Positions 1-64,000 of a stretch of 64,000 nucleotides of DNA are shown here, in pieces. Within the stretch, counting starts at the first letter, position 1. Each line of letters starts with the position of its first letter. Both the position numbers and the translations under genes were made by a program. The notes under the pieces were generated by a model. It was not told where the DNA came from. It made no database searches and saw only the letters and a list, made by a program, of their open reading frames with translations. Source of the stretch: an uncultured Planctomycetia bacterium (GTDB taxonomy: Bacteria > Omnitrophota > Gorgyraeia > 2-01-FULL-45-10 > JAHFGN01); assembly GCA_964354545.1 (NCBI GenBank), contig CAYHAE010000001.1, positions 364 through 64,363 on the forward strand, read 5' to 3'.

Positions 1-2
1 TG

Positions 3-632
3 AAGACTGTTGAGACAGAAGGCGGAGAGGCCCTCCCGTCGTTCAAGAGTACGATCGCGGAGCTCTTCGCATCCTGGCAGGGGAGGAGCATCGTCACGCT
101 TAATATAGAGGCGATCGCCCGCACCATCGCATCGAGGTATCCCGACGCGAAAGATGTTATTGTGAGACGCATGTTTCCCGACAGGTTGTCGGTATCGATT
201 CGCTTGAGGAAGCCCGCTGCCCTCGTCGGCAACGATAAGTATTATCCGGTTGACAGGGACGGCGTCATCTTCCCTCACGCAGACCCTTCTCAATGGCAGA
301 AGCTCCCCGTGATCGTGGGCGTGCACATAAAGGAATCGGACAAGGTCGGTACGAGGTGCGAGTCGGCGTCCCTGCAGATTGCCCTAAAGCTCATCGCCGA
401 AATGGAAAGGTCGAAGATCTCGTCCGACTATATCGTCACCACTATCGACGTGTCGGATCCAAAGAACGTCTCTTTCTTTTTAGAGGACGGCGTCGAGGTC
501 AAAATAGGCCATGAGAATTTCAAAGGGCGCTTAGAGAGCCTGGCCCAAACGTTAAAGAATCCCCGGCTCATTATGAGCCGCATAAAATATCTCGACCTGA
601 GGTTTAAGGACATTGTGATAGGGCAAAAATAG
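3..632 (+). CDS. ftsQ: Cell division protein FtsQ, 3' portion. The gene continues upstream of the window.
   Basis: Frame 3 is open from nt 3 with no stop until 630-632, so the track's M at 162 is internal. The sequence has the FtsQ C-terminal/POTRA-like character. The stop overlaps the GTG start of ftsA by 1 nt. Confidence 0.75.
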   Translation, partial: KTVETEGGEALPSFKSTIAELFASWQGRSIVTLNIEAIARTIASRYPDAKDVIVRRMFPDRLSVSIRLRKPAALVGNDKYYPVDRDGVIFPHADPSQWQKLPVIVGVHIKESDKVGTRCESASLQIALKLIAEMERSKISSDYIVTTIDVSDPKNVSFFLEDGVEVKIGHENFKGRLESLAQTLKNPRLIMSRIKYLDLRFKDIVIGQK

Positions 633-1717
633 TGAAAAAATCTACCGTGATTACGGGGTTGGACATAGGGTCCTCAAAGATCTGCGCCGTATCGGGCGAG
701 GTCGGTTCGGACGGGGCGTGCTCCCTCCTCGGCGTCACCACGGTCCCTTCCCGCGGGGTGGAGCGCGGTACGGTTACCGATCTCAATTCAGCTGTGGAAT
801 CGGTGTCGAGGGCGCTCGAGCGGCTTGAAGAGAGGACCGCGCGGAAGATAGAGGACATTTACGTCAATGTGAGCGGCAGGTCCATAATGGCGCAGAAGGC
901 GCGCGGCATGGTGTCCCTCTCAATGAGCGGCAGGGAGATCACGGAAGAGGATATGAGGCGATGTGTCAACGTTGCGAGCACGATGAGGCTGCCGTTCGAG
1001 AGCGAGATCGTTCATAAGATCACACATTCGTACCTCATAGACGATCAGACTGAATCAAGGAACCCCTTGGGGCTGTACGGCTCACGGCTCGCGGTTGAGA
1101 TCTACGTCATCACCGCGGGCCTCAACCACATACAGAACCTCCACAAGGTCATCAATAACTGCGGCTACGAGGTCAAAGAAGCTGTCTTTTCGGCCCTTGC
1201 GGATACATACAGCCTCTTCGATGACGAAGAGAGGGGAGCGGACGTCGCGCTGGTGGACATCGGCAGCTCCCTCACGGAGATCGCCCTGTGCGAAGAAGGT
1301 GTCGTGAGGTACGTTGAGGTCGTTCCTGCAGGTGCGTCAGACATTCAGGGCAGGCTCGACAAGTGCCCGCCTTTCGACAGTATCGTGGACCGGGTCCGGA
1401 AGGCGTTGGATGACTCCGAAGGACGAGGGCGCGGTAAAGGCTTCCGTGCGAGGTCCGTTATCGTCGCAGGCGGGGGGTCTCTTATGGATGGAGCGGTCGA
1501 GGCCTTTGAGTCGGCCCTCGGGATCCCGGCGAGACCCGGAGTCGTGAAGCACCTCCTGGGGAACGCCTCCTCCGCAGACAGCATTATCGCCACGACAGCC
1601 ATGGGCCTTGTGAGGTACGGGTTCGAGAGACAGACCCCTGGCGTAAGGATCCGGCCAAAGAACCTAGTCAAGCGCCTTTCGTCAACGGTCGTTGACATAT
1701 TCAATAACTACTTCTAG
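632..1717 (+). CDS. ftsA: Cell division protein FtsA (actin-like ATPase).
   Basis: GTG start with the N-terminal phosphate-1 motif GLDIGSSKICAV. The 361-aa length is typical. It sits immediately downstream of ftsQ. Confidence 0.9.
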   Translation: MKKSTVITGLDIGSSKICAVSGEVGSDGACSLLGVTTVPSRGVERGTVTDLNSAVESVSRALERLEERTARKIEDIYVNVSGRSIMAQKARGMVSLSMSGREITEEDMRRCVNVASTMRLPFESEIVHKITHSYLIDDQTESRNPLGLYGSRLAVEIYVITAGLNHIQNLHKVINNCGYEVKEAVFSALADTYSLFDDEERGADVALVDIGSSLTEIALCEEGVVRYVEVVPAGASDIQGRLDKCPPFDSIVDRVRKALDDSEGRGRGKGFRARSVIVAGGGSLMDGAVEAFESALGIPARPGVVKHLLGNASSADSIIATTAMGLVRYGFERQTPGVRIRPKNLVKRLSSTVVDIFNNYF

Positions 1718-1846
1718 GCCCCCGCCATATCCGCTCCCGCGCCTTCGGTCCCCACATATCCGGCACCATTCGACACGAATCAGCGGCGCACGAATGTAAT
1801 ATTATCATAGTTACGTCACAGTCTCCTAAATCCGAAATCCGAATAT

Positions 1847-1874
1847 CGTCCGCCAAAGGCGGACGGATTTTGTG
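1847..1874 (+). terminator. Rho-independent terminator after ftsA.
   Basis: Hairpin CGTCCGCC-AAA-GGCGGACG followed by GATTTTGTG. It is embedded in a larger inverted and decameric TTTCGAATTT repeat region at 1826-1916. Confidence 0.6.
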
Positions 1875-2017
1875 CTTCGGATTTGTTTCGAATTTCGGAT
1901 TTCGAGTTTCGAATTTAAACCTATAGCGGACACCGTAACGCCTCATTTCAAATGGTACGCCACCGGCGTACGAAGGCCTTGCTTTTTACATATATTTGTG
2001 ATAATCTCATAGGTCGC

Positions 2018-2695
2018 ATGATAAGGGAAAATATTGAGGCAGTGAAGGCCCGCATTGCGCGCGCATCGGCGCGGTGCGGCCGGGACCCGCACAGCGTGAA
2101 GCTCGTGTGCGTCACAAAGAATGTGCCGGTCGATGGGATAGAAGAGGTCCTTGCCCTTGGGGTGGAAGATATCGGCGAGAGCCGGGTCCAGGAGGCGGTC
2201 CTCAAACATGGGCGCATCGGGACCAGAGCGGTGTGGCATCTCATAGGGCACCTTCAGACGAACAAGGTGAGGGGTGCGCCGGCGATATTCTCTCTCATTC
2301 ATTCGCTCGATTCCGAAAGGCTCGCGAAGGCCGTGGACAGCGAGGCGCGCACGGGTGGTAAGGTGCAGGACGCATTGGTAGAAGTGAATATATCAGGCGA
2401 GAGCCAGAAATACGGCTTACGGCCTGAAGACGTTCCTGATTTTATCGATACCCTGACCTCCTTTTCCAATCTTCGTGTCGTGGGCCTCATGGGGATAGCG
2501 CCCATCGTTTCACGCCCGGAGCACGCGAGGCCGTATTTCAGGACCCTTAAAGAGATATTTGATGCGGCAGGGGCAGGGCGGATGCCGAACGTTGAGATGA
2601 AGTATCTCTCCATGGGCATGAGCCAGGATTTTGAGGTTGCGATTGAGGAAGGCGCGAACATCGTGAGGATAGGGACGGCGATATTCGGTGAATGA
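2018..2695 (+). CDS. yggS: YggS-family pyridoxal-phosphate homeostasis protein (alanine-racemase-N fold).
   Basis: The sequence MIRENIEAVKARIA...VTKNVPVDGIEEVLALGVEDIGESRVQE...HLIGHLQTNKV is a typical YggS N-terminus. The track ORF starts at 1952, and its 22 extra codons look non-native. Confidence 0.85.
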   Translation: MIRENIEAVKARIARASARCGRDPHSVKLVCVTKNVPVDGIEEVLALGVEDIGESRVQEAVLKHGRIGTRAVWHLIGHLQTNKVRGAPAIFSLIHSLDSERLAKAVDSEARTGGKVQDALVEVNISGESQKYGLRPEDVPDFIDTLTSFSNLRVVGLMGIAPIVSRPEHARPYFRTLKEIFDAAGAGRMPNVEMKYLSMGMSQDFEVAIEEGANIVRIGTAIFGE

Positions 2696-2735
2696 ATTGT
2701 GAAGACCGCTGTGCGCGGAGGTTAGCATAGTTACG

Positions 2736-3551
2736 ATGCCTGCATCAAAAATACGGCTTGGGATAATCGGGTACGGGAATATGGGGGAGGCGATCGTCCG
2801 CCGCCTGCGGGAGACAGCATCCCGGAATTTTTCGATTGCCGTGAGCGAACGAAACCCCAAAAAAAGGAAACGGGTTCAGGCAAGGTACGGGGTGCGGATT
2901 ATCCGGGATAATGCCTCCCTTGCAAGAACATGCGAGGTGATCGTCCTCGCCGTGAAACCTCATGACATCGACGGAGTGCTCCGTGAGATCTCGGGTCCGC
3001 ACCTTGCCTCAAGGCTTATCATATCGATTGCAGCAGGGGTGACTACGCGGAGGATAGAAGGCCTTCTCAAGGCCAGAGCGCCTGTCGTGAGAGGGATGCC
3101 CAACATGCCCGCGCTCGTAGGGGAAGGTATATCGGCGATGTGCGGGGGCAGGTTCGCGAAGGCCCCGCACTTAAAGATAGCGAGGGCCGTCTTCTCGTCC
3201 ATAGGCGATGTGGTGGAGATAGGCGAGGCCTCTATGGATGCGGTGACGGCGGTAAGCGGAAGCGGGCCGGCGTACTTTTTCTATCTCGTCCAGTGCATCA
3301 TCGAGGCGGCAAAGGAGATGGGCCTTCGCGAACGAGACGCGGCAGAGCTCGCGGTAAAGACCGCCCTCGGCAGTGCGCACGTCCTGGACAAGACAGGAGA
3401 ATCCCCCGAGGCCTTGCGGCGCAGGGTGGCGTCGAAGGGCGGAACGACAGAGGCGGCATTTAAGGTATTTGAGTCGAAGGGTCTCAAGGGCATCGTGAAG
3501 GCAGGGGTGAAGGCTGCCCGGGACAGGGCGAGGGAATTGAACGCGAAGTGA
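2736..3551 (+). CDS. proC: Pyrroline-5-carboxylate reductase.
   Basis: N-terminal Rossmann motif IGIIGYGNMGEAI. The 271-aa length is typical, and the gene is adjacent to yggS and yggT as in many genomes. Confidence 0.9.
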   Translation: MPASKIRLGIIGYGNMGEAIVRRLRETASRNFSIAVSERNPKKRKRVQARYGVRIIRDNASLARTCEVIVLAVKPHDIDGVLREISGPHLASRLIISIAAGVTTRRIEGLLKARAPVVRGMPNMPALVGEGISAMCGGRFAKAPHLKIARAVFSSIGDVVEIGEASMDAVTAVSGSGPAYFFYLVQCIIEAAKEMGLRERDAAELAVKTALGSAHVLDKTGESPEALRRRVASKGGTTEAAFKVFESKGLKGIVKAGVKAARDRARELNAK

Positions 3552-3572
3552 AAAAAGAGCGAAAAGCGCAAT

Positions 3573-3685
3573 TTTTAGCGTATAGCGGTTAGTAAAATGG
3601 AGCTGACGGTAGAGTGATATACCAAGGTTTTTCACTATGCGCGCTATACGCTAAACGCTATACGCTGACCGCTAAACGCTCGATA
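3573..3685. repeat. Short copy of a terminal-inverted-repeat element. The arms TAGCGTATAGCGGTTAGTA and CTATACGCTAAACGCTATACGCT are separated by about 45 bp.
   Basis: The arms are reverse complements of each other. Near-identical arms flank a 440-bp insert at 61751-62194. Confidence 0.5.
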
Positions 3686-3703
3686 ACCAACGGCAGGTGA
3701 TAC

Positions 3704-4003
3704 ATGTTCGTCCTCGGCAATTTCGTAAGCGCAGTCGCGGTGATCGTGAATTATGCGTTCATTGTGCTGAATTGGCTTATCATCATCCGGGCACTCATAA
3801 GCTGGGTCAATCCGGACCCCTATAATTTGATCGTGCAGTTCCTCTATGCGACCACGGAGCCGATATTAGAGCCATTCAGGAGGATCGTGCCGACCTATCG
3901 TATCGGCATCGATCTCTCGCCGATCCTTGCCATCGTCGTCATCTGGTTCCTCCAGCGTTTTCTTGTGAAGACATTGTTCGACATCGCGGCGAGGCTCTCG
4001 TGA
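3704..4003 (+). CDS. yggT: YggT-family membrane protein.
   Basis: A 99-aa, two-TM protein with the ISWVNPDPYN motif typical of YggT/Ycf19. Confidence 0.85.
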   Translation: MFVLGNFVSAVAVIVNYAFIVLNWLIIIRALISWVNPDPYNLIVQFLYATTEPILEPFRRIVPTYRIGIDLSPILAIVVIWFLQRFLVKTLFDIAARLS

Positions 4004-4218
4004 AGTACGCGGTGACCGTCCGACCGCGCTCCTCGCAGGATAAGGTGGTGAGAAATTCGGACGGCACGCTGAAGGTCTATGTGAGAGCGGCGCCGGTGGA
4101 CGGGAAGGCGAACGAGCGCGTCCGGGAGGTCCTCGCGGATGATTTCGGCGTGAGCAAGTCCGCGGTGAAGATCGTGAGAGGAGAGCGGTCAAAAGAGAAG
4201 GTGGTAGAAATATGGTGA
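4000..4218 (+). CDS. DUF167 (YggU-family) protein.
   Basis: A 72-aa protein with the pattern ...VRAAPVDGKANE...L..FGV.KS.V.IV.G..S..K.V.I typical of DUF167. It overlaps yggT by 4 nt. Confidence 0.8.
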   Translation: MKYAVTVRPRSSQDKVVRNSDGTLKVYVRAAPVDGKANERVREVLADDFGVSKSAVKIVRGERSKEKVVEIW

Positions 4219-5087
4219 AGGGAAAGATCGGGATCATTGGCGGGAGCGGCCTGTACGATATCGAGGGAATAGAGAACGTGAGGAGCGTGAGGGTGGAGAC
4301 CCCTTTCGGCTTCCCTTCAGATGAGTACACGATCGGGACGCTCGAGGGCAGGGACGTTGTCTTTCTGCCCCGGCATGACAAGGCCCACAGGCTGCTCCCG
4401 AGCGAGGTCAACTACAGGGCCAATATCTACGGCATGAAGAAGCTCGGCGTGGAGAGGATCATCTCCATCTCTGCGGTGGGAAGCCTGAGGAAAGAGCTGA
4501 AGCCGCTCGACATCGTGGTGCCTGACCAGTTCGTCGACAGGACGAATCAGGCGCGGCAGATGACGTTCTTCGGCGGCGGCATCGCGGCCCACATCGCCTT
4601 TGCAGAACCCGTCTGTCCCGTGCTCGCGAAGACGCTCGTCGAATGCGGGAGGTCTGTCGGGGCGACGATGCACGAGAAGGGTACCTACATCAATATGGAA
4701 GGGCCTGCGTTCTCGACAAAGGCGGAATCGTACCTCTACAAGAAGATCTGGGGGATGGACGTCATCGGCATGACGAATATGCCCGAGGCAAAGCTCTCGA
4801 GGGAGGCGGAGATATGTTATGCGACGCTCGCGTGTGTCACCGATTACGACTGCTGGCATCTGGACGAGACAGTCAAGAGCGTATCGATCGACCTCATCAT
4901 ACAGAACCTGCGCAAGAACGTCGAGGTGTCAAAGAGGATAGTAAAAGAGGCCGTCCGGAGGATCCCCGAGGGGAGGGACTGCCTCTGCGCGACGGCGCTC
5001 GAGAATGCGATCGTGACCGCACGCGACAAGATCTCGCCTCAGGTGAAGAAGCGGCTGGACATCATCATTGGACGATACGTCGACTAG
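4212..5087 (+). CDS. mtnP: S-methyl-5'-thioadenosine phosphorylase (PNP/MTAP family).
   Basis: N-terminus [15 protein letters not shown] with ...FLPRHG...[15 protein letters not shown]. This is an MTAP-like purine nucleoside phosphorylase. Confidence 0.8.
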
Positions 5088-5103
5088 AGGACTACTAAAG
5101 GCC

Positions 5104-7899
5104 ATGGACTACAAGGGTACCCTTAATCTGCCGAGAACGGACTTTCCGATGAAAGCGGACCTCCCGAACCGCGAGCCGAAGATCCTGAAGCGGTGGGAGC
5201 AGATTGACGTATACCGTCTTATCAGGCAGCGCGCAAAGGGCTCGAAGAAGTTCGTGCTGCACGACGGCCCCCCGTACGCGAACGGCGATATCCACATGGG
5301 CCACGCGCTGAACAAGATCTTGAAGGACATCGTGGTGAAATACAAGACGATGCGCGGGTTCGACTCGCCCTATGTGCCCGGCTGGGACTGCCATGGACTT
5401 CCCGTTGAGCACCAGCTCTTCAAAGAGCTGAAGATGACAAAGTACGACATCGACCAGGTCGAATTCAGAAAGAAGGCATACGATTACGCGATGAAGTACG
5501 TGGAGATACAGAAGGCCCAGTTCAAAAGGCTCGGCGTCTTCGGCGACTGGGAGAGGCCGTACCTGACCCTGTCGAAGGGCTACGAAGCGGATATCGTTCG
5601 ATCCTTCGGAAGTCTCGTCAGGGACGGGTACATCTACAGGGACCTTAAACCGGTGAACTGGTGCGCGACGTGCGAGACCGCGCTCGCAGAGGCAGAGGTC
5701 GAATACGAGGATAAGACCTCGCCGTCGATCTATGTGAGGTTCAGGCTGAAGCGCGAACATGGCGCCGGGTTGGATCCGCGGTTTGCGGAGGACCGGATCT
5801 ATTTTGTCATCTGGACCACGACGCCGTGGACGCTCCTCGCGAACGTGGCGGTCGCGGTACACCCCGCGCATGAGTACGTCGTCGTGCGTCCCCGCGCCGG
5901 GGAGCTGTATGTGGCGGCGAAGGGCCTCCTCGAAGCGACGATGGCGAAACTGGGCGTGAAAGAGTTCAAGGTCGAGAAGACGGTAAAGGGAAGGGGCCTT
6001 GACGGGCTCGAATGCATGCATCCGTTCATCGATCGGCCCTCGAAGGTCGTCCTCGCAGAGTACGTTTCCATGGAAGAGGGGACAGGGTGCGTCCACACTG
6101 CACCGGGGCACGGCCAGGAGGACTACCTTACGGGTAAGAAATACAATCTCTCCACGATCATGCCGGTCGACTCCAGAGGCAGGTTTGACTCGACATGCGG
6201 CGAGTTCAGCGGCATGCATGTTGATAAGGCTAACGGCGCCATCATCCAAAAGCTGAAGGGATCAGGCGAGCTGTTGCATGATGAAGCAGTGAGCCACTCG
6301 TATCCTCACTGTTGGAGGTGCAAAAAGCCGATCATATTTCGGGCGACGGAGCAGTACTTTATGAACGTCGACCACAGGGCCCTGAGGGGCCGGCTGCTCG
6401 ATTCTATACGCGGAGGGGTGAAATGGATCCCTTCGCAGGGCGAGGCGAGGATACGAGCGATGGTCGAATCGAGGCCCGACTGGTGCCTTTCCAGACAGAG
6501 GTACTGGGGTGTGCCTATCGTCGCGTTCCGCTGCGAGAATCCGCAGTGCAAAGAGGTGCTGCTGGACCACGACGTTATAGAGCACGTCGTAGCCATGGTC
6601 GAGCGCGAAGGTTCTGACATCTGGTTTTCGAAGACAGCCGAAGAGATGCTGCCCGAGGGTGCCCGCTGCAAGAAGTGCGGTTCAACGAAATGCGCAAAAG
6701 AGGACGACATCATCGACGTCTGGTTCGATTCAGGGGTGAGCCACCAGGCGGTGTTGAAGAGGAACGGGGACCTCGACTATCCATGCGAGCTGTATCTCGA
6801 AGGGTCCGACCAGCACCGAGGGTGGTTCCAATCCGCCCTCATCACCTCCATGGCGATCGACGGTATCCCGCCCTACAGGACCGTCCTCACTCATGGGTTC
6901 GTCGTCGACGGCGAAGGCAAGAAGATGTCGAAGTCCCTGGGGAACGTTATATCGCCCCAGGAGGTGATGAGGCGGTATGGCGCTGACATCCTGAGGCTCT
7001 GGGTCGCGTCGAGCGACTATTCCGAAGACGTGAGGCTCTCCGATGAGATACTCACGAGGCTCGCCGACGCGTATCGTAAGATCCGCAATACCTATAAATA
7101 CCTCTTGAGCAACCTCTATGATTTCGACCCTGACGCGGATGGCGTGGGCCGCGAAGACATGGTAGACCTCGACAGGTGGATGCTCTCCAGGCTCAGCCTC
7201 CTCATACGGGAGACGGCGGGATACTACGAAGAGTACGCGTTCCATAAGATTTTCAAGAGCGTCTACAGTTTTTGCATATACGAAATTTCATCGATTTATC
7301 TGGACGTCCTAAAAGATAGGATGTATACTTTCAGGGCGAACTCGAGAGAGCGGAGGTCCGGCCAGACCGCGAGCCACGCGGTGCTCGTCAACCTTCTGAA
7401 GATAATGGCCCCGATCATGCCGTTCACGTGCGACGAGGCGTGGGGCTACCTCAGGGTGAAAAATAAGGCAGAGACCATCCACGCGGAGCGATGGCCTGAC
7501 GAGAAAGAGTATTCCGCGTGGTCCGATGAGGGCCTCCTCGCAACATGGAATGTGCTGCTGGAAACGAGGGAGAAGGTCCTCAAGGCCCTTGAGGAAAAGC
7601 GCCAGGCAGGTGAGATCGGGAGCGGCCTCGAAGCGCGGATCGTCCTCTCGTCGCGCGACGGGAAGATCGCGGCCCTTTTGGAAAAGTACAGGGCGCAGCT
7701 TCCGTACCTGTTTATAGTCTCCCAATTGGAACTCGTTGCGCCGCAAGGCGCGGCGGGGAGCGGGGAGGAGAAGGTCTCTGTCCTCGTAGAGCGTGCGCAT
7801 GGCAAGAAATGCGAGAGGTGCTGGAATTGGAGCGATTCCGTGGGACACAGCGCGCGTCATCCGACGATCTGCTCGCGATGCGTGAGCGCGATAGAATAA
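5104..7899 (+). CDS. ileS: Isoleucine--tRNA ligase.
   Basis: Class I HIGH motif ([13 protein letters not shown]), KMSKS motif and a C-terminal zinc-finger CxxC...CxxC. I chose the MDYKG start at 5104. The track start at 5068 overlaps mtnP. Confidence 0.95.
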
Positions 7900-7970
7900 A
7901 CCCTTCGGCTCATCCCCGGATTTTAAGTAGGGATATTCGCTTAAGGGTTAACTGAGCGGCGCACACTTCT

Positions 7971-8003
7971 CCGTGCCCACGAAGGCACGGTTAGAAATTT
8001 TCG
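7971..8003 (+). terminator. Candidate terminator after ileS.
   Basis: Hairpin CCGTGCC-CACGAA-GGCACGG followed by a T-rich tract that is interrupted (TTAGAAATTTTCG). Confidence 0.45.
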
Positions 8004-8042
8004 AAGATAATTTCATGCGCCGTCGACGTATAAAGGAGGAAT

Positions 8043-8453
8043 ATGGGAAAGATGAAGAAGATAAAGAAGATGACCAAGCAGGAGATGAAGAAGTACAAGG
8101 AGATGCTCATCAAGGACAGAAGCAGGCTCAACGACGAGCTCTTCAATCTGAAGAAAAACAATATCGATAAATCGCAGCGCGATGCCTCCGGCGAGCTTTC
8201 GGGATACACCTACCACATGGCCGATATGGCGACCGACAATTACGATAGAGACTTTTCGATGGGGATCGCGACCGAGGAGCAGAAGAGGCTCTTCGCAATA
8301 GAGGAGGCCCTCAAACGCATAGAAGAAGGCACATATGGAAATTGCCTCGACTGCGGGAAGAAGATACTGAAGAAACGACTCGACGCAGTCCCCTGCACAG
8401 AGCTCTGCATTGAATGTCAGACGAGTCAAGAGAAGAAGAGACCCAAGAGGTAG
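8043..8453 (+). CDS. DksA/TraR-family C4 zinc-finger protein.
   Basis: Coiled-coil N-terminus and a C-terminal CLDCGKKI...CTELCIECQ four-cysteine zinc finger. A strong RBS (AAGGAGG) precedes it. Confidence 0.8.
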   Translation: MGKMKKIKKMTKQEMKKYKEMLIKDRSRLNDELFNLKKNNIDKSQRDASGELSGYTYHMADMATDNYDRDFSMGIATEEQKRLFAIEEALKRIEEGTYGNCLDCGKKILKKRLDAVPCTELCIECQTSQEKKRPKR

Positions 8454-8965
8454 CCCCACACGCGCTCGCGACGGGCGATAAGGCCGCCGGTGCGCGTCAC
8501 GTCTTCGAGAGCAAAAAAAGGACGGGTGCTCTCGCGTGCGCGACCGCCTGCGCCATCGTCATTGCTGACAGGATCACGAAAGCGGCCCTGTGCCGCGCGA
8601 TGCATGAGGGGCAGTCCATCCCCATCCTTCCCAAGATATTTCACCTCACGCTCGTGTTCAATAAAGGGATCGCATTCGGACTTTTTGGCGGCAAGGCGTT
8701 CGTATTCGTAGCCGCAGGTGCCGCGATCATCGCCGCGATGGCGGCCTACGCCGCTCGTACGAAGGCCCGCGACGCGCTCACGGGCATATCCTTTGGCCTC
8801 ATCATCGGAGGCGCTTTAGGGAACCTTGTCGACAGGATGCGGTTCGGATACGTGATAGATTTCCTCGATTTTCGCGTCTGGCCGGTGTTTAATATCGCGG
8901 ATAGCTCGATCACAATAGGTGCGATAGCGCTTGCGTGGGGCATGATTGTAAGCAGGGAAGGCTAA
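8414..8965 (+). CDS. lspA: Lipoprotein signal peptidase II.
   Basis: Motifs FNKGIAFGLF and FNIADSSITIGAIAL. It follows ileS and the dksA-like gene as in many genomes. The start is uncertain. Confidence 0.85.
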   Translation: MSDESREEETQEVAPHALATGDKAAGARHVFESKKRTGALACATACAIVIADRITKAALCRAMHEGQSIPILPKIFHLTLVFNKGIAFGLFGGKAFVFVAAGAAIIAAMAAYAARTKARDALTGISFGLIIGGALGNLVDRMRFGYVIDFLDFRVWPVFNIADSSITIGAIALAWGMIVSREG

Positions 8966-9051
8966 AGAGCCAGGGACTCGCGCGTAAGGACCCACGGTGC
9001 GGTAGTGCGCTCACGCTGTCGTTTCTGGCACATTTCCCCGGGGATATTTCT

Positions 9052-9810
9052 ATGCACCCAGTCCTCGCGAAGATAGGATCTTTCACGGTCTATTCTTACG
9101 GCGTGATGATCGCCCTCGGTTTCGGGCTCGGGATCTATCTCGCCGCGAGGCGCGCTCATATCTTCGGGGTCACACGGGAAGATCTCCTCGACCTCGCGCT
9201 CTTTATCCTGATAGGGGGTATCGCGGGCGCACGGCTCTTCCATGTGGCGCTCAATTACGATTACTTCAAGTCTCGTCCGCTCGAGGTCATCCTCCTCTCT
9301 CGGGGCGGCCTCGCATACTACGGGGCCTTCGCCGGCGGACTCGCGGCAGGGCTCGTGTTCAAGCTTTGGAAGAAGATCCCGTTTTGGAATACGGCGGACC
9401 TCCTCGCGCCCTATGTCGCATTGGGGCAGTCCATCGGAAGGATCGGCTGCTTCTTGAACGGCTGTTGTTACGGCGGGGCCGCCTCCGACGATTTTCCCCT
9501 AAGGGTCCATTTCCCCCACGACACGGTCGCGCGCCATCCCGTGCAGGCCTATTCATCTCTCATCCTCTTCGCGCTGTTCGTGGCTCTCAGATCGCTCCGG
9601 GAGCGGCGCCGTTTCGCGGGCGAGGTCTTTCTCGCCTATGCGATCGCGTATCCTTTTCAGAGGTTCTTCATAGATTTCTTAAGGGACGATACCCCCAGGG
9701 CCGTGTTCGATCTCACCGTCTCACAGCTCATGAGCGTGCCCTTATTCGCAGCAAGCGTCGTTATCTACCTGCTCCTTTATAGGCGATGGAAAAACACTCG
9801 TTCATTGTAA
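9052..9810 (+). CDS. lgt: Prolipoprotein diacylglyceryl transferase.
   Basis: A multi-TM protein with the Lgt signature region G...GR.GCF..GCC.G. I chose the MHPVLAKIG start. The track ORF begins at 8935 inside lspA. Confidence 0.85.
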   Translation: MHPVLAKIGSFTVYSYGVMIALGFGLGIYLAARRAHIFGVTREDLLDLALFILIGGIAGARLFHVALNYDYFKSRPLEVILLSRGGLAYYGAFAGGLAAGLVFKLWKKIPFWNTADLLAPYVALGQSIGRIGCFLNGCCYGGAASDDFPLRVHFPHDTVARHPVQAYSSLILFALFVALRSLRERRRFAGEVFLAYAIAYPFQRFFIDFLRDDTPRAVFDLTVSQLMSVPLFAASVVIYLLLYRRWKNTRSL

Positions 9811-10691
9811 AAGAAAGCGACGAGGGGATGCGGCTGGATAAGTTCCTTGTCCAGCATCTATCGGGCGACATATCCCGTACTTTTATACAGAGGCTCATAA
9901 AAAGGCTCCGCGTCCGCGTCGACGGGGCCCCGTCCAAGGCCCACCATACCGTCGTGGAACGCGAGGTAGTGGACGTGGAGATACCCGACCCCGAGCACTC
10001 AGCGGCGGGCCCGGAGGCGATGGGTCTCGACGTTGTCTATGAGGACGACGACCTCGTGGTGGTCGATAAGCCCCCCGGCATGGTGGTCCATCCGGCGCCC
10101 GGACATCGCTCCGGGACCCTGGTGAATGCGCTGCTCCACCATTGTAAAGGTACGCTGTCGGGCATAGGGGGGATCTTAAGGCCCGGCATTGTCCACAGGA
10201 TCGACAAGGGGACGTCCGGCCTTCTCGTGGTTGCAAAGAATGACAATGCCCACCACGACCTCGTGCGGCAGTTTAAAGCGAGGACGATCAAGAGGACATA
10301 CGTTGCCATTGTCAAGGGCGCCCTCGAGCTCGATCGGGGCACCATCGAACTGCCCATCGGCCGACACAGGCGGGACAGGAAGAAGATGGATGTTGTCTTC
10401 ACGAAATCAAAGAGCGCGGTGACGCGGTATAGGGTCTTGAGACGGTTCAAGGACAGCACCCTGCTCGAGCTTCAGCTGGGCACAGGCAGGACGCACCAGA
10501 TAAGGGTCCACATGGAGCACCTGGGCCATCCTATAGTCGGCGATGAGAAGTATGGGACCAAGGGAATGCTGGGTCGGCCTGCGCTGCACGCGAAGACGCT
10601 CGGTTTCGTCCACCCGAGGACGCACCGCGCGATGGAGTTCGATGCGCAGGTGCCGGAGGACATGCAGGATTTCATAAAAGCGAGGAGTTGA
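9786..10691 (+). CDS. rluD: RluA-family 23S rRNA pseudouridine synthase (RluD-like).
   Basis: N-terminal S4 domain (RLDKFL) followed by the catalytic HRIDKGTSGLLVVAK motif. Confidence 0.85.
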   Translation: MEKHSFIVKESDEGMRLDKFLVQHLSGDISRTFIQRLIKRLRVRVDGAPSKAHHTVVEREVVDVEIPDPEHSAAGPEAMGLDVVYEDDDLVVVDKPPGMVVHPAPGHRSGTLVNALLHHCKGTLSGIGGILRPGIVHRIDKGTSGLLVVAKNDNAHHDLVRQFKARTIKRTYVAIVKGALELDRGTIELPIGRHRRDRKKMDVVFTKSKSAVTRYRVLRRFKDSTLLELQLGTGRTHQIRVHMEHLGHPIVGDEKYGTKGMLGRPALHAKTLGFVHPRTHRAMEFDAQVPEDMQDFIKARS

Positions 10692-11974
10692 TGGCGATGG
10701 GAAGGCCGATCGAACCAAGGAGTTGCGTGAGGGGAGAAGTCGTATTGCCGGGCGATAAATCCATTTCGCACCGCGCGATCATGGTAGGCGCGATCGCGCG
10801 GGGAAAGACCGCTGTGAAGAATTTGTTGGATTGCGATGACTGTAACTTCACCATCCAGGCATTCAAGGATATGGGGGTCCGCATCACCGCGCGTTCAGAT
10901 ACCACGTCGATATACGGCGTGGGCCTAAAGGGGTTGAAAAAGCCCGCGGGGCCGATCTACCTCGGAAGCTCCGGTACGAGCATGAGGATCCTTGCCGGGA
11001 TACTTGCGGGGCAGGACTTCGAGGCCTTACTGACGGGGGACAAGGGACTGCTCGCGCGGCCGATGAGGAGGATCGTTGAGCCGCTCAAGGCGATGGGCGT
11101 GGATGTGCGGGCAGAAGATAACGAGCACCCTCCGATCTTCATCAAGGGAGGAAGACCCTTCCCTGTATGCTATACGATGGAGATCCCGAGCGCGCAGGTA
11201 AAATCCGCGCTCCTCTTCGCCTCGCTGTATGCGCAGGGCCTCACCGTGATCAGGGAGAAGGCCCGCTCGAGAGACCACACGGAGCGGATGCTCGCGTTTT
11301 TCGGAGCGGACATAGAGGTGAAGGATAAGACTATCCGCGTGAAGGGCGGCAGGGAGCTTTCCGGGAAGGGCTTCGCCATCCCGGGGGACATCTCAAGCGC
11401 CTCTTTCTTCATGGCCGCCGCGATGATCATGCCCGGTTCCCGCATCACTCTGCGGTCTGTGTCCATCAACCCGACGCGCGCAGGGATACTCGGTGTATTG
11501 AAGAAGATGGGAGCGCGGGTGAAGATCTCCGCAAAGAAAGACCTCTTTGAGCCCGTGGGAGATATCAGGGTCGAATCGTCCAAGACCCGTGGCATTGCCG
11601 TAAGCGCACATGCGATACCCAAGGTCATCGACGAGATCCCGATACTCATGGTGATCGCGTCGCTGTCGAAAGGGAAGACCGTGATACGGGGGACCGGAGA
11701 GCTGAGGGTGAAGGAGACCGATCGGGTCGAGTCGATGGTGTCGAATTTAAGGAACATGGGAGCCGACATCGGCGTAGAAGGGGATACAATGGTAATACGC
11801 GGCGTAAAAGAGCTCCACGGATCAGAGCTCAAGAGTTACGGAGACCACAGGACCGCCATGGCGATGACGGTCGCGGCGCTCGCCGCAAAGGGGGCGAGCA
11901 CGCTCGACGACCCCGAGTGCGTCTCAAAGTCGTTCCCCCAGTTCTTCGACATGCTCGAACGGCTCACGTGCTGA
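10688..11974 (+). CDS. aroA: 3-phosphoshikimate 1-carboxyvinyltransferase (EPSP synthase).
   Basis: The sequence LPGDKSISHRAIMVGAIA...LGSSGTSMR is the EPSP synthase signature. The 428-aa length is typical. Confidence 0.9.
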   Translation: MMAMGRPIEPRSCVRGEVVLPGDKSISHRAIMVGAIARGKTAVKNLLDCDDCNFTIQAFKDMGVRITARSDTTSIYGVGLKGLKKPAGPIYLGSSGTSMRILAGILAGQDFEALLTGDKGLLARPMRRIVEPLKAMGVDVRAEDNEHPPIFIKGGRPFPVCYTMEIPSAQVKSALLFASLYAQGLTVIREKARSRDHTERMLAFFGADIEVKDKTIRVKGGRELSGKGFAIPGDISSASFFMAAAMIMPGSRITLRSVSINPTRAGILGVLKKMGARVKISAKKDLFEPVGDIRVESSKTRGIAVSAHAIPKVIDEIPILMVIASLSKGKTVIRGTGELRVKETDRVESMVSNLRNMGADIGVEGDTMVIRGVKELHGSELKSYGDHRTAMAMTVAALAAKGASTLDDPECVSKSFPQFFDMLERLTC

Positions 11975-12044
11975 TGGCGAGATGTGCGGCGCTGTCCCCG
12001 GGCGGCCTCAGCAGCGGTTTCGCGCATCGGCCTCCAAGATTTAA

Positions 12045-12073
12045 TTTGACAAACCATATACGATTTGTTAATA
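12045..12073 (+). promoter_or_regulatory. Sigma-70-type promoter for mreB. Layout: TTGACA, 17-nt spacer, TAATAT.
   Basis: The match is at 12045-12073, followed by an AAGGA ribosome-binding site and the ATG at 12095. Confidence 0.5.
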
Positions 12074-12094
12074 TGACACCACAAGGAACGAATC

Positions 12095-13171
12095 ATGATA
12101 TTGAAATCCCTCTTAGGGGCCGGACATAAGCTCATCAACAACGTCCTGGGTCTTTTTGCAAATGATATGGGGATAGACCTCGGCACCGCGACGACGCTTG
12201 TCTACGTGAAGAACCAGGGCATCGTGATGTGCGAGCCGTCGGTAGTGGCGGTTCAGGCGGGGACCACGAACGTGCTCGCCGTGGGGGAAGAGGCCAAGCG
12301 CATGCTCGGCAGGACGCCGGGGAACATCGTGGCCATACGGCCGATGAGACACGGAGTGATCGCAGATTTTGAAATTACCGAATCGATGCTCCGTTATTTT
12401 ATAAGGAAGGTCAATCAGTCAAAGGCCCTCTTCATGAGGCCGCGGATCGTGATCGCGATACCTTCGGGGATCACCGAGGTCGAAAAGAGGGCGGTGAAGG
12501 ACTCGGCCCTTCACGCAGGCGCGAGAGAAGTGTATATGATAGAAGAACCGATGGCGGCGGCGATCGGGGTGGGGCTGCCGATCCAGGAGCCGTCGGGGAA
12601 CATGATAATCGATGTGGGGGGCGGGACAACGGAGATGGCGGTCATATCGCTCGCAGGTATCGTCTTTTCCAAATCCATCAGGATAGGCGGGGACGAGATG
12701 GACGAGGCGATCATCGATTATCTCAAGAAGAACTACAACCTGATGATCGGCGAGAGGACGGCCGAGGACATAAAGATAAAGATAGGGTCAGCATACCCCT
12801 TGGAGCAGGAGCTCTCCATGGAGGTGAAGGGCCGCGACCTCGTTGCGGGTCTTCCGAAGAGCGTCACGGTGACGAGCGAAGAAGTAAGGGAGGCGCTCGC
12901 GGAACCCATCGCACAGATAGTGGAGGCCGTGAGGATCACGCTGGAGCGGACGCCCGCCGAGCTCTCGGCGGATCTGATCGAGAAGGGCATCGTGATGGCC
13001 GGAGGCGGATCCCTCTTGAGGGGGCTCGATAGGCTCATATCGGAGGAGACAGGGCTTCCCGTTCACCTCGCTGAAGACCCTATGACTGCGGTTGCGCTGG
13101 GCACCGGGAAGGTATTGAGCGAGATAAAATATCTCAGGCGTGTCACTATCATGCCTAAGCTGGAACGCTAA
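12095..13171 (+). CDS. mreB: Rod shape-determining protein MreB.
   Basis: Actin-fold motifs [13 protein letters not shown] and [11 protein letters not shown]. The gene order mreB-mreC-mreD-mrdA-rodA supports the call. Confidence 0.9.
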
Positions 13172-13970
13172 CGAAACGGAAAGCCGCTCAGATGTGTACG
13201 TCCCTAGAATAAGGATACTCTCGCTTTTCATTTTGGGCCTCGTTTTTCTCCTCATCATTACAAAACCCACCATGCTCACGACGCAGAGGATCGCATTCGT
13301 TGACCTCACGCGTCCCCTGCTGAAGGCCCTGAAGGACGGCTCCTTCCATGTGAGAAGGCTCATCCCGTTCGCCTCTTACAGGGACGAGATCACACGCTTG
13401 AATTCCACAATAGATATGATGGAGCAGGAGGTCCTCCGGCTCAAGGCGATCGAGGCAGAGAACGAGCGCTTGAGGAACGTGCTCCAATTCAAAAAGCAGC
13501 TCCCGTTCGCGACCGTGCCCGCACAGGTCATCGGCAGAGACCCTTCCAACTGGTCGAATTCCGTGATCATAGATAAGGGCCGCGGGGATTCGGTGAGGCC
13601 GAATATGGCGGTCATTTCCACAAAGGGCCTCGTAGGGAGGGTGATCGAAGCGGGTAGAAGATCGAGCAAGGTCCTGCTCATCACGGATACGAATTCTAAG
13701 GTCGGGGCGATACTGGAGAAGGATAGGCAGGGCGGGATCGTTGTCGGCAGGCCTGACGGAACGTGTAAGATGATATATATCTCCCTTGATACCGACGTGA
13801 CCGTCGGAGAAAAGGTGTTCACTGCCGGCTACGGTGCGATATTCCCCAAAGGGCTCTTGATAGGAGAGGTCATAGGCTCCGGCAAGGAGCCCGGGAGGCT
13901 CTATAGGTATGCCATTGTCAAGACCTCCCAGGACCTCTCGAAGATAGAGGAGGTCCTGTGTATACGGTGA
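13140..13970 (+). CDS. mreC: Rod shape-determining protein MreC.
   Basis: N-terminal TM segment, a coiled coil and the C-terminal MreC beta domain. The real start may be the in-frame GTG near 13194, which has an upstream GGAAAG. Confidence 0.8.
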
Positions 13971-14494
13971 GCCGGCTGAAGATGTACAGCCTCATCGCTC
14001 TCGCAGCGGTCCTCCAGATCACGGTCCTCGGGCGGCTCGAGTTCCTCCACGCTGTGCCGGATATCGTCTTTTCTTTCGTCGTCTTTTTTGGGCTCTTCGG
14101 GACGAAGAAGGTCGCGCTCGAGGCGGGCATATTCGCGGGGCTCCTCAAAGACCTCTTCTCGCTCAATGTGTGCGGCCTCAACATACTTGTCCTTTCTTCC
14201 GTGAGCATTCTCATCAACAGGGTCGCCCCCCGTTTCTACAGGGAATCGAGGTTCACCCAGGGTTTTTTGACGGCCGCGTTCTACATGTTCTCCGGAAGCA
14301 TGTACTACATGCTCACCGTTTTGGCGGGCGGAGCGGGCGGAAGGTCTGTTGTCGCGAGGGATTGTCTCCCTTCGTTTCTCGACCTCCTCGCATCATCCAT
14401 CGTTCCGGGAGCTCTCTATGCGAGCCTCGCCTCGATCGTCGTGTGCGGGACCTTGATGGAGTGGCATAAGGCGAGGGAGCGGTTTCTCTTCTAA
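13958..14494 (+). CDS. mreD: Rod shape-determining protein MreD.
   Basis: A 178-aa polytopic membrane protein in the conserved position after mreC. Confidence 0.7.
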   Translation: MYTVSRLKMYSLIALAAVLQITVLGRLEFLHAVPDIVFSFVVFFGLFGTKKVALEAGIFAGLLKDLFSLNVCGLNILVLSSVSILINRVAPRFYRESRFTQGFLTAAFYMFSGSMYYMLTVLAGGAGGRSVVARDCLPSFLDLLASSIVPGALYASLASIVVCGTLMEWHKARERFLF

Positions 14495-14540
14495 CGCTGC
14501 CAGGTGTAGTCGGAATCCGAGCAGGCAAACCGAGGGACGC

Positions 14541-16301
14541 ATGAGACAGGAGGCACTCACGCTTTTCATCACCATACTGTTCGTCTTTCTTCTGCTGGGC
14601 CTCATCTATGCTCAGGTGCTGAACCACGACGCCTACTACGCTCAATCGCAAAATAATTTCATAAGGATAGTTCCCATCGACGGCCCGCGCGGGAAGATCT
14701 TTGACAGGAACGGCCGCATCATGGTGAACAACAGGCTCTCCCTCGACGTATCGTGCATCTATCAGGAGATAGGCCGCAAGGACCTGTTCATCAAGACGCT
14801 GGGTACGGTGCTTGGTACATCGCCAAGAGGCGTCATTCGGTGTCTGGAAAAGGCGAGCGAAAGGCCCTTTGCCCCCGTGACGCTGCAGGAGGATGTCGAG
14901 AAGGAGCGGGCGATAAGCCTGGAGGAACTCGAACCGGGCGTGCGGGGAGCGGTGATCGAGCCGAAATCAAAGAGGGATTACGTCTACGGATCCGCAGCGG
15001 GGCACATATGCGGATACCTTGGGGAAGTAAATGAAGAAGAGCTCGACCGGCTCAGGGGCTACGGGTACAGGATGCGGGACCTCATAGGCAGGAGCGGCCT
15101 GGAGAAATATTACAATAATTATCTCACGGGTATCGACGGGGGCGAGCAGATAGAAGTAGACGCGAGGGGGAGGCGCGTGAGCCTCCTCGGCCTCAAGGAG
15201 CCAAAGGCGGGGAAAGACCTATGGCTTACCATCGATGCCCGGCTCCAGCAGCTCGCACAGAATCTCCTCGAAGGGAAGACGGGGGCGATCGTGCTGATGG
15301 ACCCGAGGAACGGCGAGGTCCTCGCGCTCGCGAGCAGTCCCGCCTACGATCCCAACACATTTGTGAGGCCGAGAGAATTTGCGGAGCGCATGAGGCTGGT
15401 TGAGGACAGGTCCAAGCCGTTCTTGAACAGGGCGATAGGCGGTGTCTACGCGCCGGGTTCGGTATTCAAGATAGTGACCGCATGCGGAGCGCTCGAAACG
15501 AAAAAGATCTCACGGTATACCCGTTTCACCTGCACAGGAACGTATAAGCTCGGCGGCACTACGTTTCACTGTTGGAAAGAGGGCGGCCATGGGCCCCAGG
15601 ACATCATTGACGCGATCAAAAATTCCTGCAATGTGTTTTTCTATACGGCCGGCAAGAGCCTTGGCGTTGACGCGCTGGAGTCGTACGCGCTGCGGTTCGG
15701 TTTCGGCAAACCAACGGGAATAGACCTGCCTGAGGAGGCCTCCGGCCTTGTCCCCGGCAGGCTGTGGAAGATGCTCGCCAAGAAAGAGGCATGGTACGAT
15801 GGGGAGACGGTCAACTTGGCAATAGGGCAGGGATATCTCATGGTGACGCCGCTCCAGGTGCTCAGGATGACGGCGTGCATCGCGAACGGCGGGAAACTCG
15901 TCCGCCCCTTCATGGTGAAACGCATCGGCCCTGTAGAGGTGGGCAGCTCGCGGCTTCAAGACCTTGGGTTGTCGGCCGAGACCGTAAGGATCATAAAAGA
16001 AGGGATGCTCAAGGTCGTGAACGACGATTCCGGCACGGGCAGGCGCGCGAAAGTGGACGGTCTCGTAATAGGAGGGAAGACGGGAACGGCCCAGAATCCC
16101 CAGGGCGTGCCCCATGCGTGGTTCATCGGGTTTGCCCCAGCGGAAAACCCTTCGTTATCGGTCGTGGTCATGGTCGAGCACGGAGGGAGGGGCGGGTATG
16201 AACCCGCGGAGATCGCCCACGATATATTCAAGGCTGCGCGCGAGATGGGCTATCTGCCCGCTTCAGGTAAGGCAGTATCGGACGTCGCATCGCAGAGGTA
16301 A
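14541..16301 (+). CDS. mrdA: Penicillin-binding protein 2 (peptidoglycan D,D-transpeptidase MrdA).
   Basis: N-terminal TM segment, the PBP dimerisation domain, and transpeptidase motifs SVFK, SCN and KTGTA. Confidence 0.9.
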   Translation: MRQEALTLFITILFVFLLLGLIYAQVLNHDAYYAQSQNNFIRIVPIDGPRGKIFDRNGRIMVNNRLSLDVSCIYQEIGRKDLFIKTLGTVLGTSPRGVIRCLEKASERPFAPVTLQEDVEKERAISLEELEPGVRGAVIEPKSKRDYVYGSAAGHICGYLGEVNEEELDRLRGYGYRMRDLIGRSGLEKYYNNYLTGIDGGEQIEVDARGRRVSLLGLKEPKAGKDLWLTIDARLQQLAQNLLEGKTGAIVLMDPRNGEVLALASSPAYDPNTFVRPREFAERMRLVEDRSKPFLNRAIGGVYAPGSVFKIVTACGALETKKISRYTRFTCTGTYKLGGTTFHCWKEGGHGPQDIIDAIKNSCNVFFYTAGKSLGVDALESYALRFGFGKPTGIDLPEEASGLVPGRLWKMLAKKEAWYDGETVNLAIGQGYLMVTPLQVLRMTACIANGGKLVRPFMVKRIGPVEVGSSRLQDLGLSAETVRIIKEGMLKVVNDDSGTGRRAKVDGLVIGGKTGTAQNPQGVPHAWFIGFAPAENPSLSVVVMVEHGGRGGYEPAEIAHDIFKAAREMGYLPASGKAVSDVASQR

Positions 16302-16813
16302 ATAACGAGGCTCCTATCCGCCTCATGTAAAGCTGTATCGGATGTCGCATCGAAAAGGTAAATAACAAGGCTCCTATCCGCCTCATGTAAAGCTGTATCG
16401 GATGTCGCATTGCGGAGGTAACGCGCGAGGCTCCAGTCCCGACACCAGTGGAAAGCGAAGCGATCCCCGAAATCTTTCAGATTTCAGGGGAGACGTCGCA
16501 TCTCCCTCGACTTCGCTCGGGATGGTTCGTCCCTCGATATAACTCGGGATCGAATCCTGAGCCTGTCGAAGGATTCGAGGGATGGTGAGCAAAGTCGAAC
16601 CAGCAGAGGCAAAGAGCGAGGCTCCTATCCGCCTCCGGCAAAGCTCCATCGGATGTCGCATAGCAGAGGTAAATAACAAGGCTCCTATCCGCCTCATGTA
16701 AAGCTGTATCGGATGTCGCATTGCGGAGGTAACGCGCGAGGCTCCTATCCCGACCCCAGAGGAGTGGCGAAGCGGGATGTCGCATCGCAGAGGCAAAGAG
16801 CGAGGCTCCTATG
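16262..16813. repeat. Tandem array of about five or six degenerate 60-bp units. It runs from the last codons of mrdA to the rodA start codon and is interrupted by a 170-bp structured insert.
   Basis: The unit GTAAATAACGAGGCTCCTATCCGCCTCATGTAAAGCTGTATCGGATGTCGCATCG[CA/AA]GAG appears adjacent at 16300 and 16360, and again at 16610-16800. The copies are all variants of the ancestral mrdA-stop/rodA-RBS junction. Confidence 0.8.
16437..16612. repeat. Hairpin-rich insert (element A) that carries the 27-nt core CCCGAAATCTTTCAGATTTCAGGGGAG.
   Basis: It interrupts one 60-bp unit. Compare the intact unit at 16720-16790. The core at about 16466-16492 is identical to 29608-29634. Confidence 0.5.
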
Positions 16814-17908
16814 ATACGAAGGGAATTGTTGAGGGATTTCGACGCGACGTTATTGCTTGCGGCGCTCTTGATATTTATGACGGGCCTTGTCTTTCTGTCA
16901 AGCGCCACATCGACGAGGTACCAGGAGCTGAACCTCGCGTTTGTGTCACGGCAGGTCACATTTGCGATATGTGCGCTCGTCGTCATGCTCGTTGTCGTCA
17001 ACGTCAATTATCAGAGGTTCATAGATATCGCATGGGTCTTCTACCTCATCAACATCGCGGCGCTTGTTGTCTTGATGTTCGTCGGGCACTCGAGGCTCGG
17101 CGCGCAGAGGTGGTTCGAGGTCGGTTCATTCACGGTACAGCCGTCCGAGTTCATCAAGCTCACGCTCATTATCGTCCTTGCATCGTACATTAACGGAAAG
17201 AAAGGGCAGCTGGGCAGAGTGGAAAATCTGGTCATACCCTTTCTCCTCTTCCTCGTCCCGTTCGCATTGGTGGTCCTGCAGCCGGACCTCGGAACGGCAC
17301 TCCTCCTCGTCCCCATCCTCTTTGCGATGCTCTACGTCGGAGGCGCACGCGGGAAGCACCTCGCCTTCGCAGGAGGAATCGGGCTTCTCTGCATGCCCGT
17401 CTTCTGGCATTTTCTGAGGGACTACCAGAAACAGAGGCTCCTGGTCTTCATCAATCCAAATATAGATCCCCTCGGCGCGGGTTACACAATAATCCAGTCA
17501 AAGATCGCGGTGGGGTCGGGAGGGTTATTCGGAAAGGGGTGGCTTGCGGGGACGCAGAACCAGCTCAATTTCCTGCCCGAGAGGCACACGGACTTCATAT
17601 TCTCAGTCGTCGGCGAGGAGTGGGGTTTTTTCGGCAGCGCACTTCTCGTCCTTATGTACTACTTTCTCATACGGAGGATATTTCGCATTGCGTGCCTCAC
17701 GAGCGATTTGAGCGGGGCATTGATCGCATCAGGCATAGGTATCCTCCTCGCCCTTCAGGTAGCGATAAACATCGGCATGACGATCGGCCTCATGCCGGTG
17801 GTGGGGATACCGCTCGTGCTCGTGAGCTATGGCGGCTCAAGCCTACTCACGACGTTCGCGGCGATAGGGCTCGTCCTCAACGTGGGCATGAGGCGTTCGA
17901 CGTTTTGA
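16811..17908 (+). CDS. rodA: Rod shape-determining protein RodA (SEDS family).
   Basis: A 10-TM FtsW/RodA/SpoVE-family protein immediately after mrdA. Confidence 0.9.
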   Translation: MIRRELLRDFDATLLLAALLIFMTGLVFLSSATSTRYQELNLAFVSRQVTFAICALVVMLVVVNVNYQRFIDIAWVFYLINIAALVVLMFVGHSRLGAQRWFEVGSFTVQPSEFIKLTLIIVLASYINGKKGQLGRVENLVIPFLLFLVPFALVVLQPDLGTALLLVPILFAMLYVGGARGKHLAFAGGIGLLCMPVFWHFLRDYQKQRLLVFINPNIDPLGAGYTIIQSKIAVGSGGLFGKGWLAGTQNQLNFLPERHTDFIFSVVGEEWGFFGSALLVLMYYFLIRRIFRIACLTSDLSGALIASGIGILLALQVAINIGMTIGLMPVVGIPLVLVSYGGSSLLTTFAAIGLVLNVGMRRSTF

Positions 17909-18357
17909 TGCATAAGTTTTCAGCAACTCTACGGCGTTTACTTTTGTGGTCGCCTCCGCTTGCCGCTCGCTCGGATTCGGCATCCTCGCTCGCTGTGACT
18001 AAAATTTCGATGACTGAATCGCCATAAGGTATCGAAATTTTAGACAGTCGCTCCGGCGACGCACAAAAGTTCCGCCGCTGCGAGAAATGAAAGATACACG
18101 GGAGTGCATGCATGTAATAAAAGGGGCGCGATATTTATTCACCTATAATCACACGCTCAACGCGTAAAGCAGACGGGTGACCAAAAAACGATGCATCGCG
18201 TACAAAATTTTCGACCCATCTCTTGAAACAAATTTTGCACACTGCCCTATAGAGGCAGAGATCATTATCTTTACGTCGAACCCCGAGAGGGGAGATTGAG
18301 AGCGGCAGGACCCGAAAAATTTTTGTATCAGCACACGTCATATAGGTCAAAAAAGAG

Positions 18358-20124
18358 ATGAACGAGAAAATCCTTGAACTGCTACGACATGTTCAAAAGC
18401 CGGGGAGATATATCGGCGAAGAGCATAATGCGGTAAGGAAAGACTGGGCCGGGCCCTATCTTCGCGTCCTCCTGGCTTTTCCCGACATATACGAGGTGGG
18501 GATGAGCTATCTCGGTATGAGGATCCTCTATGGGCTTTTGAATGAGAGGAGCGATGTCCTCTGCGAGAGGGTATTTTCACCGTGGCCCGATATGGAGAAG
18601 CAGTTGAGGGATAACGGGCTTTCGCTTTTCAGCCTCGAATCGAAGAGGCCGATCCGGGAATTTGGGATCATCGGATTCAGTCTCGCGTATGAACTGAATT
18701 ATACCAACGTCCTGAACATCTTGGACCTGGGGCGCATCCCCATGAGATCGCTGGATAGGAGCGATGAGGACCCCCTCGTGATAGCAGGGGGTCCCTCGTG
18801 TTATAATCCGGAGCCGATGGCGGATTTCATCGATGCATTTGTAATAGGAGACGGAGAGGAAGCGATCATCGATGTCGTGGAGGCGTGCAAAGATTTTTTT
18901 GATGACGGGCTGAAGAAGATACGCAACAGGGGAGCGCTCCTGAGGAAGCTCGCGACCTTGGAAGGGGTTTACGTACCGCGCCTCTACGACGTTGGCTACA
19001 ACGGTGACGGGACGGTCCGCGTGTTCACGCCCCTCGAAGGAGCGCCGCCGAAGGTCAGAAAGAGGGCCGTGAAGGATTTAGACGCCGCCTACTATCCTGT
19101 CTCGCAGGTCGTGCCCTACATACAGATCGTACACGACAGGATCATGCTGGAGATAATGCGCGGGTGCGCCCACCTGTGCAAGTTCTGCGAGGCAGGCGCG
19201 ACGTGCCTGCCCAGGCGGGAGCGGTCCACGGAGAAGATCGTTGAGCTTGCCATGAGCGCTTACCGCAACACGGGGTACGAAGAGGTATCTCTCATTTCGC
19301 TCTCGAGCGGCGATCATTCCAGGATACGGGAGATATGCAGGGCCCTCCATGATATCTTCAAGGACAAGGGGGTATCGATCTCCATGCCGTCTCTCAGGAT
19401 CGAGGTGATGACCGAAGAGCTTCCCCAGCTCATTCGCGAGGTGAGAAAGGCAGGCATTACCCTCGCGCCGGAATCCGGAAGCGAGCGGCTGCGAAACGCG
19501 ATCGGAAAGACGATCGCCATTGAGAAATTGTCCTCGACGGTCCTCGAGGCGTACAGATTGGGTTGGGACAGGATCAAGCTCTACTTCATGATAGGACTTC
19601 CGACGGAACGCGACGAGGACCTGCTCTCGACGGTTGACCTCATGGACGAACTGTCGGACGCGCGCAGGGCCCTCGGGAAGGGCCCCGGCCAGATCATCGC
19701 TTCCATCGCGCCCTTCGTGCCAAAGCCGCACACGCCCTTTCAATGGTGGGCGATGGAACCGCAGGCGTCGCTCGATGCGCGGCAGGCTTTTTTGAGAACG
19801 CACGTCCTCCACAGGAGCCGGAACCGGAAGAAGGTGAAGCTGGACTTTCACGATCTCGAGAAGAGCATCCTGGAAGGGGTTTTTTCCAGGGGTGACAGGA
19901 GACTCGGACGGGTGATCGAGAACGCGTACGAATGCGGTGCGCGGCTCGACAGTTGGGGAGAGTTCTTCGAGATCGGCCTGTGGCGCAGGGCGTTTGAGGC
20001 GTGCGGCCTGAACCCTGAATTCTACGTCAATAGGGCGCGGCCATACGAAGAGCTGCTGCCGTGGGATTTTATCGATGTGGGCATTCCAAAGGAAGTTCTT
20101 TTGAAGCGGGCTCAGGAGCAGTGA
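18358..20124 (+). CDS. Radical SAM protein of the TIGR03960 type, with an N-terminal B12-binding-like domain.
   Basis: Radical SAM core with the CAHLCKFCEAG cluster motif (CxxxCxxC). The length and N-terminus (PDIYEVGMSYLGMRILY) match the conserved family that normally partners DUF2344. Confidence 0.85.
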   Translation: MNEKILELLRHVQKPGRYIGEEHNAVRKDWAGPYLRVLLAFPDIYEVGMSYLGMRILYGLLNERSDVLCERVFSPWPDMEKQLRDNGLSLFSLESKRPIREFGIIGFSLAYELNYTNVLNILDLGRIPMRSLDRSDEDPLVIAGGPSCYNPEPMADFIDAFVIGDGEEAIIDVVEACKDFFDDGLKKIRNRGALLRKLATLEGVYVPRLYDVGYNGDGTVRVFTPLEGAPPKVRKRAVKDLDAAYYPVSQVVPYIQIVHDRIMLEIMRGCAHLCKFCEAGATCLPRRERSTEKIVELAMSAYRNTGYEEVSLISLSSGDHSRIREICRALHDIFKDKGVSISMPSLRIEVMTEELPQLIREVRKAGITLAPESGSERLRNAIGKTIAIEKLSSTVLEAYRLGWDRIKLYFMIGLPTERDEDLLSTVDLMDELSDARRALGKGPGQIIASIAPFVPKPHTPFQWWAMEPQASLDARQAFLRTHVLHRSRNRKKVKLDFHDLEKSILEGVFSRGDRRLGRVIENAYECGARLDSWGEFFEIGLWRRAFEACGLNPEFYVNRARPYEELLPWDFIDVGIPKEVLLKRAQEQ

Positions 20125-20193
20125 TCGCCTTATGTAATGATTTGCACCTAATAACGATATAAGATATATGCAATTTCGTTCGTTCAGCGTATT

Positions 20194-20494
20194 TTAGTGA
20201 ATGGTGAATAGTGAATAGGCCACCTTATCCGCCTTCGCAGAAGACCACGGATGTCAACCCGTGGATGAATGCGACCAGATGCTTCGGCGGTCGCCACCAA
20301 GGCTTCGGCGACCGTCCGCCGACGATTCAGTGGCGGACGGATGTCACACCTGACGTGCAGGCGGATACCCCCACCGCCTAGATTTACGAAGTAAATCTGG
20401 TGGGGGTAAAGAAAGGGACCACGGGCGTAAGCCCGTGGGGTTCCATTGGCCATATCGCAAAATTATTCACTAATAACCATTCACTATTCACTAA
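20194..20494. repeat. About 300-bp element with imperfect terminal inverted repeats (left TTAGTGAATGGTGAATAGTGAATAGGCCA, right TGGCCATATCGC...CCATTCACTATTCACTAA). The interior is a string of GC-rich hairpins.
   Basis: The ends are mutual reverse complements. Internal stems include CCACGG/CCGTGG, GTCGCC/GGCGAC, CGTCCGCC/GGCGGACG, CCCCCACC/GGTGGGGG and a GTAA tetraloop hairpin CACGGGC-GTAA-GCCCGTG. Confidence 0.5.
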
Positions 20495-20524
20495 TAATCA
20501 AGGATAGCCAAATTCCAAGCTTGT

Positions 20525-20554
20525 TTGACAAATGCATGTATCTTGAGGTATACT
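20525..20554 (+). promoter_or_regulatory. Sigma-70-type promoter of the GGDEF gene. Layout: TTGACA, 18-nt spacer, TATACT.
   Basis: It sits about 40 nt upstream of the RBS (GGGAGGAG) and the ATG at 20595. It shares the block TTGACAAATG...GGTATACTT with the pilin promoter at 28519. Confidence 0.45.
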
Positions 20555-20594
20555 TAATATGTTTACAGCGGATAACGAGTACGGGAGGAGATGG

Positions 20595-22010
20595 ATGAAG
20601 GCCATTTTTAAGAGACGCTCGACCACCCCCGACGGTTTTGGATATAAATTATTGCTCGCGTTCGGCCTTATGTCGGTGATACCCCTCCTGGTCGCCGTCT
20701 ACCTTGCTATCAACTACGTATTTCCCCAATTGAACACTCTTGTCGATATAAGCGTGGTGCTCAGTCTCTCCGCCCTCATTGCGTTTCTCGGATTTATCTT
20801 TGCACGGAAGGTCATCAAGCCGGTAGTCGATATGGCGGTCATGGCGCGGACGATCGCGAGCGGTCACTACGAAAAACAGATCCACATTTCCGGCAACGAC
20901 GAGATCGCGCAATTGGGTGAATCGATAAATGCGATCACGGCGAAGGTGCGGCTCAACATCGAGGAGATGAAGAGCTACAGCCACAAGGCGCAGGAGCTCA
21001 ACGTGGAGATACACAGGAGGATGGTGGTCCTCGCGGGCCTCCTCCAGGTGAGTGACGTGATATTGAGCAGCACCATGGAATTCAAGGATATCCTCGACCT
21101 GCTTGTCTCGAAGGTCTCCCAGGCGTACGATACGGGGTTCGCGGTATTATTTCTATCGAAGGACTCGCCCGAGCTCTTCTATCCTGTCGCACTCTGCAAT
21201 GCGGAGCACGAAGGGTTCGACAAGATCGTCATACGCGAGGGGAAGGGTTTTCTGGGGAAGCTGCTCTTCTCGAGGTCTATCTTAGTGATCGACTCCACTA
21301 TGCGGGAGACGAAGGAGATTGAGGAGTTCAAGAGGGCGCACCATGTGAAAAACCTCGTTGTATTTCCGATATTCTCCGGGAAGGATACGTTCGGGATACT
21401 CTTCGCCGGCAACCGGCTCGATAATTACAAGTTCTCCTCCGATGAATTCGATATCGTGAAGATCTTCGCGAAGCAGATCGCGATCGCCGTTGAGAATAAT
21501 ATCCTCGTGAGAAAGACGAAGGAGCTCGCCCTGAAAGACGACCTCACGAACCTCTTCAACAGGAATTACATATTCCCGAGGCTCGATGAGGAGATCAAGA
21601 GGGCGCTCTTCTTTCAAAGGCCGTGCTCATTCTTAATGATCAACGTGGACGAGTACAGGAAGTTCAGGGATGACTGTGGAGAGATAGCCTCCGAGGAAGC
21701 GCTCAAGAAGATCGCCGACATCCTGAAGGGCTATGTCGAACCGTTCGGGAAAGCGGCAAGGATCGCGGGTGACGAATTTGCGCTCCTCCTGCCGGAAAAG
21801 AATAAGCGGCAGTCGCTGGAGATCGCCGAAGCGATACGGAGGAAGATCGAATCGTCGAGCTTCGCCGAATCTCAAACCAAGCCCTTGACCGTGAGCATAG
21901 GCGTGAGCGAAAACCCGATAGACGGGTCGACGCAGGAAGATATCGCAAAGAGCGCTGCGGCGTTTCTTGCGCACGCAAAAGCGCAGGGCAAGAACAGGGT
22001 CGTTGGTTGA
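20595..22010 (+). CDS. Membrane sensor diguanylate cyclase with HAMP, GAF and GGDEF domains. The active-site motif is AGDEF.
   Basis: Two TM segments, a HAMP domain, a GAF domain and a GGDEF domain (RIAGDEFALLLPE). I chose the MKAIF start with its strong RBS. Confidence 0.85.
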   Translation: MKAIFKRRSTTPDGFGYKLLLAFGLMSVIPLLVAVYLAINYVFPQLNTLVDISVVLSLSALIAFLGFIFARKVIKPVVDMAVMARTIASGHYEKQIHISGNDEIAQLGESINAITAKVRLNIEEMKSYSHKAQELNVEIHRRMVVLAGLLQVSDVILSSTMEFKDILDLLVSKVSQAYDTGFAVLFLSKDSPELFYPVALCNAEHEGFDKIVIREGKGFLGKLLFSRSILVIDSTMRETKEIEEFKRAHHVKNLVVFPIFSGKDTFGILFAGNRLDNYKFSSDEFDIVKIFAKQIAIAVENNILVRKTKELALKDDLTNLFNRNYIFPRLDEEIKRALFFQRPCSFLMINVDEYRKFRDDCGEIASEEALKKIADILKGYVEPFGKAARIAGDEFALLLPEKNKRQSLEIAEAIRRKIESSSFAESQTKPLTVSIGVSENPIDGSTQEDIAKSAAAFLAHAKAQGKNRVVG

Positions 22011-22088
22011 GGAGACCCCCGTGCGCGACGTCGCGGGAGGATAGAGCGCGGACAGGAGCTGGTCGAGCACGTTTTTTATGGAGGATAG

Positions 22089-23153
22089 ATGGCCCACGAC
22101 ATTCAGCGTCTTTTACTGCTCATGAATGAGAGAAATGCGTCTGACCTGCACATCTCCGCGAACGCGACCGTGCAGCTGAGGCTCGACGAGAAGCTCGTTC
22201 CCGTTGATGACCATGTCCTCACTCCGGAAGAGGCGAAAACCCTCACGTACAGCATACTGAATAAGGAGCAGATCGCGAAGTTCGAGAAAGACCTGGAGCT
22301 TGACCTCTCCTTGAGCGTGACGGACTTGAGCAGGTTCAGGGTAAACGTCTTTAAACAGCGGGGAGACGTAGGGTGCGCGATCAGGCTCATACCGTTCAGG
22401 ATAAGGAACTTCGAGGAATGCGGCCTGCCCGTGGACGTCGTGACGAGCCTGTGCAAGAAACCGAAGGGGCTGGTCCTGGTCACCGGCGCGACAGGAAGCG
22501 GTAAATCGACGACGCTCTCCGCGATGATAGATTGGATAAATTCAGAGCGGTACTGTCACATCATCACCATCGAGGACCCGATAGAGTTCGTCCATACCCA
22601 CAAGAAGGCGCTCATTGAGCAGCGTGAGGTCTATAGCGATACGCACTCATTCGGGGAGTCCCTCAAGCACGTCCTGAGGCAGGATCCTGACGTCATCCTC
22701 ATCGGTGAGATGCGCGATCTGGAGACGATAGAGTCGGCCCTCATCATCGCAGAGACCGGCCACCTCGTATTTGCGACACTCCACACATCTGATTGCGTCC
22801 AGACGATGAATAGGATCATAGACGTCTTCCCGGCGTACCAGCAGCAGCAGATCCGGACGCAGCTCTCCTTCGTCCTCGTAGGGATCCTGTCCCAACAGCT
22901 CATCCCGCGGCTCAAAGGGACGGGCAGGGTCCTCGCGACCGAGGTCTTGGTGGTGACACCTGCGGTGCGCAGCCTCGTCCGCGAGGCAAAGATACACCAG
23001 CTCTACTCCGTCATCCAGACGTCGCAGAAAGACGGCATGAAGACAATGAACCAGGCGCTCTTCGAGCTCTATCAGAAGAAGCTCATATCGTACGAAGATG
23101 CGTTCGCGCGCTCGACCGATACCGAAGATCTGAACAGGGTCTTCAATCGGTGA
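22089..23153 (+). CDS. pilT: Type IV pilus retraction ATPase PilT.
   Basis: Walker A GATGSGKSTT, an Asp box and a His box. The 354-aa length is PilT-like and lacks the long N-terminal domain of PilB. Confidence 0.9.
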   Translation: MAHDIQRLLLLMNERNASDLHISANATVQLRLDEKLVPVDDHVLTPEEAKTLTYSILNKEQIAKFEKDLELDLSLSVTDLSRFRVNVFKQRGDVGCAIRLIPFRIRNFEECGLPVDVVTSLCKKPKGLVLVTGATGSGKSTTLSAMIDWINSERYCHIITIEDPIEFVHTHKKALIEQREVYSDTHSFGESLKHVLRQDPDVILIGEMRDLETIESALIIAETGHLVFATLHTSDCVQTMNRIIDVFPAYQQQQIRTQLSFVLVGILSQQLIPRLKGTGRVLATEVLVVTPAVRSLVREAKIHQLYSVIQTSQKDGMKTMNQALFELYQKKLISYEDAFARSTDTEDLNRVFNR

Positions 23154-23181
23154 TCGTCTCGACCGCGGTCACGGGTACCCT

Positions 23182-23640
23182 ATGGCAGCGATTCGAAGGA
23201 TTGTTTCAAAACAATTAGGCGAGCTCCTCCTCGAGAGGAGGCTGATCGATCAATCCCAGCTCGAGTCGGCCCTCAAGCTGCAGAAAGAGAAGGGTGGGCT
23301 CATCGGTCAGATACTCGTCATGCTCGGGTACGTGAAAGAGGAGGATATTGCCCAGGCCATCACCGTCCAGTATGGTTTTCCCTTTCTCTCCCTGGAGAAT
23401 TACGAGATCAACCAGGAAGCACTACAGCTTATACCCGCGAGCGTGGCCCTCCAATACAACATCATACCCGTGGACAAGATAGGGAATATGCTTACGGTCG
23501 CGATGTCGAATCCGCTCAACCTGCAGGCGGTCGAGGACGTGGAGATGATCACCAAATGCCAGGTGCAGGTGTTCGTGAGCACCCTGACCGCCGTCACCGA
23601 AGCAATAAAGAAATATTATGGAGTTATCCCTAAGAGATAG
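23182..23640 (+). CDS. Standalone GspE-N (T2SSE_N / MshEN-like) domain protein.
   Basis: Only 152 aa. The N-terminus QLGELLLERRLIDQSQLESALKLQ matches the MshEN-type LGxxLLxx(x)LIxxxxLxxALxxQ helix pair. The rest matches the GspE-N fold (IPVDKIGNMLTVAMSNPLN). There is no ATPase domain. Confidence 0.7.
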   Translation: MAAIRRIVSKQLGELLLERRLIDQSQLESALKLQKEKGGLIGQILVMLGYVKEEDIAQAITVQYGFPFLSLENYEINQEALQLIPASVALQYNIIPVDKIGNMLTVAMSNPLNLQAVEDVEMITKCQVQVFVSTLTAVTEAIKKYYGVIPKR

Positions 23641-25354
23641 GCTTACCAAGATACTGATAGACGCGAAGCTCATCACCTACGAAGACCTCCTCAAGGCCAT
23701 CACGGTTCAAAAAGATCGCGGGGGAACGCTGGGCGAAACGCTTGTCAATCTCGGGCACATCTCTAAAGACCAGCTCATGCTCGCCATAAGCCAGGGCCTC
23801 GGGATACCCCCGATAAACCTCTCCCGCTATAAGGTAGATCCGAATATCCTAAGGCTGATACCGCCGAAGATCGCCAAGCACTACCAGATCATACCGCTCT
23901 CCAAGATAGGGAACACCCTCACGGTCGTCATGTCTGACCCGCTCAATATATTCGCGATCGACGGCATAAAGGCATTCACGGGCCTGAAGATATCCCCCCT
24001 CATCACTACCGAGCAGGACATAAAGGACGCCATCGCGCAATACTATGAGGAGGATGCGTCTTTGGTCATGGATAAGATCGTCGACGACCTGGGAGGGGGC
24101 GGCGAGATCACGGTGGTCGAAGAGAAGGGCGCTGCCGAAGGAGAGACGTCCACGGAATTGCTCAAGATGACGCAGGATGCGCCCGTAGTGAAATTTACAA
24201 ACGCCATACTCGCGGAAGGCGTTGACGTAAAGGCGAGCGACATCCTTGTGGAGCCTCTCGAGGACCAGATGAGGGTACGGTACAGGGTCGACGGCATTCT
24301 GCATGAAGGAAAGCACGCCCCAAAGGTGATGCACAAAGGCATTGTGTCGAGGCTCAAGGTAATGTCTGAGCTCAACATCGCCGAGCGCAGGCTGCCGCAA
24401 GACGGGCGGTTCAAGATACGCCTCCACAATCGGGAGATCGATTTCAGGATCTCCGTGCTCCCTTCGAAAGAAGGGGAGAAGGTGGCGCTCCGGATACTGG
24501 ATAAAGCGCAGGCGAAGCTCAACATAGAGGACCTCGGTTTTGATGAACATTCGGTCACGGAGATGAAGAAGGCCGCCGCCAAACCCCACGGCATGATACT
24601 CGTCGCCGGCCCGACAGGGTGCGGAAAGACGACGACCCTCTACTCTATCTTAAAGCATGTCGATTCACCCACGCTCAACCTCGTGACAGTGGAGGACCCT
24701 GTCGAGTACCTGTTGGATGGCATCAACCAGGTCACCGCGCGGCCCGACCTCGGTCTGACGTTCGCATCTGCGCTGAGGTCTATCTTGCGGCAGGACCCCG
24801 ACGTCGTGATGATAGGCGAGATAAGGGATTTTGAGACGGTCGATATCGCGATCAAGTCTGCGCTCACAGGGCATCTCGTGTTGAGCACGCTCCATACGAC
24901 GACCGCGCCCGGTTCGGTGATCCGCCTTGTGGATATGGGGGTCGAACCCTTTCTCCTCACGTCCTCCCTCATCCTGGTCGTGGCGCAGCGGTTGGTGAGG
25001 AAAATCTGTATGGTGTGCAAAGAACCGGTGAAATTAGACGACGCGATCGCGGAAAAGCTCAGGCTTGACGCGAATGAGGTGAAGGGCACGTTGTACCGGG
25101 GGAGGGGCTGCGACACGTGTTTAAAGACGGGCTATAAAGGCCGCGTGGGCATTGTGGAGGTGCTGTCCCTTACGCCAAAGGTAAAAGAGCTCATCCTCAA
25201 GGGTGTCCAGGAGTATGAGATACGGGATGAGGCGAGGAAAGAAGGGATGCTGAGCCTGCGCGAGAACGGGATAAAGAAGGTGTTAGAAGGGGCCACGACG
25301 CTTGACGAGGTCTTCCGTGTCACCGTGGGGAACCAGGATCTGGAGCTGAAATAA
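23618..25354 (+). CDS. pilB: Type IV pilus assembly ATPase PilB (GspE family), paralog 1.
   Basis: Tandem GspE-N domains at the N-terminus, Walker A GPTGCGKTTT and the tetracysteine motif CMVCK...CDTC. Confidence 0.9.
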   Translation: MELSLRDRLTKILIDAKLITYEDLLKAITVQKDRGGTLGETLVNLGHISKDQLMLAISQGLGIPPINLSRYKVDPNILRLIPPKIAKHYQIIPLSKIGNTLTVVMSDPLNIFAIDGIKAFTGLKISPLITTEQDIKDAIAQYYEEDASLVMDKIVDDLGGGGEITVVEEKGAAEGETSTELLKMTQDAPVVKFTNAILAEGVDVKASDILVEPLEDQMRVRYRVDGILHEGKHAPKVMHKGIVSRLKVMSELNIAERRLPQDGRFKIRLHNREIDFRISVLPSKEGEKVALRILDKAQAKLNIEDLGFDEHSVTEMKKAAAKPHGMILVAGPTGCGKTTTLYSILKHVDSPTLNLVTVEDPVEYLLDGINQVTARPDLGLTFASALRSILRQDPDVVMIGEIRDFETVDIAIKSALTGHLVLSTLHTTTAPGSVIRLVDMGVEPFLLTSSLILVVAQRLVRKICMVCKEPVKLDDAIAEKLRLDANEVKGTLYRGRGCDTCLKTGYKGRVGIVEVLSLTPKVKELILKGVQEYEIRDEARKEGMLSLRENGIKKVLEGATTLDEVFRVTVGNQDLELK

Positions 25355-27063
25355 TGGAGGCCCTCAAGGATAGGATCCTCAGGGTGCTCATCGATACGCA
25401 ACGCGTGAAGCCGAGCGAGCTCAAGAGGGTCCTCGAAAAGCAGAAGGACAGCCGGACGAGCATGAGCAAGGTCCTGGTCCAGGAGGGTCTCATCTCAGAG
25501 AAGGACCTCATGCTGATCTTGAGCCAGGAACTGAACATCCCTCCCATAAGCCTTTCGAAATATAAGATCGACCAGGCCACCGTACGCCTCATTCCGGAAA
25601 AGATCGCCCGTCAGTTCTTTCTCATTCCGCTTTCGAAGATCGGAAAGGTGCTCACCGTTGCAATGTCCGACCCGCTCAACATCATCGCCATCGACGAGGT
25701 GAAGCTGCTCACGAACTATAAGATAGACCTCGTCATCGCAACAGAGAACGACATCAAAGAGGCGCTCGATGCCTACTATGGTACCGCGACCCTCGAGACA
25801 CAGGAGGCGCTGGATACGCGCGCTGTCGGCGAGGAGCTCGAGATCGTTGAGGGAGAGGAGTTCGATGTCGACAGCATCTCCCAAGAGAGCCAGAAGGCTC
25901 CCATCGTGAAGATGGTGGACGTGATCTTGAACGATGCGCTGAGGAGGCGTTCGAGCGACATACACATTGAGTCGTGCGAGAAGATGCTGCGGATACGGTA
26001 CAGGATCGACGGAGACCTTCAGGAGGTCTTTAAACTCCCGAAGAAGAACCAGAATGCCATCATCGCACGATTTAAGATCATGTCCAAGCTCGACATCACG
26101 GAGACGCGTCTCCCGCAGGACGGGAGGTTCAGGATAAACTTCGAAGGGAAGGAGATAGACTTCAGGGTCTCGGTGCTTCCCATTGCGTTCGGGCCGAAGA
26201 TCGTCTTGAGGGCGCTCGATAAATCGAACTTGAGCGTGGGGCTCGACAAGCTCGGCTTCCTTCCGTATTCCCTCAATGTCTTCAAGGAGGCGCTCAAGCG
26301 TCCGTACGGCATGATACTCGTCACAGGGCCGACGGGGAGCGGGAAGTCGACCACCCTGTATTCCATCATCAATCAACTCAACACGCCCGAGAGGAATATC
26401 GTGACGCTCGAGGAGCCTGTGGAGTACGAGTTGCAGGGCATCACGCAGGTCGAGGTGAGGTCGGATATCGGCCTCACCTTTGCGAACGGGCTCCGGTCCA
26501 TCTTGCGGCAGAGCCCCGATGTGATCATGGTCGGAGAGATCAGGGATTTCGAGACGGCGGATATCGCGATAAAGGCCTCGCTCACAGGGCAGCTCATCCT
26601 GAGCACGCTCCACACGAACGACTCGGTCGGAGCTATTACGAGGCTCGTCGATATGAAGGTGGAACCATTTCTGTTATCATCGAGCCTCATCATGGCATGC
26701 GCCCAGAGGCTCCTCAGGAGGACCTGCCCCCATTGCAGGGCCGAGGTGGACGTGCCCAAAGGTGTCTTGGAGGAATTCGGCATCGATCCGCTTGACGAGC
26801 ACAAGAAGAAGAGGGTCTTCTATGAGGGGAAAGGGTGCGAGAAGTGCAACAGCTCCGGTTACTATGGAAGGTCCGGGATACTTGAGGCGTTCCTCATCGA
26901 TGACACGATGCGCGATATGATCATCAGGAGGGCATCGAGCGACGAACTGAAGGCGCATGCCATGAAAAAAGGGATGAGGACGCTGAGGCAAGAAGCGCTG
27001 GAAAATTTCGTCAACGGTGTCACGACCCTGGAAGAGGTCTTGAGGGTGACCGCGGAGGGGTAA
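25354..27063 (+). CDS. Second GspE-family assembly ATPase (PilB paralog 2).
   Basis: Same architecture as paralog 1: Walker A GPTGSGKSTT and CPHCR...CEKC. Its start overlaps the paralog-1 stop in a TAATG arrangement. Confidence 0.85.
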   Translation: MEALKDRILRVLIDTQRVKPSELKRVLEKQKDSRTSMSKVLVQEGLISEKDLMLILSQELNIPPISLSKYKIDQATVRLIPEKIARQFFLIPLSKIGKVLTVAMSDPLNIIAIDEVKLLTNYKIDLVIATENDIKEALDAYYGTATLETQEALDTRAVGEELEIVEGEEFDVDSISQESQKAPIVKMVDVILNDALRRRSSDIHIESCEKMLRIRYRIDGDLQEVFKLPKKNQNAIIARFKIMSKLDITETRLPQDGRFRINFEGKEIDFRVSVLPIAFGPKIVLRALDKSNLSVGLDKLGFLPYSLNVFKEALKRPYGMILVTGPTGSGKSTTLYSIINQLNTPERNIVTLEEPVEYELQGITQVEVRSDIGLTFANGLRSILRQSPDVIMVGEIRDFETADIAIKASLTGQLILSTLHTNDSVGAITRLVDMKVEPFLLSSSLIMACAQRLLRRTCPHCRAEVDVPKGVLEEFGIDPLDEHKKKRVFYEGKGCEKCNSSGYYGRSGILEAFLIDDTMRDMIIRRASSDELKAHAMKKGMRTLRQEALENFVNGVTTLEEVLRVTAEG

Positions 27064-27119
27064 AGGAGCAAGAGGGGACCGTGAGTCCCTTGAGCGCGAC
27101 ACGGAGCGGAGGACGTGCC

Positions 27120-28334
27120 ATGCCACACTTTCGATATACCGCAAAAGACAGCAAGGGGAATTCGCTCAAAGGCGTGTTAGAGGCCGCCACGAGGCAGGAA
27201 GCGGTGGCCGCCCTCCATAAGCAGGGCGTGTTGATCATATCGCTCGGCGAGGTGAAGGCAAAGCAGGCGGGGCGTTCGGCCGGCCACTTTGCAAAGAAGG
27301 TGAAGATGGACGAGCTTGTCATCTTCTCCCGGCAGCTCGCGACGATGGTCGATGCGGGGATACCTCTCGTAGGCGCTCTCGACATCCTTGGGCAGCAGAT
27401 AGAGACAAAGTCGTTCAAAAACGTGGTGCAGGGGATCCGCGAACGGGTGGAGGCAGGGGAGAGCCTTTCTGACGCCATGTCAAAACACAGGACGATCTTC
27501 TCAGAGCTTTTCGTCAATATGGTGAAGGCGGGGGAGGCGAGCGGCATGCTCGATGAGATACTCGAAAAGGTCGCAGAATATCTTGAAAAGACGAGTGCGC
27601 TGCAGAGGAAAGTTCAGTCCGCACTCATCTATCCGGCGGTAGTGACCTCGATGGCGATCGGCATTACGCTCGTCCTTCTGATCAAGGTGATCCCGGTCTT
27701 CAAAGATATATACTCAGGCTTTGGGGCAGCGCTTCCCAGGCCGACGCAAATCCTCATCTTCGTGAGCGATGCCCTCGGAAAGTATTTCCTCGTGACTACG
27801 ATTGTCCTCGTGCTCGTCTTCATTGCCCTCGGTCGATATCTCCGTACGGAGCGCGGCAGATTTATGTTCGATAGTTTCCTTCTCAGCGTTCCCGTATTCG
27901 GGGTCCTGTTCAAAAAGGTAGCAGTGAGCAAATTCACAAGGACGCTTTCTACGCTCGTGAAGAGCGGCGTCCCCATACTCACCTCACTTGAGATAGTGAG
28001 CAGGACATCGGGCAATAAGGCGGTAGAAGCGGCATTAGAAGTGGTCCGCAAGAATGTGCGCGAAGGCGAGAGGATCGCGGACCCTCTTGCGAAATCGAAG
28101 ATATTTCCTCCGATGGTGGTGAGGATGGTTGCTGTGGGTGAACAGGCCGGACAACTTGAGAAGATGCTCACCAAGATAGCAGATTTTTATGAAACCCAGG
28201 TGGACGCTGCGGTAAGCGGCCTCACGAGCCTTATCGAACCCCTCATTATTCTATTTCTTGGCATCGTCATAGGAACCATTGTCATCTGTATGTTCCTGCC
28301 CATATTCAGGCTCACCTCTGTATTGGGTGGGTAA
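27120..28334 (+). CDS. pilC: Type IV pilus platform protein PilC (GspF family).
   Basis: Two T2SSF repeats separated by TM segments. I chose the MPHFRY start. The track ORF begins 13 codons upstream. Confidence 0.9.
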   Translation: MPHFRYTAKDSKGNSLKGVLEAATRQEAVAALHKQGVLIISLGEVKAKQAGRSAGHFAKKVKMDELVIFSRQLATMVDAGIPLVGALDILGQQIETKSFKNVVQGIRERVEAGESLSDAMSKHRTIFSELFVNMVKAGEASGMLDEILEKVAEYLEKTSALQRKVQSALIYPAVVTSMAIGITLVLLIKVIPVFKDIYSGFGAALPRPTQILIFVSDALGKYFLVTTIVLVLVFIALGRYLRTERGRFMFDSFLLSVPVFGVLFKKVAVSKFTRTLSTLVKSGVPILTSLEIVSRTSGNKAVEAALEVVRKNVREGERIADPLAKSKIFPPMVVRMVAVGEQAGQLEKMLTKIADFYETQVDAAVSGLTSLIEPLIILFLGIVIGTIVICMFLPIFRLTSVLGG

Positions 28335-28518
28335 TGGCAGGATCGTTTGTAAAAAATGAAAAAGCCGGTTAATGCTTTCGTAAACTGCCCGCGCGATGGA
28401 AAGGCCTCCGGGTCCGCTGCGAAAATGCGACTTGTTTCCGACGAGAGATCTGAGGCAATATTTTAACTTATTCGGCGGCTATAAAGCGCCTTTTATGCAT
28501 GTATTCTGCGTGCAGACC

Positions 28519-28546
28519 TTGACAAATGTGCGGCATAAGGTATACT
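28519..28546 (+). promoter_or_regulatory. Sigma-70-type promoter for pilin 1. Layout: TTGACA, 16-nt spacer, TATACT.
   Basis: It lies about 100 nt upstream of pilin copy 1 and shares the TTGACAAATG...GGTATACTT block with the GGDEF promoter. Confidence 0.5.
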
Positions 28547-28648
28547 TTATAATGGAACCCAGTATCTGTTAAAGAGAGGGGGTGGAAAGGGGATAATTTA
28601 AAGACTTTTTTTATCGGACCCATTTTTGGGAAAAAGGAGGGATGAGAC

Positions 28649-28984
28649 ATGGTCAGAAGACATAAAAAGGGATTCACGCTTGTTGAAATCATGATAGTCG
28701 TCGCAATTATAGGTCTATTGGCTGCCATCGCTATCCCGAACTTTGTGAGGGCGAGAGAGACGGCAGAAAGAAATGCGTGTATCGCAAACCTGAAGCAGAT
28801 ACAGGGTGCAGTTCAGGTGTGGGCGATCGACACGAGTGCGGGGTCCACTTCAACGCCAACCGCGACATCAGATCTCGCGAACTACATAAAGACATGGCCG
28901 AAGTGCAAAACAACTACGTATGCGATACCCGCAGTCAGTGCAAACCCCGCGTGTCCAACCACCGGCACTGGACACAACCTCTAA
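28649..28984 (+). CDS. Type IV pilin (prepilin N-terminal cleavage/methylation domain), copy 1.
   Basis: Class III signal MVRRHKKG|FTLVEIMIVVAIIGLLAAIAIP with a Cys pair in the C-terminal region. An RBS (AGGAGG) precedes it. Confidence 0.85.
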   Translation: MVRRHKKGFTLVEIMIVVAIIGLLAAIAIPNFVRARETAERNACIANLKQIQGAVQVWAIDTSAGSTSTPTATSDLANYIKTWPKCKTTTYAIPAVSANPACPTTGTGHNL

Positions 28985-29019
28985 TCTTAAGGGGTAATCC
29001 ATTTTTCGTGCGAGGTGCG

Positions 29020-29057
29020 AAAAGGACGGCTATCGTATTATTGCCGTCCTTTTTGCT
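29020..29057 (+). terminator. Rho-independent terminator after pilin copy 1.
   Basis: AAGGACGGC-loop-GCCGTCCTT followed by TTTTT. Confidence 0.6.
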
Positions 29058-29180
29058 TTGGGTATTTCGAAAATTATTTAATTATTATCAGAGCACAACA
29101 GCTGTAAATGAAAGGGGGTGAGGACCGGCCTAAAGACTTTTTTTATCGGACCCATTTTTGGGAAAAAGGAGGGATGAGAC

Positions 29181-29516
29181 ATGGTCAGAAGACATAAAAA
29201 GGGATTCACGCTTGTTGAAATCATGATAGTCGTCGCAATTATAGGTCTATTGGCTGCCATCGCTATCCCGAACTTTGTGAGGGCGAGAGAGACGGCAGAA
29301 AGAAATGCGTGTATCGCAAACCTGAAGCAGATACAGGGTGCAGTTCAGGTGTGGGCGATCGACACGAGTGCGGGGTCCACTTCAACGCCAACCGCGACAT
29401 CAGATCTCGCGAACTACATAAAGTCATGGCCGAAGTGCAAAACAACGACGTATGCGATACCCGCAGTCAGTGCAAACCCCACGTGTCCAACCACCGGCAC
29501 TGGACACAACCTTTAA
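29181..29516 (+). CDS. Type IV pilin, copy 2.
   Basis: The protein differs from copy 1 at 2 of 111 residues (T to S and A to T). The upstream leader and RBS are also duplicated. Confidence 0.85.
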   Translation: MVRRHKKGFTLVEIMIVVAIIGLLAAIAIPNFVRARETAERNACIANLKQIQGAVQVWAIDTSAGSTSTPTATSDLANYIKSWPKCKTTTYAIPAVSANPTCPTTGTGHNL

Positions 29517-29518
29517 TC

Positions 29519-29715
29519 CTGTTATCAGAGTTCCACGAGCTACGCCCGTGGGTTGCACCCGCGGACGTAGACCGCGGGTGCATGGCGGAGCGGTCCGGGA
29601 TTTAATTCCCGAAATCTTTCAGATTTCAGGGGAGCGGTTGCCGCACAAGGAGAGTATTCAGTGCGGGTACCGCGGGCTGCGTGCCAACGGCAGGCGTACC
29701 CGTGGGGCTCCAGGC
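29519..29715. mobile_element. Structured insert of about 197 bp (element B) in the 3' UTR of pilin copy 2. It carries the same 27-nt core as element A.
   Basis: Copy 1 reads TAATC|TTAAGGGG. Copy 2 reads TAATC[197 bp]TTAAGGGG. The insert is hairpin-dense (TGCACCCGCGG/CCGCGGGTGCA, CCACG/CGTGG, GCCGCAC/GTGCGG) and has the core at 29608-29634. Confidence 0.5.
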
Positions 29716-29749
29716 TTAAGGGGTAATCCATTTTTCGTGCGAGGTGCGG

Positions 29750-29790
29750 AAAGGACGGCTATCATATTATTGCCGCCCTTTTCTTTTTAG
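29750..29790 (+). terminator. Terminator after pilin copy 2 (slightly degraded duplicate of the copy-1 terminator).
   Basis: AAAGGACGGC-loop-GCCGCCCTTTTCTTTTT. Confidence 0.5.
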
Positions 29791-29905
29791 GACAGCGCGA
29801 TAAACGTTTTTCATAATGCAATCGTGATATCGGGGCCACGTATCTGTTGAAGAGTAAGGCGCTTTTTGACTTCACCCGATCCTAGGAGGGAAGGGGGGAT
29901 GAGAC

Positions 29906-30241
29906 ATGGTCAGAAGACATAAAAAGGGATTCACGCTTGTTGAAGTCATGATAGTCGTTGCAATCATAGGTCTATTGGCTGCCATCGCCATCCCCAACTT
30001 TGTAAGGGCGAGAGAGACGGCAGAAAAGAGCGCGTGTATATCAAACCTGAAGCAGATACAGGGTGCGGTCGAAATGTGGGTACTCGATACGAGCGCGGCA
30101 TCTTCGTCAACGGCGTCTGGAACATCAGACCTTGTGAATTACATAAAGGTATGGCCAAAGTGTAAGGCGAGCACATATGCGATACCTGCGGCAGACGGAA
30201 CGCCCGTGTGTCCGAACAGCATAGGCGGACACAACCTCTAA
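29906..30241 (+). CDS. Type IV pilin, divergent third paralog.
   Basis: Same N-terminal domain as copies 1 and 2. The variable C-terminal half is divergent but the Cys pair is conserved. Confidence 0.85.
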   Translation: MVRRHKKGFTLVEVMIVVAIIGLLAAIAIPNFVRARETAEKSACISNLKQIQGAVEMWVLDTSAASSSTASGTSDLVNYIKVWPKCKASTYAIPAADGTPVCPNSIGGHNL

Positions 30242-30275
30242 ACCTACAGCGGGGATCCTTTTCACTTTGGGTACC

Positions 30276-30313
30276 TTGACAATCTCCGATATTTATGATA
30301 GATTTGATATAAT
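30276..30313 (+). promoter_or_regulatory. Promoter candidates downstream of pilin 3. Layout: TTGACA, 17-nt spacer, TAGATT, then an extended -10 TGATATAAT.
   Basis: Consensus-like hexamers at 30276-30281 and 30299-30313 in an AT-rich patch. Confidence 0.45.
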
Positions 30314-30424
30314 ATTATAATATTAGGTATGTACCCTTTATGAGATGGTTTGACTAATTGGAGGAAGATGCGGTTTAGAAGGCAAGGTATCATTTTGACC
30401 GGATGCCTGTTTATAACGGTATGT

Positions 30425-30463
30425 AAAGCACCCTTCTCATTTGTGCGCGGGGTGCTTTTTTCA
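30425..30463 (+). terminator. Intrinsic terminator between that promoter and pilM.
   Basis: AAGCACCC-loop-GGGTGCTT followed by TTTTTC. Confidence 0.55.
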
Positions 30464-30555
30464 TGTCTCGTCCGGCGCGTATGTATGAGCCCTGCGCCTC
30501 ATTTCGATACTTTTAACCCAGAAGACCTGCCTTACGCTCTACCGAGAGGGATAAT

Positions 30556-31563
30556 ATGCCGAAAGCAAGGGTAGAGAAAAAACTGGGTATCGATATCGGA
30601 AGCTACGCCATAAAGTTGGTCGAACTTCACTTGTCCAAGGATGAGAACAGGGTCGCCAGCATTGGAATTAAAAGGATCGAGAACAGCTCCCCGGAAGCCC
30701 TAGCAGGAAAGGTGAGGGAGCTCTGCGAGGAATCAAAAGTGAAGACGAGGGACGTGAGCCTGTCTGTCTCCGGCCCGCAGGTTATCACGCGGCTCATTAC
30801 AATGCCGACAATGTCCGACTCGGAAATGAAGAATGCGCTCGTGTTCGAAGTCGAGAAGACCATCCCCTTTAGTCCCGAAGAGGTTATCTACGATTACCAG
30901 GTGCTCGAGCGAGGGAAAGAGAAGAAGATGGACGTCCTGCTCACGGCGGTCAAGAGAGATTACGTGCAAAAGTACATCCAGATCGCCCAGTCGAGCGACC
31001 TGAGCCTTCGCGTCGTGGACGTGGACTCCCTTGCGCTCGCAAATGCGTTCGTGAAAAACTCCGAAGGCTCCCTCGACCAGAATAAGACGGTCGCGCTTCT
31101 CAATATCGGCGACAGATATACGAACCTCGACATATTGCGCGGAGGGGTCTTGAGCTTCTCCAGGGATATACAGATAGGAGGGCGCGATGTCAATGAGTCC
31201 ATTGCGCGGATACTGAACGTCGACAGCAAGGGCGCGGAAAAGCTGAAGTTCGACCCCAAGGAGCGCGCGGACGAAATAGGCCTTCCCATTAGAATGGTGT
31301 TGGCCAATCTGGCTGACGAGCTGAGGCTGTCATTTGGGTATTTCGAGAATAGATTCGGGAGGAACGTCGATGACCTGTATCTCTCCGGAGGGTCATGCGG
31401 CCTGCTCGGCGTGACCGAATACCTCGAGGAGAACCTTGGGCTCAAGGCGAAGGTGTGGGACCCCCTCAAGGCGTTTAGCATAGATCAGGAAAACGTAGGA
31501 AAAGCACTCTCGAACGAGATGAGGCGCAGCCTCGCGGTGAGCGTGGGGCTTGCCCTGAGATAA
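30556..31563 (+). CDS. pilM: Type IV pilus assembly protein PilM (actin-like).
   Basis: The N-terminus LGIDIGSYAIKLVEL has the actin/HSP70 fold. It is followed by pilN, pilO, pilP and pilQ. Confidence 0.85.
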   Translation: MPKARVEKKLGIDIGSYAIKLVELHLSKDENRVASIGIKRIENSSPEALAGKVRELCEESKVKTRDVSLSVSGPQVITRLITMPTMSDSEMKNALVFEVEKTIPFSPEEVIYDYQVLERGKEKKMDVLLTAVKRDYVQKYIQIAQSSDLSLRVVDVDSLALANAFVKNSEGSLDQNKTVALLNIGDRYTNLDILRGGVLSFSRDIQIGGRDVNESIARILNVDSKGAEKLKFDPKERADEIGLPIRMVLANLADELRLSFGYFENRFGRNVDDLYLSGGSCGLLGVTEYLEENLGLKAKVWDPLKAFSIDQENVGKALSNEMRRSLAVSVGLALR

Positions 31564-31566
31564 CGT

Positions 31567-32289
31567 ATGAACCTAGAGATCAACCTTCTACCGAAAGAGT
31601 TAAGGCCGCGCAAGAAGATACAGCTCCCGCCGATTGCGTTAAAGATCTTCGGCATCTCCAACGTCCGGCCGATCGTCTTGGTGGCGTGGCTCATCGCGAT
31701 CCTTTTTACGCTGCAGATGCTGTTCTCTGCGCTTCAGGTGGTCCAGAGGTCACGCCTCGGCGCCTTGCAGAACAGGTTCTCGAAGCTCAGCCGCGAGAAG
31801 GGCGAGGTGGACGCGATAAAAAAGCAGATCGCGAGCATCACCCAAAAGGTCGCCTCTGTCGGCGAAGGGATACAAAGGCCCTTCAGCCTCGCCGAGAAGC
31901 TCAACGCGATAAGCGATGCCGTCGTGTCGGGGATGTGGCTGACGCAGCTCGCATACGACGAGAAGACTGCCGAGGTGGAGGTTGCGCCGAGCACAGCGGG
32001 CGGGGCAGGCATGAAAAGAGCGCCCGGCGCCAAGGCGGCGCCCGCTAAGCCAACCATAAAACGAGTGACCACGCGGACACTCTCTCTTTCAGGCTATGTC
32101 TACAGCGCGGGCGAGGACTCGACCGCATACCTCAATAGATTTATCGACAACCTGAAAAAGAACGAGGGCTTTTATTTTGATTTCAACAATATAGCGGTGG
32201 TGGAGAACAGGGTCGAGTTTCTCCAATTGGAGAAAGGGGAAGGGCAGGAAGTCACCGCGTTCAGTATCGTCTGCCAGTTCAGGCAATAA
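31567..32289 (+). CDS. pilN: PilN-like bitopic pilus assembly protein.
   Basis: N-terminal INLLPKE motif, a single TM segment and a coiled coil. At 240 aa it is longer than usual. Confidence 0.75.
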   Translation: MNLEINLLPKELRPRKKIQLPPIALKIFGISNVRPIVLVAWLIAILFTLQMLFSALQVVQRSRLGALQNRFSKLSREKGEVDAIKKQIASITQKVASVGEGIQRPFSLAEKLNAISDAVVSGMWLTQLAYDEKTAEVEVAPSTAGGAGMKRAPGAKAAPAKPTIKRVTTRTLSLSGYVYSAGEDSTAYLNRFIDNLKKNEGFYFDFNNIAVVENRVEFLQLEKGEGQEVTAFSIVCQFRQ

Positions 32290-32334
32290 CAGGGCAGGCG
32301 CTGTCCGTCATACGAAAGGCGCAGTCCCGCCCTT

Positions 32335-33012
32335 TTGGGATGCAGGGTTAATACATTATCCAAAAGGGTGGGACGTCCTGCAAGAGGCTATAGAGCAAAG
32401 GACAGCACATCGGTGAACATACCGTTTCTTGAAGAACTTCTGAAAGATAACGAAAAGAGGGCGATCCTCGTGCTCGCGGTCCTCGCTGCGGTGCTCATCG
32501 CGTATCTTTTGTTCGTAGCGGTACCCCAATTGAGAGACCTGATACTCGTGTCGAGCGAGTTCGTCACGCTGGAAAAGGAGATGCGCTCCACCGAACAAGA
32601 GATACAGAAGACGGCATATTACCAGAAGACGTTGAATGAATTGAAAGAAAAGTTTTCTCAATATCAGACGTACCTTTTGGGGCACGAGGGAGAAATACCG
32701 GTTCTCATGGAGAAGGTCTCTCGCATGGCGCGGGAATCGGGAGTGAAGATATTGGGTATCAAACCCGTGAACGTACAGGAAGGGCCTGCGGAGGCGAGGG
32801 GAGCGCTTTGCAGGGAGATCTCGATACTTACGGTCGCGCGGTCGGGATATCATGAGCTCGGCACATTCGTGAACCACATTGAGAGCGCGGATATTTTTTT
32901 GAGGGTTGCGGACCTCAGGTTAAGGTTCAATAAGACTTCCCCTAAGAAACACGACGTGAGCCTCTCGATCGTTTCCTATTTGTTCATGGGGGGAAAGGGT
33001 GGTCTTGAGTAA
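32335..33012 (+). CDS. pilO: PilO-like pilus assembly protein.
   Basis: TM segment followed by a coiled coil and the periplasmic PilO fold, in the conserved position. The start is uncertain. An in-frame GTG near 32412 with an upstream AAGGA is possible. Confidence 0.65.
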   Translation: MGCRVNTLSKRVGRPARGYRAKDSTSVNIPFLEELLKDNEKRAILVLAVLAAVLIAYLLFVAVPQLRDLILVSSEFVTLEKEMRSTEQEIQKTAYYQKTLNELKEKFSQYQTYLLGHEGEIPVLMEKVSRMARESGVKILGIKPVNVQEGPAEARGALCREISILTVARSGYHELGTFVNHIESADIFLRVADLRLRFNKTSPKKHDVSLSIVSYLFMGGKGGLE

Positions 33013-33370
33013 GATCATTGCCGCAGGGTGCGTAGTCCTTCTCGTGGTATGTGTTGCGTATGGAGATGCGCGTGGAGAGGGTACCTTTGCGTACAATTCG
33101 AAGGGGAAGAGAGATCCGTTCATGCCCTTGTTAGGGCATGAACGTCAGGCGGGATCTCCGGAAGACATATCCACGATCGACGATGTGAAGTTGGAAGGCA
33201 TAGCGGTACAGTCGGAAGGTAAGCGGATCGCGATCATAAACGGTATCGTCGCGAAAGAGGGAGACAAGATCGGCGCCCTGCAGGTGAATAAGATTTCGCC
33301 GAAGAAAGTACAGGTCGTCATAGACGGACGTGACTATGAATTGGCCCTGGCAGAGAAAGAGGCTAGGTAG
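32999..33370 (+). CDS. pilP: PilP-like lipoprotein-type pilus assembly protein.
   Basis: RDPFMP motif and a C-terminal beta domain (GIAVQSEGKRIAIINGIVAKEGDKIG). Confidence 0.7.
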   Translation: MVLSKIIAAGCVVLLVVCVAYGDARGEGTFAYNSKGKRDPFMPLLGHERQAGSPEDISTIDDVKLEGIAVQSEGKRIAIINGIVAKEGDKIGALQVNKISPKKVQVVIDGRDYELALAEKEAR

Positions 33371-33383
33371 GAGGTGGAATGCG

Positions 33384-35129
33384 GTGAATAGAAAAAATTT
33401 CGTCAAGTACATCGTGGCAATCTGTCTTGTATGTTCGATGTCGAGCCTATCGGCACAGGAGGCGGCCGTTAAAGAGCAGAGGAAGGCCGAACCTCCGGGT
33501 CAGCCGGTCGAGGGCTCGAAGCTAGGCGTTGCGCCGTCTCAGCCTGGCGGCCCGGCGAGCGCAGCGGGTACAGCGGGCACGGCGAGCACGACAGCCATCC
33601 AGGACACGGGTCAGGCGGGCGAAGCGGGCGAGGAACCGAAAGAGGAGGTAGCCCCGCTTGAACCCGGGAATATCACGGTAAATTTCAAAGGTGCCGACAT
33701 GAGGACGGTATTGAACTATATCGCAGAGGTCGCGGGGATCGATATAGTTCCGGCTCCTGACGTGAAGGGGCCCGTGGACGTACGACTCACCAATAAGCCC
33801 TGGAAGGTAGCGCTCGATATAATCCTGAGGAATTACGGATACGCGTACGAAGAGACCAGCGGCATCATACGCGTTGACACCATCTCTCGGTTGAGAGAGC
33901 AGGAGCCCATCACCCAGACCTATAGCCTCGATTACGCAAGCGCAAAAACGATCGCGGGCGGAATGAAAGACGACAAGAACCTCCCCATCCCGGGCGCGAT
34001 AAAGGACATCCTGAGCGAGAAGGGGAAGATCGCTTTTGACGATAGGACGAACATACTGGTGGTGACCGACGTCCCCTCGAAGATCGATAAGATAAATCAG
34101 GTCATTAAAGACCTCGACGCCGAGACGCCGCAGGTGTTGATCGAGGCCAAGGTCATCGAGACGCAGCTCGAGAAGAACGAGACGATGGGGATCGATTGGA
34201 CCATAAGCGCAACCGTGGCGGGAGCCCAAAGGCCGACGACGATACCTTTCTTAAGCTGGCAAAATCCGCTCGCGCCGCTTGGCGTGAAATTTGACGAGAA
34301 GACGTGGCTGCCTCAGGGAGGTCCCGCCGCCAACTCTGCGAGCACGACACTCCTCTTTCCATCGGGCCCCAGAGACGGCTCTTTTGGATTTCCCTACGCG
34401 TTGCCGGCGGACTTTACGTATGGGACGCTCGACTTTACCTCATTCCAGGCCGTGTTGCAGATGCTGAAGAACAGGACCCGGACAGAGGTCATCTCTGATC
34501 CAAGGGTGGCGACTCTCAACAATAAGCCGGCGTACATAAACGTCGGTGAGACGTTCAACTTTCCGCTGTATGAGCGGAATATGGCGACAGGCAGGATGGA
34601 GATCATCGGATATAGAGCGGAAGACCACGGCATAAAATTGAACGTCACGCCGCACATCAATACGAAAAACGAGATCTGGGTCGAGCTGGCGCCCGAGATA
34701 AGCGAGTTCAAGCGATACGATACGCTCGATGCGGCAAGCGGGATCAAGGCGCCCGTCTTCTCAAAGAGAAAGGCGACGACCCAGGTGCTGGTCAGGGACG
34801 GCGATACGATATTCATCGGAGGCATCATCAAGGAGAACAACACATTCTTTAAGAGCAAGATGCCTATCCTCGGGGACCTCTTCGGAGACATTCCCTACAT
34901 AGGCGGTCTCTTTTCGCAAAAGGCTGACGTCGTGACAAAGGTGGAGCTCATCTTCTTCATAACAGTTCGCGTGTTGGCGCATGACAAAACGCTCAAGGGG
35001 GTGCCGGACAACGCGAGAGCGTATTCGCCTACCTTTTCACTCTATGAGAACTATCACGATCAGGATAGACAAAAGGATAAGAATAATAATAATAAGAATA
35101 ACAATAAGAAGAAGAAAAGGCAAAAATAG
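33384..35129 (+). CDS. pilQ: Type IV pilus secretin PilQ.
   Basis: Signal peptide, N0/secretin-N domains (ILVVTDVPSKIDKINQVIKDLD) and a C-terminal secretin domain (VLVRDGDTIFIGGII...PILGDLFGDIPYIGGLF). I chose a GTG start with AGGAGGTGG upstream. The protein ends in a K/N-rich tail. Confidence 0.85.
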   Translation: MNRKNFVKYIVAICLVCSMSSLSAQEAAVKEQRKAEPPGQPVEGSKLGVAPSQPGGPASAAGTAGTASTTAIQDTGQAGEAGEEPKEEVAPLEPGNITVNFKGADMRTVLNYIAEVAGIDIVPAPDVKGPVDVRLTNKPWKVALDIILRNYGYAYEETSGIIRVDTISRLREQEPITQTYSLDYASAKTIAGGMKDDKNLPIPGAIKDILSEKGKIAFDDRTNILVVTDVPSKIDKINQVIKDLDAETPQVLIEAKVIETQLEKNETMGIDWTISATVAGAQRPTTIPFLSWQNPLAPLGVKFDEKTWLPQGGPAANSASTTLLFPSGPRDGSFGFPYALPADFTYGTLDFTSFQAVLQMLKNRTRTEVISDPRVATLNNKPAYINVGETFNFPLYERNMATGRMEIIGYRAEDHGIKLNVTPHINTKNEIWVELAPEISEFKRYDTLDAASGIKAPVFSKRKATTQVLVRDGDTIFIGGIIKENNTFFKSKMPILGDLFGDIPYIGGLFSQKADVVTKVELIFFITVRVLAHDKTLKGVPDNARAYSPTFSLYENYHDQDRQKDKNNNNKNNNKKKKRQK

Positions 35130-35131
35130 GA

Positions 35132-35434
35132 GTGGGTAGAAGGCTCGGGGCGACGTTCTCGAAAAAAGGCGCGATGGTCTTTATCTCCCACCTCGATCTC
35201 ATGAGATTGTTTGCGCGCGCATCGAGGAGGGCCGGGCTACCTGTAAGTCTCACCAAGGGCTACAATCCCCATCCGAGGATAAGCATCACAAAGGCGCTCA
35301 AGCTTGGAGTCGAGAGCGATTCGCTCGAAGTTGTTTTTTATCTGGATTCAGAGATCGACGCCGCTGAATTCAGGAAGAGGATGAACGCGGAGCTGCCGGG
35401 CGGGGTGGAGATCAAAGATGTCGTCGAATCGTGA
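35132..35434 (+). CDS. DUF2344 (TIGR03936, radical-SAM-linked) protein. It is short: 100 aa against a usual length of about 220.
   Basis: GTG start. The sequence RLGATFSKKGAMVFISHLDLMRLFARASRRAGLPV...GYNPHPRIS is the family N-terminus. The ORF terminates at 35434. Confidence 0.65.
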   Translation: MGRRLGATFSKKGAMVFISHLDLMRLFARASRRAGLPVSLTKGYNPHPRISITKALKLGVESDSLEVVFYLDSEIDAAEFRKRMNAELPGGVEIKDVVES

Positions 35435-35585
35435 AAGAGGCTGCTGAATTACACTGTGCTGATGTTGATGCGCAGATGCTCTTAAGATATGTGATCATCT
35501 GTGAAGGCACTCGCATGCACGGGATCAGCGCAGAACTGTGCACCGCAATGTGAGCATAATTTCATAAACCATCCGAAAGAGGCCC

Positions 35586-37094
35586 ATGAAGAAAGAGATA
35601 TGCATAAACGCAGATTTATTGGAAACAAGGGTGGCGGTTGTTGAAGAGAAGAAACTGGAGGAGTTCTACGTCGAGAGGCATGACGCAGATCGCCTCGTCG
35701 GAAGTTTCTATAAGGGCGTGGTAGAGAGCGTCCTCCCCGGGATGGGGGCGGCATTTGTCGAGCTGGGGCTCGATAAGAACGGTTTTCTCTACGTCTCGGA
35801 TGTCGTGAACTCTGCGGCGGGCCTCGAGGGGCTCTTGGAGCCTCTCGACGAGGATGCGGTCCAGGCGTCTCATAGAGACAGGTCCATGCCGTCGATCGCC
35901 AATCTCCTCAAGAAGGGCGATGAGGTTTTCGTCCAGATCGTAAAGGAGCCCATCGGAACGAAGGGGTCGCGGCTCACCACCCACCTGAGCCTGCCGGGCC
36001 ACTTTCTGGTCCTGATGCCCTTATCGCCGCACATAGGCGTCTCGAAGCGGATAGAGGACCCGAAGGAGCGCGACCGGATCCGGACGATACTCGAGGAGCT
36101 CAAGCTGCCGAAGAATATCGGCATCGTGGCGCGGACCGTGAGCGGGGGTGCGGACAAGTCCGAGCTTGTGCGGGAGGCGAGATACCTCCAGAGGCTCTGG
36201 CACGGCATTCAGGCGAGGGCGAGGAGGGCGAAAGCGCCGAGCGTGGTGTATGAAGAGTATGAACTCATCCTGAGGGTCGCGCGGGACATGATGACGAACG
36301 ACGTCACCCATGTCGAGATCGACGCGAAGTCCGAGTATCGCAAGTTCGTGAAGTTCTTCAACTCCTTCTCCCCGCAAATGAGGTCGAAGGTAAGGCTCTA
36401 CCGGGGGAATGTCCCGCTTTTCGAGAAATACGGGATCGAAGGCCAGATCGGCACGCTCTACGACAGGATCGTCCCGCTGAAGTCGGGGGGCTCCATCATC
36501 ATAGAGCAGACGGAGAGCCTCGTCGCGATCGATGTGAACTCGGGGAGGTTCGTGGGGAGGAAGAATTTAGAGGATACCGCGTTCAGGACGAACGTCGAGG
36601 CGACAGCCGAGATCGCGAGGCAGCTGCGCCTGCGGGATATGGGAGGCATCATCATCATCGATTTTATCGATATGGAGCAGGGGGAGCACAGGCACAGGGT
36701 CTTTAAGGCGCTCGAAGCGGCGCTCGAGAGGGACAAGGCGAAGATGAACATCCTGAAGGTCTCGAGCCTGGGCCTCGTTGAGATGACGAGGCAGCGCATG
36801 AGGAAGAGCATCGAAAGCTCCAATTACGAAAAATGTCCCTACTGCGACGGCCGGGGGATGATAAAATCAGCGTCGACCGTCTCCGTCGAAGCCGCGCGCA
36901 GGCTGGAAAGATTTCTCGCCGGCACAAAGGCGAGGGAGGTCATCGTCTCCCTCCATCCCAATGCCGCCACATACATCTCAGACCCCAAAAAGCGCATCAT
37001 CAATTCCTTGGAGAGGAGGTACAGGGTAAGGATCAGGATCGCTGAAGATCGAAACCTCCACGTAGAAGACGTAAAGATAGATGTGGCGCGCTGA
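35586..37094 (+). CDS. rng: Ribonuclease G/E family endoribonuclease.
   Basis: S1 domain, the DNase-I-like catalytic core and a zinc link (CPYCDGRG). At 502 aa it is RNase G-sized. Confidence 0.85.
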   Translation: MKKEICINADLLETRVAVVEEKKLEEFYVERHDADRLVGSFYKGVVESVLPGMGAAFVELGLDKNGFLYVSDVVNSAAGLEGLLEPLDEDAVQASHRDRSMPSIANLLKKGDEVFVQIVKEPIGTKGSRLTTHLSLPGHFLVLMPLSPHIGVSKRIEDPKERDRIRTILEELKLPKNIGIVARTVSGGADKSELVREARYLQRLWHGIQARARRAKAPSVVYEEYELILRVARDMMTNDVTHVEIDAKSEYRKFVKFFNSFSPQMRSKVRLYRGNVPLFEKYGIEGQIGTLYDRIVPLKSGGSIIIEQTESLVAIDVNSGRFVGRKNLEDTAFRTNVEATAEIARQLRLRDMGGIIIIDFIDMEQGEHRHRVFKALEAALERDKAKMNILKVSSLGLVEMTRQRMRKSIESSNYEKCPYCDGRGMIKSASTVSVEAARRLERFLAGTKAREVIVSLHPNAATYISDPKKRIINSLERRYRVRIRIAEDRNLHVEDVKIDVAR

Positions 37095-37222
37095 CATTAT
37101 GGAAAAGGACTTCCTGCACAGATGATCGCTGATCGAGCGTGAACATGAATGTGACATACGATCCGCGACGATCCGTGTGTCGGATAATCATGGCACGCGC
37201 CGGCGAGATCCGCCGCAAGGCC

Positions 37223-37252
37223 TTGACACAGCGTCATGGGCTGTGGTATAGT
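37223..37252 (+). promoter_or_regulatory. Sigma-70-type promoter for the rplU operon. Layout: TTGACA, 18-nt spacer, TATAGT.
   Basis: It is followed by a 5' UTR of about 120 nt with a GGCAC/GTGCC hairpin before rplU. Confidence 0.5.
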
Positions 37253-37367
37253 ACTTCCCCTGGCACCGCATCACCTGTTCTTGGATATATATCAACACCA
37301 TGAGTGCCGCTGTCAGCAGTAACAATCCTTCTTATGGTTTATGCTTTAGGTTTCCTCAGCATCGTAT

Positions 37368-37697
37368 GTGGAGGTGAATGTGTACGCGATTGTAGTGACG
37401 GGTTCCAAGCAGTATAAGGTTGAGAAAGGCGACATCATCCGCGTGGAGATGCTCGATGCGAAAAAGGGCGATGAGGTGAAATTGGACAAGGTGCTTCTCG
37501 CGAAAGAGGGCAATTCAGTCCGCGTAGGGGACCCTTATGTGAAGGAGGCGTGTGTCGTGTGCGAAGCCCTGGGGTCCGAAAAGCAGCCCAAGGTCATCAT
37601 GTACATGTATAAGAGGCGAAAGAGCGAGAAGAAGAAGATAGGCCATAGGCAGGAGCTCATCAAATTGAAGGTGAAGTCCATAGAGATAGGCGGGTGA
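37368..37697 (+). CDS. rplU: 50S ribosomal protein L21.
   Basis: MYAIVVTGSKQYKVEKGD... The real start is probably the GTG at about 37380, which is preceded by GGAGGTG. Confidence 0.9.
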   Translation: MEVNVYAIVVTGSKQYKVEKGDIIRVEMLDAKKGDEVKLDKVLLAKEGNSVRVGDPYVKEACVVCEALGSEKQPKVIMYMYKRRKSEKKKIGHRQELIKLKVKSIEIGG

Positions 37698-37706
37698 TAA
37701 TACGAT

Positions 37707-38003
37707 ATGGGAAAAGGTTCATCGAGCGGCAAAAATAACAGGGAATCCTGTGCGCAGCGCCTGGGAGTGAAGCGCTATGGCGGCACGCTGGTCAAGGTCG
37801 GACAGATCATAGTGAGGCAGCGGGGCGCACATTTCAAACCCGGCAGGGGAGTCGCCCGCGCAAAAGACGACACGTTGTTTGCACTCATCGAAGGCGCGGT
37901 CACTTTCAGTCACAGAAAGACAGTGAGCATCGCACCGCAGCCTGCCCCTGCCTGCCGCACCGCCGGAGATGGCAGGGCAGGCAAGGATCCATTACGTGCG
38001 TAG
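37707..38003 (+). CDS. rpmA: 50S ribosomal protein L27, with a C-terminal extension of about 12 aa.
   Basis: The sequence [11 protein letters not shown]...IIVRQRG..F.PG is the L27 core. Confidence 0.9.
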
Positions 38004-38060
38004 GCTGCGCGCGCGAGAGCTGTTTTCGCGCTCCGTGGCCCCCGTATCCCGAAGGCACCA

Positions 38061-39035
38061 ATGTTCATAGACCAGGTCAAAATCTATGTGAAAGCGGGAG
38101 ACGGCGGAGACGGCTGCGCGAGTCTTCACAAAGATCGATTCCACCGGTATCCGGTGCCGGACGGCGGTCCTGGCGGCAAGGGCGGGGACGTCATCATCAG
38201 GACTGACGAGAACGTCTCGACCCTCCTGGACCTTCATTTTCAGCAGCACCCCACCGCCGAACGGGGCGGACACGGAAGCTCAAATAACAAGAAGGGTCGC
38301 AGCGGAAAAGATCTGATCGTCCATGTGCCCCGCGGGACGGTTGTGCGCGATGCGCGCGACGGGTCCCCGCTGAGAGACCTTGTGGACAATGACGATGAGG
38401 CGGTTGTCGCGAGGGGCGGAGAGGGCGGGAGAGGTAACACCGGGGGAAAGGAAGCGACAGAAGGCGAAAAGGGAGAATCGAGAGAGATCCTCTTAGAGCT
38501 CAAGCTTATCGCCGACGTTGGAATAGTAGGGTATCCGAACGCGGGCAAATCGACCCTTCTCAGCACGATATCGAGCGCGCGGCCCAAGATCGCGGACTAT
38601 CCCTTTACGACGAAAGAGCCCGTGCTTGGCGTGGTGAGGGTCTACGAAGATAGCCCTCCCATTGTCGTTGCCGATATCCCCGGCCTCATCGAAGGCGCCC
38701 ACGCAGGGAAAGGGTTAGGCGACACCTTTTTGCGGCACATAGAGAGGACCCGCCTCCTCGTACACCTCGTTGATATATCCGGCAGAGAGGGCAGAGACCC
38801 CTATTCTGATTTCTCGAAAGTCAACAGGGAACTTACGCTCTATTCGAAGGAGCTCGCGAAGAGGACGCAGGTTGTCGCCCTCAACAAGATAGACCTCCTC
38901 CCCTCGGAGGAGCGCATCAGGGAGTTCCGCGCGAAGTCGAGGAAAAAGGTTTTTCCCGTCTCGGCGCAGACCGGAGAGGGCATCGAGCGGTTGCTGCGCG
39001 CGGTATATAAAAAATTGACGCACATCACGCGATGA
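38061..39035 (+). CDS. obg: GTPase Obg. No C-terminal Obg-CT/TGS domain.
   Basis: The glycine-rich Obg fold (GGDGG, GGPGGKGG) and a G domain with GYPNAGKST, DIPGLIEGA and NKID. Confidence 0.9.
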   Translation: MFIDQVKIYVKAGDGGDGCASLHKDRFHRYPVPDGGPGGKGGDVIIRTDENVSTLLDLHFQQHPTAERGGHGSSNNKKGRSGKDLIVHVPRGTVVRDARDGSPLRDLVDNDDEAVVARGGEGGRGNTGGKEATEGEKGESREILLELKLIADVGIVGYPNAGKSTLLSTISSARPKIADYPFTTKEPVLGVVRVYEDSPPIVVADIPGLIEGAHAGKGLGDTFLRHIERTRLLVHLVDISGREGRDPYSDFSKVNRELTLYSKELAKRTQVVALNKIDLLPSEERIREFRAKSRKKVFPVSAQTGEGIERLLRAVYKKLTHITR

Positions 39036-40138
39036 GCAAGGCGATAAAAAGGGTTGTGGTAAAGGTCGGGACGAGGACGCTTACGTCCGGCGAGAACGCG
39101 CTCGACAAGCGCGCCATGGAAGAGATCGTCCGCCAGCTCTGCGAGCTTTTCGCAAGAGATATCGAGGCGATCCTTGTCACCTCAGCTGCGATCGCGAGCG
39201 GCATGGGCCTCCTCGGAATAAAGAAAAGGCCCCTCAAGCTCGCGACGCTCCAGGCGATGGCCGCTATAGGCCAAAGCCACCTCATGGATATCTACAGCGA
39301 ACTCTTCAATGCGCGGGGCCGCATCACCGCCCAGATGCTCCTCACCCAGGAGGATTTTAACGACCGCGCGAGGTACTTGAATATCAAGTATACCCTGAAC
39401 GAGCTCCTTGGCCACCGCACGGTCCCCATCATCAACGAAAATGATACGGTGTCGACGGAAGAGATCCGGTGCGGCGACAACGACCGCCTCTCCAGCCTCG
39501 TCGCGGATCTCGCGGACGCCGATATGCTCATCATCGTGACGGACGTCGACGGCCTCTACGGCGAAGACGGGAAGGTCGTGAGCGTGGTCGAGGAGGTCGA
39601 TGAGGCGGTGCTCAAGCTCGTGAAGGCATCCCGCTGCGACGTCTCGCGGGGAGGCATGGCTACGAAGCTCGAGGCGGCGAGGCGCGTCACGCAGGCGGGG
39701 ATAGACTGCGTCGTGGTAAATGGGCGGACGAAGGACGCGATCGTGAAGGCAGCGACCGCTGCGAGCGGAGCGAGCGGGAGCGCGGGCACTTTTTTTAAGG
39801 CACGGAAGTCCCGGCACCTTGCGCGGGAGAGGTGGATCGCCTTCTCTTCAAGGCCGAAAGGCGCACTCGTCGTAGACGCGGGAGCGAAGGACGTGCTCAT
39901 GAAGATGAACAAGAGCCTTCTGCCGTCGGGCATCATCGGCGTCGAGGGAAAGTTTGATTCGAAAGATACGGTGAGCATCGTCGATAGGTCGCTCAAGGAA
40001 TTCGCGCGGGGCATTGTGAATTATTCATCTGAGGAAGTGGAGAGGATCAGGGGAAAGAAGTCGCAGGAGATCTCCAGGACACTGGGCTATAAGGCCCGGG
40101 ACGAGGTCGTCCATAAGGATAACCTTGTCATATTATAG
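39032..40138 (+). CDS. proB: Glutamate 5-kinase with a C-terminal PUA domain.
   Basis: Amino-acid-kinase fold (VVKVGTRTLT) plus a PUA domain. It is adjacent to proA. Confidence 0.9.
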   Translation: MSKAIKRVVVKVGTRTLTSGENALDKRAMEEIVRQLCELFARDIEAILVTSAAIASGMGLLGIKKRPLKLATLQAMAAIGQSHLMDIYSELFNARGRITAQMLLTQEDFNDRARYLNIKYTLNELLGHRTVPIINENDTVSTEEIRCGDNDRLSSLVADLADADMLIIVTDVDGLYGEDGKVVSVVEEVDEAVLKLVKASRCDVSRGGMATKLEAARRVTQAGIDCVVVNGRTKDAIVKAATAASGASGSAGTFFKARKSRHLARERWIAFSSRPKGALVVDAGAKDVLMKMNKSLLPSGIIGVEGKFDSKDTVSIVDRSLKEFARGIVNYSSEEVERIRGKKSQEISRTLGYKARDEVVHKDNLVIL

Positions 40139-41408
40139 AGGAGAGCGATCCGTGAAAGGACAGGGAGAGATCGTCGCGATGTGTCGAAAGGCCAAGGCTG
40201 CCTCGGGCCTGCTCGCGCGTGCGGATACGAAGACAAAGAACGCCGTGCTTGAAGAGATGTCCCGCGCCCTCATCGACGAGAAGGGGTACATACTGCGGGA
40301 AAATGCGAAGGACCTCGCACGCGCAAAGGCGCTCTCGCTTTCGCGCGCGATGATCGATCGACTCCGTCTCGACGACGCGAGGATTGCATCGATGGCAGAA
40401 TCCGCGGCCCAGATCGCCCTGCGGGAGGACCCTGTGGGCGAGATCACGGAACTTCGGAAGAGGCCCAACGGGTTGCTCATAGGCAAGATGCGCGTGCCCA
40501 TCGGTGTTATTTTGATCATCTACGAGTCGAGGCCGAATGTAACGAGCGACTGCGTTGCCCTGTGTCTGAAGTCGGGCAACAGCGTCATACTGCGGGGCGG
40601 GAGCGAGGCGATCAATTCGAATAGAGCGATCTACCGCGTGCTCTACAAAGCGGCCCGCAGGCTCGGCGAAGGAGCGGTCTCCCTGGTCACCGATCCTGAT
40701 AAGAGAATTGTGAAGACCCTCCTCCACCAGTCCGCATCTATAGACCTCGTGATACCGCGCGGAGGTGAGTCGCTCATCGAGGAGGTCGCCCGCGAGTCCC
40801 GGATACCCGTCATCAAGCACTATAAAGGGGTGTGCCATACGTATGTCGATGAGCGGTGCGGCTTAGATATGGCCGAGAAGATCTGCATGAACGCCAAGGT
40901 CCAGAGGCCCGGGGTGTGCAACGCAATGGAGACCATGCTTGTCCACCGCGCGATCGCGAAGAAATTCTTGCCGAAGATCGCGAAACGGCTCAAGGGTGCC
41001 GGCGTCCAGATACGCGGATGTGCGGCGACGAGGGGCATACTTAAAGGCAGGGGTATCAGGGCCGCCACCGAAGACGATTGGTATGCGGAGTATCTGGACC
41101 TCATCCTCGCGGTGCGGGTGGTCGACAGCCTCGATGAGGCCATTTCCCACATCGCCCGTTATGGCTCTCAGCACTCCGACGCGATCGTGACGGAAGACTA
41201 TGGGAATGCGTTGAGATTTCTGAAAGAGGTCGATTCCGCGTGCGTGTACGTCAATGCCTCCACGCGGTTCACGGACGGCAATCAGTTCGGAAAAGGAGCG
41301 GAGATAGGCATTTCCACCGACAAGCTCCATGCGCGCGGCCCGATGGGCCTCGAGGAGCTCACGAGCTACAAGTACGTCGTATTCGGGAACGGACAGATCA
41401 GGGAGTAA
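40125..41408 (+). CDS. proA: Gamma-glutamyl phosphate reductase.
   Basis: ALDH-family member with the catalytic Cys region (NASTRFTDG). The obg-proB-proA-nadD-rsfS order supports the call. Confidence 0.9.
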   Translation: MSYYRGERSVKGQGEIVAMCRKAKAASGLLARADTKTKNAVLEEMSRALIDEKGYILRENAKDLARAKALSLSRAMIDRLRLDDARIASMAESAAQIALREDPVGEITELRKRPNGLLIGKMRVPIGVILIIYESRPNVTSDCVALCLKSGNSVILRGGSEAINSNRAIYRVLYKAARRLGEGAVSLVTDPDKRIVKTLLHQSASIDLVIPRGGESLIEEVARESRIPVIKHYKGVCHTYVDERCGLDMAEKICMNAKVQRPGVCNAMETMLVHRAIAKKFLPKIAKRLKGAGVQIRGCAATRGILKGRGIRAATEDDWYAEYLDLILAVRVVDSLDEAISHIARYGSQHSDAIVTEDYGNALRFLKEVDSACVYVNASTRFTDGNQFGKGAEIGISTDKLHARGPMGLEELTSYKYVVFGNGQIRE

Positions 41409-41420
41409 CGGCAAATAACG

Positions 41421-41452
41421 TTCCGCCGGAGGCGGATCCGCCTTCGGCGGAA
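41421..41452. repeat. Perfect 32-bp palindrome TTCCGCCGGAGGCGGATCCGCCTTCGGCGGAA (REP-like). Copy 1 of 2.
   Basis: Self-complementary. A second copy is at 53810-53841. Both are followed by AAAGTGCAA. Confidence 0.7.
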
Positions 41453-41668
41453 AAGTGCAAAGCGTCCGCTACTAAATCATCAGCGGACGCCCGCCAAAGT
41501 TCGCTACTAATGCTTCAGCGAACCCGCTGATGCATTAATGGCGGGCTTTGTGGCGGGCGAAAAACGAAAAACTGTGGTGTCCCTCCGGGACCTAAATGTA
41601 AAGGTCGCGGGAGCGACTCCACCGTTTTGCGTTTTGCGCTTTTAGTTTTTCGCTGGTATGCGCATATC

Positions 41669-42238
41669 ATGAGAATAGGTATACTCGGAGGAACATTCAA
41701 TCCGATTCACATAGGCCATCTTATCCTGGCAGAGGATGCGATCGGAAAGCTCATGCTTGACAGGGTGATCTTCGTGCCCGCCTATCTGCCGCCCCACAAA
41801 GAGATCGAGGACGGGCCCCGTGCGGCGGACAGGCTCGCGATGGTGAGGCTTGCGATCGAAGGCAATCCCCGTTTTGAGGTCTCCTCCATTGAGATCGACG
41901 CGCGGAAGAAGTCCTACTCGATAGACACGCTCAAGATCTTCAAGGGCATGTACGGCGACGGGGCGAAGCTCTTCTTCCTCACCGGCTCCGACTCCCTGAA
42001 GGACCTCTTCTCGTGGAAGGACGTGGAAGAGATCTTTAAGATATCGAAATTCGTGGTCGCACACAGGCCCGGCTATCCGGTCGAGAACGTTCCGAAGGAG
42101 GTCGAGACCGTTGTGATCACGCCCATCGAGGTCTCGTCGATGGACATCAGGCGGCGCCTCAATGAAAAGAGGTCCATCCGGTACCTGGTCCCCGAACCAG
42201 TGAGGCAGTATATCATCGAGAAGCGGTTGTACAGTTGA
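41669..42238 (+). CDS. nadD: Nicotinate-nucleotide adenylyltransferase.
   Basis: The sequence MRIGILGGTFNPIHIGHL has the (H/T)xGH nucleotidyltransferase motif. The track ORF starts 14 codons upstream. Confidence 0.85.
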   Translation: MRIGILGGTFNPIHIGHLILAEDAIGKLMLDRVIFVPAYLPPHKEIEDGPRAADRLAMVRLAIEGNPRFEVSSIEIDARKKSYSIDTLKIFKGMYGDGAKLFFLTGSDSLKDLFSWKDVEEIFKISKFVVAHRPGYPVENVPKEVETVVITPIEVSSMDIRRRLNEKRSIRYLVPEPVRQYIIEKRLYS

Positions 42239-42359
42239 CTACGTCTTTCGGATATGCTATAATTACGTCACTACATCAGAATACAAACGGAGCGAAGGAG
42301 CGAAAGGCTATCGATGGCCATATGCCCGCATTAACAAAATACGCAAGGAGGTGAGTTGA

Positions 42360-42503
42360 ATGGCAGAGACAGGGTATTGTGTGAAGTGTAAGTCGAAGAA
42401 AGAGATGAAAGACACATCAAAGGTTACGATGAAGAATAAGCGAGAGGCGATGAAAGGCAAGTGCGTAACGTGCGGCACCGGAATGTTCAGGATAATGAAG
42501 TAA
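42360..42503 (+). CDS. DUF5679-type 47-aa zinc-ribbon mini-protein. It is absent from the ORF track because it is shorter than 60 aa.
   Basis: MAETGYCVKCKSKKEMKDTSKVTMKNKREAMKGKCVTCGTGMFRIMK. Two CxxC pairs. RBS AGGAGGTGAG, 8 nt upstream of the ATG. Confidence 0.6.
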   Translation: MAETGYCVKCKSKKEMKDTSKVTMKNKREAMKGKCVTCGTGMFRIMK

Positions 42504-42578
42504 AGGTAGTGCGCATTCTTTGGACGAAGGCGCACCGCCGATAAGAGGTGAGAGCCTATAGAAACCAGCGAAAAACTT

Positions 42579-42965
42579 TTGGCAATAGCCAAAGCCGCCT
42601 CGGAGAAGAAGGCCGTCGATATTGCCATCATAGATATGAGAAAGATGTCCTCGCTCGGAGATTATTTTCTCATCGCGAGCGGGGCATCTGCACCTCAGGT
42701 CAGGGCGATATGCGAAAATATCATTGAGAAGCTGAAGGGTCTCGGCATCAGGCCGTGGCATGTTGAGGGAGATCTAAGAAAACCAACATGGATAGTGCTC
42801 GATTATGGTGATGCGGTAGTCCATATATTTCACGAGGAGACTCGTACGTTTTATAACTTAGAACGCCTTTGGGGAGATGCGCCTCAAAGGCGTTTTAAGC
42901 CTCGGGCGAAGAAGAAGGGCTCGGATGCGAGAAAAAAAGGTTCCGCGCGAAAGGCACGCGCGTAG
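42579..42965 (+). CDS. rsfS: Ribosome silencing factor RsfS (Iojap family).
   Basis: AVDIAIIDMRKMSSLGDYFLIASGASAPQVRAI...DYGDAVVHIF. TTG start in the track. The start is uncertain. The basic C-terminal tail overlaps the next gene. Confidence 0.8.
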   Translation: MAIAKAASEKKAVDIAIIDMRKMSSLGDYFLIASGASAPQVRAICENIIEKLKGLGIRPWHVEGDLRKPTWIVLDYGDAVVHIFHEETRTFYNLERLWGDAPQRRFKPRAKKKGSDARKKGSARKARA

Positions 42966-44058
42966 GTTCAGCCTGGAGAAGTCCCTCAAGACGAAGATCG
43001 AAGAGATCACCGCGCTCTACGAGGTATCCAAGACCATTACCTCTTCGATGAACCTGCGGAAGATGCTCAACCTCATCGTTCGGCAGGTATCGCGCATCAT
43101 GCACTGCACGATATGTATGATACATCTTGCGAAGGGCGGGCGGCTCACCGTGAAGGCCTCGCATGGGCTCACGAAGGGGTATTCGGAGTTGCGGAAAGAC
43201 CTCACGATAAGAAGATCTTTCCTGGGCCTCGCGGTCTCCGAAAAGAGGTCCTACATTGTCAAAGACCTGAGGCCGTATCCCGATGAGGCGTTTTCGCGTA
43301 CCGCGAAGGCGGGGCTGGTCCGGTCGCTCCTCGTCGTTCCGCTCATCGAAAAGGGCATCGTCCTGGGAACCCTGAGCGTATTCGACCACAGCGTCAACGC
43401 ATTCTCTAAGGATGACGAGGAAGAGCTCCAGCTCTTCGCGAGCCAGGTGGCTGTTGCGATAGAGAACGCGAAGCTCCTCGAAGACATGAAGCAGAATTAC
43501 CTTAACGTCATGAACCTGCTCGCGAGCGTGATAGATGCCAAGGACAGCTATACGGAGGACCACTCGGAGAGGGTCATGCGGTTCTCATTGGGTATCGCGG
43601 GTGAACTGGGCATCAACGGCCAGCTCAAGGATAACATAAAGTATGCGAGTTTCCTTCACGACATAGGGAAGATCAACATCGACGCGAGCATCCTGCAAAA
43701 ACCGGGGCCGCTCACAAAAGAAGAGTGGACGAAGATGAGGGAGCATCCGAAGACGGCATCAAAGATAATATCAAAAGCCGGATTCCTCAACGAACTCATC
43801 CCTATCATACTCTACCACCACGTCCGGTATGGGGGAGGGGGATACCCCTCCTGCGCGAAGAGCGGAGATGAGATACCGATCGGATCGAGGATCCTTGCGG
43901 TCGCCGACGCATATGAGGCCATGACGAGCGATCGACCGTACAGGCGCGGCCTCTCAAGGCGAGAGGCGATACAAGAGCTGAGGCGGTGCGCGGGCACACA
44001 GTTCGATCCGAAGGTGGTACATGCATTTACAAGATTCCTCATCCACAAGAAGAAGTAA
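42925..44058 (+). CDS. GAF-domain HD-GYP phosphodiesterase (c-di-GMP hydrolysis family).
   Basis: GAF domain followed by an HD domain with HDIGK and the HHVRYGGGGYP (HD-GYP) signature. The start is placed at MREKK and is uncertain. Confidence 0.8.
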   Translation: MREKKVPRERHARRFSLEKSLKTKIEEITALYEVSKTITSSMNLRKMLNLIVRQVSRIMHCTICMIHLAKGGRLTVKASHGLTKGYSELRKDLTIRRSFLGLAVSEKRSYIVKDLRPYPDEAFSRTAKAGLVRSLLVVPLIEKGIVLGTLSVFDHSVNAFSKDDEEELQLFASQVAVAIENAKLLEDMKQNYLNVMNLLASVIDAKDSYTEDHSERVMRFSLGIAGELGINGQLKDNIKYASFLHDIGKINIDASILQKPGPLTKEEWTKMREHPKTASKIISKAGFLNELIPIILYHHVRYGGGGYPSCAKSGDEIPIGSRILAVADAYEAMTSDRPYRRGLSRREAIQELRRCAGTQFDPKVVHAFTRFLIHKKK

Positions 44059-44059
44059 C

Positions 44060-45733
44060 ATGTTCTCTGGACGGATAGAAAATTCACTCACTGCGCTCAT
44101 TGGCGCGGCCGTTGCGAGCCTCGCGAAAACTTCAGGGCTCGCAGGGTTGTCGCACCTCGATATAGTGCTTGAGATCCCCAAAGACCGCTCCCACGGCGAC
44201 CTCGCGACCAACGTCGCCTTCAGGCTCGCGCCGCACCTCCGTACGAACCCTCTCGAGTGCGCCCGACTTATCGCCGATTCCATCGCGGTGAGCCTTAAAT
44301 CGTCCGAGCTTACAGGAGCCATAGACAGGGTCGAGGTCAAGGAGCCCGGTTTCATAAATTATTTCCTGAGCAGGGAGTATCTCTACAGGGTCATCCTTGA
44401 CATCAAGAGGGAAAAGGCCGGATACGGCAGTTCCGGCATAGGCAGGAAAGAGAAGGTGCAACTTGAATTTGTGAGTGCGAATCCGACGGGGCCGCTCACC
44501 ATCGCACACGCGCGCCAGGCGGCGGTCGGCAACGCCCTCGCGACCATACTGGAGTTCTCCGGCCATAAGGTCACGCGGGAGTACTACATCAACGATGAGG
44601 GGACGCAGATGGACATCCTCGGGAAGTCTATCAGGGCGCGATACCGCACCTTGTGCGGCGTCCAAGAGGAGTTCCCGGAGGACGGGTATAAGGGGACGTA
44701 CATCATGGACATCGCGAAAGACCTGAAAAGACAGTATGGCACCAGGCACTCGACAACGGAAGACCTGCGGCCTTTCGTCCGGTTCGGCTACCGATGGATC
44801 ATGAAGGACATCAGGAAAGACCTGAGAGATTTCGGGGTGAAGTTCAACGTGTGGTACAGTCAGGCGGAACTGAGAAGCGGCGGAAAGGTGAATAGGGCGC
44901 TCGGGCTGCTCAAGGAGAAAGGGTACATAGTCGAGCAGGACGGGGCGACGTGGTTCACGTCAACTCGCTTCGGGGACGACAAGGACAGGGTTGTGATAAA
45001 GTCTGACGGGAGCCTCACGTATCTGGCGACGGACATCGCGTACCACCTCGATAAATATAAGCGGCGGTTCAGGAGGGTGATAGACATCTGGGGGCCGGAT
45101 CACCACGGCTACATCCCGCGGATGAAGGCTGCGGTGAGGGCGCTCGGGTATGACTCTGCCGCGCTCGATGTCTTGATCGTGCAGCTCGCGACGCTCATAC
45201 GGGAAGGTAAGCAGGTATCCATGTCGACGAGGGCAGGGGAGTTTGTGACGCAAAGAGAGGTCATCGACGAGATAGGAGGGGATGTCGCAAAATTCATTTT
45301 CCTGTCGCGAAAGCTCGACAGCCACCTCGACTTCGATCTGGATTGCGCGAAGAAAGAGTCATTAGAAAATCCCGTCTACTATATTCAGTACGCCCACGCG
45401 CGGATCTGCAGCATACAGCGATACGCAAAGTCCATAAAACGGGAGACCTTTAATTCGAAGCTCCTCGTGGAGCCTGATGAGCTTGAGCTCGTGAGGCTCC
45501 TGAGACAGTTTCCCATGGTGGTGCACCAGAGCGCCAAGAATCTGGAGCCGAACGGCATCACCGTGTATCTTCAGAACCTCGCCGCATGTTTTCACAATTT
45601 CTATAACAAGGTGAGGGTGGTGAGCGACGACAAAACGCTCACGATGGCGAGGCTCGTGTTAGTGGATTGCGTGAGGATAGTCCTTGCCAACGGTCTCAGG
45701 TTGTTGGGGGTATCGCTGCCGAAGAAGATGTAG
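44060..45733 (+). CDS. argS: Arginine--tRNA ligase.
   Basis: SANPTGPLTIAHAR (HIGH-type) motif and the DALR anticodon-binding domain. I chose the MFSGRIE start. Confidence 0.95.
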   Translation: MFSGRIENSLTALIGAAVASLAKTSGLAGLSHLDIVLEIPKDRSHGDLATNVAFRLAPHLRTNPLECARLIADSIAVSLKSSELTGAIDRVEVKEPGFINYFLSREYLYRVILDIKREKAGYGSSGIGRKEKVQLEFVSANPTGPLTIAHARQAAVGNALATILEFSGHKVTREYYINDEGTQMDILGKSIRARYRTLCGVQEEFPEDGYKGTYIMDIAKDLKRQYGTRHSTTEDLRPFVRFGYRWIMKDIRKDLRDFGVKFNVWYSQAELRSGGKVNRALGLLKEKGYIVEQDGATWFTSTRFGDDKDRVVIKSDGSLTYLATDIAYHLDKYKRRFRRVIDIWGPDHHGYIPRMKAAVRALGYDSAALDVLIVQLATLIREGKQVSMSTRAGEFVTQREVIDEIGGDVAKFIFLSRKLDSHLDFDLDCAKKESLENPVYYIQYAHARICSIQRYAKSIKRETFNSKLLVEPDELELVRLLRQFPMVVHQSAKNLEPNGITVYLQNLAACFHNFYNKVRVVSDDKTLTMARLVLVDCVRIVLANGLRLLGVSLPKKM

Positions 45734-45825
45734 CGTTCGCCCTCGAAAGACAGCGAATCCTTCGCATCACACCAGTGTCCATCCGTCTCACGCCATAGGT
45801 CTCGCTGCCGCGCCTGGGGCCGCGC

Positions 45826-47859
45826 GTGCCCAAAGGTCAGTGTGGCCTCCCCCGCGCATTCTGTCCCAGCTCCTGTCCGTATAACGGCGGAAGGAACGTC
45901 ACGGCCTCCGGCGCATGCAGTATCGGTTCGGTCGGACATCCTCATGGGGTTCATATGTTTGAGGCGATAAAGATCTACATAAACGTTGAGATCGACCTTG
46001 AGAAGCTCTCTCGGCAGCTCGTCGAGTATGGATACAGGGCATGTAAACGCGTGACCGAGGAGGGTGATTTCTCGCGGCTCGGCGATACGATCACCGTCTA
46101 TCCCGTCACGTTCCAATATCCCGTGAGGATCGGCCTCTCTGTGAACCGGGTCGAGTCCGTTTGCTCTTTGGACCCGGCCACCAATGACATACTCGATTCA
46201 CACAATGTCGCTATCATCCTTCCCCTCAAGGGGATGGCAGGTCATCTGCCCCCGAAAAAAGCCTACCCTTTCGAGTCGGGGGAGTCCCCCATCGATAATT
46301 TCGTCGATATAGACCCCGGCGACTACGTAGTGCACGTAGACCACGGGATCGCTGTCTACAAAGGGATGAAGCCGCTCAGGGCGGGTGCCCGATATGTCGA
46401 CCATCTCGTCCTCGAATACGCCGACGGCGACACCCTCTATGTCCCTTATGCCGAGATCAATAAGATCCAGAAGTACATAGGTCTCGACAGGCGCCGGCCG
46501 AAGATCTACCGGCTCGGGTCAAAGCTCTGGAAGAGGGCAAAGGAGCGCGCGTCGAGGGGCGTCGCGCGTGTTGCCCTGGAACTCCTGGAGCTCCAGGCGA
46601 AACGCTCGAGCGAGTCGGGATTCGCATTCTCAGCCGATACGGAGTGGCAGGCGGAACTTGAGCGCTCATTCCCTTATCAGGAGACGAGGGACCAGGCGAA
46701 CGCGACGCTCGAGGCGAAGAAGGATATGGAGTCCCCGAGGCCGATGGACCGTTTGCTCTGCGGGGATGTGGGCTATGGCAAGACGGAAGTCGCGCTGAGG
46801 GCAGCGTTTAAGGCAGTGATGGACAATAAGCAGGTCGCCATCCTCGTCCCTACGACGATACTCGCGGAACAGCATCTCACGACGTTCAGGGCACGGATGA
46901 AGAAGTACCCCGTTACCATAGAGATGCTCTCCAGGTTTCGCACGGAACATGAGCAGAAGGCCATCCTCGAGGGCATCACGATCGGCGCAGTCGATATCGT
47001 GATAGGGACGCACAGGCTCCTCTCTCCGGACGTGCGCTTCAAGGAGCTCGGGCTCGTCGTGATAGATGAGGAGCAGCGGTTCGGCGTGCGGCACAAGGAG
47101 AAGCTGAAGCGTTTGAGGCTCATCGTCGACGTGCTCACGCTCACCGCAACCCCCATACCGCGGACCCTGTATCTCGCGCTCATGGGCGGCAGGGACATCT
47201 CCACCATCAACACGCCTCCCTTGAACAGGCTGCCGGTAGAGACCCGCGTCGGCGAGTATGACGAGACCGTCATACGGGACGCGATCGTGCGCGAACTAAA
47301 GCGCGAAGGCCAGGCCTATTTCGTCAATCACCGGATCGCCGGCATAGAGAAGATCCGTGACCGCCTTGCAAAGATGGTTCCCGATGCGAGGATCGACGTT
47401 GCGCACGGCCGGATGCCGGAGAAGCTCCTCGAAAGGACGATGCTGAGATTCATTAAGGGCGAGATCGACGTGCTCGTATCGACGACCATCATAGAATCCG
47501 GCATCGACATACCGAATGCGAATACCCTGATCGTGAACAGGGCAGACATGTTCGGCCTCGCAGACCTCTATCAGCTCAGGGGCCGTGTAGGACGATTCGA
47601 CAGAAACGCCTTCGCGTACTTTTTGGTGCCAAAATCCTTTGTGCTCCCGGGCGATGCCCAGCGCAGGCTCGGGGCGATCAAGAAACACCAGGACCTTGGA
47701 TCCGGTTTCAAGATAGCGATGGAGGACCTCCAGATAAGGGGTGCGGGTAATTTGCTCGGGGTCGAACAGCATGGTTTCGTACAATCCGTAGGGTTTGACC
47801 TCTATTGCAGGCTCCTGAAAGAAGCCGTCGCCGCGTGTAGAGGAGCCGCGTCTCGCTAA
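45826..47859 (+). CDS. mfd: Transcription-repair coupling factor Mfd. It is truncated at both ends: no D1a/D2 UvrA-binding module and no C-terminal D7.
   Basis: RNAP-interacting domain (GDYVVHVDHGIAVYKGM...LEYADGDTLYVPYAEI) and SF2 translocase motifs (GDVGYGKTEVA, DEEQRFG, QLRGRVGR). It is only 677 aa. The start may be MFEAIK at about 45955. Confidence 0.8.
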   Translation: MPKGQCGLPRAFCPSSCPYNGGRNVTASGACSIGSVGHPHGVHMFEAIKIYINVEIDLEKLSRQLVEYGYRACKRVTEEGDFSRLGDTITVYPVTFQYPVRIGLSVNRVESVCSLDPATNDILDSHNVAIILPLKGMAGHLPPKKAYPFESGESPIDNFVDIDPGDYVVHVDHGIAVYKGMKPLRAGARYVDHLVLEYADGDTLYVPYAEINKIQKYIGLDRRRPKIYRLGSKLWKRAKERASRGVARVALELLELQAKRSSESGFAFSADTEWQAELERSFPYQETRDQANATLEAKKDMESPRPMDRLLCGDVGYGKTEVALRAAFKAVMDNKQVAILVPTTILAEQHLTTFRARMKKYPVTIEMLSRFRTEHEQKAILEGITIGAVDIVIGTHRLLSPDVRFKELGLVVIDEEQRFGVRHKEKLKRLRLIVDVLTLTATPIPRTLYLALMGGRDISTINTPPLNRLPVETRVGEYDETVIRDAIVRELKREGQAYFVNHRIAGIEKIRDRLAKMVPDARIDVAHGRMPEKLLERTMLRFIKGEIDVLVSTTIIESGIDIPNANTLIVNRADMFGLADLYQLRGRVGRFDRNAFAYFLVPKSFVLPGDAQRRLGAIKKHQDLGSGFKIAMEDLQIRGAGNLLGVEQHGFVQSVGFDLYCRLLKEAVAACRGAASR

Positions 47860-47947
47860 CGCCCCGCATTTTGCCTAAGGGCAAAAAATGCCGGGCTTGC
47901 AATTATATACTTAAAATGCTATAATGCCAAGGAAATATGGAGAAAAT

Positions 47948-48847
47948 ATGAGGAAAATCAGACCGTATATAATGCTCTACGGCGCGGTTGCTCTCATCAC
48001 ATCGGTCTCAGGGTGCGCAAAGAAAGATGATACAGCCGTCCTCGCCATGGTAGGGGACAGGGTCATATCGTCGAGGGAATTCACGAGCAGGATCGCGAAA
48101 CTGCCTTCCTACTATCAGACGGTAGTAGCGAGGAACAGGGAGAAGTTCCTGGATGACCTCATCGTCGAGGAGATATTCTATGAAGAGGCGGTTCGGACGG
48201 GCCTCACGAGGGATAGAGAGACCCAGGATGTGATAAAAGAGGCAAAGAAGAAGATACTCATCGCGCGGTTGTTAAAGAAAGAGGTCGAGGATAAGATACG
48301 GATCGACGAGAGCGAAGCGAGGAAATATTACGAGGAGCACAAGGATGAGTTCAAGTCTCCCGAGATGTGGCGCGCATCGCACATCCTTGTAGCGACGGAG
48401 GCCGAGGCGCAGGAGATACAGAACGGCATCGCTGCCCTGGGGTGGGATTTTGAGGAGATGGCGAAGGCCCGCTCGAGGGATGCGACGGCGAAGAGGGGCG
48501 GGGATATAGGCATGTTCACGAAGGGGCAGCTCGTCCCCGAGTTTGAGGAGGCGTGCATGAAACTCGAGGTCGGAAGCCCCTGCGAGATCGTGAAGACGCA
48601 ATTCGGATACCATGTCATCAAAGTGACCGAGAAGGTTCCCACAATGGCGGAAGAGTTCGGAAAGGTGAGGAGTTCCATCGAAGATCAGCTCAGGCGCGCG
48701 AGGAGAAAGATCCTCTTCAATGAGCTCATCGCGAACCTGAAGAAGAAATATAACGTAAAGGTTGAGACGGACGCGCTGAAGGAGATGGCAGAAAAGTCAA
48801 AGCCGGCAAAGGAAAAGGCGCCTCCCGGGAACACGACGGCGCCTTGA
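47948..48847 (+). CDS. Parvulin-type peptidyl-prolyl isomerase (PrsA/SurA-like), probably a lipoprotein.
   Basis: Lipobox-like LITSVSGC, a SurA-N-like chaperone region and a PpiC domain (ASHILV...GGDIGMFTKGQLVPEFE). Confidence 0.75.
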   Translation: MRKIRPYIMLYGAVALITSVSGCAKKDDTAVLAMVGDRVISSREFTSRIAKLPSYYQTVVARNREKFLDDLIVEEIFYEEAVRTGLTRDRETQDVIKEAKKKILIARLLKKEVEDKIRIDESEARKYYEEHKDEFKSPEMWRASHILVATEAEAQEIQNGIAALGWDFEEMAKARSRDATAKRGGDIGMFTKGQLVPEFEEACMKLEVGSPCEIVKTQFGYHVIKVTEKVPTMAEEFGKVRSSIEDQLRRARRKILFNELIANLKKKYNVKVETDALKEMAEKSKPAKEKAPPGNTTAP

Positions 48848-48854
48848 GTGACTG

Positions 48855-49835
48855 GTGAGGTGTAAGGGTATGGTTCGAAGGCACAGCACATGGTGCATGG
48901 CCGCTCTTTTCGGCGTCCTTATGATGGGCGCGGGGACAGGAGCCGCCGAGGTGGTCGATAAGGTCGTCGTTGTCGTGAACGATGAGGTGATCACGCTCTC
49001 AGAGGTCGACCAAAGGCTCGGCCCTCTATACCAGGAGTATCAGAACATTTACAGAGGCGCGGACCTCGCGAAGAAGGTGGAAGAGGCGCGGCAGAAGGTC
49101 ATCGATGAGCTCATCGACCAGAAGCTTCTCCTGGGAGCCGCGAAGAAGGAGGCCATAGAGGTGAAGGATAAGGAGGTCGAAGAGCGGCTCGAGGAGCTGA
49201 GGAAGAAATTCGGCTCGCGGGAGGATTTGGAGAGGGCGCTGATACGCGAGAATACCACGGTAGGGGAGATAAGGAAGAGGCTTAAAGAACAGATCGCGGT
49301 GAAAAAATTTATAAATAATAGGATCATCTCGAAAATAACAGTCTCCCCTGTTGAAGTGCGCGATTACTATGAGGCGCACCGCCATGAGTTCGGGGAACCG
49401 GAGAAGGTCAAGATGAGGGATATCCTCATCAAGATAAAGGACGGGGGAGGGTCAAACGAAAACCCTGCCGTGCTTGCCGCAGAGGTCGCGAGGAGGTTGA
49501 GAGAGGGGGGCGACTTCGCGGGGCTGGCGAAGGCCTACTCCGAAGGGCCCGGCGCGGATGAAGGCGGCTCTATGGGGTATGTGAAGAAAGGCGACCTGAA
49601 GAAAGAGATAGAGGATGTCGTCTTTGCGCTGAAGCCGGGAGAGTGTTCGAATGTCATCCGGACAGATCTGGGCTGCTACATATTTAAAGTCGAGGAAAAG
49701 GTCCCCGCCAGGGTACGGGAGCTCTCCGAGGTTCGCGTTGATATCGAAAACTTTTTGTTCAACAACAAGGCGGGAAGAAGCCTCAGAGAGGTTGCGAAAG
49801 ACCTCAGGAAGAATGCGTACATCGAGTTCAAATGA
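48855..49835 (+). CDS. surA: SurA-like periplasmic chaperone/PPIase.
   Basis: Signal peptide, SurA N-terminal domain and a parvulin domain (MRDILIK...GGSMGYVKKGDL). It is followed by pdxA and rsmA as in the E. coli surA-pdxA-ksgA operon. Confidence 0.75.
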   Translation: MRCKGMVRRHSTWCMAALFGVLMMGAGTGAAEVVDKVVVVVNDEVITLSEVDQRLGPLYQEYQNIYRGADLAKKVEEARQKVIDELIDQKLLLGAAKKEAIEVKDKEVEERLEELRKKFGSREDLERALIRENTTVGEIRKRLKEQIAVKKFINNRIISKITVSPVEVRDYYEAHRHEFGEPEKVKMRDILIKIKDGGGSNENPAVLAAEVARRLREGGDFAGLAKAYSEGPGADEGGSMGYVKKGDLKKEIEDVVFALKPGECSNVIRTDLGCYIFKVEEKVPARVRELSEVRVDIENFLFNNKAGRSLREVAKDLRKNAYIEFK

Positions 49836-50865
49836 GGACCGGCCTGTCCTCGTGACCATGGGTGACCCGTCCGGAATAGGCCCGGAGGTCATCGTGAAGG
49901 CGTTCGCGGAGGCGAGAGGGCGCGCGTTAAGATCATTTTTGCTCCTCGGCGATGCCTTTGTCATCTCCAAAACGCTCTCCGCAACAAAGACGCAGCTCCC
50001 TCTCAACCCCCTGCGAAGGTCTTCTCGGCTCATGCTGCGAAATAACGCGGTAAACCTGATCGACTTCGAGAATGTCCCCCGGAAGGGATTTGAATTCGGA
50101 CGGGAGGACAGTCGATACGGAAAGGCCTCCCTCGAGTACATCGATGAGGCCCTCAGGCTCCTCGCGGATGGAACGGGGGCCTCTCTTGTGACGGGACCCG
50201 TGAATAAAGCATCGATCGCGGGCTCCGGTGTTCCGTTCGTGGGACACACGGAGCACATGGCGGAGAGGACGGGGACGAAGCGCTATGCGATGATGCTTCT
50301 AGGCGGGACGCTCAGGGTCGTTCTCGTCACGAGGCACATTGCGCTCAAGGACGTCGCGCGCCTGCTCTCCGTTGATTCGATATGCTCCGCGATCGGGTTG
50401 ACGTACGAAGCGCTCACGAAGTATTTCAGACTGAAGGCCCCGCGGATCGGCGTGGCGGGCCTGAACCCGCACGCGGGCGATTCGAGCCTCTTCGGAAAAG
50501 AGGAAGAAGAGATCATAAGGCCCGCGATAGAGAGGGCTTCGCGCACGGTCCCTCACATCGTCGGCCCAAGGCCTCCTGACGTGATATTCTATGAGGCCTA
50601 TCGCAATAGATACGATGCGGTCGTTGCCATGTATCACGACCAGGGGCTCATCCCGCTCAAGATGCTCTATTTCGACGAAGGCGTAAACCTTACCCTCGGC
50701 CTCCCCTTCGTACGGACGTCGCCGGACCACGGAAGCGCGTTCGATATCGCCGGGCAGGGCATCGCGCACCCGCGCTCGATGCAGGAGGCGATGAAACTGG
50801 CCGTCACACTTTCCCATGCGCGACAGATAACGGGATCGCGCATGTCAATGTTCTTGCGCACATGA
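49813..50865 (+). CDS. pdxA: 4-hydroxythreonine-4-phosphate dehydrogenase.
   Basis: The sequence VLVTMGDPSGIGPEV matches the N-terminus of the PdxA family. The track ORF starts at 49651 inside surA. I chose the MRTSSS start. Confidence 0.85.
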   Translation: MRTSSSNEDRPVLVTMGDPSGIGPEVIVKAFAEARGRALRSFLLLGDAFVISKTLSATKTQLPLNPLRRSSRLMLRNNAVNLIDFENVPRKGFEFGREDSRYGKASLEYIDEALRLLADGTGASLVTGPVNKASIAGSGVPFVGHTEHMAERTGTKRYAMMLLGGTLRVVLVTRHIALKDVARLLSVDSICSAIGLTYEALTKYFRLKAPRIGVAGLNPHAGDSSLFGKEEEEIIRPAIERASRTVPHIVGPRPPDVIFYEAYRNRYDAVVAMYHDQGLIPLKMLYFDEGVNLTLGLPFVRTSPDHGSAFDIAGQGIAHPRSMQEAMKLAVTLSHARQITGSRMSMFLRT

Positions 50866-51007
50866 GTCAGAGATGCCGTGCATCAGCGATCATCTGCGAA
50901 GCCGCGCATGTGCGCGCGATAAGTGTTCATCTGAAACACCGGCGTACATGGATCTGCGCCGATCTATGAAATTAAAGCCGCATAATTCCTGACATAAGCA
51001 CCTGCAT

Positions 51008-51853
51008 ATGCACTCCAAAAAGGAACTCCTGGGGCTCTTCTCGAAGTACCGTATAAGACCCCTCAGGCGATTAGGGCAGAATTTCCTCATCGACCGTACC
51101 GCGAAGGACAGGATCATCGAGTCCGCTGCGCTGGCGAAGGACGACGTCGTCCTCGAGATAGGGCCCGGTTTCGGCGCGCTTACCTTCGATCTTGCCGCGC
51201 GCGCGAAGAGCGTGATCGCCGTTGAAAAAGATAAGTCGCTCTGCCGGTTCCTTGAGGAAGAGGCCCGCCGCAGGGCCGCAGACGTGCGCGTGGTACAAGG
51301 TGACATAGTGGACTTCGACATCTCCGCGGTGGCGCCTTCGAGAAAGATCAAGGTTATCGGCAACCTTCCTTACTATGTGACGACACCGATACTCACGCAC
51401 CTGGTCGAGGGCCGTCGATCCATTGAGTGCGCGGTGATCACAGTACAGAAGGAGGTCGCCGAGAGGCTCACGGCGCTGCCCGGAGGCAAGACATACGGCG
51501 CCCTTACCTGTTTCGTCCAGTACCATGCGGAGGTGCGCCCTCTCTGCCGCATCGATCGAACCTCGTTCTATCCCGAACCGGAAGTCGATTCCAGCCTTAT
51601 CCGCCTCGACGTACGCGGGTCACCGCCGGTTGACGTACGCGACGAAGAGCTGTTCTTTCGCGTGATACGGAAGGCGTTCAATCAGAGGAGGAAGACCATA
51701 CTGAACTCGCTCACGTCCAAGGCGCTCGGTGATATCGGTTCACGGGAGGCCGTCTCAGAAACGCTGTCGAAGGTTTCCATCGATACGCGCGTGCGGCCCG
51801 AGATGCTCAGCCTGCAGGATTTTGCGAATATCGCGAACGCGCTCACGCCGTAG
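51008..51853 (+). CDS. rsmA: 16S rRNA (adenine1518/1519-N6)-dimethyltransferase.
   Basis: LGQNFLID motif with a SAM-binding fold (VLEIGPGFGALT). Confidence 0.9.
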   Translation: MHSKKELLGLFSKYRIRPLRRLGQNFLIDRTAKDRIIESAALAKDDVVLEIGPGFGALTFDLAARAKSVIAVEKDKSLCRFLEEEARRRAADVRVVQGDIVDFDISAVAPSRKIKVIGNLPYYVTTPILTHLVEGRRSIECAVITVQKEVAERLTALPGGKTYGALTCFVQYHAEVRPLCRIDRTSFYPEPEVDSSLIRLDVRGSPPVDVRDEELFFRVIRKAFNQRRKTILNSLTSKALGDIGSREAVSETLSKVSIDTRVRPEMLSLQDFANIANALTP

Positions 51854-51931
51854 TTTATACCGTTTGAGAATCGCATCGGCAACGTGTTCCCGAGTTGAGA
51901 TCCCACCTGCTCCCAACGACCGCACTACGCC

Positions 51932-51966
51932 ATACGCAATACGCGATACGCAATACGCAATACGAA
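51932..51966. repeat. Five tandem heptamers ATACGCA / ATACGCG / ATACGAA.
   Basis: Direct reading. It lies in the rsmA-gatC spacer. The motif resembles the CGCTATACGC repeat arms seen elsewhere in the window. Confidence 0.6.
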
Positions 51967-52036
51967 TTATGCTGCACCACTGAGTCGAGCCGAAGGGTTG
52001 ACTTTTCAATGGGTATATGGTAATTTATTTAATATT

Positions 52037-52330
52037 ATGATAGATAAAAAGACCGTAGAGCGTGTGGCACTCCTCTCCAGGCTCAGGCTCAACGAAGACG
52101 AGCTCGAGCTCTACAGCCGGCAGTTGGCATCCATCGTATCGTATATCAGTAAATTGAATGAGCTGGATACGAAGGATACGCTTCCGACAAGCCATGCCCT
52201 GTCGACCCTTAAGAATGTCTTCAGAAGCGATCGCGGGAGGGCATCGCTTCCCATCGAGGAAGTCTTGAGCAATGCGCCGGCCAGAGAAGGGGACTTCTTC
52301 AAGATCCCAAAAGTGATAGAGGGGAAATAG
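52037..52330 (+). CDS. gatC: Glutamyl/aspartyl-tRNA amidotransferase subunit C.
   Basis: MIDKKTVERVALLSRLRL..DELE. The 97-aa length is typical and gatA and gatB follow. Confidence 0.85.
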   Translation: MIDKKTVERVALLSRLRLNEDELELYSRQLASIVSYISKLNELDTKDTLPTSHALSTLKNVFRSDRGRASLPIEEVLSNAPAREGDFFKIPKVIEGK

Positions 52331-52336
52331 TCTTCA

Positions 52337-53791
52337 ATGGAAGCGCTCTACAACCTCACCGCTCACCGCTTACGCGATAGGCTGCGCCGAAAAGAGATCA
52401 GGCCTTCCGACATCGTCTCGGACGTCGTTGCGAGGATCGCGGGCGTGGAGGAAAAGGTCCACAGCTATGCTGCGCTCAACGAGTCGGGCGCCCGAAAGGC
52501 CGCACATGCGCTGGACGCGACTGCTGCCGGGGGGGCCCTCTACGGCATCCCGGTCCTCGTGAAAGATAACATATGCGTCAAGGGCGAAGAGACGACGTGC
52601 TCGTCGAGGATATTGAAGGGATTTGCCCCTCCGTACGATGCGACGGTGGTAAGGAAATTGAAGGAGGCGCACGCAGTGCTTTTGGGCAAGGCGAATATGG
52701 ATGAGTTCGCCTTCGGCTCTTCGTGTGAAACGTCATGTTATGGGCCGACGCGCAATCCCTGGGACCTCGAGAGGATCCCCGGCGGATCGAGCGGCGGTTC
52801 GGCCGCGGCGGTCGCGTCGGGAGAAGCGACCCTGGCGCTCGGTTCAGACACGGGCGGTTCTATACGGCAGCCTGCGGCAATGTGCGGGGTCGTCGGGATG
52901 AAGCCGACCTACGGAAGGGTTTCAAGGTACGGGCTCATCGCGTTCGCCTCAAGCCTCGACCAGATCGGCCCGATCGCGAGGGACGTCGAAGACGCGGCGC
53001 TCCTCCTGAACGTGATCGCGGGCTACGACGAGATGGACTCCACCTCGGTCGATATCCCCGTTCCTGATTACGGGAAATCGCTCGTCGACGACGTCAGGGG
53101 CATCACGATAGGGGTCCCGCGAGAGTACGTCGGTAAAGGCGGGATAGACGCGGGCGTCTTGAAGGCGGTGAGGGAGGCGATAGACGAGCTGAAGGGCCGC
53201 GGCGCGGGCGTGAAAGAGATCTCACTTCCGCACACGGACTACGCGGTGAGCGTATACTATATCATCGCGCCCGCAGAAGCGAGCTCCAACCTCGCGAGGT
53301 TCGACGGCGTCCAATACGGCTTCAGGGCTGAAGACGCAAGAGATCTCATCGATATGTATATCGAGACCCGGTCCAGGGCGTTCGGAAATGAGGCGAAGAG
53401 GAGGATACTGCTCGGGACGTATGTCCTTTCAAGCGGCTACTATGAGGCGTACTACCTGAAGGCGCAAAAGGTGAGGACAAAGATAAAGGAGGATTTCGAT
53501 AATGCCTTCAAGGTCGTCGACTGCATTATTACCCCCACCGCACCGACGGCAGCCTTTAAGATAGGGGAAAAGACGGCAGACCCCTTAAGCATGTACCTCT
53601 CCGATATATTCACGATACCGGCTAACCTCGCCGGTATTCCCGGGCTGTCTCTCCCGTGCGGATTTACACAGGCGGGACTTCCGATAGGGATGCAGCTCCT
53701 GGGGAAGCCGTTTGGCGAAGAGATGCTTTTCAGGGTCGCGTACACGTACGAACAGCACACGGACTGGCACACGAGACGGCCGGCGTTGTGA
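52337..53791 (+). CDS. gatA: Glutamyl/aspartyl-tRNA amidotransferase subunit A.
   Basis: Amidase signature with [12 protein letters not shown] and the catalytic Ser-cisSer-Lys context. Confidence 0.95.
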
Positions 53792-53809
53792 CGGCAAATG
53801 CAGGAAGTG

Positions 53810-53841
53810 TTCCGCCGAAGGCGGATCCGCCTTCGGCGGAA
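53810..53841. repeat. Second copy of the REP-like palindrome TTCCGCCGAAGGCGGATCCGCCTTCGGCGGAA.
   Basis: Matches 41421-41452 at 31 of 32 positions. Confidence 0.7.
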
Positions 53842-53879
53842 AAGTGCAATGTGTAAAGTGTAAGATGTGATCAGATACC

Positions 53880-55310
53880 ATGGAATATGAACCTGTCATA
53901 GGACTAGAGGTCCACCTCCAGCTCTCGACCGAGACGAAGGCGTTCTGCGGCTGCTCGACGCGTTTCGGGCAGAGGCCGAACTCTCAAACATGCCCTGTCT
54001 GTCTTGGTTTTCCCGGGGCACTGCCCGTCTTCAACGAGAGGGCATTTCGCTATTCGCTCAAAGTGGCCCTTGCCTTGCGCTGCGATATCCAGAAGTATGT
54101 GAAATTTGACAGGAAGAACTACTACTATCCTGATTTGCCGAAGAATTACCAGATATCGCAATTCGACAAGCCGCTTGCCTATAACGGCACGGTGGGGATC
54201 GCCTCCGAAGGCTCCCCCAAAGAGATCCGCGTCAGGAGGGTGCATATCGAAGAAGATGCGGGCAAGCTCATCCACGAGACGCACGGTAACTTCAGCGTCG
54301 CGGATTACAACAGGGCAGGTATCCCCCTGCTCGAGATCGTGACGGAACCGGACCTCAATTCTCCTGAAGAGGCATATGAGTACCTTGTGAGGCTCAAATC
54401 GATCTTGGAGTATTTGGACGTCTCTGACTGCGATATGGAGAAGGGGAGCCTGCGCTGCGATGCGAACATATCCGTGCGGCCTAAAGGGGAGGCCTCTCTC
54501 GGCACAAAGGTTGAGTTGAAGAATATGAACACCTTCAAAGGCGTGAGAAGTGCGCTCGCGTATGAAGTGGACAGGCAGCTCGAGGCGGCCTCATCAGGAG
54601 AGGCGCTCGTCCAGGAGACGCGCCTGTGGGATGCCGGGAAGGGCGTGACGGCCTCAATGAGGTCAAAGGAAGAGGCCCATGATTACAGGTATTTCCCCGA
54701 ACCCGACCTCGTCCCGTTCGTCGTGGCAGAGGCATTGATCGGCGAGATCCGGAAGGAGCTGCCCGAACTTCCGGACCGGAGGGCACGGCGGTTCACAGAG
54801 ACCCTCTCGCTCTCCGAGTACGACGCCCGCGTCCTGACGAGCGATAGGAGGCTGGCAGATTACTTCGAGGAGTGCATCGGCCTCTACAATAAGCCGAAGG
54901 CGCTCGCGAACTGGATAATGGGCGATATGCTGAGCCAGATGAACGAGAGAAAGGTCGATATCGCGGGGCTCGCGCTCAGGCCCCGTGATCTCATCGGCCT
55001 CATGCAGATGATAGACTCGGGCGAGATAAGCGGGAAGATCGCGAAAGAGATATTCATCGAGATGGTAGAGACCAAGAAGGCGCCGCAGGACATTGTGAGA
55101 TCCAAGGGGATGTTCCAGATCCGGAGCGCCGAAGAAGTGGACCGCGCGGTGAGGGCCGTGGTGGAGAAGAACAGAAAATCGGTGGAAGACTATAAGGCGG
55201 GGAAGAGAAATGCGTTCACGTATCTCGTCGGCCAGGTGATGAAGGAGACGAAGGGGAGGGCGAACCCCGCGCTTGCGAATGAGATATTGAAAAAGATCTT
55301 GGGAGAATAA
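53880..55310 (+). CDS. gatB: Glutamyl/aspartyl-tRNA amidotransferase subunit B.
   Basis: MEYEPVIGLEVHLQL..TKAFCGCS. The 476-aa length is typical. Confidence 0.95.
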   Translation: MEYEPVIGLEVHLQLSTETKAFCGCSTRFGQRPNSQTCPVCLGFPGALPVFNERAFRYSLKVALALRCDIQKYVKFDRKNYYYPDLPKNYQISQFDKPLAYNGTVGIASEGSPKEIRVRRVHIEEDAGKLIHETHGNFSVADYNRAGIPLLEIVTEPDLNSPEEAYEYLVRLKSILEYLDVSDCDMEKGSLRCDANISVRPKGEASLGTKVELKNMNTFKGVRSALAYEVDRQLEAASSGEALVQETRLWDAGKGVTASMRSKEEAHDYRYFPEPDLVPFVVAEALIGEIRKELPELPDRRARRFTETLSLSEYDARVLTSDRRLADYFEECIGLYNKPKALANWIMGDMLSQMNERKVDIAGLALRPRDLIGLMQMIDSGEISGKIAKEIFIEMVETKKAPQDIVRSKGMFQIRSAEEVDRAVRAVVEKNRKSVEDYKAGKRNAFTYLVGQVMKETKGRANPALANEILKKILGE

Positions 55311-55311
55311 T

Positions 55312-56619
55312 ATGAAGACAGGAAGGATCCGTTCATTGTTCATGGCGGTGGTTCTCATCGCGGCGGCGGGATTTGTGGTGAAAGGCATATGCGGACAGGA
55401 GGCCTTACACGGGCCCCAGACAAAGGCGGTCAAGCCCAAAGAGGACCTCTACGTCCAGATGGAGCTTTTCGCCGATTCGTTGAGCGTGATACAGTCCGAC
55501 TATGTGGTTGACGTAGATACGAAGAAACTCATTTACGGCGCGCTCAAAGGCATGCTCGCCTCCCTCGACGACTACAGCCAGTTCATGGAACCCAGCGAGT
55601 ATAACGAGATAAAAGTGGAGTCGAAGGGCGAATTCGGCGGCATCGGGATCGAGATGAACCTCAAGGACGGCATCCTCACCGTTATCTCTCCGATATCGGG
55701 TTCCCCTGCGGACAAGGCCGGCGTCATGGCGGGGGACAGGATCATAAAGGTGAACGGGAAGATCACCAAGAAAATGACGATGGACGACGCGGTGAAGGAA
55801 TTGCGGGGAGAACCGGGGACCATGGTGGGCCTCACGCTCTGGCGCGAGAAGGAAGAAAGAATAGTGGACGTCTCGATCAAGAGGGACATCATAAAGATCG
55901 AGAGCATAAATGAGGCAGATCTCCTCGAGGACAAGATCGGGTATATACGGCTCATTGAATTCCAGGAGAATACGCCCCGCGATCTCGAGGAAGCGGTCGC
56001 GCGGCTGAAGAAGGAAGGGATGGATTCCCTTATCTTCGATCTGCGGAACAATCCCGGCGGCCTCCTCGACGTCGCCATCGCGGTCTCGGAGAAATTCCTG
56101 CAGAAGGGCAGCCTCATCGTGTCAACGAAGTCGAGGGTCGCTTCCCAGAATGTCGAGTTCAGGGCGAAAAATGAGAAGCCCTACACCGATTTTCCCATGG
56201 TCATTCTCGTGAACGAGGGTTCGGCGAGCGCCTCGGAGATCGCCGCAGGGGCGATCCAGGATAATCGACGCGGTATCGTGGCGGGGACAAAGACGTACGG
56301 GAAGGGTTCCGTCCAGACCGTGATGCCGCTCAAGGATGGCTCCGCGCTCCGGCTCACGACCGCCTCGTACCTTACTCCGAGCGGAAGGTCTATCAGCGGT
56401 GAGGGGATCATCCCGGATGTCTTTGTAGAGCAGGTGCAGTATCAGGAAGAGCCAAAGGCCAAGAAGGAAGACATCTTTAAGAAACTGGAGACAAAGAGCG
56501 AGGAGAAGAAAGAGGGGAAAGAGCCCCGGGTGAAGAAGGAGAAGGTGCGGGACTATCAGTTGGAACGCGCGATCGACATCATAAAAGGGATAAAGGCCTA
56601 TAAGAAGATAACGGCGTGA
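55312..56619 (+). CDS. S41-family carboxyl-terminal processing protease.
   Basis: Signal/TM segment, a PDZ domain and the S41 core (LIFDLRNNPGGLL, GSASASEI). Confidence 0.85.
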   Translation: MKTGRIRSLFMAVVLIAAAGFVVKGICGQEALHGPQTKAVKPKEDLYVQMELFADSLSVIQSDYVVDVDTKKLIYGALKGMLASLDDYSQFMEPSEYNEIKVESKGEFGGIGIEMNLKDGILTVISPISGSPADKAGVMAGDRIIKVNGKITKKMTMDDAVKELRGEPGTMVGLTLWREKEERIVDVSIKRDIIKIESINEADLLEDKIGYIRLIEFQENTPRDLEEAVARLKKEGMDSLIFDLRNNPGGLLDVAIAVSEKFLQKGSLIVSTKSRVASQNVEFRAKNEKPYTDFPMVILVNEGSASASEIAAGAIQDNRRGIVAGTKTYGKGSVQTVMPLKDGSALRLTTASYLTPSGRSISGEGIIPDVFVEQVQYQEEPKAKKEDIFKKLETKSEEKKEGKEPRVKKEKVRDYQLERAIDIIKGIKAYKKITA

Positions 56620-56656
56620 GACGCATCTCCTCACGCAGCGGGGCTTCTAAAGGGGA

Positions 56657-57766
56657 GTGGACCGTATGAGACCAAAAACGCTTGTGATCGGCGCGATCGT
56701 AATCGCCGCGTTCATCGGCTCCGTTCTCTTTCTCAGGAGCGCGGTGACCGTGCTCGACAAGTCCGAGGAACTGGACCGCGCGCTGTCACCGGTATTCTCA
56801 AAATTCGATATCTCCGGGACGAACATGGCGAAGGAAGCCCGCGCGGAGGCCCGGCGAGGCATACGGCGGTACGTCCACGTGCACAGGGACTACGAGACGA
56901 GGGGCGTCAATTTCAGGAATTTCACAAAGGCGCTTGAGGCAGGGCTCAAAAAGAGGGGTTTCGCGGTCTCGAAGAGCGATTACTCGGCGGCACAGGGTGT
57001 CGAGGAGGCCTCTTACGCCGTTACGTTCAGGGGGCTCGACGTCATGTCGATAAGGCTCTCGCAGAGGCGCGCCGCGAAGCGGCCGGCGATCAAGAAGGTC
57101 TACCCGAACCCGAGGGTCGCCATTGTCCTCGATGATTTCGGATATAACAATGAGAACCTCGCGGCCCTCTTTGAAATGGGCATCCCGGTCACCTTTTCCG
57201 TATTGCCAAACTTGAAATATTCCTCTACGATCTCACGCGCGGCGCGCTCGAAGGGATACGAAGTCATCCTCCACCTCCCTCTCGAACCGCACAGGAAGAA
57301 CGTGAAGGAGGAGGTCAATACGATAAATTCGAGGCTCCCCGAGAGCGAGATCCTTGCGCGGCTCGACAGTGACATCAAGAGCGTCCCCGGCCTGGTCGGC
57401 GTATCAAACCATATGGGTTCTCAGTCGACCGAGGACCCGAAGCTCATGGGCATCATATTGCGGGCGCTTGAGGCGCGAAGGCTTTTCTTTCTCGACAGCA
57501 TGACGGCGAGCAAATCGGTCTGCGAAGAGGCCGCAAAGGAAGCCGGCGTGAAGTTCGCCAAGCGGAGCGTCTTTCTTGACAATACGCCCGGCGCGGACAA
57601 GATCAGGGATCAGATATATCTCCTGGAGCAGCGCGCCTTCGCCACCGGAGCGGCGATCGCGATAGGCCACGACAAAAAGGTCACGGTGAAGGTCTTGAGC
57701 GAGGAGCTGCCCGCGCTCGCACGCGAAGGGGTTCGTTTTGTGACGGTGGCGGAGCTCGTGAAGTGA
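56657..57766 (+). CDS. Divergent polysaccharide deacetylase-family protein (YibQ-like).
   Basis: N-terminal TM segment. The sequence VAIVLDDFGYN...PVTFSVLP...ILHLPLEP...VSNHMGS matches the YibQ/DUF610 family. Confidence 0.75.
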   Translation: MDRMRPKTLVIGAIVIAAFIGSVLFLRSAVTVLDKSEELDRALSPVFSKFDISGTNMAKEARAEARRGIRRYVHVHRDYETRGVNFRNFTKALEAGLKKRGFAVSKSDYSAAQGVEEASYAVTFRGLDVMSIRLSQRRAAKRPAIKKVYPNPRVAIVLDDFGYNNENLAALFEMGIPVTFSVLPNLKYSSTISRAARSKGYEVILHLPLEPHRKNVKEEVNTINSRLPESEILARLDSDIKSVPGLVGVSNHMGSQSTEDPKLMGIILRALEARRLFFLDSMTASKSVCEEAAKEAGVKFAKRSVFLDNTPGADKIRDQIYLLEQRAFATGAAIAIGHDKKVTVKVLSEELPALAREGVRFVTVAELVK

Positions 57767-57971
57767 TGGCGGTAATGTATGCAGCATGCGCAGATGACCA
57801 CAGACTTCACGTGCATCGGCATATTCACTGATGATCACAGATGCCGCGGATCAGTGATGATCAGTGAACCCGTGAGTCTTTCATGCGATCCGTGATCATC
57901 TGCGGAAGATCAACGGTGTGCGCGATTTCGCATGAGCCGAGTTTAAAAAATGTCTGTTATAAAGGCCTAAC

Positions 57972-59018
57972 GTGATCACGCTCGGTATAGAGACCTCGTG
58001 TGACGAGACGGCCATCGCGGTGACGGATGGGAGGCGGGTCCTTTCAAACTGTGTGACGTCGAGCGTCCACCTCCACTCCCGATACGGAGGTGTGGTCCCG
58101 GAGATCGCGACGAGGCACCATGTTGAGTACATCAGCCAGGTCCTCTCGTGCGCGCTGCGGCACGCCGGCAAGAAGGCTAAGGATATCGAGCTCGTCTCGG
58201 TGACGAGGGGGCCGGGGCTCGTCGGGGCGCTTCTCATAGGGGTCTCGATGGCGAAGGCGATGAGCTACGCGCTCGGGATCCCGCTCGTGGGGGTCAACCA
58301 CGTCCTCGCCCACATGTACAGCGTATTCTTTACCGAGAAGGCCCCTCCCAGGTTTCCGTTCGTGGGCCTCGTGGTCTCCGGGGGCCACACGAGCCTCTAC
58401 CTGTGCAGGGATTTCCTGCGCACGGAGCTCTTGGGCCAGACGCAGGACGATGCGCTCGGTGAGGCCTATGACAAGGTCGCGAAGATATTGGCCCTGGGTT
58501 TTCCGGGAGGGCCGGTCATCGAGAGGGCCGCAAGGCTTTCGAAGGGTGAGCACCGGGTCAGGTTTCCTCGAAGTTACCTGAGCGAAGATTCTTTAGATTT
58601 TAGTTTCAGCGGAGTGAAAACTGCGGTATTATATTATATCAGGCCCCCCGCGCATGCCCGCGCGCGGAGCATACATGTCCGGGGGAGGCCGCGGCAGCGG
58701 ATGGACCGCGGCGCGATAAACGATATATGCCACGCGTTTCAGGAGGCGGTCCTCGATGTCGTCGTCGAGAAGACGGTACGCGCGTGTGAGCAGAAAGGCG
58801 TCAGGGCGGCGGTTGTCGGCGGCGGGGTCAGTGCAAACGGCCGTCTGAGGGAGAATCTTACATGTGCCGCTGCCTCTCGGGGCATACGGGTATATTTCCC
58901 GACAATGGAGTTCTGCACTGACAACGGCGCGATGATCGGCGTGCTGGGCGAAGGGCTTTACAGGCGGGGCTTTGAGTCGGACCTTTCTATGACCGCGGAC
59001 CCGAACCTGACACTGTGA
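57972..59018 (+). CDS. tsaD: tRNA N6-adenosine threonylcarbamoyltransferase TsaD.
   Basis: LGIETSCDETAIAV and the Kae1/TsaD metal-binding His pair. It contains a GC-rich insertion of about 25 aa (RPPAHARARSIHVRGRPRQRMDRGA). GTG start. Confidence 0.9.
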   Translation: MITLGIETSCDETAIAVTDGRRVLSNCVTSSVHLHSRYGGVVPEIATRHHVEYISQVLSCALRHAGKKAKDIELVSVTRGPGLVGALLIGVSMAKAMSYALGIPLVGVNHVLAHMYSVFFTEKAPPRFPFVGLVVSGGHTSLYLCRDFLRTELLGQTQDDALGEAYDKVAKILALGFPGGPVIERAARLSKGEHRVRFPRSYLSEDSLDFSFSGVKTAVLYYIRPPAHARARSIHVRGRPRQRMDRGAINDICHAFQEAVLDVVVEKTVRACEQKGVRAAVVGGGVSANGRLRENLTCAAASRGIRVYFPTMEFCTDNGAMIGVLGEGLYRRGFESDLSMTADPNLTL

Positions 59019-59104
59019 GGAAAGACACCGGTTGCACAGATATTCTTTCTGTCATTGCAATGACACGGGTTCACACTTAAAAGAAACGATGAGGAGAGAT
59101 ACGA

Positions 59105-59776
59105 ATGATCACTGATTGGCAGATCTTCTTTCGCTTAATACTGGCAGGAATTTTGAGCGGTCTGGTGGGGTTTGAAAGGGAGTACCACGGCAGGGCTGCC
59201 GGTCTCAGGACGCATATATTAGTATGCCTCGGTTCGACCCTCGTGATGCTCACGTCGCTCCACATGTGCGATATGTCGGTGGGTAAGTTTCCGTCCGATC
59301 CCGGCAGGATCGCGGCAGGGGTGGTGACAGGCATTGGATTTTTAGGCGCAGGTACGATAATGCAGTTCAAGGCCTCTGTGAGAGGGCTCACCACCGCCGC
59401 AAGCCTATGGGTCGCCGCGGGGTTAGGCCTTGCAGTGGGGTCGGGATTGTACTTCGCCGCGATCCTTACCACCATAATCACATTGGTCGCGCTCCTCTTC
59501 TTCTCCCGCATAGAGCACGCCCTTATACGGAAGGACTGGTATAAAGTGCTGGCGATCGAATCGGCCGCGGAGGTGGATAACCTCATCCAGATACGGGAGG
59601 CGCTCGCAAATTATGAAGTGGAGGTAAAGGATTTTGACATGACGAAGATGAAGGACGGCACAGCCGTGACCTGGCGCCTGAGCCTGAGGCTTGGCACTTC
59701 GAGCAACGACGCGAACATTATTTCCGATATAGGGCAGATACAAGGGGTGAAGAAGGCGCGCTGGGAGGTGAGCTAG
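59105..59776 (+). CDS. MgtC/SapB-family membrane protein.
   Basis: MgtC N-terminal membrane domain (ILAGILSGLVGFERE..GR.AGLRTH) and a C-terminal ACT-like domain. Confidence 0.8.
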   Translation: MITDWQIFFRLILAGILSGLVGFEREYHGRAAGLRTHILVCLGSTLVMLTSLHMCDMSVGKFPSDPGRIAAGVVTGIGFLGAGTIMQFKASVRGLTTAASLWVAAGLGLAVGSGLYFAAILTTIITLVALLFFSRIEHALIRKDWYKVLAIESAAEVDNLIQIREALANYEVEVKDFDMTKMKDGTAVTWRLSLRLGTSSNDANIISDIGQIQGVKKARWEVS

Positions 59777-59875
59777 ATCGCCTTGCGGGGTATGAAAGGT
59801 CACATGCTTGGCAGAACACGGTAACGTTCCGCGCGAAATAAGGCACGGTGCGGACGAGACGGGGAGGGGGCGCAT

Positions 59876-60421
59876 ATGAAGCTGCGGAAGGAGAAAAGAG
59901 AGGCTGAAGAGAAGGTCCTCGATGTCGATGCGACGATGCAGGGGACGCTCACGTTCAAGGACGCGGTAAACTTGAGGATAAACGGCGGGTTCGAGGGCAA
60001 CCTCAACACGAAGGGCAACCTCATGATAGGCGAGCACGCCACTGTCAATGCCGACGTCATAGGTGAGACGATAATCGTCGCGGGAAAGGTCAACGGGACA
60101 CTCATCGCGGTGAAGGAGCTGAAGCTCGTAGCTCCGGCGGTCGTCGTCGGTGAAATACGGACGCCGCGTCTGAGCATTGCGGAGGGTGCGATATTCGAGG
60201 GTACCTGCCACATGCTGAAGGCGGGGAGGGCCGAGGAGACGAATTCCCCGGTATCGACGCTCATGTCGCTCGATGAGCTCGCGAAATATCTGGAGCTGGA
60301 AGCATCTCTCGTGAGAGAGTGGGCGAGTTCCGGGAAATTGCCCGGCGTAAGGGCGGGCGAGTCGTGGACGTTCGACCGTACCAAGGTTGACGAGTGGGTC
60401 GCGGCGGGGAAGATAAAGTAA
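59876..60421 (+). CDS. Bactofilin domain fused to a C-terminal excisionase-type (HTH_17) DNA-binding domain.
   Basis: The N-terminal 120 aa match the bactofilin/DUF583 beta-helix (GEHATVNADVIGETIIVAGKVNGTL...LSIAEGAIFEGTCHM). The C-terminal 50 aa are a winged HTH of the excisionase/MerR-like type (MSLDELAKYLELEASLVREWASSGKLPGVRAGESWTFDRTKVDEWV). Confidence 0.75.
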   Translation: MKLRKEKREAEEKVLDVDATMQGTLTFKDAVNLRINGGFEGNLNTKGNLMIGEHATVNADVIGETIIVAGKVNGTLIAVKELKLVAPAVVVGEIRTPRLSIAEGAIFEGTCHMLKAGRAEETNSPVSTLMSLDELAKYLELEASLVREWASSGKLPGVRAGESWTFDRTKVDEWVAAGKIK

Positions 60422-60423
60422 GA

Positions 60424-60524
60424 GGTTACATAAGGTTCCATCAGGTTACATAACGTTACATAAGGTTACGAAAGTGGGCAACCTTATGGAACATGAGGGA
60501 ACCTTACGTAACATTATGGAACGT
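60424..60524. promoter_or_regulatory. Periodic array of 13-bp sites with core GTTACATAAGGTT: three direct copies and two or three inverted copies at 10- and 20-bp spacing.
   Basis: Direct sites start at 60424, 60444 and 60454. Inverted sites AACCTTATGGAAC and AACCTTACGTAAC start at 60480 and 60500, with one more at 60514. The array fills the spacer between the two HTH_17 genes. Confidence 0.6.
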
Positions 60525-60532
60525 TTAAAACT

Positions 60533-60934
60533 ATGCCCGAAAGCCTGCTCACAATAAAGGACGTAGCCCGGTATCTCGGTCTGCCCGAGGAAGAGGTGAA
60601 GCGCCTCGTTGATGAAGGGGAGATCCCCGCCTATAAGATCGGGGGGACGTTCCTGCGGTTCAGGAAGGAGCAGATCGAGGCGATAAAAAATGAGATCCGC
60701 ACCCTGGAAGAGAAGGAACCGGAACGCGCGAAGGCCCACCTTGACTCGAAAGGCCGCCCCTCCCGTCCCTACACCGACCTTGAGCGAGAGATAAAGAGAA
60801 GAGAGCCCATGACCCGGCAGTACGACTACACCTTTCCGGAGAGGATCAAGGATTTTTGGTACTTCTGTAATTTCTATGTCCTCTCCACGCTCTTCATTGT
60901 GCTCATCCTGTACATCATTATCCTGCAGACATGA
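60533..60934 (+). CDS. Excisionase-type HTH (HTH_17) protein with a C-terminal transmembrane anchor.
   Basis: N-terminus LLTIKDVARYLGLPEEEVKRLVDEGEIPAYKIGGTFLRFRKEQIEA, then a charged linker, then the hydrophobic FWYFCNFYVLSTLFIVLILYIIIL. Confidence 0.65.
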   Translation: MPESLLTIKDVARYLGLPEEEVKRLVDEGEIPAYKIGGTFLRFRKEQIEAIKNEIRTLEEKEPERAKAHLDSKGRPSRPYTDLEREIKRREPMTRQYDYTFPERIKDFWYFCNFYVLSTLFIVLILYIIILQT

Positions 60935-61014
60935 TGCTGCCTTCGTCCCGGCGAGAAAATGGTGTTTTGAAAAGGAAGCGTGCGAGAGTCTTTGCGCGAA
61001 TTCGGGAATAATCG

Positions 61015-61750
<736 letters not shown>

Positions 61751-61755
<5 letters not shown>

Positions 61756-62194
61756 CGTATAGCGGCTAGTACACTAACATCGCTTATAATATCCATAGTC
61801 CACAGACCACAGACAATAGACCATAGACTGTGAAACGCGGACCATATGCTAAACACCAAAATATCCAGTCACGCATCAGTTTTACGTGTTGAGTGTGTGG
61901 TACGATGAAGGGGTGGACGGATCCAGGGCATAAAAGCGCCCGGGGCCCCCGAGGGGCGGCATTGAGCGGGACGTAAAAATCGCGAGCGGGCACGGATCCC
62001 GAGCCCGCTAAAAGATGTATGCGAGGGAGAGCGAGCGATTTTTCTCGAGTGCAATTTTCCTCGCCGGGGAAAATTGCACGTTCCCGCGAAATGACGACCC
62101 GAGAGGGGGCAAGAGCTTGCAATGAAGGAGGTGGGTGGCATGCTGTATAGGATGCTCAATCCTATACGCTAAACGCTATCCGCTATACGCTATT
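61751..62194. repeat. About 440-bp element flanked by TAGCGTATAGCGGCTAGTA and CTATACGCTAAACGCTATCCGCTATACGCT. It is the long version of the 3573-3685 element.
   Basis: The arms are nearly identical to those at 3573 and 3650. The interior holds a 12-bp-stem hairpin GTGCAATTTTCC/GGAAAATTGCAC. It separates larB from larC. Confidence 0.5.
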
Positions 62195-63367
62195 ATGAAG
62201 ATCGCCTACTTCGACTGTTTTTCAGGCATCAGCGGTGACATGGTCCTCGGGGCTTTTCTGGACGCAGGGCTCGATATCAAGATCTTGCGGAAGGGCCTCG
62301 CGCGGCTGAAGTTGACGGGGTATGAGATCAAGGCAAAGCGGGTGAAGCGCTCGAGCCTCGTGGGAACGAAATTCACGTGCGCCGTGAAAAAGGGCCGGGG
62401 CAACGGCCATTCGCACTCCACCCTCAGCTCCATTCTGGATCTCATCGGGAAAAGCAGCCTTCCCAAGGGCGTCAGGGACCTCTCGAGTCAGATATTCCTC
62501 ACGATCGGCAACGCGGAGGCGAAGGTCCACGGTGAGAGATTGGAAGACGTCCGTTTTCACGAAGTAGGGAACATCGATTCGATCGTCGACGTCGTCGGAT
62601 GCGCGCTCGCGATCGACGCAATGGGGATCGAGAAGTTCTATTCATCCGACGTCGTCCTGGGGAAGGGGTATGTCTACACCCAGATAGGGACCCTGCCTGT
62701 CCCGAGCCCGGCGACGGCGGTCCTCATGAAAGGGGTACCCGTGCGGATGTCGAGGGTAGAGGCGGAGCTCGTGACCCCGACAGGCGCAGGTATTTTGCGG
62801 GGCGTACACGCCCATTTCGCACCCATGCCCGGCATGCGCATGGAGAGGATCGGCTATGGAGCGGGGACCGCGGATTTTGCCGGAACGCCCAACATGCTCA
62901 GGGTTATTGTGGGAGAATCAGGCGACGCTTACGAGCGGGACAGCGTGTACGTCGTCGAAACGAATATTGACGATATGAGCCCGCAGGTCTTCGATTACCT
63001 TTTTGAACGGCTCTTCAAGGTAGGCGCTCTCGACGTCTACGTCACTCCCATCCAGATGAAGAAATCCCGGCCGGCGTTCCAGTTGAGCGTGCTCGCGGAA
63101 GAGCCCTTGTTGGATAAGATCGGCGCAGCGATATTCGAGGAGACGACCTCGATCGGATTAAGGTGCTATAGGGTTGACAGGGTCAAGCTCTCGAGAAAGA
63201 TCGTGAGCGTCCGTACAAAATACGGCAGGATCAAAGTGAAGATCGGCCTCGGCCCCGGACGCATAAGGATCGTCTCTCCCGAATACGAGGACTGCGTGGC
63301 CATCGCGAAGAAGATGAAGGTGCCGCTCAAGGTCGTGTACGACGAGGCGAAGAGGGTTTTGAGATGA
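62195..63367 (+). CDS. larC: LarC (DUF111 nickel insertion protein).
   Basis: MKIAYFDCFSGISGDM and the DUF111 core. I chose the MKIAYF start, which abuts the right arm of the repeat. Confidence 0.85.
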   Translation: MKIAYFDCFSGISGDMVLGAFLDAGLDIKILRKGLARLKLTGYEIKAKRVKRSSLVGTKFTCAVKKGRGNGHSHSTLSSILDLIGKSSLPKGVRDLSSQIFLTIGNAEAKVHGERLEDVRFHEVGNIDSIVDVVGCALAIDAMGIEKFYSSDVVLGKGYVYTQIGTLPVPSPATAVLMKGVPVRMSRVEAELVTPTGAGILRGVHAHFAPMPGMRMERIGYGAGTADFAGTPNMLRVIVGESGDAYERDSVYVVETNIDDMSPQVFDYLFERLFKVGALDVYVTPIQMKKSRPAFQLSVLAEEPLLDKIGAAIFEETTSIGLRCYRVDRVKLSRKIVSVRTKYGRIKVKIGLGPGRIRIVSPEYEDCVAIAKKMKVPLKVVYDEAKRVLR

Positions 63368-63483
63368 TAAATGACGGTCATTGTGAGGGGTCCCGAAGTT
63401 TCGGACGCGACGAAGCGATCTATCCGCAGCAGCGCTTTAGATTAAGATTGAGATTAAGATTGAGAAATACACGAAGCAGGGGA

Positions 63484-64000
63484 TGAACCTAGAGATGACA
63501 CCAGCCTTACGCAAGACATTTCGCCCGTCGGTCTATGGTCTATGGTCTTTAGTCTTTAGTCTTGCGTCGCTAGTCGTTGGTCTATGGTCCATAGTCTTTA
63601 GTCTTTTTCTGGCCTTCGGTCTCTCCACCGCACGCGCCGACACCGTCATAAAGCGAGACGGCCGCGAGCTGAAGGGGATCATCGTCGAGGATTACTACGA
63701 CAGGATCGTCCTCTCAACGCCTGACGGCGAGGTCCAGGTCCTGAAGTCCGATGTTCGGGAATTATCGTACGACTCTGAAGAAGACAATCTGATAAAACTC
63801 GGAGACCTCGCAAAAGAGAGGAGCAATTACGAAGCCGCCTACTCATACTATGAAAAAGCATTCAACATGAATCCCAATTCGAAACCCGCAAAAGACGGAA
63901 TGATGTACCTCAAGGGGTTCCTCTTCCGAAAAGAAGAGGCGAAGAAGGAAGAGGACATTAAGCGCCGCACAGAGTTCGAACGATACCAGGTTGCCGGGAT
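63484..64000 (+). CDS. 5' part of a secreted or membrane protein (hydrophobic leader, then a possible TPR-like region). It runs off the window end.
   Basis: ATG at 63484. The leader LWSLVFSLASLVVGLWSIVFSLFLAFGLSTARA precedes a soluble region. The frame is still open at 64000. Confidence 0.45.

What the first reader, a model, noticed from the sequence alone, without database searches (positions are those of the whole stretch)
59876..60934. Bactofilin-HTH fusion, periodic 13-bp repeat array and membrane-anchored HTH paralog: candidate DNA-anchoring module
The locus has three parts in a row.
- A polymer-forming bactofilin domain is fused in one polypeptide to an excisionase-type winged HTH.
- A spacer of about 110 bp carries five or six copies of a 13-bp site. 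The core is GTTACATAAGGTT. The copies are in direct and inverted orientation at 10- and 20-bp spacing, so they lie on one face of the helix.
- A second protein has the same HTH domain at its N-terminus and a single transmembrane helix at its C-terminus.

This architecture would let a DNA site array be bound at once by a cytoskeletal polymer and by a membrane anchor. I do not know of a described system with this layout. Known bactofilin-DNA links act through adaptor proteins. An example is PadC recruiting ParB and ParA to BacNOP in Myxococcus. The alternative is more mundane: a pair of autoregulated excisionase-like regulators that happen to carry extra domains.
Basis: partly seen in the sequence, partly recalled or inferred. 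Interest (0 to 1): 0.85.

Follow-up and report, generated by a model that had tools for sequence, protein, structure and literature searches.

The report
Bactofilin-HTH gene pair, generic repeat
A filament-forming bactofilin fused to a small winged-helix domain, and a membrane-anchored partner with the same type of domain, form a conserved uncharacterised gene pair across the uncultured phylum Omnitrophota, but the repeat array between them in this genome is a generic dispersed intergenic repeat, not their dedicated binding site.

Summary
- a 181-aa bactofilin + HTH_17 fusion (59876-60421);
- a 111-bp spacer holding a palindromic array of 10-bp units;
- a 133-aa HTH_17 protein with a C-terminal membrane helix (60533-60934).

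The three-part "DNA-anchoring module" does not hold up.
- **Gene pair.** It is conserved and adjacent in at least 75 of 80 Omnitrophota genome loci. In 52 of 70 measured loci the genes lie 41 bp or less apart, with no array.
- **Spacers in relatives.** Where a spacer exists, even in relatives with 81% and 75% identical fusion proteins, it holds unrelated repeat units.
- **The array is dispersed.** The same ~100-bp element (about 80% identical) fills unrelated housekeeping junctions such as SecY|Adk and HisRS|AspRS on other contigs, one of them shown to be Omnitrophota.
- **The array type is common.** This window alone has at least ten other intergenic short-period arrays.
- **The HTH domains.** Both are acidic (pI about 5). 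The arginine essential for DNA binding in BldC is an invariant Glu/Asp in the fusion.

What remains is a phylum-restricted, uncharacterised bactofilin-wHTH / tail-anchored-wHTH cassette. It is probably a membrane-associated scaffold. The array is a separate, unexplained class of intergenic repeat.

The parts
59876..60421 (+). Gene for the 181-aa bactofilin-wHTH fusion protein
   Evidence: - ORF confirmed.
- Pfam Bactofilin and HTH_17 both match.
- The top 120 homologues all carry both domains at 60-81% identity and are named Candidatus Omnitrophota.
- AlphaFold model has mean pLDDT 80.
59915..60208 (+). Bactofilin beta-helix domain (residues 14-111)
   Evidence: - Pfam E 5e-23.
- Model pLDDT is 86-95 across the domain.
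- Foldseek matches BacA 2n3d (TM 0.84, rmsd 2.1 A) and Thermus bactofilin 6rib.
- F107 aligns with the residue mutated in 6ria (Thermus F105R) and with the BacA residue I count as F130, whose F130R change blocks polymerisation (PMC12448750).
60260..60406 (+). C-terminal BldC/Xis-like winged HTH of the fusion (residues 129-177), after a disordered linker (117-126)
   Evidence: - Pfam HTH_17 E 3e-9.
- NCBIfam TIGR01764 scores 41.3 bits against a cutoff of 28.8.
- Foldseek matches BldC 6ama/6amk at rmsd 1.4-1.5 A over 49 residues, and also RacA and Pukovnik Xis.
- Domain pI is about 5.1. BldC Arg30 aligns to an invariant Glu/Asp at position 148.
60423..60472 (.). Left arm of the intergenic palindromic array: five direct 10-bp units (AGGTTACATA type)
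   Evidence: the repeat finder family D1 has spacing 10, 10, 10, 10. TRF reports period 10, 4.7 copies.
60473..60483 (.). Centre of the palindrome
   Evidence: The inverted-repeat arms 60425-60467 and 60480-60522 are separated by 12 nt.
60484..60523 (.). Right arm: about four inverted 10-bp units (TTATGGAACN type)
   Evidence: - Seen.
- The whole element 60423-60523 aligns at about 80% identity with elements at unrelated junctions on other contigs.
60533..60934 (+). Gene for the 133-aa tail-anchored wHTH membrane protein
   Evidence: - ORF confirmed.
- Pfam HTH_17 E 7e-13.
- Found immediately downstream of the fusion in at least 75 of 80 genome loci.
- 435 homologues, named Omnitrophota/Omnitrophica wherever a source names the organism.
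60545..60691 (+). N-terminal winged HTH (residues 5-53) of the membrane protein
   Evidence: - Pfam match.
- Best PDB sequence hit is Pukovnik Xis 4j2n, E 0.002.
- Invariant K23, R24, R42, R44 and K45, but domain pI is about 5.5.
60851..60925 (+). Conserved aromatic juxtamembrane motif (DFFYFNDFYI type) and the single C-terminal transmembrane helix (residues 107-131)
   Evidence: - The motif is conserved in alignment A2 and across the loci.
- Kyte-Doolittle maxima are about 2-3 in the homologues.
- AlphaFold models a helix at 101-132 with pLDDT 81-94.

Best explanation
The locus holds two separate things.

**(1) A conserved two-gene cassette restricted to Omnitrophota.**
- A bactofilin has acquired a C-terminal BldC/Xis-type winged HTH on a flexible linker.
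- It is co-transcribed, and usually abuts, a tail-anchored membrane protein whose cytoplasmic end is a diverged domain of the same family.
- I infer that they work together at the inner face of the membrane. The bactofilin polymer displays an array of wHTH domains, and the tail-anchored protein sits beside it.
- The wHTH domains most likely act as docking modules between the two proteins, and possibly for a client. Nucleic-acid binding is a secondary possibility, more plausible for the membrane protein than for the fusion.

**(2) A ~100-bp palindromic array of 10-bp units that happens to fill the gap between the two genes in this genome.**
- It is one copy of a dispersed family of intergenic elements.
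- It belongs to a much larger class of short-period (mostly 7-bp) direct/inverted arrays. These occupy gene junctions throughout Omnitrophota genomes and turn over quickly.
- On the bicistronic mRNA it would form a long imperfect hairpin 1 nt after the first stop codon and 10 nt before the next start codon. It may therefore uncouple expression of the two cistrons, REP-like. It is not a conserved or dedicated part of the cassette.

**Shown and inferred.**
- Shown: domain content, conservation, synteny, variable spacer, dispersal of the element.
- Inferred: membrane scaffold, docking role, mRNA-hairpin effect.
For: **Cassette.**
- The top 120 homologues all carry PF04519 and PF12728.
- 374 matching stretches were found in a collection with one genome per species. 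The best 80 are all Omnitrophota-type MAGs.
- Only 38 cluster representatives out of 1.84 billion reach E <= 1e-30.
- The HTH-TM gene lies directly downstream in at least 75 of 80 loci. The gap is 41 bp or less in 52 of 70 loci.
- The fold is confirmed.
- A hydrophobic residue (F/L107) sits at the position whose mutation blocks polymerisation in other bactofilins (PMC12448750).
- The family N-terminus MMGKKDKK resembles the BacA membrane-targeting peptide MFSKQAKS (PMC12448750).
- Both wHTH domains are acidic, pI 5.1 and 5.5, against about 10.4 for the BldC and Xis fragments. Glu/Asp replaces BldC Arg30 in the fusion (PMC5859096).
- There is precedent for an HTH protein that docks on bactofilins at the membrane: BacR (PMC13649987).

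**Array.**
- The relatives at 81% and 75% identity have spacers at the same junction with unrelated content.
- Other loci carry different units: GTGAATA, AGCGNNN, AGCTNNN, AAAANNN.
- Arrays pile up at every conserved junction.
- 84 period-7 arrays comprise 71 distinct heptamers.
- The window holds at least 10 other intergenic arrays.
- The focal element aligns at about 80% identity with elements between SecY|Adk, HisRS|AspRS, ArsP|HcyBio, a Trp/Tyr-tRNA-synthetase-like gene|ScpA, and others.
- Four of those copies come from a single metagenome.
- One array-bearing contig (L121) is Omnitrophota by RecG.
- The hairpin has dG -33.9 kcal/mol, z = -3.6.
Against: - No experiment exists, and the docking role of the wHTH domains is inference only.
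- HTH_17 proteins are normally DNA binders. Both domains keep conserved basic wing residues, and the membrane protein keeps Arg at the BldC Arg30 position. DNA binding therefore cannot be excluded.
- A 10-bp direct-repeat array is what a BldC/Xis-type domain would be expected to bind head to tail (PMC5859096).
- Only 64 kb of the source genome could be searched, and the unit occurs there only in this spacer.
- Spacers are somewhat more frequent at this junction than at the next one (18 against 11 of 70), although not significantly.
- In L059, two copies of one array family bracket the cassette.
- The minus strand folds better than the plus strand, and covariation is nearly absent. The mRNA-hairpin role is therefore unsupported beyond the palindrome itself.
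Confidence: 0.6

Rival explanations
1. The array is the cognate site of both wHTH domains. A DNA segment is thereby held at once by a bactofilin polymer and a membrane anchor, as a centromere-like or chromosome-anchoring module.
For: - All three parts lie in a row.
- The wHTH is closest in structure to BldC, which binds 9-bp direct repeats head to tail at one helical turn spacing (PMC5859096).
- The 10-bp phasing fits that mode, and the unit is unique to the spacer within 64 kb.
Against: - No array at this junction in 52 of 70 orthologous loci.
- The closest relatives carry unrelated repeats although their proteins are nearly the same.
- The same element sits at SecY|Adk, HisRS|AspRS and other junctions with no fusion or HTH-TM gene on those contigs.
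- The wHTH domains are acidic, and the fusion lacks the BldC Arg30 equivalent.
- No ParA, ParM or TubZ-type partner is among the neighbours.
Confidence: 0.06
2. The cassette is a DNA-membrane tether or nucleoid organiser that binds DNA elsewhere, at sites not identified here. The tail-anchored protein would be the main DNA binder, working like Noc or RacA-DivIVA.
For: - Both proteins belong to HTH_17 / TIGR01764.
- The membrane protein has invariant K23, R24, R42, R44 and K45, with R24 at the BldC Arg30 position.
- RacA's DNA-binding domain is among the structural neighbours.
- The pair is conserved across the phylum in a housekeeping context.
Against: - Net negative charge of both domains.
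- Invariant acidic residues (E19-E21, D27, E30) flank the recognition helix of the membrane protein.
- No conserved candidate site was found near the genes.
Confidence: 0.25
3. A pair of autoregulated excisionase-like regulators or recombination directionality factors belonging to a mobile element.
For: Sources annotate the proteins as "excisionase family DNA binding protein". They match TIGR01764.
Against: - The synteny YibQ-like, TsaD, (MgtC), fusion, HTH-TM, LarB is stable in close relatives. Across the 80 genomes a ~246-aa ORF usually follows the pair, and array positions mark conserved junctions.
- The Pfam-scanned neighbours are all housekeeping genes, with no integrase among them.
- No relative in 2.9 million viral contigs.
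- No conserved operator upstream of the genes.
Confidence: 0.04
4. The array is a functional cis-regulatory element selected at this junction. It would act as an intercistronic terminator, attenuator or processing hairpin that sets the ratio of polymer to anchor. It would not be a neutral or selfish dispersed repeat.
For: - All three members of the window's closest clade have some structured spacer here. In L127 it contains GC hairpins followed by T-runs.
- The element starts 1 nt after the stop codon and ends 10 nt before the start codon.
- The predicted hairpin is stable.
Against: - No terminator-like site in the focal spacer.
- The minus strand folds better than the plus strand.
- Covariation term +0.66, with one compensatory pair out of 31.
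- No enrichment over the neighbouring junction.
Confidence: 0.3

Closest known systems
BacNOP-PadC-ParB/ParA scaffold of Myxococcus xanthus (PMC5703909)
   Same: A bactofilin polymer linked to DNA-binding machinery and chromosome organisation.
   Different: - There the link runs through a separate adaptor (PadC) to ParB-parS and ParA. Here a wHTH is fused to the bactofilin itself.
- No Par components are adjacent.
- DNA binding by the fused domain is doubtful.
BacR (YhbD, DUF4004) with bactofilins BacE/BacF of Bacillus subtilis (PMC13649987)
   Same: An HTH protein encoded in the same operon as bactofilins. It binds them physically and is recruited by them to the membrane. Bactofilin binding lowers its DNA binding, and the predicted interface lies near the HTH motif.
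   Different: - BacR is a separate, soluble protein of a different family. It is a proven DNA binder that regulates its own operon.
- In Omnitrophota one HTH is fused to the bactofilin and the other is tail-anchored.
- Nothing has been tested experimentally for the Omnitrophota pair.
BldC of Streptomyces, and Xis-type architectural wHTH proteins (PMC5859096; PDB 6AMA, 6AMK, 4J2N)
   Same: Closest fold to the fusion's C-terminal domain, at rmsd about 1.5 A. It is a minimal wHTH without a coiled coil. It multimerises head to tail on direct repeats spaced one helical turn apart.
   Different: - BldC is basic. Its Arg30 and Lys26 read bases, and R30A abolishes DNA binding.
- The fusion has an invariant Glu/Asp at the Arg30 position, a small residue (Ser, Gly or Ala) at the Lys26 position, and pI about 5.
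- The score is below the NCBIfam BldC cutoff, 15.9 against 77 bits.
RacA-DivIVA chromosome anchor and Noc (from general knowledge; RacA DNA-binding domain 5I44 is among the fold hits)
   Same: A MerR-like wHTH coupled to a polar scaffold (RacA) or to the membrane (Noc), which tethers DNA to the cell envelope.
   Different: RacA and Noc bind defined chromosomal sites and are basic DNA binders. No sites and no DNA binding are established here.
RodZ-MreB (from general knowledge)
   Same: A bitopic membrane protein whose cytoplasmic HTH contacts a cytoskeletal polymer rather than DNA.
   Different: RodZ has an XRE-type HTH and a sizeable periplasmic domain. The protein here has only two residues beyond its membrane helix, and its partner is a bactofilin.
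Dispersed intergenic palindromic repeats (REP/BIME, MITE-like elements; from general knowledge) and intergenic heptamer direct repeats (TAACTGA in Beggiatoaceae, Cyanobacteria and Bacteroidetes, PMC4679880)
   Same: - Short palindromic or tandem units confined to gene junctions.
- Many copies at unrelated loci.
- They often end a few nucleotides before a start codon.
- They vary in presence and in copy number between relatives.
   Different: - Here each arm is itself a tandem array of 7-10-bp units, direct on one side and inverted on the other, around a core of 0-400 bp.
- Dozens of different unit sequences coexist: 71 heptamers in 84 arrays.
- No transposase or binding factor is known.

Membership tests
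Bactofilin (PF04519) | Profile match to the bactofilin/DUF583 domain above the curated threshold | tested here: met
   81.5 bits against a cutoff of 27.9, residues 14-111. PDB profile hits to BacA 2n3d (E 5e-7) and Thermus bactofilin 6ria (E 6e-5).
Bactofilin (PF04519) | Right-handed beta-helix fold | tested here: met
   AlphaFold pLDDT is 86-95 over residues 20-110. Foldseek TM is 0.84 to BacA at rmsd 2.1 A.
Bactofilin (PF04519) | Hydrophobic residue at the end-to-end polymerisation interface (BacA F130, Thermus F105) | tested here: met
   F107 (F or L across the family) aligns to the Thermus residue named in the 6ria F105R entry and to the BacA residue I count as F130 (PMC12448750). This rests on alignment only.
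Bactofilin (PF04519) | Nucleotide-independent polymer formation | not testable with these tools
   Needs pelleting assays or electron microscopy.
Bactofilin (PF04519) | N-terminal membrane-targeting peptide (MFSKQAKS type; F2, K4 and K7 critical) | tested here: inconclusive
   The family consensus MMGKKDKK has a hydrophobic residue 2 and Lys at positions 4 and 7. The window protein is MKLRKEK, with Lys at position 2 (PMC12448750).
HTH_17 / excisionase-type wHTH (PF12728, TIGR01764) | Profile match above threshold, and a wHTH fold | tested here: met
   - Pfam scores 37.4 and 49.1 bits against a cutoff of 27.
- TIGR01764 scores 41.3 and 45.1 bits against a cutoff of 28.8.
- Fold matches BldC, Xis and RacA. 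Secondary structure is H-H-beta-beta-H.
BldC family (NF033787) | Family-level profile score; basic surface; Arg30 base contact | tested here: not met
   - 15.9 bits against a cutoff of 77.
- pI about 5.1 against about 10.4 for the BldC fragment.
- Arg30 corresponds to an invariant Glu/Asp148 in the fusion.
- The membrane protein keeps Arg24 but is also acidic.
Excisionase / recombination directionality factor of a mobile element | Association with an integrase, att sites and a mobile or viral context | tested here: not met
   The neighbourhood is housekeeping and the same in close relatives. There is no relative in viral contigs.
Partition centromere or iteron array with adjacent binding-protein genes (parC/ParR, tubC/TubR, omega heptads) | The repeat array is conserved together with the genes for its binding proteins | tested here: not met
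   The array is absent in 52 of 70 loci. Where spacers exist the units are unrelated, including in the relatives at 81% and 75% identity.
Partition centromere or iteron array with adjacent binding-protein genes (parC/ParR, tubC/TubR, omega heptads) | The array is specific to that locus | tested here: not met
   The same element, about 80% identical, lies at unrelated junctions on at least 8 other contigs. Whether this holds within the source genome could not be tested beyond 64 kb.
Partition centromere or iteron array with adjacent binding-protein genes (parC/ParR, tubC/TubR, omega heptads) | A partner NTPase (ParA, ParM or TubZ) | tested here: not met
   The neighbours are MgtC, TsaD, LarB and LarC.
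Dispersed intergenic palindromic repeat (REP/MITE-like) | Multiple related copies at unrelated intergenic sites | tested here: met
   - Nine aligned copies with 76% mean column identity.
- Four copies in a single metagenome, Ga0315285.
- The flanking genes differ between copies.
- A copy lies about 1.1 kb downstream of the fusion gene in L043.
Dispersed intergenic palindromic repeat (REP/MITE-like) | An imperfect palindrome able to form a hairpin | tested here: met
   43-nt arms, 77% complementary. dG is -33.9 kcal/mol on the plus strand and -40.9 on the minus strand, with z -3.6 and -6.1.
Dispersed intergenic palindromic repeat (REP/MITE-like) | Presence/absence and copy-number polymorphism between relatives | tested here: met
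   Junction content differs between relatives. L110 and L113 have 3 and 4 units with the same flanks.
Dispersed intergenic palindromic repeat (REP/MITE-like) | A mobilising enzyme or target-site duplication | not tested
   No transposase or RAYT gene was looked for, and no obvious duplication flanks the element.
Membrane-anchored one-component regulators (ToxR/CadC type) | N-terminal cytoplasmic HTH, a single membrane helix, and a periplasmic sensor domain | tested here: not met
   The HTH and the single helix are present. Only two residues follow the helix, so there is no sensor domain.

The most novel reading that the evidence does not exclude
The phylum-wide bactofilin-wHTH and tail-anchored-wHTH pair is an adaptor-free link between cytoskeleton, membrane and DNA. 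Polymerised wHTH domains and the membrane partner would bind periodic repeat arrays, such as the GTTMCATAAG family, that are dispersed around Omnitrophota chromosomes. This would tether the nucleoid to the envelope. The copy between the two genes would be just one of many sites.
Probability: 0.1. Interest if true: 0.8.

Novelty: new variant of a known kind. Interest (0 to 1): 0.45.

Why it matters
- **A new bactofilin variant.** Bactofilins are known to reach DNA or regulators only through separate partners such as PadC and BacR. A bactofilin permanently fused to a BldC-like wHTH, always paired with a tail-anchored wHTH protein, is conserved across an entire uncultured phylum of often ultra-small cells. 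This gives a concrete, testable entry into how that phylum organises its envelope or nucleoid.
- **A corrected reading of the array.** The array that made the locus look special is a generic element. Treating it as such avoids building a centromere story on it.
- **A wider phenomenon.** Omnitrophota gene junctions are filled with direct/inverted arrays of 7-10-bp units from many families. I found no description of these in the searched literature, and their origin and function are unknown.

Tried and rejected
- **Pairwise BLASTP of the two proteins.** No significant alignment. The homology of the HTH domains showed only through Pfam and through tblastn cross-hits.
- **Promoter and terminator scan of 59700-61100.** No promoter-like site. 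The only terminator-like hit lies on the wrong strand, inside the second gene.
- **Rfam on the whole window.** No family matched, so the structured intergenic regions are not known RNAs.
- **RNA-level selection for the hairpin.** The minus strand folds better than the plus strand. RNAalifold on nine family members gave one compensatory pair out of 31 and a covariation term of +0.66. Inconclusive.
- **Counting the unit genome-wide in the source organism.** Not possible.
  - The LarC look-up found nothing.
  - The FtsA-like look-up returned a 6-kb contig with different neighbours.
  - The fusion look-up returned only a 2.5-kb Logan contig.
- **Enrichment of spacers at this junction over the next one.** 18 against 11 of 70, p = 0.21. 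Rejected as evidence for a special role.
- **Apparent absence of the HTH-TM gene in 16 loci.** tblastn found the gene in the 13 loci I re-tested, where my ORF caller had missed it, apparently because no ATG/GTG/TTG start precedes the conserved N-terminus; L003, L018 and L046 were not re-tested.
- **Viral origin.** No relative in IMG/VR.
- **Literature searches.** Nothing on Omnitrophota repeats or on bactofilin-HTH fusions.
Full report
**Observation.**

ORF 59876-60421 (+) encodes 181 aa and ORF 60533-60934 (+) encodes 133 aa. They are separated by 111 bp.
- Pfam places residues 14-111 of the first protein in Bactofilin (E 5e-23) and residues 129-177 in HTH_17 (E 3e-9).
- Pfam places residues 5-53 of the second protein in HTH_17 (E 7e-13).
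- The second protein ends in a hydrophobic stretch, F108-L131, with two residues after it.

The spacer carries seven copies of GTTACATAAGGTT with 2 or fewer mismatches: four direct and three inverted. Only one such match lies elsewhere in the 64 kb.

The 13-mers overlap by 3 nt, so the true unit is a 10-bp tandem repeat. There are five direct and about four inverted units. Together they form a 43-nt imperfect palindrome that is 77% complementary.

An independent assembly reproduces the spacer exactly.

**The proteins.**

AlphaFold models of both proteins were built with alignments of homologues.
- The fusion gives a confident beta-helix (pLDDT 86-95), a disordered linker (117-126) and a wHTH (pLDDT about 80).
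- The second protein gives a wHTH and a long C-terminal helix, 101-132.

Foldseek matches the N-terminal domain of the fusion to BacA (TM 0.84) and to Thermus bactofilin. It matches the C-terminal domain best to BldC (rmsd 1.4-1.5 A over 49 residues), followed by RacA, Pukovnik Xis and MerR-type domains.

F107 aligns with the phenylalanine whose mutation blocks polymerisation in BacA and in Thermus bactofilin (PMC12448750).

The family N-terminus (MMGKKDKK) resembles the BacA membrane-targeting peptide. The window protein (MKLRKEK) resembles it less (PMC12448750).

Two observations weaken the assumption that these domains bind DNA as BldC does.
- Both wHTH domains are acidic across 20 homologues each, with mean pI 5.1 and 5.5. 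The aligned BldC and Xis fragments have pI about 10.4.
- BldC Arg30 makes the specific base contact, and R30A abolishes binding (PMC5859096). It aligns to an invariant Glu/Asp in the fusion.

The membrane protein keeps Arg24 at that position and has a basic wing. Its recognition helix is nevertheless flanked by invariant acidic residues.

**Conservation of the gene pair.**

- The fusion has more than 1,300 database relatives. The top 120 all carry both domains at 60-81% identity and, where named, come from Candidatus Omnitrophota.
- A scan of one genome per species found 374 matching stretches. The best 80 are all Omnitrophota-type MAGs, including three complete chromosomes.
- Among 1.84 billion cluster representatives, only 38 reach E <= 1e-30, and about two dozen of them are full-length. 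The rest are ordinary bactofilins. This is a compact family restricted to one phylum.
- The HTH-TM gene lies directly downstream in at least 75 of 80 loci.
- It carries a conserved aromatic juxtamembrane motif (DFFYFNDFYI) and is itself 58-68% identical across the homologues sampled.
- The neighbourhood is housekeeping: a YibQ-like deacetylase, TsaD and MgtC upstream, LarB and LarC downstream. It is the same in close relatives.
- No relative exists in 2.9 million viral contigs.
- NCBIfam has no specific model for either protein.
- I found no paper describing the pair.

**The array is not part of the cassette.**

In 52 of 70 loci where both junctions could be measured, the two genes are 41 bp or less apart, usually 0-20 bp. 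A spacer of 60 bp or more occurs in 18 loci. The next junction has one in 11 loci (Fisher p = 0.21).

Where a spacer exists it again holds short tandem units, direct on the left and inverted on the right. The unit differs in every genome: GTGAATA x8 in L012, AGCGNNN in L024, AGCTNNN in L068, AAAANNN in L072, and others.

The closest relatives share the whole synteny and have a spacer at this junction, but its content is unrelated.
- L124/L125 (fusion protein 81% identical) carry AAAGCGA-type heptamers plus a 113-bp GC-hairpin element. That element also occurs upstream of the fusion gene.
- L126/L127 (75% identical) carry GCGTAAA/TTTTCGC arms around two GC hairpins.

Proteins that are nearly identical therefore sit next to arrays that share nothing.

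**The array type is generic.**

- The window has at least ten other intergenic short-period arrays, mostly of 7-bp period. Many have a direct left arm and an inverted right arm around a core of 0-400 bp. Their positions are 1824-1916, 3576-3680, 20195-20493, 41558-41642, 51921-51964, 53841-53863, 57825-57867, 61753-62193 and 63439-63606.
- Across the 80 loci, arrays pile up at every conserved gene junction.
- Period 7 dominates.
- 84 period-7 arrays comprise 71 distinct heptamers.
- Some families recur between genomes at different junctions. A 31-mer upstream of LarC in the window (62162-62193) is identical to the right arm of the fusion|HTH-TM spacer of L024.

**The focal element itself is dispersed.**

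A scan of the metagenome collection for two consecutive units found 43 contigs. None of them encodes the fusion or the HTH-TM protein.

About a dozen have the same palindromic build. Eight align end to end with the focal 101 bp at about 80% identity. In the nine-sequence alignment the mean column identity is 76%, the GTTAC cores are invariant, and unit positions 8-10 are variable.

Each copy exactly fills the gap between two housekeeping genes: SecY|Adk, HisRS|AspRS, ArsP|HcyBio and a Trp/Tyr-tRNA-synthetase-like gene|ScpA. Others lie next to IspH and upstream of TrpD.

- Four copies come from one metagenome and have different flanks.
- One array-bearing contig (L121) is Omnitrophota: its RecG is 90% identical to that of an Omnitrophota MAG.
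- L043, an Omnitrophica genome, has a family member about 1.1 kb downstream of its fusion gene.

**What the array might do.**

It starts 1 nt after the stop codon and ends 10 nt before the next start codon. It folds into a stable hairpin (dG -33.9 kcal/mol, z -3.6).

A REP-like intercistronic effect on mRNA decay, termination or translational coupling is plausible. The evidence for it is weak.
- The minus strand folds better than the plus strand.
- There is no terminator-like site.
- Covariation is almost absent.

Invariant cores at a fixed period with variable linkers would also fit an array of protein-binding sites. With dozens of unit families, no single binder, and certainly not the two conserved wHTH proteins, can account for the class.

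I leave the origin and function of the arrays as unexplained.

**How the cassette most likely works.**

What is shown:
- a polymer-type bactofilin domain;
- a flexible linker;
- a BldC-like wHTH that lacks the BldC base-contact arginine;
- an obligately adjacent tail-anchored wHTH partner;
- tight gene spacing that suggests co-expression.

What I infer:
- The polymer lies at the membrane, through its basic N-terminal peptide, the partner, or both, and displays wHTH domains.
- The two wHTH domains serve mainly as docking modules. This is analogous to RodZ-MreB and to BacR, whose HTH region is predicted to contact bactofilins and which they recruit to the membrane (PMC13649987).
- I put this at about 0.4-0.5. 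DNA tethering at unidentified sites is at about 0.25. The original array-binding model is at about 0.06.

**Comparison and novelty.**

The fusion is a member of the bactofilin family on every feature that could be tested. Both proteins are members of HTH_17.
- Neither is a BldC-family member: the score is below cutoff, and the key residue and the charge are not met.
- Neither is an excisionase in the functional sense, because there is no mobile context.
- The array fails the tests for a partition centromere. It passes those for a dispersed intergenic palindromic repeat, although no mobilising enzyme is known.

The cassette is a new variant of a known kind. It is of moderate interest to people working on bacterial cytoskeletons and on Omnitrophota. 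The array class is a separate curiosity worth a systematic survey.

Noticed in passing
window 1824-1916, 3576-3680, 20195-20493, 41558-41642, 51921-51964, 53841-53863, 57825-57867, 61753-62193, 63439-63606: At least ten intergenic regions in the 64 kb carry short-period (mostly 7-bp) tandem arrays. They are often direct on the left and inverted on the right, around GC hairpins or a longer core. Each has its own unit, for example AAATCCG, TAGCGNN, GTGAATA, CGAAAAA, CGCAATA and GGTCTAT. The same holds at the gene junctions of 80 other Omnitrophota loci, where 84 arrays comprise 71 distinct heptamers. I found no description of this in the searched literature.
   Followed up: partly
window 62162-62193 and L024 1897-1927: The 31-mer CTATACGCTAAACGCTATCCGCTATACGCTA lies just upstream of LarC in the window. 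It is identical to the right arm of the fusion|HTH-TM spacer array in a different Omnitrophota genome. The TAGCGTA family also occurs at window 3576-3680 and in L004.
   Followed up: partly
window 16258-16812; L124 2837-2949 and 3657-3770: A ~570-bp intergenic stretch holds about 6-8 tandem copies of a 60-bp unit (core CGGATGTCGCATCGCAGAGGTAAATAA...GGCTCC). The same core lies in a 113-bp GC-hairpin element that occurs twice in the closest relative (109 of 113 identical), on both sides of its fusion gene. There is no Rfam match. It could be a dispersed structured element or an RNA gene family.
   Followed up: partly
L059 (CP070837.1) 3877-3959 and 4900-4986: Two complete palindromic arrays of the same unit (CACTGAA / TTCAGTG) bracket the fusion + HTH-TM cassette. 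Each ends just before a ribosome-binding site and start codon. No other copy occurs in the 8.5-kb locus (8 matches against 0.1 expected).
   Followed up: partly
window 61756-62194: A 440-bp gap between LarB and LarC is flanked by inverted TAGCGTA-type arrays and contains CCACAGA repeats. It has no convincing ORF and no Rfam hit.
   Followed up: no
window 20125-20558: A 434-bp intergenic region has inverted GTGAATA-type arrays (20195-20218 and 20464-20493) flanking about 250 bp that appears to contain several GC-rich hairpins. The same heptamer forms an 8-copy array in the fusion|HTH-TM spacer of L012.
   Followed up: no
L040, L045, L049-L051, L056, L060, L062, L069, L077, L080 (about 20-380 bp after the fusion stop): In one clade the HTH-TM gene is clearly present by tblastn, but no ATG, GTG or TTG start codon precedes the conserved N-terminus. 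This suggests an unusual start codon or a mis-placed start.
   Followed up: no
L110 versus L113; L088, L106, L119, L122: Contigs with matching flanks differ by one 10-bp unit (3 against 4 copies of GGTTCCATAA), which shows slippage-type copy-number change. Several low-GC metagenome contigs carry long purely direct arrays of the same unit, roughly 10 to 30 or more copies, and are probably unrelated satellites.
   Followed up: no
window 28649-28984, 29181-29516, 29906-30241: Three tandem ORFs of identical length (111 aa) lie in an otherwise gene-dense region and could be a small paralogous family. I did not compare or examine them.
   Followed up: no
window 632-1717 and L128: An FtsA/PilM-like protein identical to the one in the window occurs on a 6.2-kb Logan contig followed by an Opp-type ABC transporter on the opposite strand. 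I did not compare those neighbours with the window's. A difference would mean strain rearrangement or a chimeric assembly.
   Followed up: no

Follow-up and report, generated by a model that had tools for sequence, protein, structure and literature searches.

Tandem heptamer repeats have been noted for decades in cyanobacteria, Xanthomonas, Beggiatoaceae and Geobacter without an established mechanism or function. In the cyanobacteria, the STRR sequences and the heptamers of Nostoc are abundant, mostly intergenic and often adjoin start codons. They come in several unit types, and some of the arrays form inverted pairs able to form stems. STRR sequences are also present in a helix of the cyanobacterial RNase P RNA. 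The Nostoc repeats affect the expression of recF and recO (bioRxiv 10.1101/2022.06.06.494920). In Geobacter metallireducens, sites of classes 1–3 (Gmet_I features) consist of three to five tandem 7–9-mers (Aklujkar et al. 2009, PMC2700814). These sites form opposite-strand pairs at variable distance, including one pair between proB and proA, and occur dozens of times per genome, mostly in intergenic positions, with several unit families, and are absent from the sister species; the authors took them to be sites where a global regulator or IHF–HU binds (PMC2700814). The TAACTGA repeats of the marine Beggiatoaceae are intergenic, with two to six copies, often a few nucleotides from start codons, and their patchy occurrence across phyla suggests horizontal spread without a visible vehicle (MacGregor 2015, PMC4679880). 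A literature search found no paper tying the Omnitrophota to heptamer repeats.

Contiguous 7-bp units, both direct and inverted, are the sites of the omega repressor of plasmid pSM19035, which binds as one ribbon-helix-helix dimer per heptad. REP and REPIN sequences are short, non-coding, palindromic intergenic repeats in which two inverted halves form a long hairpin. There are several such families per genome, clustered and nested, and they occupy operon spacers just past stop codons. They are mobilized by REP-associated tyrosine transposases (RAYTs). Each REP half is an imperfect palindrome whose length is fixed, the size of a REPIN is defined, and each REP family has its associated RAYT gene, which the family's own REPs flank.

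The window considered here, meaning the whole 64,000-nt stretch of DNA that was analyzed, carries a 444-bp block between larB and larC. We favor, with moderate confidence, the view that this block is a compound non-coding palindromic repeat with tandem-heptamer stems, and that it belongs to heptamer-armed hairpin families that have colonized spacers within the co-directional housekeeping operons of this lineage of Omnitrophota. The elements are probably selfish or neutral. The lineage is indicated by the LarC and ProC homologues, which are all from Candidatus Omnitrophota where they bear a source name. LarB and LarC pass NCBIfam equivalog models and ProC and YggT are supported by Pfam, so the gene names of the initial annotation are correct. 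LarA and LarE domains are found in no sizeable open reading frame of the window, in line with the absence of larA and larE noted before.

The block had been described as the long copy of an inverted-end family, with a second copy between proC and yggT. Both copies are confirmed, and their parts are as follows.

61753–61771, + strand: left arm of the larB–larC element, TAGCGTA TAGCGGC TAGTA, 2.7 heptamers
61772–62161, + strand: non-coding interior of the larB–larC element, 390 nt, unique among all sequences compared
62127–62172, + strand: Shine–Dalgarno sequence AGGAGG (62127–62132) and upstream open reading frame, MLYRMLNPIR, from ATG at 62140 to TAA at 62170
62162–62194, + strand: right arm of the larB–larC element, CTATACG CTAAACG CTATCCG CTATACG CTATT, 4.6 heptamers
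3557–3594, + strand: left arm of the proC–yggT element, degenerate AGCGAAA AGCGCAA units, then TAGCGTA TAGCGGT TAGTA
3642–3683, + strand: right arm of the proC–yggT element, CGCTATA CGCTAAA CGCTATA CGCTGAC CGCTAAA CGCT

The larB stop codon is the first TAG of the left arm of the larB–larC element (61753–61755, the reading frame ending at 61755), and two A bases 5′ of the arm together with the arm itself make up a 19-nt inverted repeat at 61751–61769 (AATAGCGTATAGCGGCTAG). Its partner at 62176–62194 (CTATCCGCTATACGCTATT) is 95% complementary, with 406 nt between the two. The right arm abuts the larC start, as first described, with its end 2 nt upstream of the ATG (62195), and the predicted 10-codon upstream reading frame stops within this arm, 22 nt upstream of the larC start. 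In the proC–yggT element, the inverted pair of TAGCG arms (3576–3594 and 3642–3683) encloses only 47 nt, with a predicted fold at z = −3.4 relative to shuffled sequences. The near-identical arms and unrelated interiors of unequal length reported for the two copies hold up: BLAST finds no similarity between the interiors of 47 nt and 390 nt, and the arms alone match. Both copies follow the general formula of a left arm (TAGCGNN)n–TAGT and a right arm ACTA–(NNCGCTA)n. A search with the 13-mer TAGCGTATAGCGG, allowing up to two mismatches, gave 11 matches in the window where 1.26 would be expected, and only two of them lie outside the larB–larC and proC–yggT loci. The number of TAGCG copies within the 64-kb window is two.

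The initial annotation did not contain one property of the arms, namely that they are built of heptamers in tandem (TRF period 7). A period scan of the window identified 10 period-7 arrays where shuffled sequence gave about 0.2, an enrichment of about 50-fold, while the other periods from 4 to 15 gave zero to two, and period 7 also predominates at the loci from other genomes. The units within an array are 74–88% identical (TRF). Variant units are mirrored in register between paired arms, to 91% in the pair designated I14, 95% in pair I1 and at 22 of 25 positions at locus L004; within the larB–larC element, it is the TAGCGG(C/A) variant that is mirrored. This register-specific mirroring indicates that the arms are true inverted copies of each other and not two independent arrays. 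The predicted folds of the paired elements are more stable than those of shuffled sequences, with z = −3.4 to −10.6. Stop codons in all three frames were considered as the purpose of the arrays; the idea holds for TAGCGTA TAGCGGT TAG and fails for AAATCCG, CGAAAAA and CGCAATA.

The interior of the larB–larC element, with a predicted fold at z = −7.7 relative to shuffles, has several parts of its own. It contains a further heptamer array of the ATAGACC type (61792–61828), several unrelated GC-rich hairpins (61985–62009 and 62049–62079), and a local hairpin, GTATAGGAT/ATCCTATAC at 62144–62168, in which the right arm has a 9-bp partner of its own. On the strength of these parts, the 444-bp block looks compound and not like a single unit. 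The interior array is also 81% complementary to an array in the PDZ-protein gene beyond larC (61797–61828 against 63521–63606). A remnant of the ancestral spacer was sought in the insert, with one borderline match of 14/16 to relative L009 at 62037–62052.

The same architecture recurs through the window, where at least four other spacers share it with different, locus-specific repeat units. Together there are five heptamer pairs and one 10-mer pair of inverted tandem arrays, with 10–406 nt between the arms. Seven or more unit spellings are present in the 64 kb, among them at least six unrelated heptamers, and all are in spacers except for the array translated as part of the PDZ signal peptide. 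The elements and arrays besides the TAGCG copies are listed below.

1822–1916, + strand: element in the ftsA–yggS spacer, AAATCCG/CGGATTT heptamer arms flanking a TCCGCCaaaGGCGGA hairpin; fold z = −4.6
20195–20495, + strand: element with TAGTGAA/TTCACTA heptamer arms, 23 nt and 91% complementary; fold z = −10.6
41553–41660, + strand: sister element between proA and nadD, arms CGAAAAA × 2 and (CGTTTTG)n, enclosing a conserved GC hairpin; fold z = −5.0
51921–51964, + strand: solitary array (CGCAATA) × 6.3 between rsmA/ksgA and gatC; fold z = +1.3
60423–60522, + strand: inverted 10-mer arrays, (AGGTTACATA)n and complement, in a spacer that measures 6 nt in relative L001
63521–63606, + strand: GGTCTAT/AGTCTTT heptamer array that codes for the core of the signal peptide in the PDZ protein encoded downstream of larC

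The TAGTGAA element has an interior of 246 nt with GC-rich hairpins, and its variant unit TGGTGAA is mirrored in register (pair I14). In the proA–nadD element, the CGAAAAA inverted pair spans 41558–41655. GC-rich hairpins make up the interiors, where a motif of the form TCCGCC-loop-GGCGGA recurs, with six matches against 0.31 expected. The heptamer tandem that had been noticed near 51932 is present as the solitary array of 6.3 copies. Its unit CGCAATA is one base off the arm unit CGCTATA, it has neither an inverted partner nor a predicted structure, and it gives an 82% match to an array at locus L029; a further solitary array is found at 53841–63. Arrays at the PDZ-gene position are also found in L009, L001 and L010.

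The proC–yggT locus suggests how one spelling may give way to another. A stretch kept 5′ of the TAGCG 19-mer in this spacer, GAGCGAAAAGCGCAA (3557–71), looks like the remnant of an arm of the 41553–41660 type. As read from the sequence, this suggests that an older proC–yggT element was replaced or converted by the TAGCG spelling. The array also aligns as an apparent orthologue of a differently spelled array in L027, a relationship that makes evolution or conversion in place a better fit than a fresh insertion of the proC–yggT copy.

Comparison with relatives indicates that the larB–larC block is lineage specific. A relative whose LarC is 63% identical has the same gene order as the window all the way from gatC through the PDZ gene. 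The larB–larC spacer, 439 nt in the window, measures 7 nt in the P0008 contig, 8 nt in L001, 5 nt in L010, 16 nt in L025 and, with 74% LarC identity and no heptamers, 53 nt in L009. These five relatives, with spacers of 5–53 nt, have LarC identities of 63–74%. In a sixth, L024 (74% LarC identity), the spacer is at least 113 nt long with a different repeat of about 32 nt; the element is missing from this position in all six. It had been suggested that arms forming part of a conserved larB–larC spacer in relatives would speak against a mobile family; the relatives' spacers lack the element, and no conserved spacer is evident. The pattern extends to other operons. In L028, the proC–yggT spacer is 3 nt and the ftsA–yggS spacer is 79 nt against 234 nt in the window; in L001, the counterpart of the 60423–60522 spacer separates genes at 1403–1945 and 1952–2347 by 6 nt; and several further spacers of the gatC–PDZ stretch are longer in the window than in the 63% relative. 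Short-read contigs of the relatives break at these spacers.

The arm itself is found well beyond this genome. Matches to the exact 19-mer TAGCGTATAGCGGYTAGTA number seven in GTDB contigs (one genome per species) and 13 in metagenome contigs. Four of the seven genome matches are in different Omnitrophota genomes of 37–43% G+C. The other three are labeled Acidobacteriaceae, Saccharibacteria and Pirellulales; the taxon labels of metagenome-assembled genomes, in either group, may be wrong. The genomes with identical 19-mers range over 37–64% G+C. Arms confined to this window had been named as grounds to reject a mobile family, and the recurrence of the arm in other genomes and in metagenomes removes that objection. 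Phage carriage was also considered, but the 19-mer is absent from IMG/VR, and of the two matches to the right-arm 18-mer, one is a real array (L029) and the other a coincidental match in coding sequence. At L029, a putative viral contig, CGCTATA, CGAGATA and TAGTGAA arrays stand side by side, so the repertoire of unit spellings is common to different genomes.

In nearly all of these matches, extra TAGCGNN units are found on the 5′ side, giving arrays of 2.7–11.7 units, and the array invariably terminates in the 19-mer, although retrieval by the exact 19-mer biases what appears conserved at the other loci. The right arms, read as reverse complement, likewise end in TAGCGNN TAGT. The conserved feature is therefore the inner end (...TAGCGGTTAGTA/TAGT), next to the apex of the hairpin, and the outer ends are ragged with variable units. 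Of the 20 distinct loci, six show an unambiguous inverted partner, a further one to three show a marginal one, and the remainder, about two thirds, are solitary direct arrays. The partner is always on the TAGTA side, 10–404 nt away, and never on the opposite side. The arrays are nearly always intergenic, often at the boundary of an open reading frame, without an orientation bias relative to the neighboring genes; the O-antigen-ligase gene of L011 is a case with two arrays inside. A sister family also shows dispersal. Downstream of proC in L027, a genome with 82% ProC identity, the sequence AGCGTAAAACTAAAAGCGAAAAGCGTAAAACGGTGGAGTCGCTTATACGACC matches the reverse complement of window positions 41553–41660 with about 90% identity over 43 nt (E = 2.6e-11), and the match takes in both the arm and the interior hairpin. 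Since this element lies by proC in L027 and between proA and nadD in the window, one element family occupies different loci in two related genomes.

No mobility gene accompanies the elements in the sequence covered. Transposase, integrase, Y1-domain and RAYT genes are all missing among the approximately 58 genes of the 64-kb window, which are all housekeeping genes, and Pfam searches of the reading frames between and beside the arrays in L011 and L022 likewise returned housekeeping genes and no transposase. A search of 2 kb at the 20 distinct arm-bearing loci found no inverted partner more than 404 nt away, which excludes a gene-sized unit between arms at those loci. Coding capacity in the elements themselves was considered and rejected: the minus-strand reading frames inside them have low GC3 and no Pfam domain. 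The window contains no tRNA or tmRNA genes, and Rfam gave nothing in the whole window at gathering thresholds and nothing in the two largest elements at E ≤ 5.

In the compound-hairpin reading, these miniature repeats would persist since the spacers tolerate them. The arrays would gain and lose 7-nt steps through replication slippage, and either repair templated by the hairpin or selection for pairing would preserve the likeness of the arms. Copies may spread or be homogenized between loci by a putative trans-acting activity or by gene conversion, and later hairpin modules nested in the loop could have produced the 390-nt interior. Some observations count against this account. Identical 19-mers in genomes of 37–64% G+C are hard to obtain by slippage alone and point to a putative sequence-specific agent, the proC–yggT copy has its apparent orthologue in L027, and the TAGCG copies counted in the 64 kb number only two. 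A stronger version, which we consider unlikely, holds that the elements are a new class of miniature mobile DNA, a 7-nt-unit array ending in TAGT at the apex and read by a putative heptad-binding recombinase or nuclease widespread in the Omnitrophota and neighboring uncultured lineages. If true, it would offer a mechanistic handle on the STRR, TAACTGA and Geobacter repeats, unexplained since 1990.

Also unlikely is the reading that the arrays are protein-binding sites on DNA, of the operator, centromere or nucleoid type, with a candidate protein reading 7-bp units. The conservation of the units fits such a role: the AGCG core is kept while three positions per unit vary, both when the window is compared with L027 at one shared locus and across genomes of very different G+C content. 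The lack of orientation bias relative to transcription and the mixture of solitary and paired arrays, as with the omega operators, are also as expected. The paired sites of Geobacter metallireducens have been interpreted this way (PMC2700814), and the Nostoc heptamer repeats change promoter output (bioRxiv 10.1101/2022.06.06.494920). However, with at least six unrelated spellings in 64 kb, many different proteins would be needed, and no candidate binding protein was identified. Arrays are also found within coding sequence, both in L011 and in the PDZ signal peptide, and mid-operon spacers that are essentially absent in relatives give no evidence of a conserved regulatory need.

A somewhat more doubtful proposal is purely local growth, in which slippage in place with a 7-nt bias is followed by inverted duplication and the similarity between loci is convergent. 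Heptamers are over-represented among bacterial simple sequence repeats, a bias ascribed to polymerase slippage (PMC4692102). The units in the window are locus specific, differently spelled arrays sit at the same PDZ-gene position in four relatives, and the window's proC–yggT arrays line up with those in L027 as orthologues, all of which speaks for growth in place. What convergence does not readily provide is identical 19-mers with the same unit order and TAGT inner end at non-orthologous loci and in different species, or the 90% identity across arm and interior that 41553–41660 shares with another locus in L027. The arrays are also imperfect, with their 74–88% unit identity, and are thus not recent slippage products.

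The initial annotation saw the classic signature of MITEs, and a classical MITE, i.e., a DNA transposon reduced by deletion and mobilized in trans by a transposase from elsewhere in the genome, with the heptamers as multiple transposase-binding sites, is in our judgment improbable. Part of the earlier reading stands, in that there is a repeated non-coding inverted family with empty sites in relatives and with its arm elsewhere. Terminal inverted repeats are present (19 nt, 95%), although the arms are unequal (19 versus 33–42 nt) and built of tandem heptamers. Presence or absence at orthologous sites is seen at larB–larC (five relatives) and at proC–yggT (L028). The recurrence of the arm at unrelated loci and beyond this genome, the sister family at different loci of related genomes and the breaks in short-read contigs at these spacers, as expected of multicopy DNA, would all suit a transposon derivative. 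The part that is not supported is the classic-MITE reading itself. At six elements, the best flanking direct repeat is 2–3 bp, no better than at random pairs of positions, and a 2-bp TA duplication would be indistinguishable from the repeat as TA is part of the repeat unit. In transposon terminal repeats, it is the outer ends that are conserved, the reverse of the pattern in these arrays, where sharp outer termini are lacking (2.7–11.7 units of varying sequence) and the inner end is constant. The majority of the arrays are solitary, the two TAGCG copies are wholly different inside with a fourfold difference in length, and neither the 64-kb window nor the surroundings of the L011 and L022 arrays contain a transposase.

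It is highly improbable that the block is a larC cis-regulatory or independent RNA, whether a leader that senses nickel or nucleotides or a gene for a small RNA, with a closing stem as insulation: a very stable predicted structure, placement directly 5′ of larC and a strong Shine–Dalgarno sequence with a 10-codon reading frame ending in the right arm speak for it, but it is missing in every relative examined though larB–larC is conserved, it matches no Rfam family even at E ≤ 5, its interior has no homologue in any retrieved sequence, it contains no promoter-like site, and at proC–yggT these arms surround 47 nt of unrelated sequence.

Consequences for larC are a separate matter. It had been proposed that the element may supply larC expression signals, but neither a promoter-like site nor a + strand terminator is predicted inside the insert. 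Nothing points to promoter supply, and the insert is most likely co-transcribed with larB and larC. The spacers of 5–8 nt in relatives suit translational coupling, and with a spacer of 439 nt this coupling would be lost here. The spacer RNA would close into a long stem by pairing of the arms, with the larC start at its foot, putting a structured and possibly processed intercistronic region in place of the tight coupling in relatives. It might be speculated that the AGGAGG sequence and the 10-codon upstream reading frame could open the stem and bring ribosomes near larC. Having 439 nt of structured RNA instead of coupling could alter the LarB:LarC ratio. There is no sign of a conserved function, given the absence in all relatives examined, the lack of an Rfam match and the lack of strand asymmetry. 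Sense and antisense fold energies are similar (five to two in favor of sense) and, together with the lack of a gene-strand bias, this gives no support to a role at the level of RNA.

These loci provide a clean natural comparison, with the same operons found with and without elements, one arm common to species of very different base composition and a sister element at different loci in close relatives. These attributes should make the choice between mobility, slippage and binding sites directly testable. There are also implications for annotation, as such hairpins enlarge operon spacers, break short-read assemblies and may be translated, as in the PDZ signal peptide.

When set against the known systems, the elements resemble MITEs in their inverted ends, lack of coding capacity, presence or absence among relatives and multiple copies, and differ from them in having no target-site duplication beyond chance, no parent transposon in the window or at the loci searched, ragged outer ends, conserved inner ends and many solitary arms. 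With REP and REPIN sequences they share the design of an intergenic palindromic hairpin, the existence of several families, their clustering and nesting, and the position in operon spacers after stop codons. However, the units here are short tandem heptamers and not REP palindromes, and no RAYT gene is seen within the 64-kb window. The larB–larC hairpin is filed here under neither the MITE nor the REPIN families. The omega heptads are more distant, being plasmid promoter and partition sites with one unit sequence, with no such protein or promoter context here. The Beggiatoaceae TAACTGA repeats are similar as intergenic heptamer arrays with a patchy distribution across phyla, but they are almost all direct repeats (one indirect in 170 sets) with one dominant unit sequence.

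In our best reading, the elements stand closest to the STRR repeats of cyanobacteria and to the paired sites of tandem repeats in Geobacter metallireducens. Like the STRR, the arrays here are head-to-tail heptamers of at least two to three copies, enriched over other periods, predominantly intergenic and divided into several families. The STRR units (CCCCAGT, TTGGTCA, GGGGAYT and TTTTGAA) are different and belong to another phylum, and STRR are not usually described as the arms of inserts of hundreds of nucleotides. The architecture of the Geobacter sites, paired arrays of three to five tandem 7–9-mers, is matched by the five heptamer pairs and, with longer units, the one 10-mer pair of the window. 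The unit sequences given there (GTTGCTYN, TCTCCGTS and MTYCTGA) are unlike the TAGCGNN, TAGTGAA, AAATCCG and CGAAAAA units here, the phylum is again a different one, and neither nested GC hairpins nor interiors of hundreds of nucleotides are described for the Geobacter sites. On these grounds, we take the resemblance to the Geobacter sites to be one of architecture and not homology. By this analogy, more than a classical MITE, the larB–larC hairpin resembles a variant of the mechanistically unexplained heptamer repeats of bacteria.

The tandem-array hairpin design extends beyond the period of 7, as hairpins built from inverted 10-mer arrays are also found in the window. The spacers that hold them are only 1–6 nt long in relatives. 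These hairpins, and the members of a second small repeat family that lie within or adjoining the heptamer hairpins, are as follows:

60423-60522 and 57790-57905, hairpins of inverted 10-mer arrays (AGGTTACATA; GATCAGTGAT-like)
41421-41452 and 53810-53841, double palindrome, TTCCGCCGRAGGCGGATCCGCCTTCGGCGGAA then AAAGTGCAA, two copies that are 97% identical
1849-1863 and 20315-20337, and 2414-2428 of the relative's larB-larC locus L009, single TCCGCC-loop-GGCGGA hairpins, in the same small repeat family as the double palindrome

The TCCGCC-loop-GGCGGA form was matched six times, against 0.31 expected.

Arrays are also found inside genes. TAGCG-type arrays, the arm unit of the larB-larC and proC-yggT elements, are tolerated in coding sequence, because two of them (516-546 and 1384-1425 of L011, a locus from another genome or contig) sit in frame within an O-antigen-ligase/TPR gene. 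In the window, a GGTCTAT/AGTCTTT heptamer array (63521-63606) falls within the ORF starting at 63483, a PDZ protein gene downstream of larC. Differently spelled heptamer arrays occupy the same position of this gene in three relatives (L009 1305-1377, L001 4311-4357, and L010 2233-2267), and no heptamer array was found there in the relatives' loci L024 and L025. The hydrophobic core of the PDZ protein's signal peptide is encoded by the array (…VYGLWSLVFSLASLVVGLWSIVFSLFLAFGLSTARA, followed by DTV…). Across larC, positions 61797-61828 are 81% complementary to the PDZ-gene array.

Upstream of larC, a consensus AGGAGG is followed after 7 nt by an ATG that opens a 10-codon ORF, MLYRMLNPIR (62127-62172). 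Its stop falls within the right arm of the larB-larC hairpin, 22 nt upstream of the larC start, which has no recognizable Shine–Dalgarno sequence of its own.

The window contains other repeats and long spacers, including a set of duplicated genes:

16232-16812, 60-nt tandem repeats in two blocks (2.7 and 3.5 units), with seven copies of a 38-nt core
16466-16492 and 29608-29634, exact 27-nt repeat common to two otherwise unrelated spacers
7900-8413, 17909-18357, 42239-42876, and 48848-49650, four more spacers of 450–800 nt between housekeeping genes
28649-30241, a 111-aa type IV pilin with the N-terminal methylation motif, present as three tandem paralogues

The 509-nt spacer separating rodA from the PBP2 transpeptidase gene is taken up by the two 60-nt repeat blocks; the region has no known-domain ORF and no Rfam match. 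The four long spacers likewise gave no Rfam match and no domain-bearing ORF among the ORFs tested; in one of them, positions 8041-8115 contain AAG- and GAT-rich repeats of 9 and 18 nt. The pilin genes sit downstream of pilus ATPase and platform genes, and two of the three copies have a 300-nt stretch in common that is 100% identical, suggesting a recent duplication or conversion.

For the same population or related ones, contigs assembled from short reads end at, or a few nucleotides from, these repeat-filled spacers. The contig of L026 stops 4 nt past the proC stop codon, and those of L027 (from a relative with 82% ProC identity) and L024 terminate within spacers, a pattern consistent with multicopy sequence interrupting assemblies.
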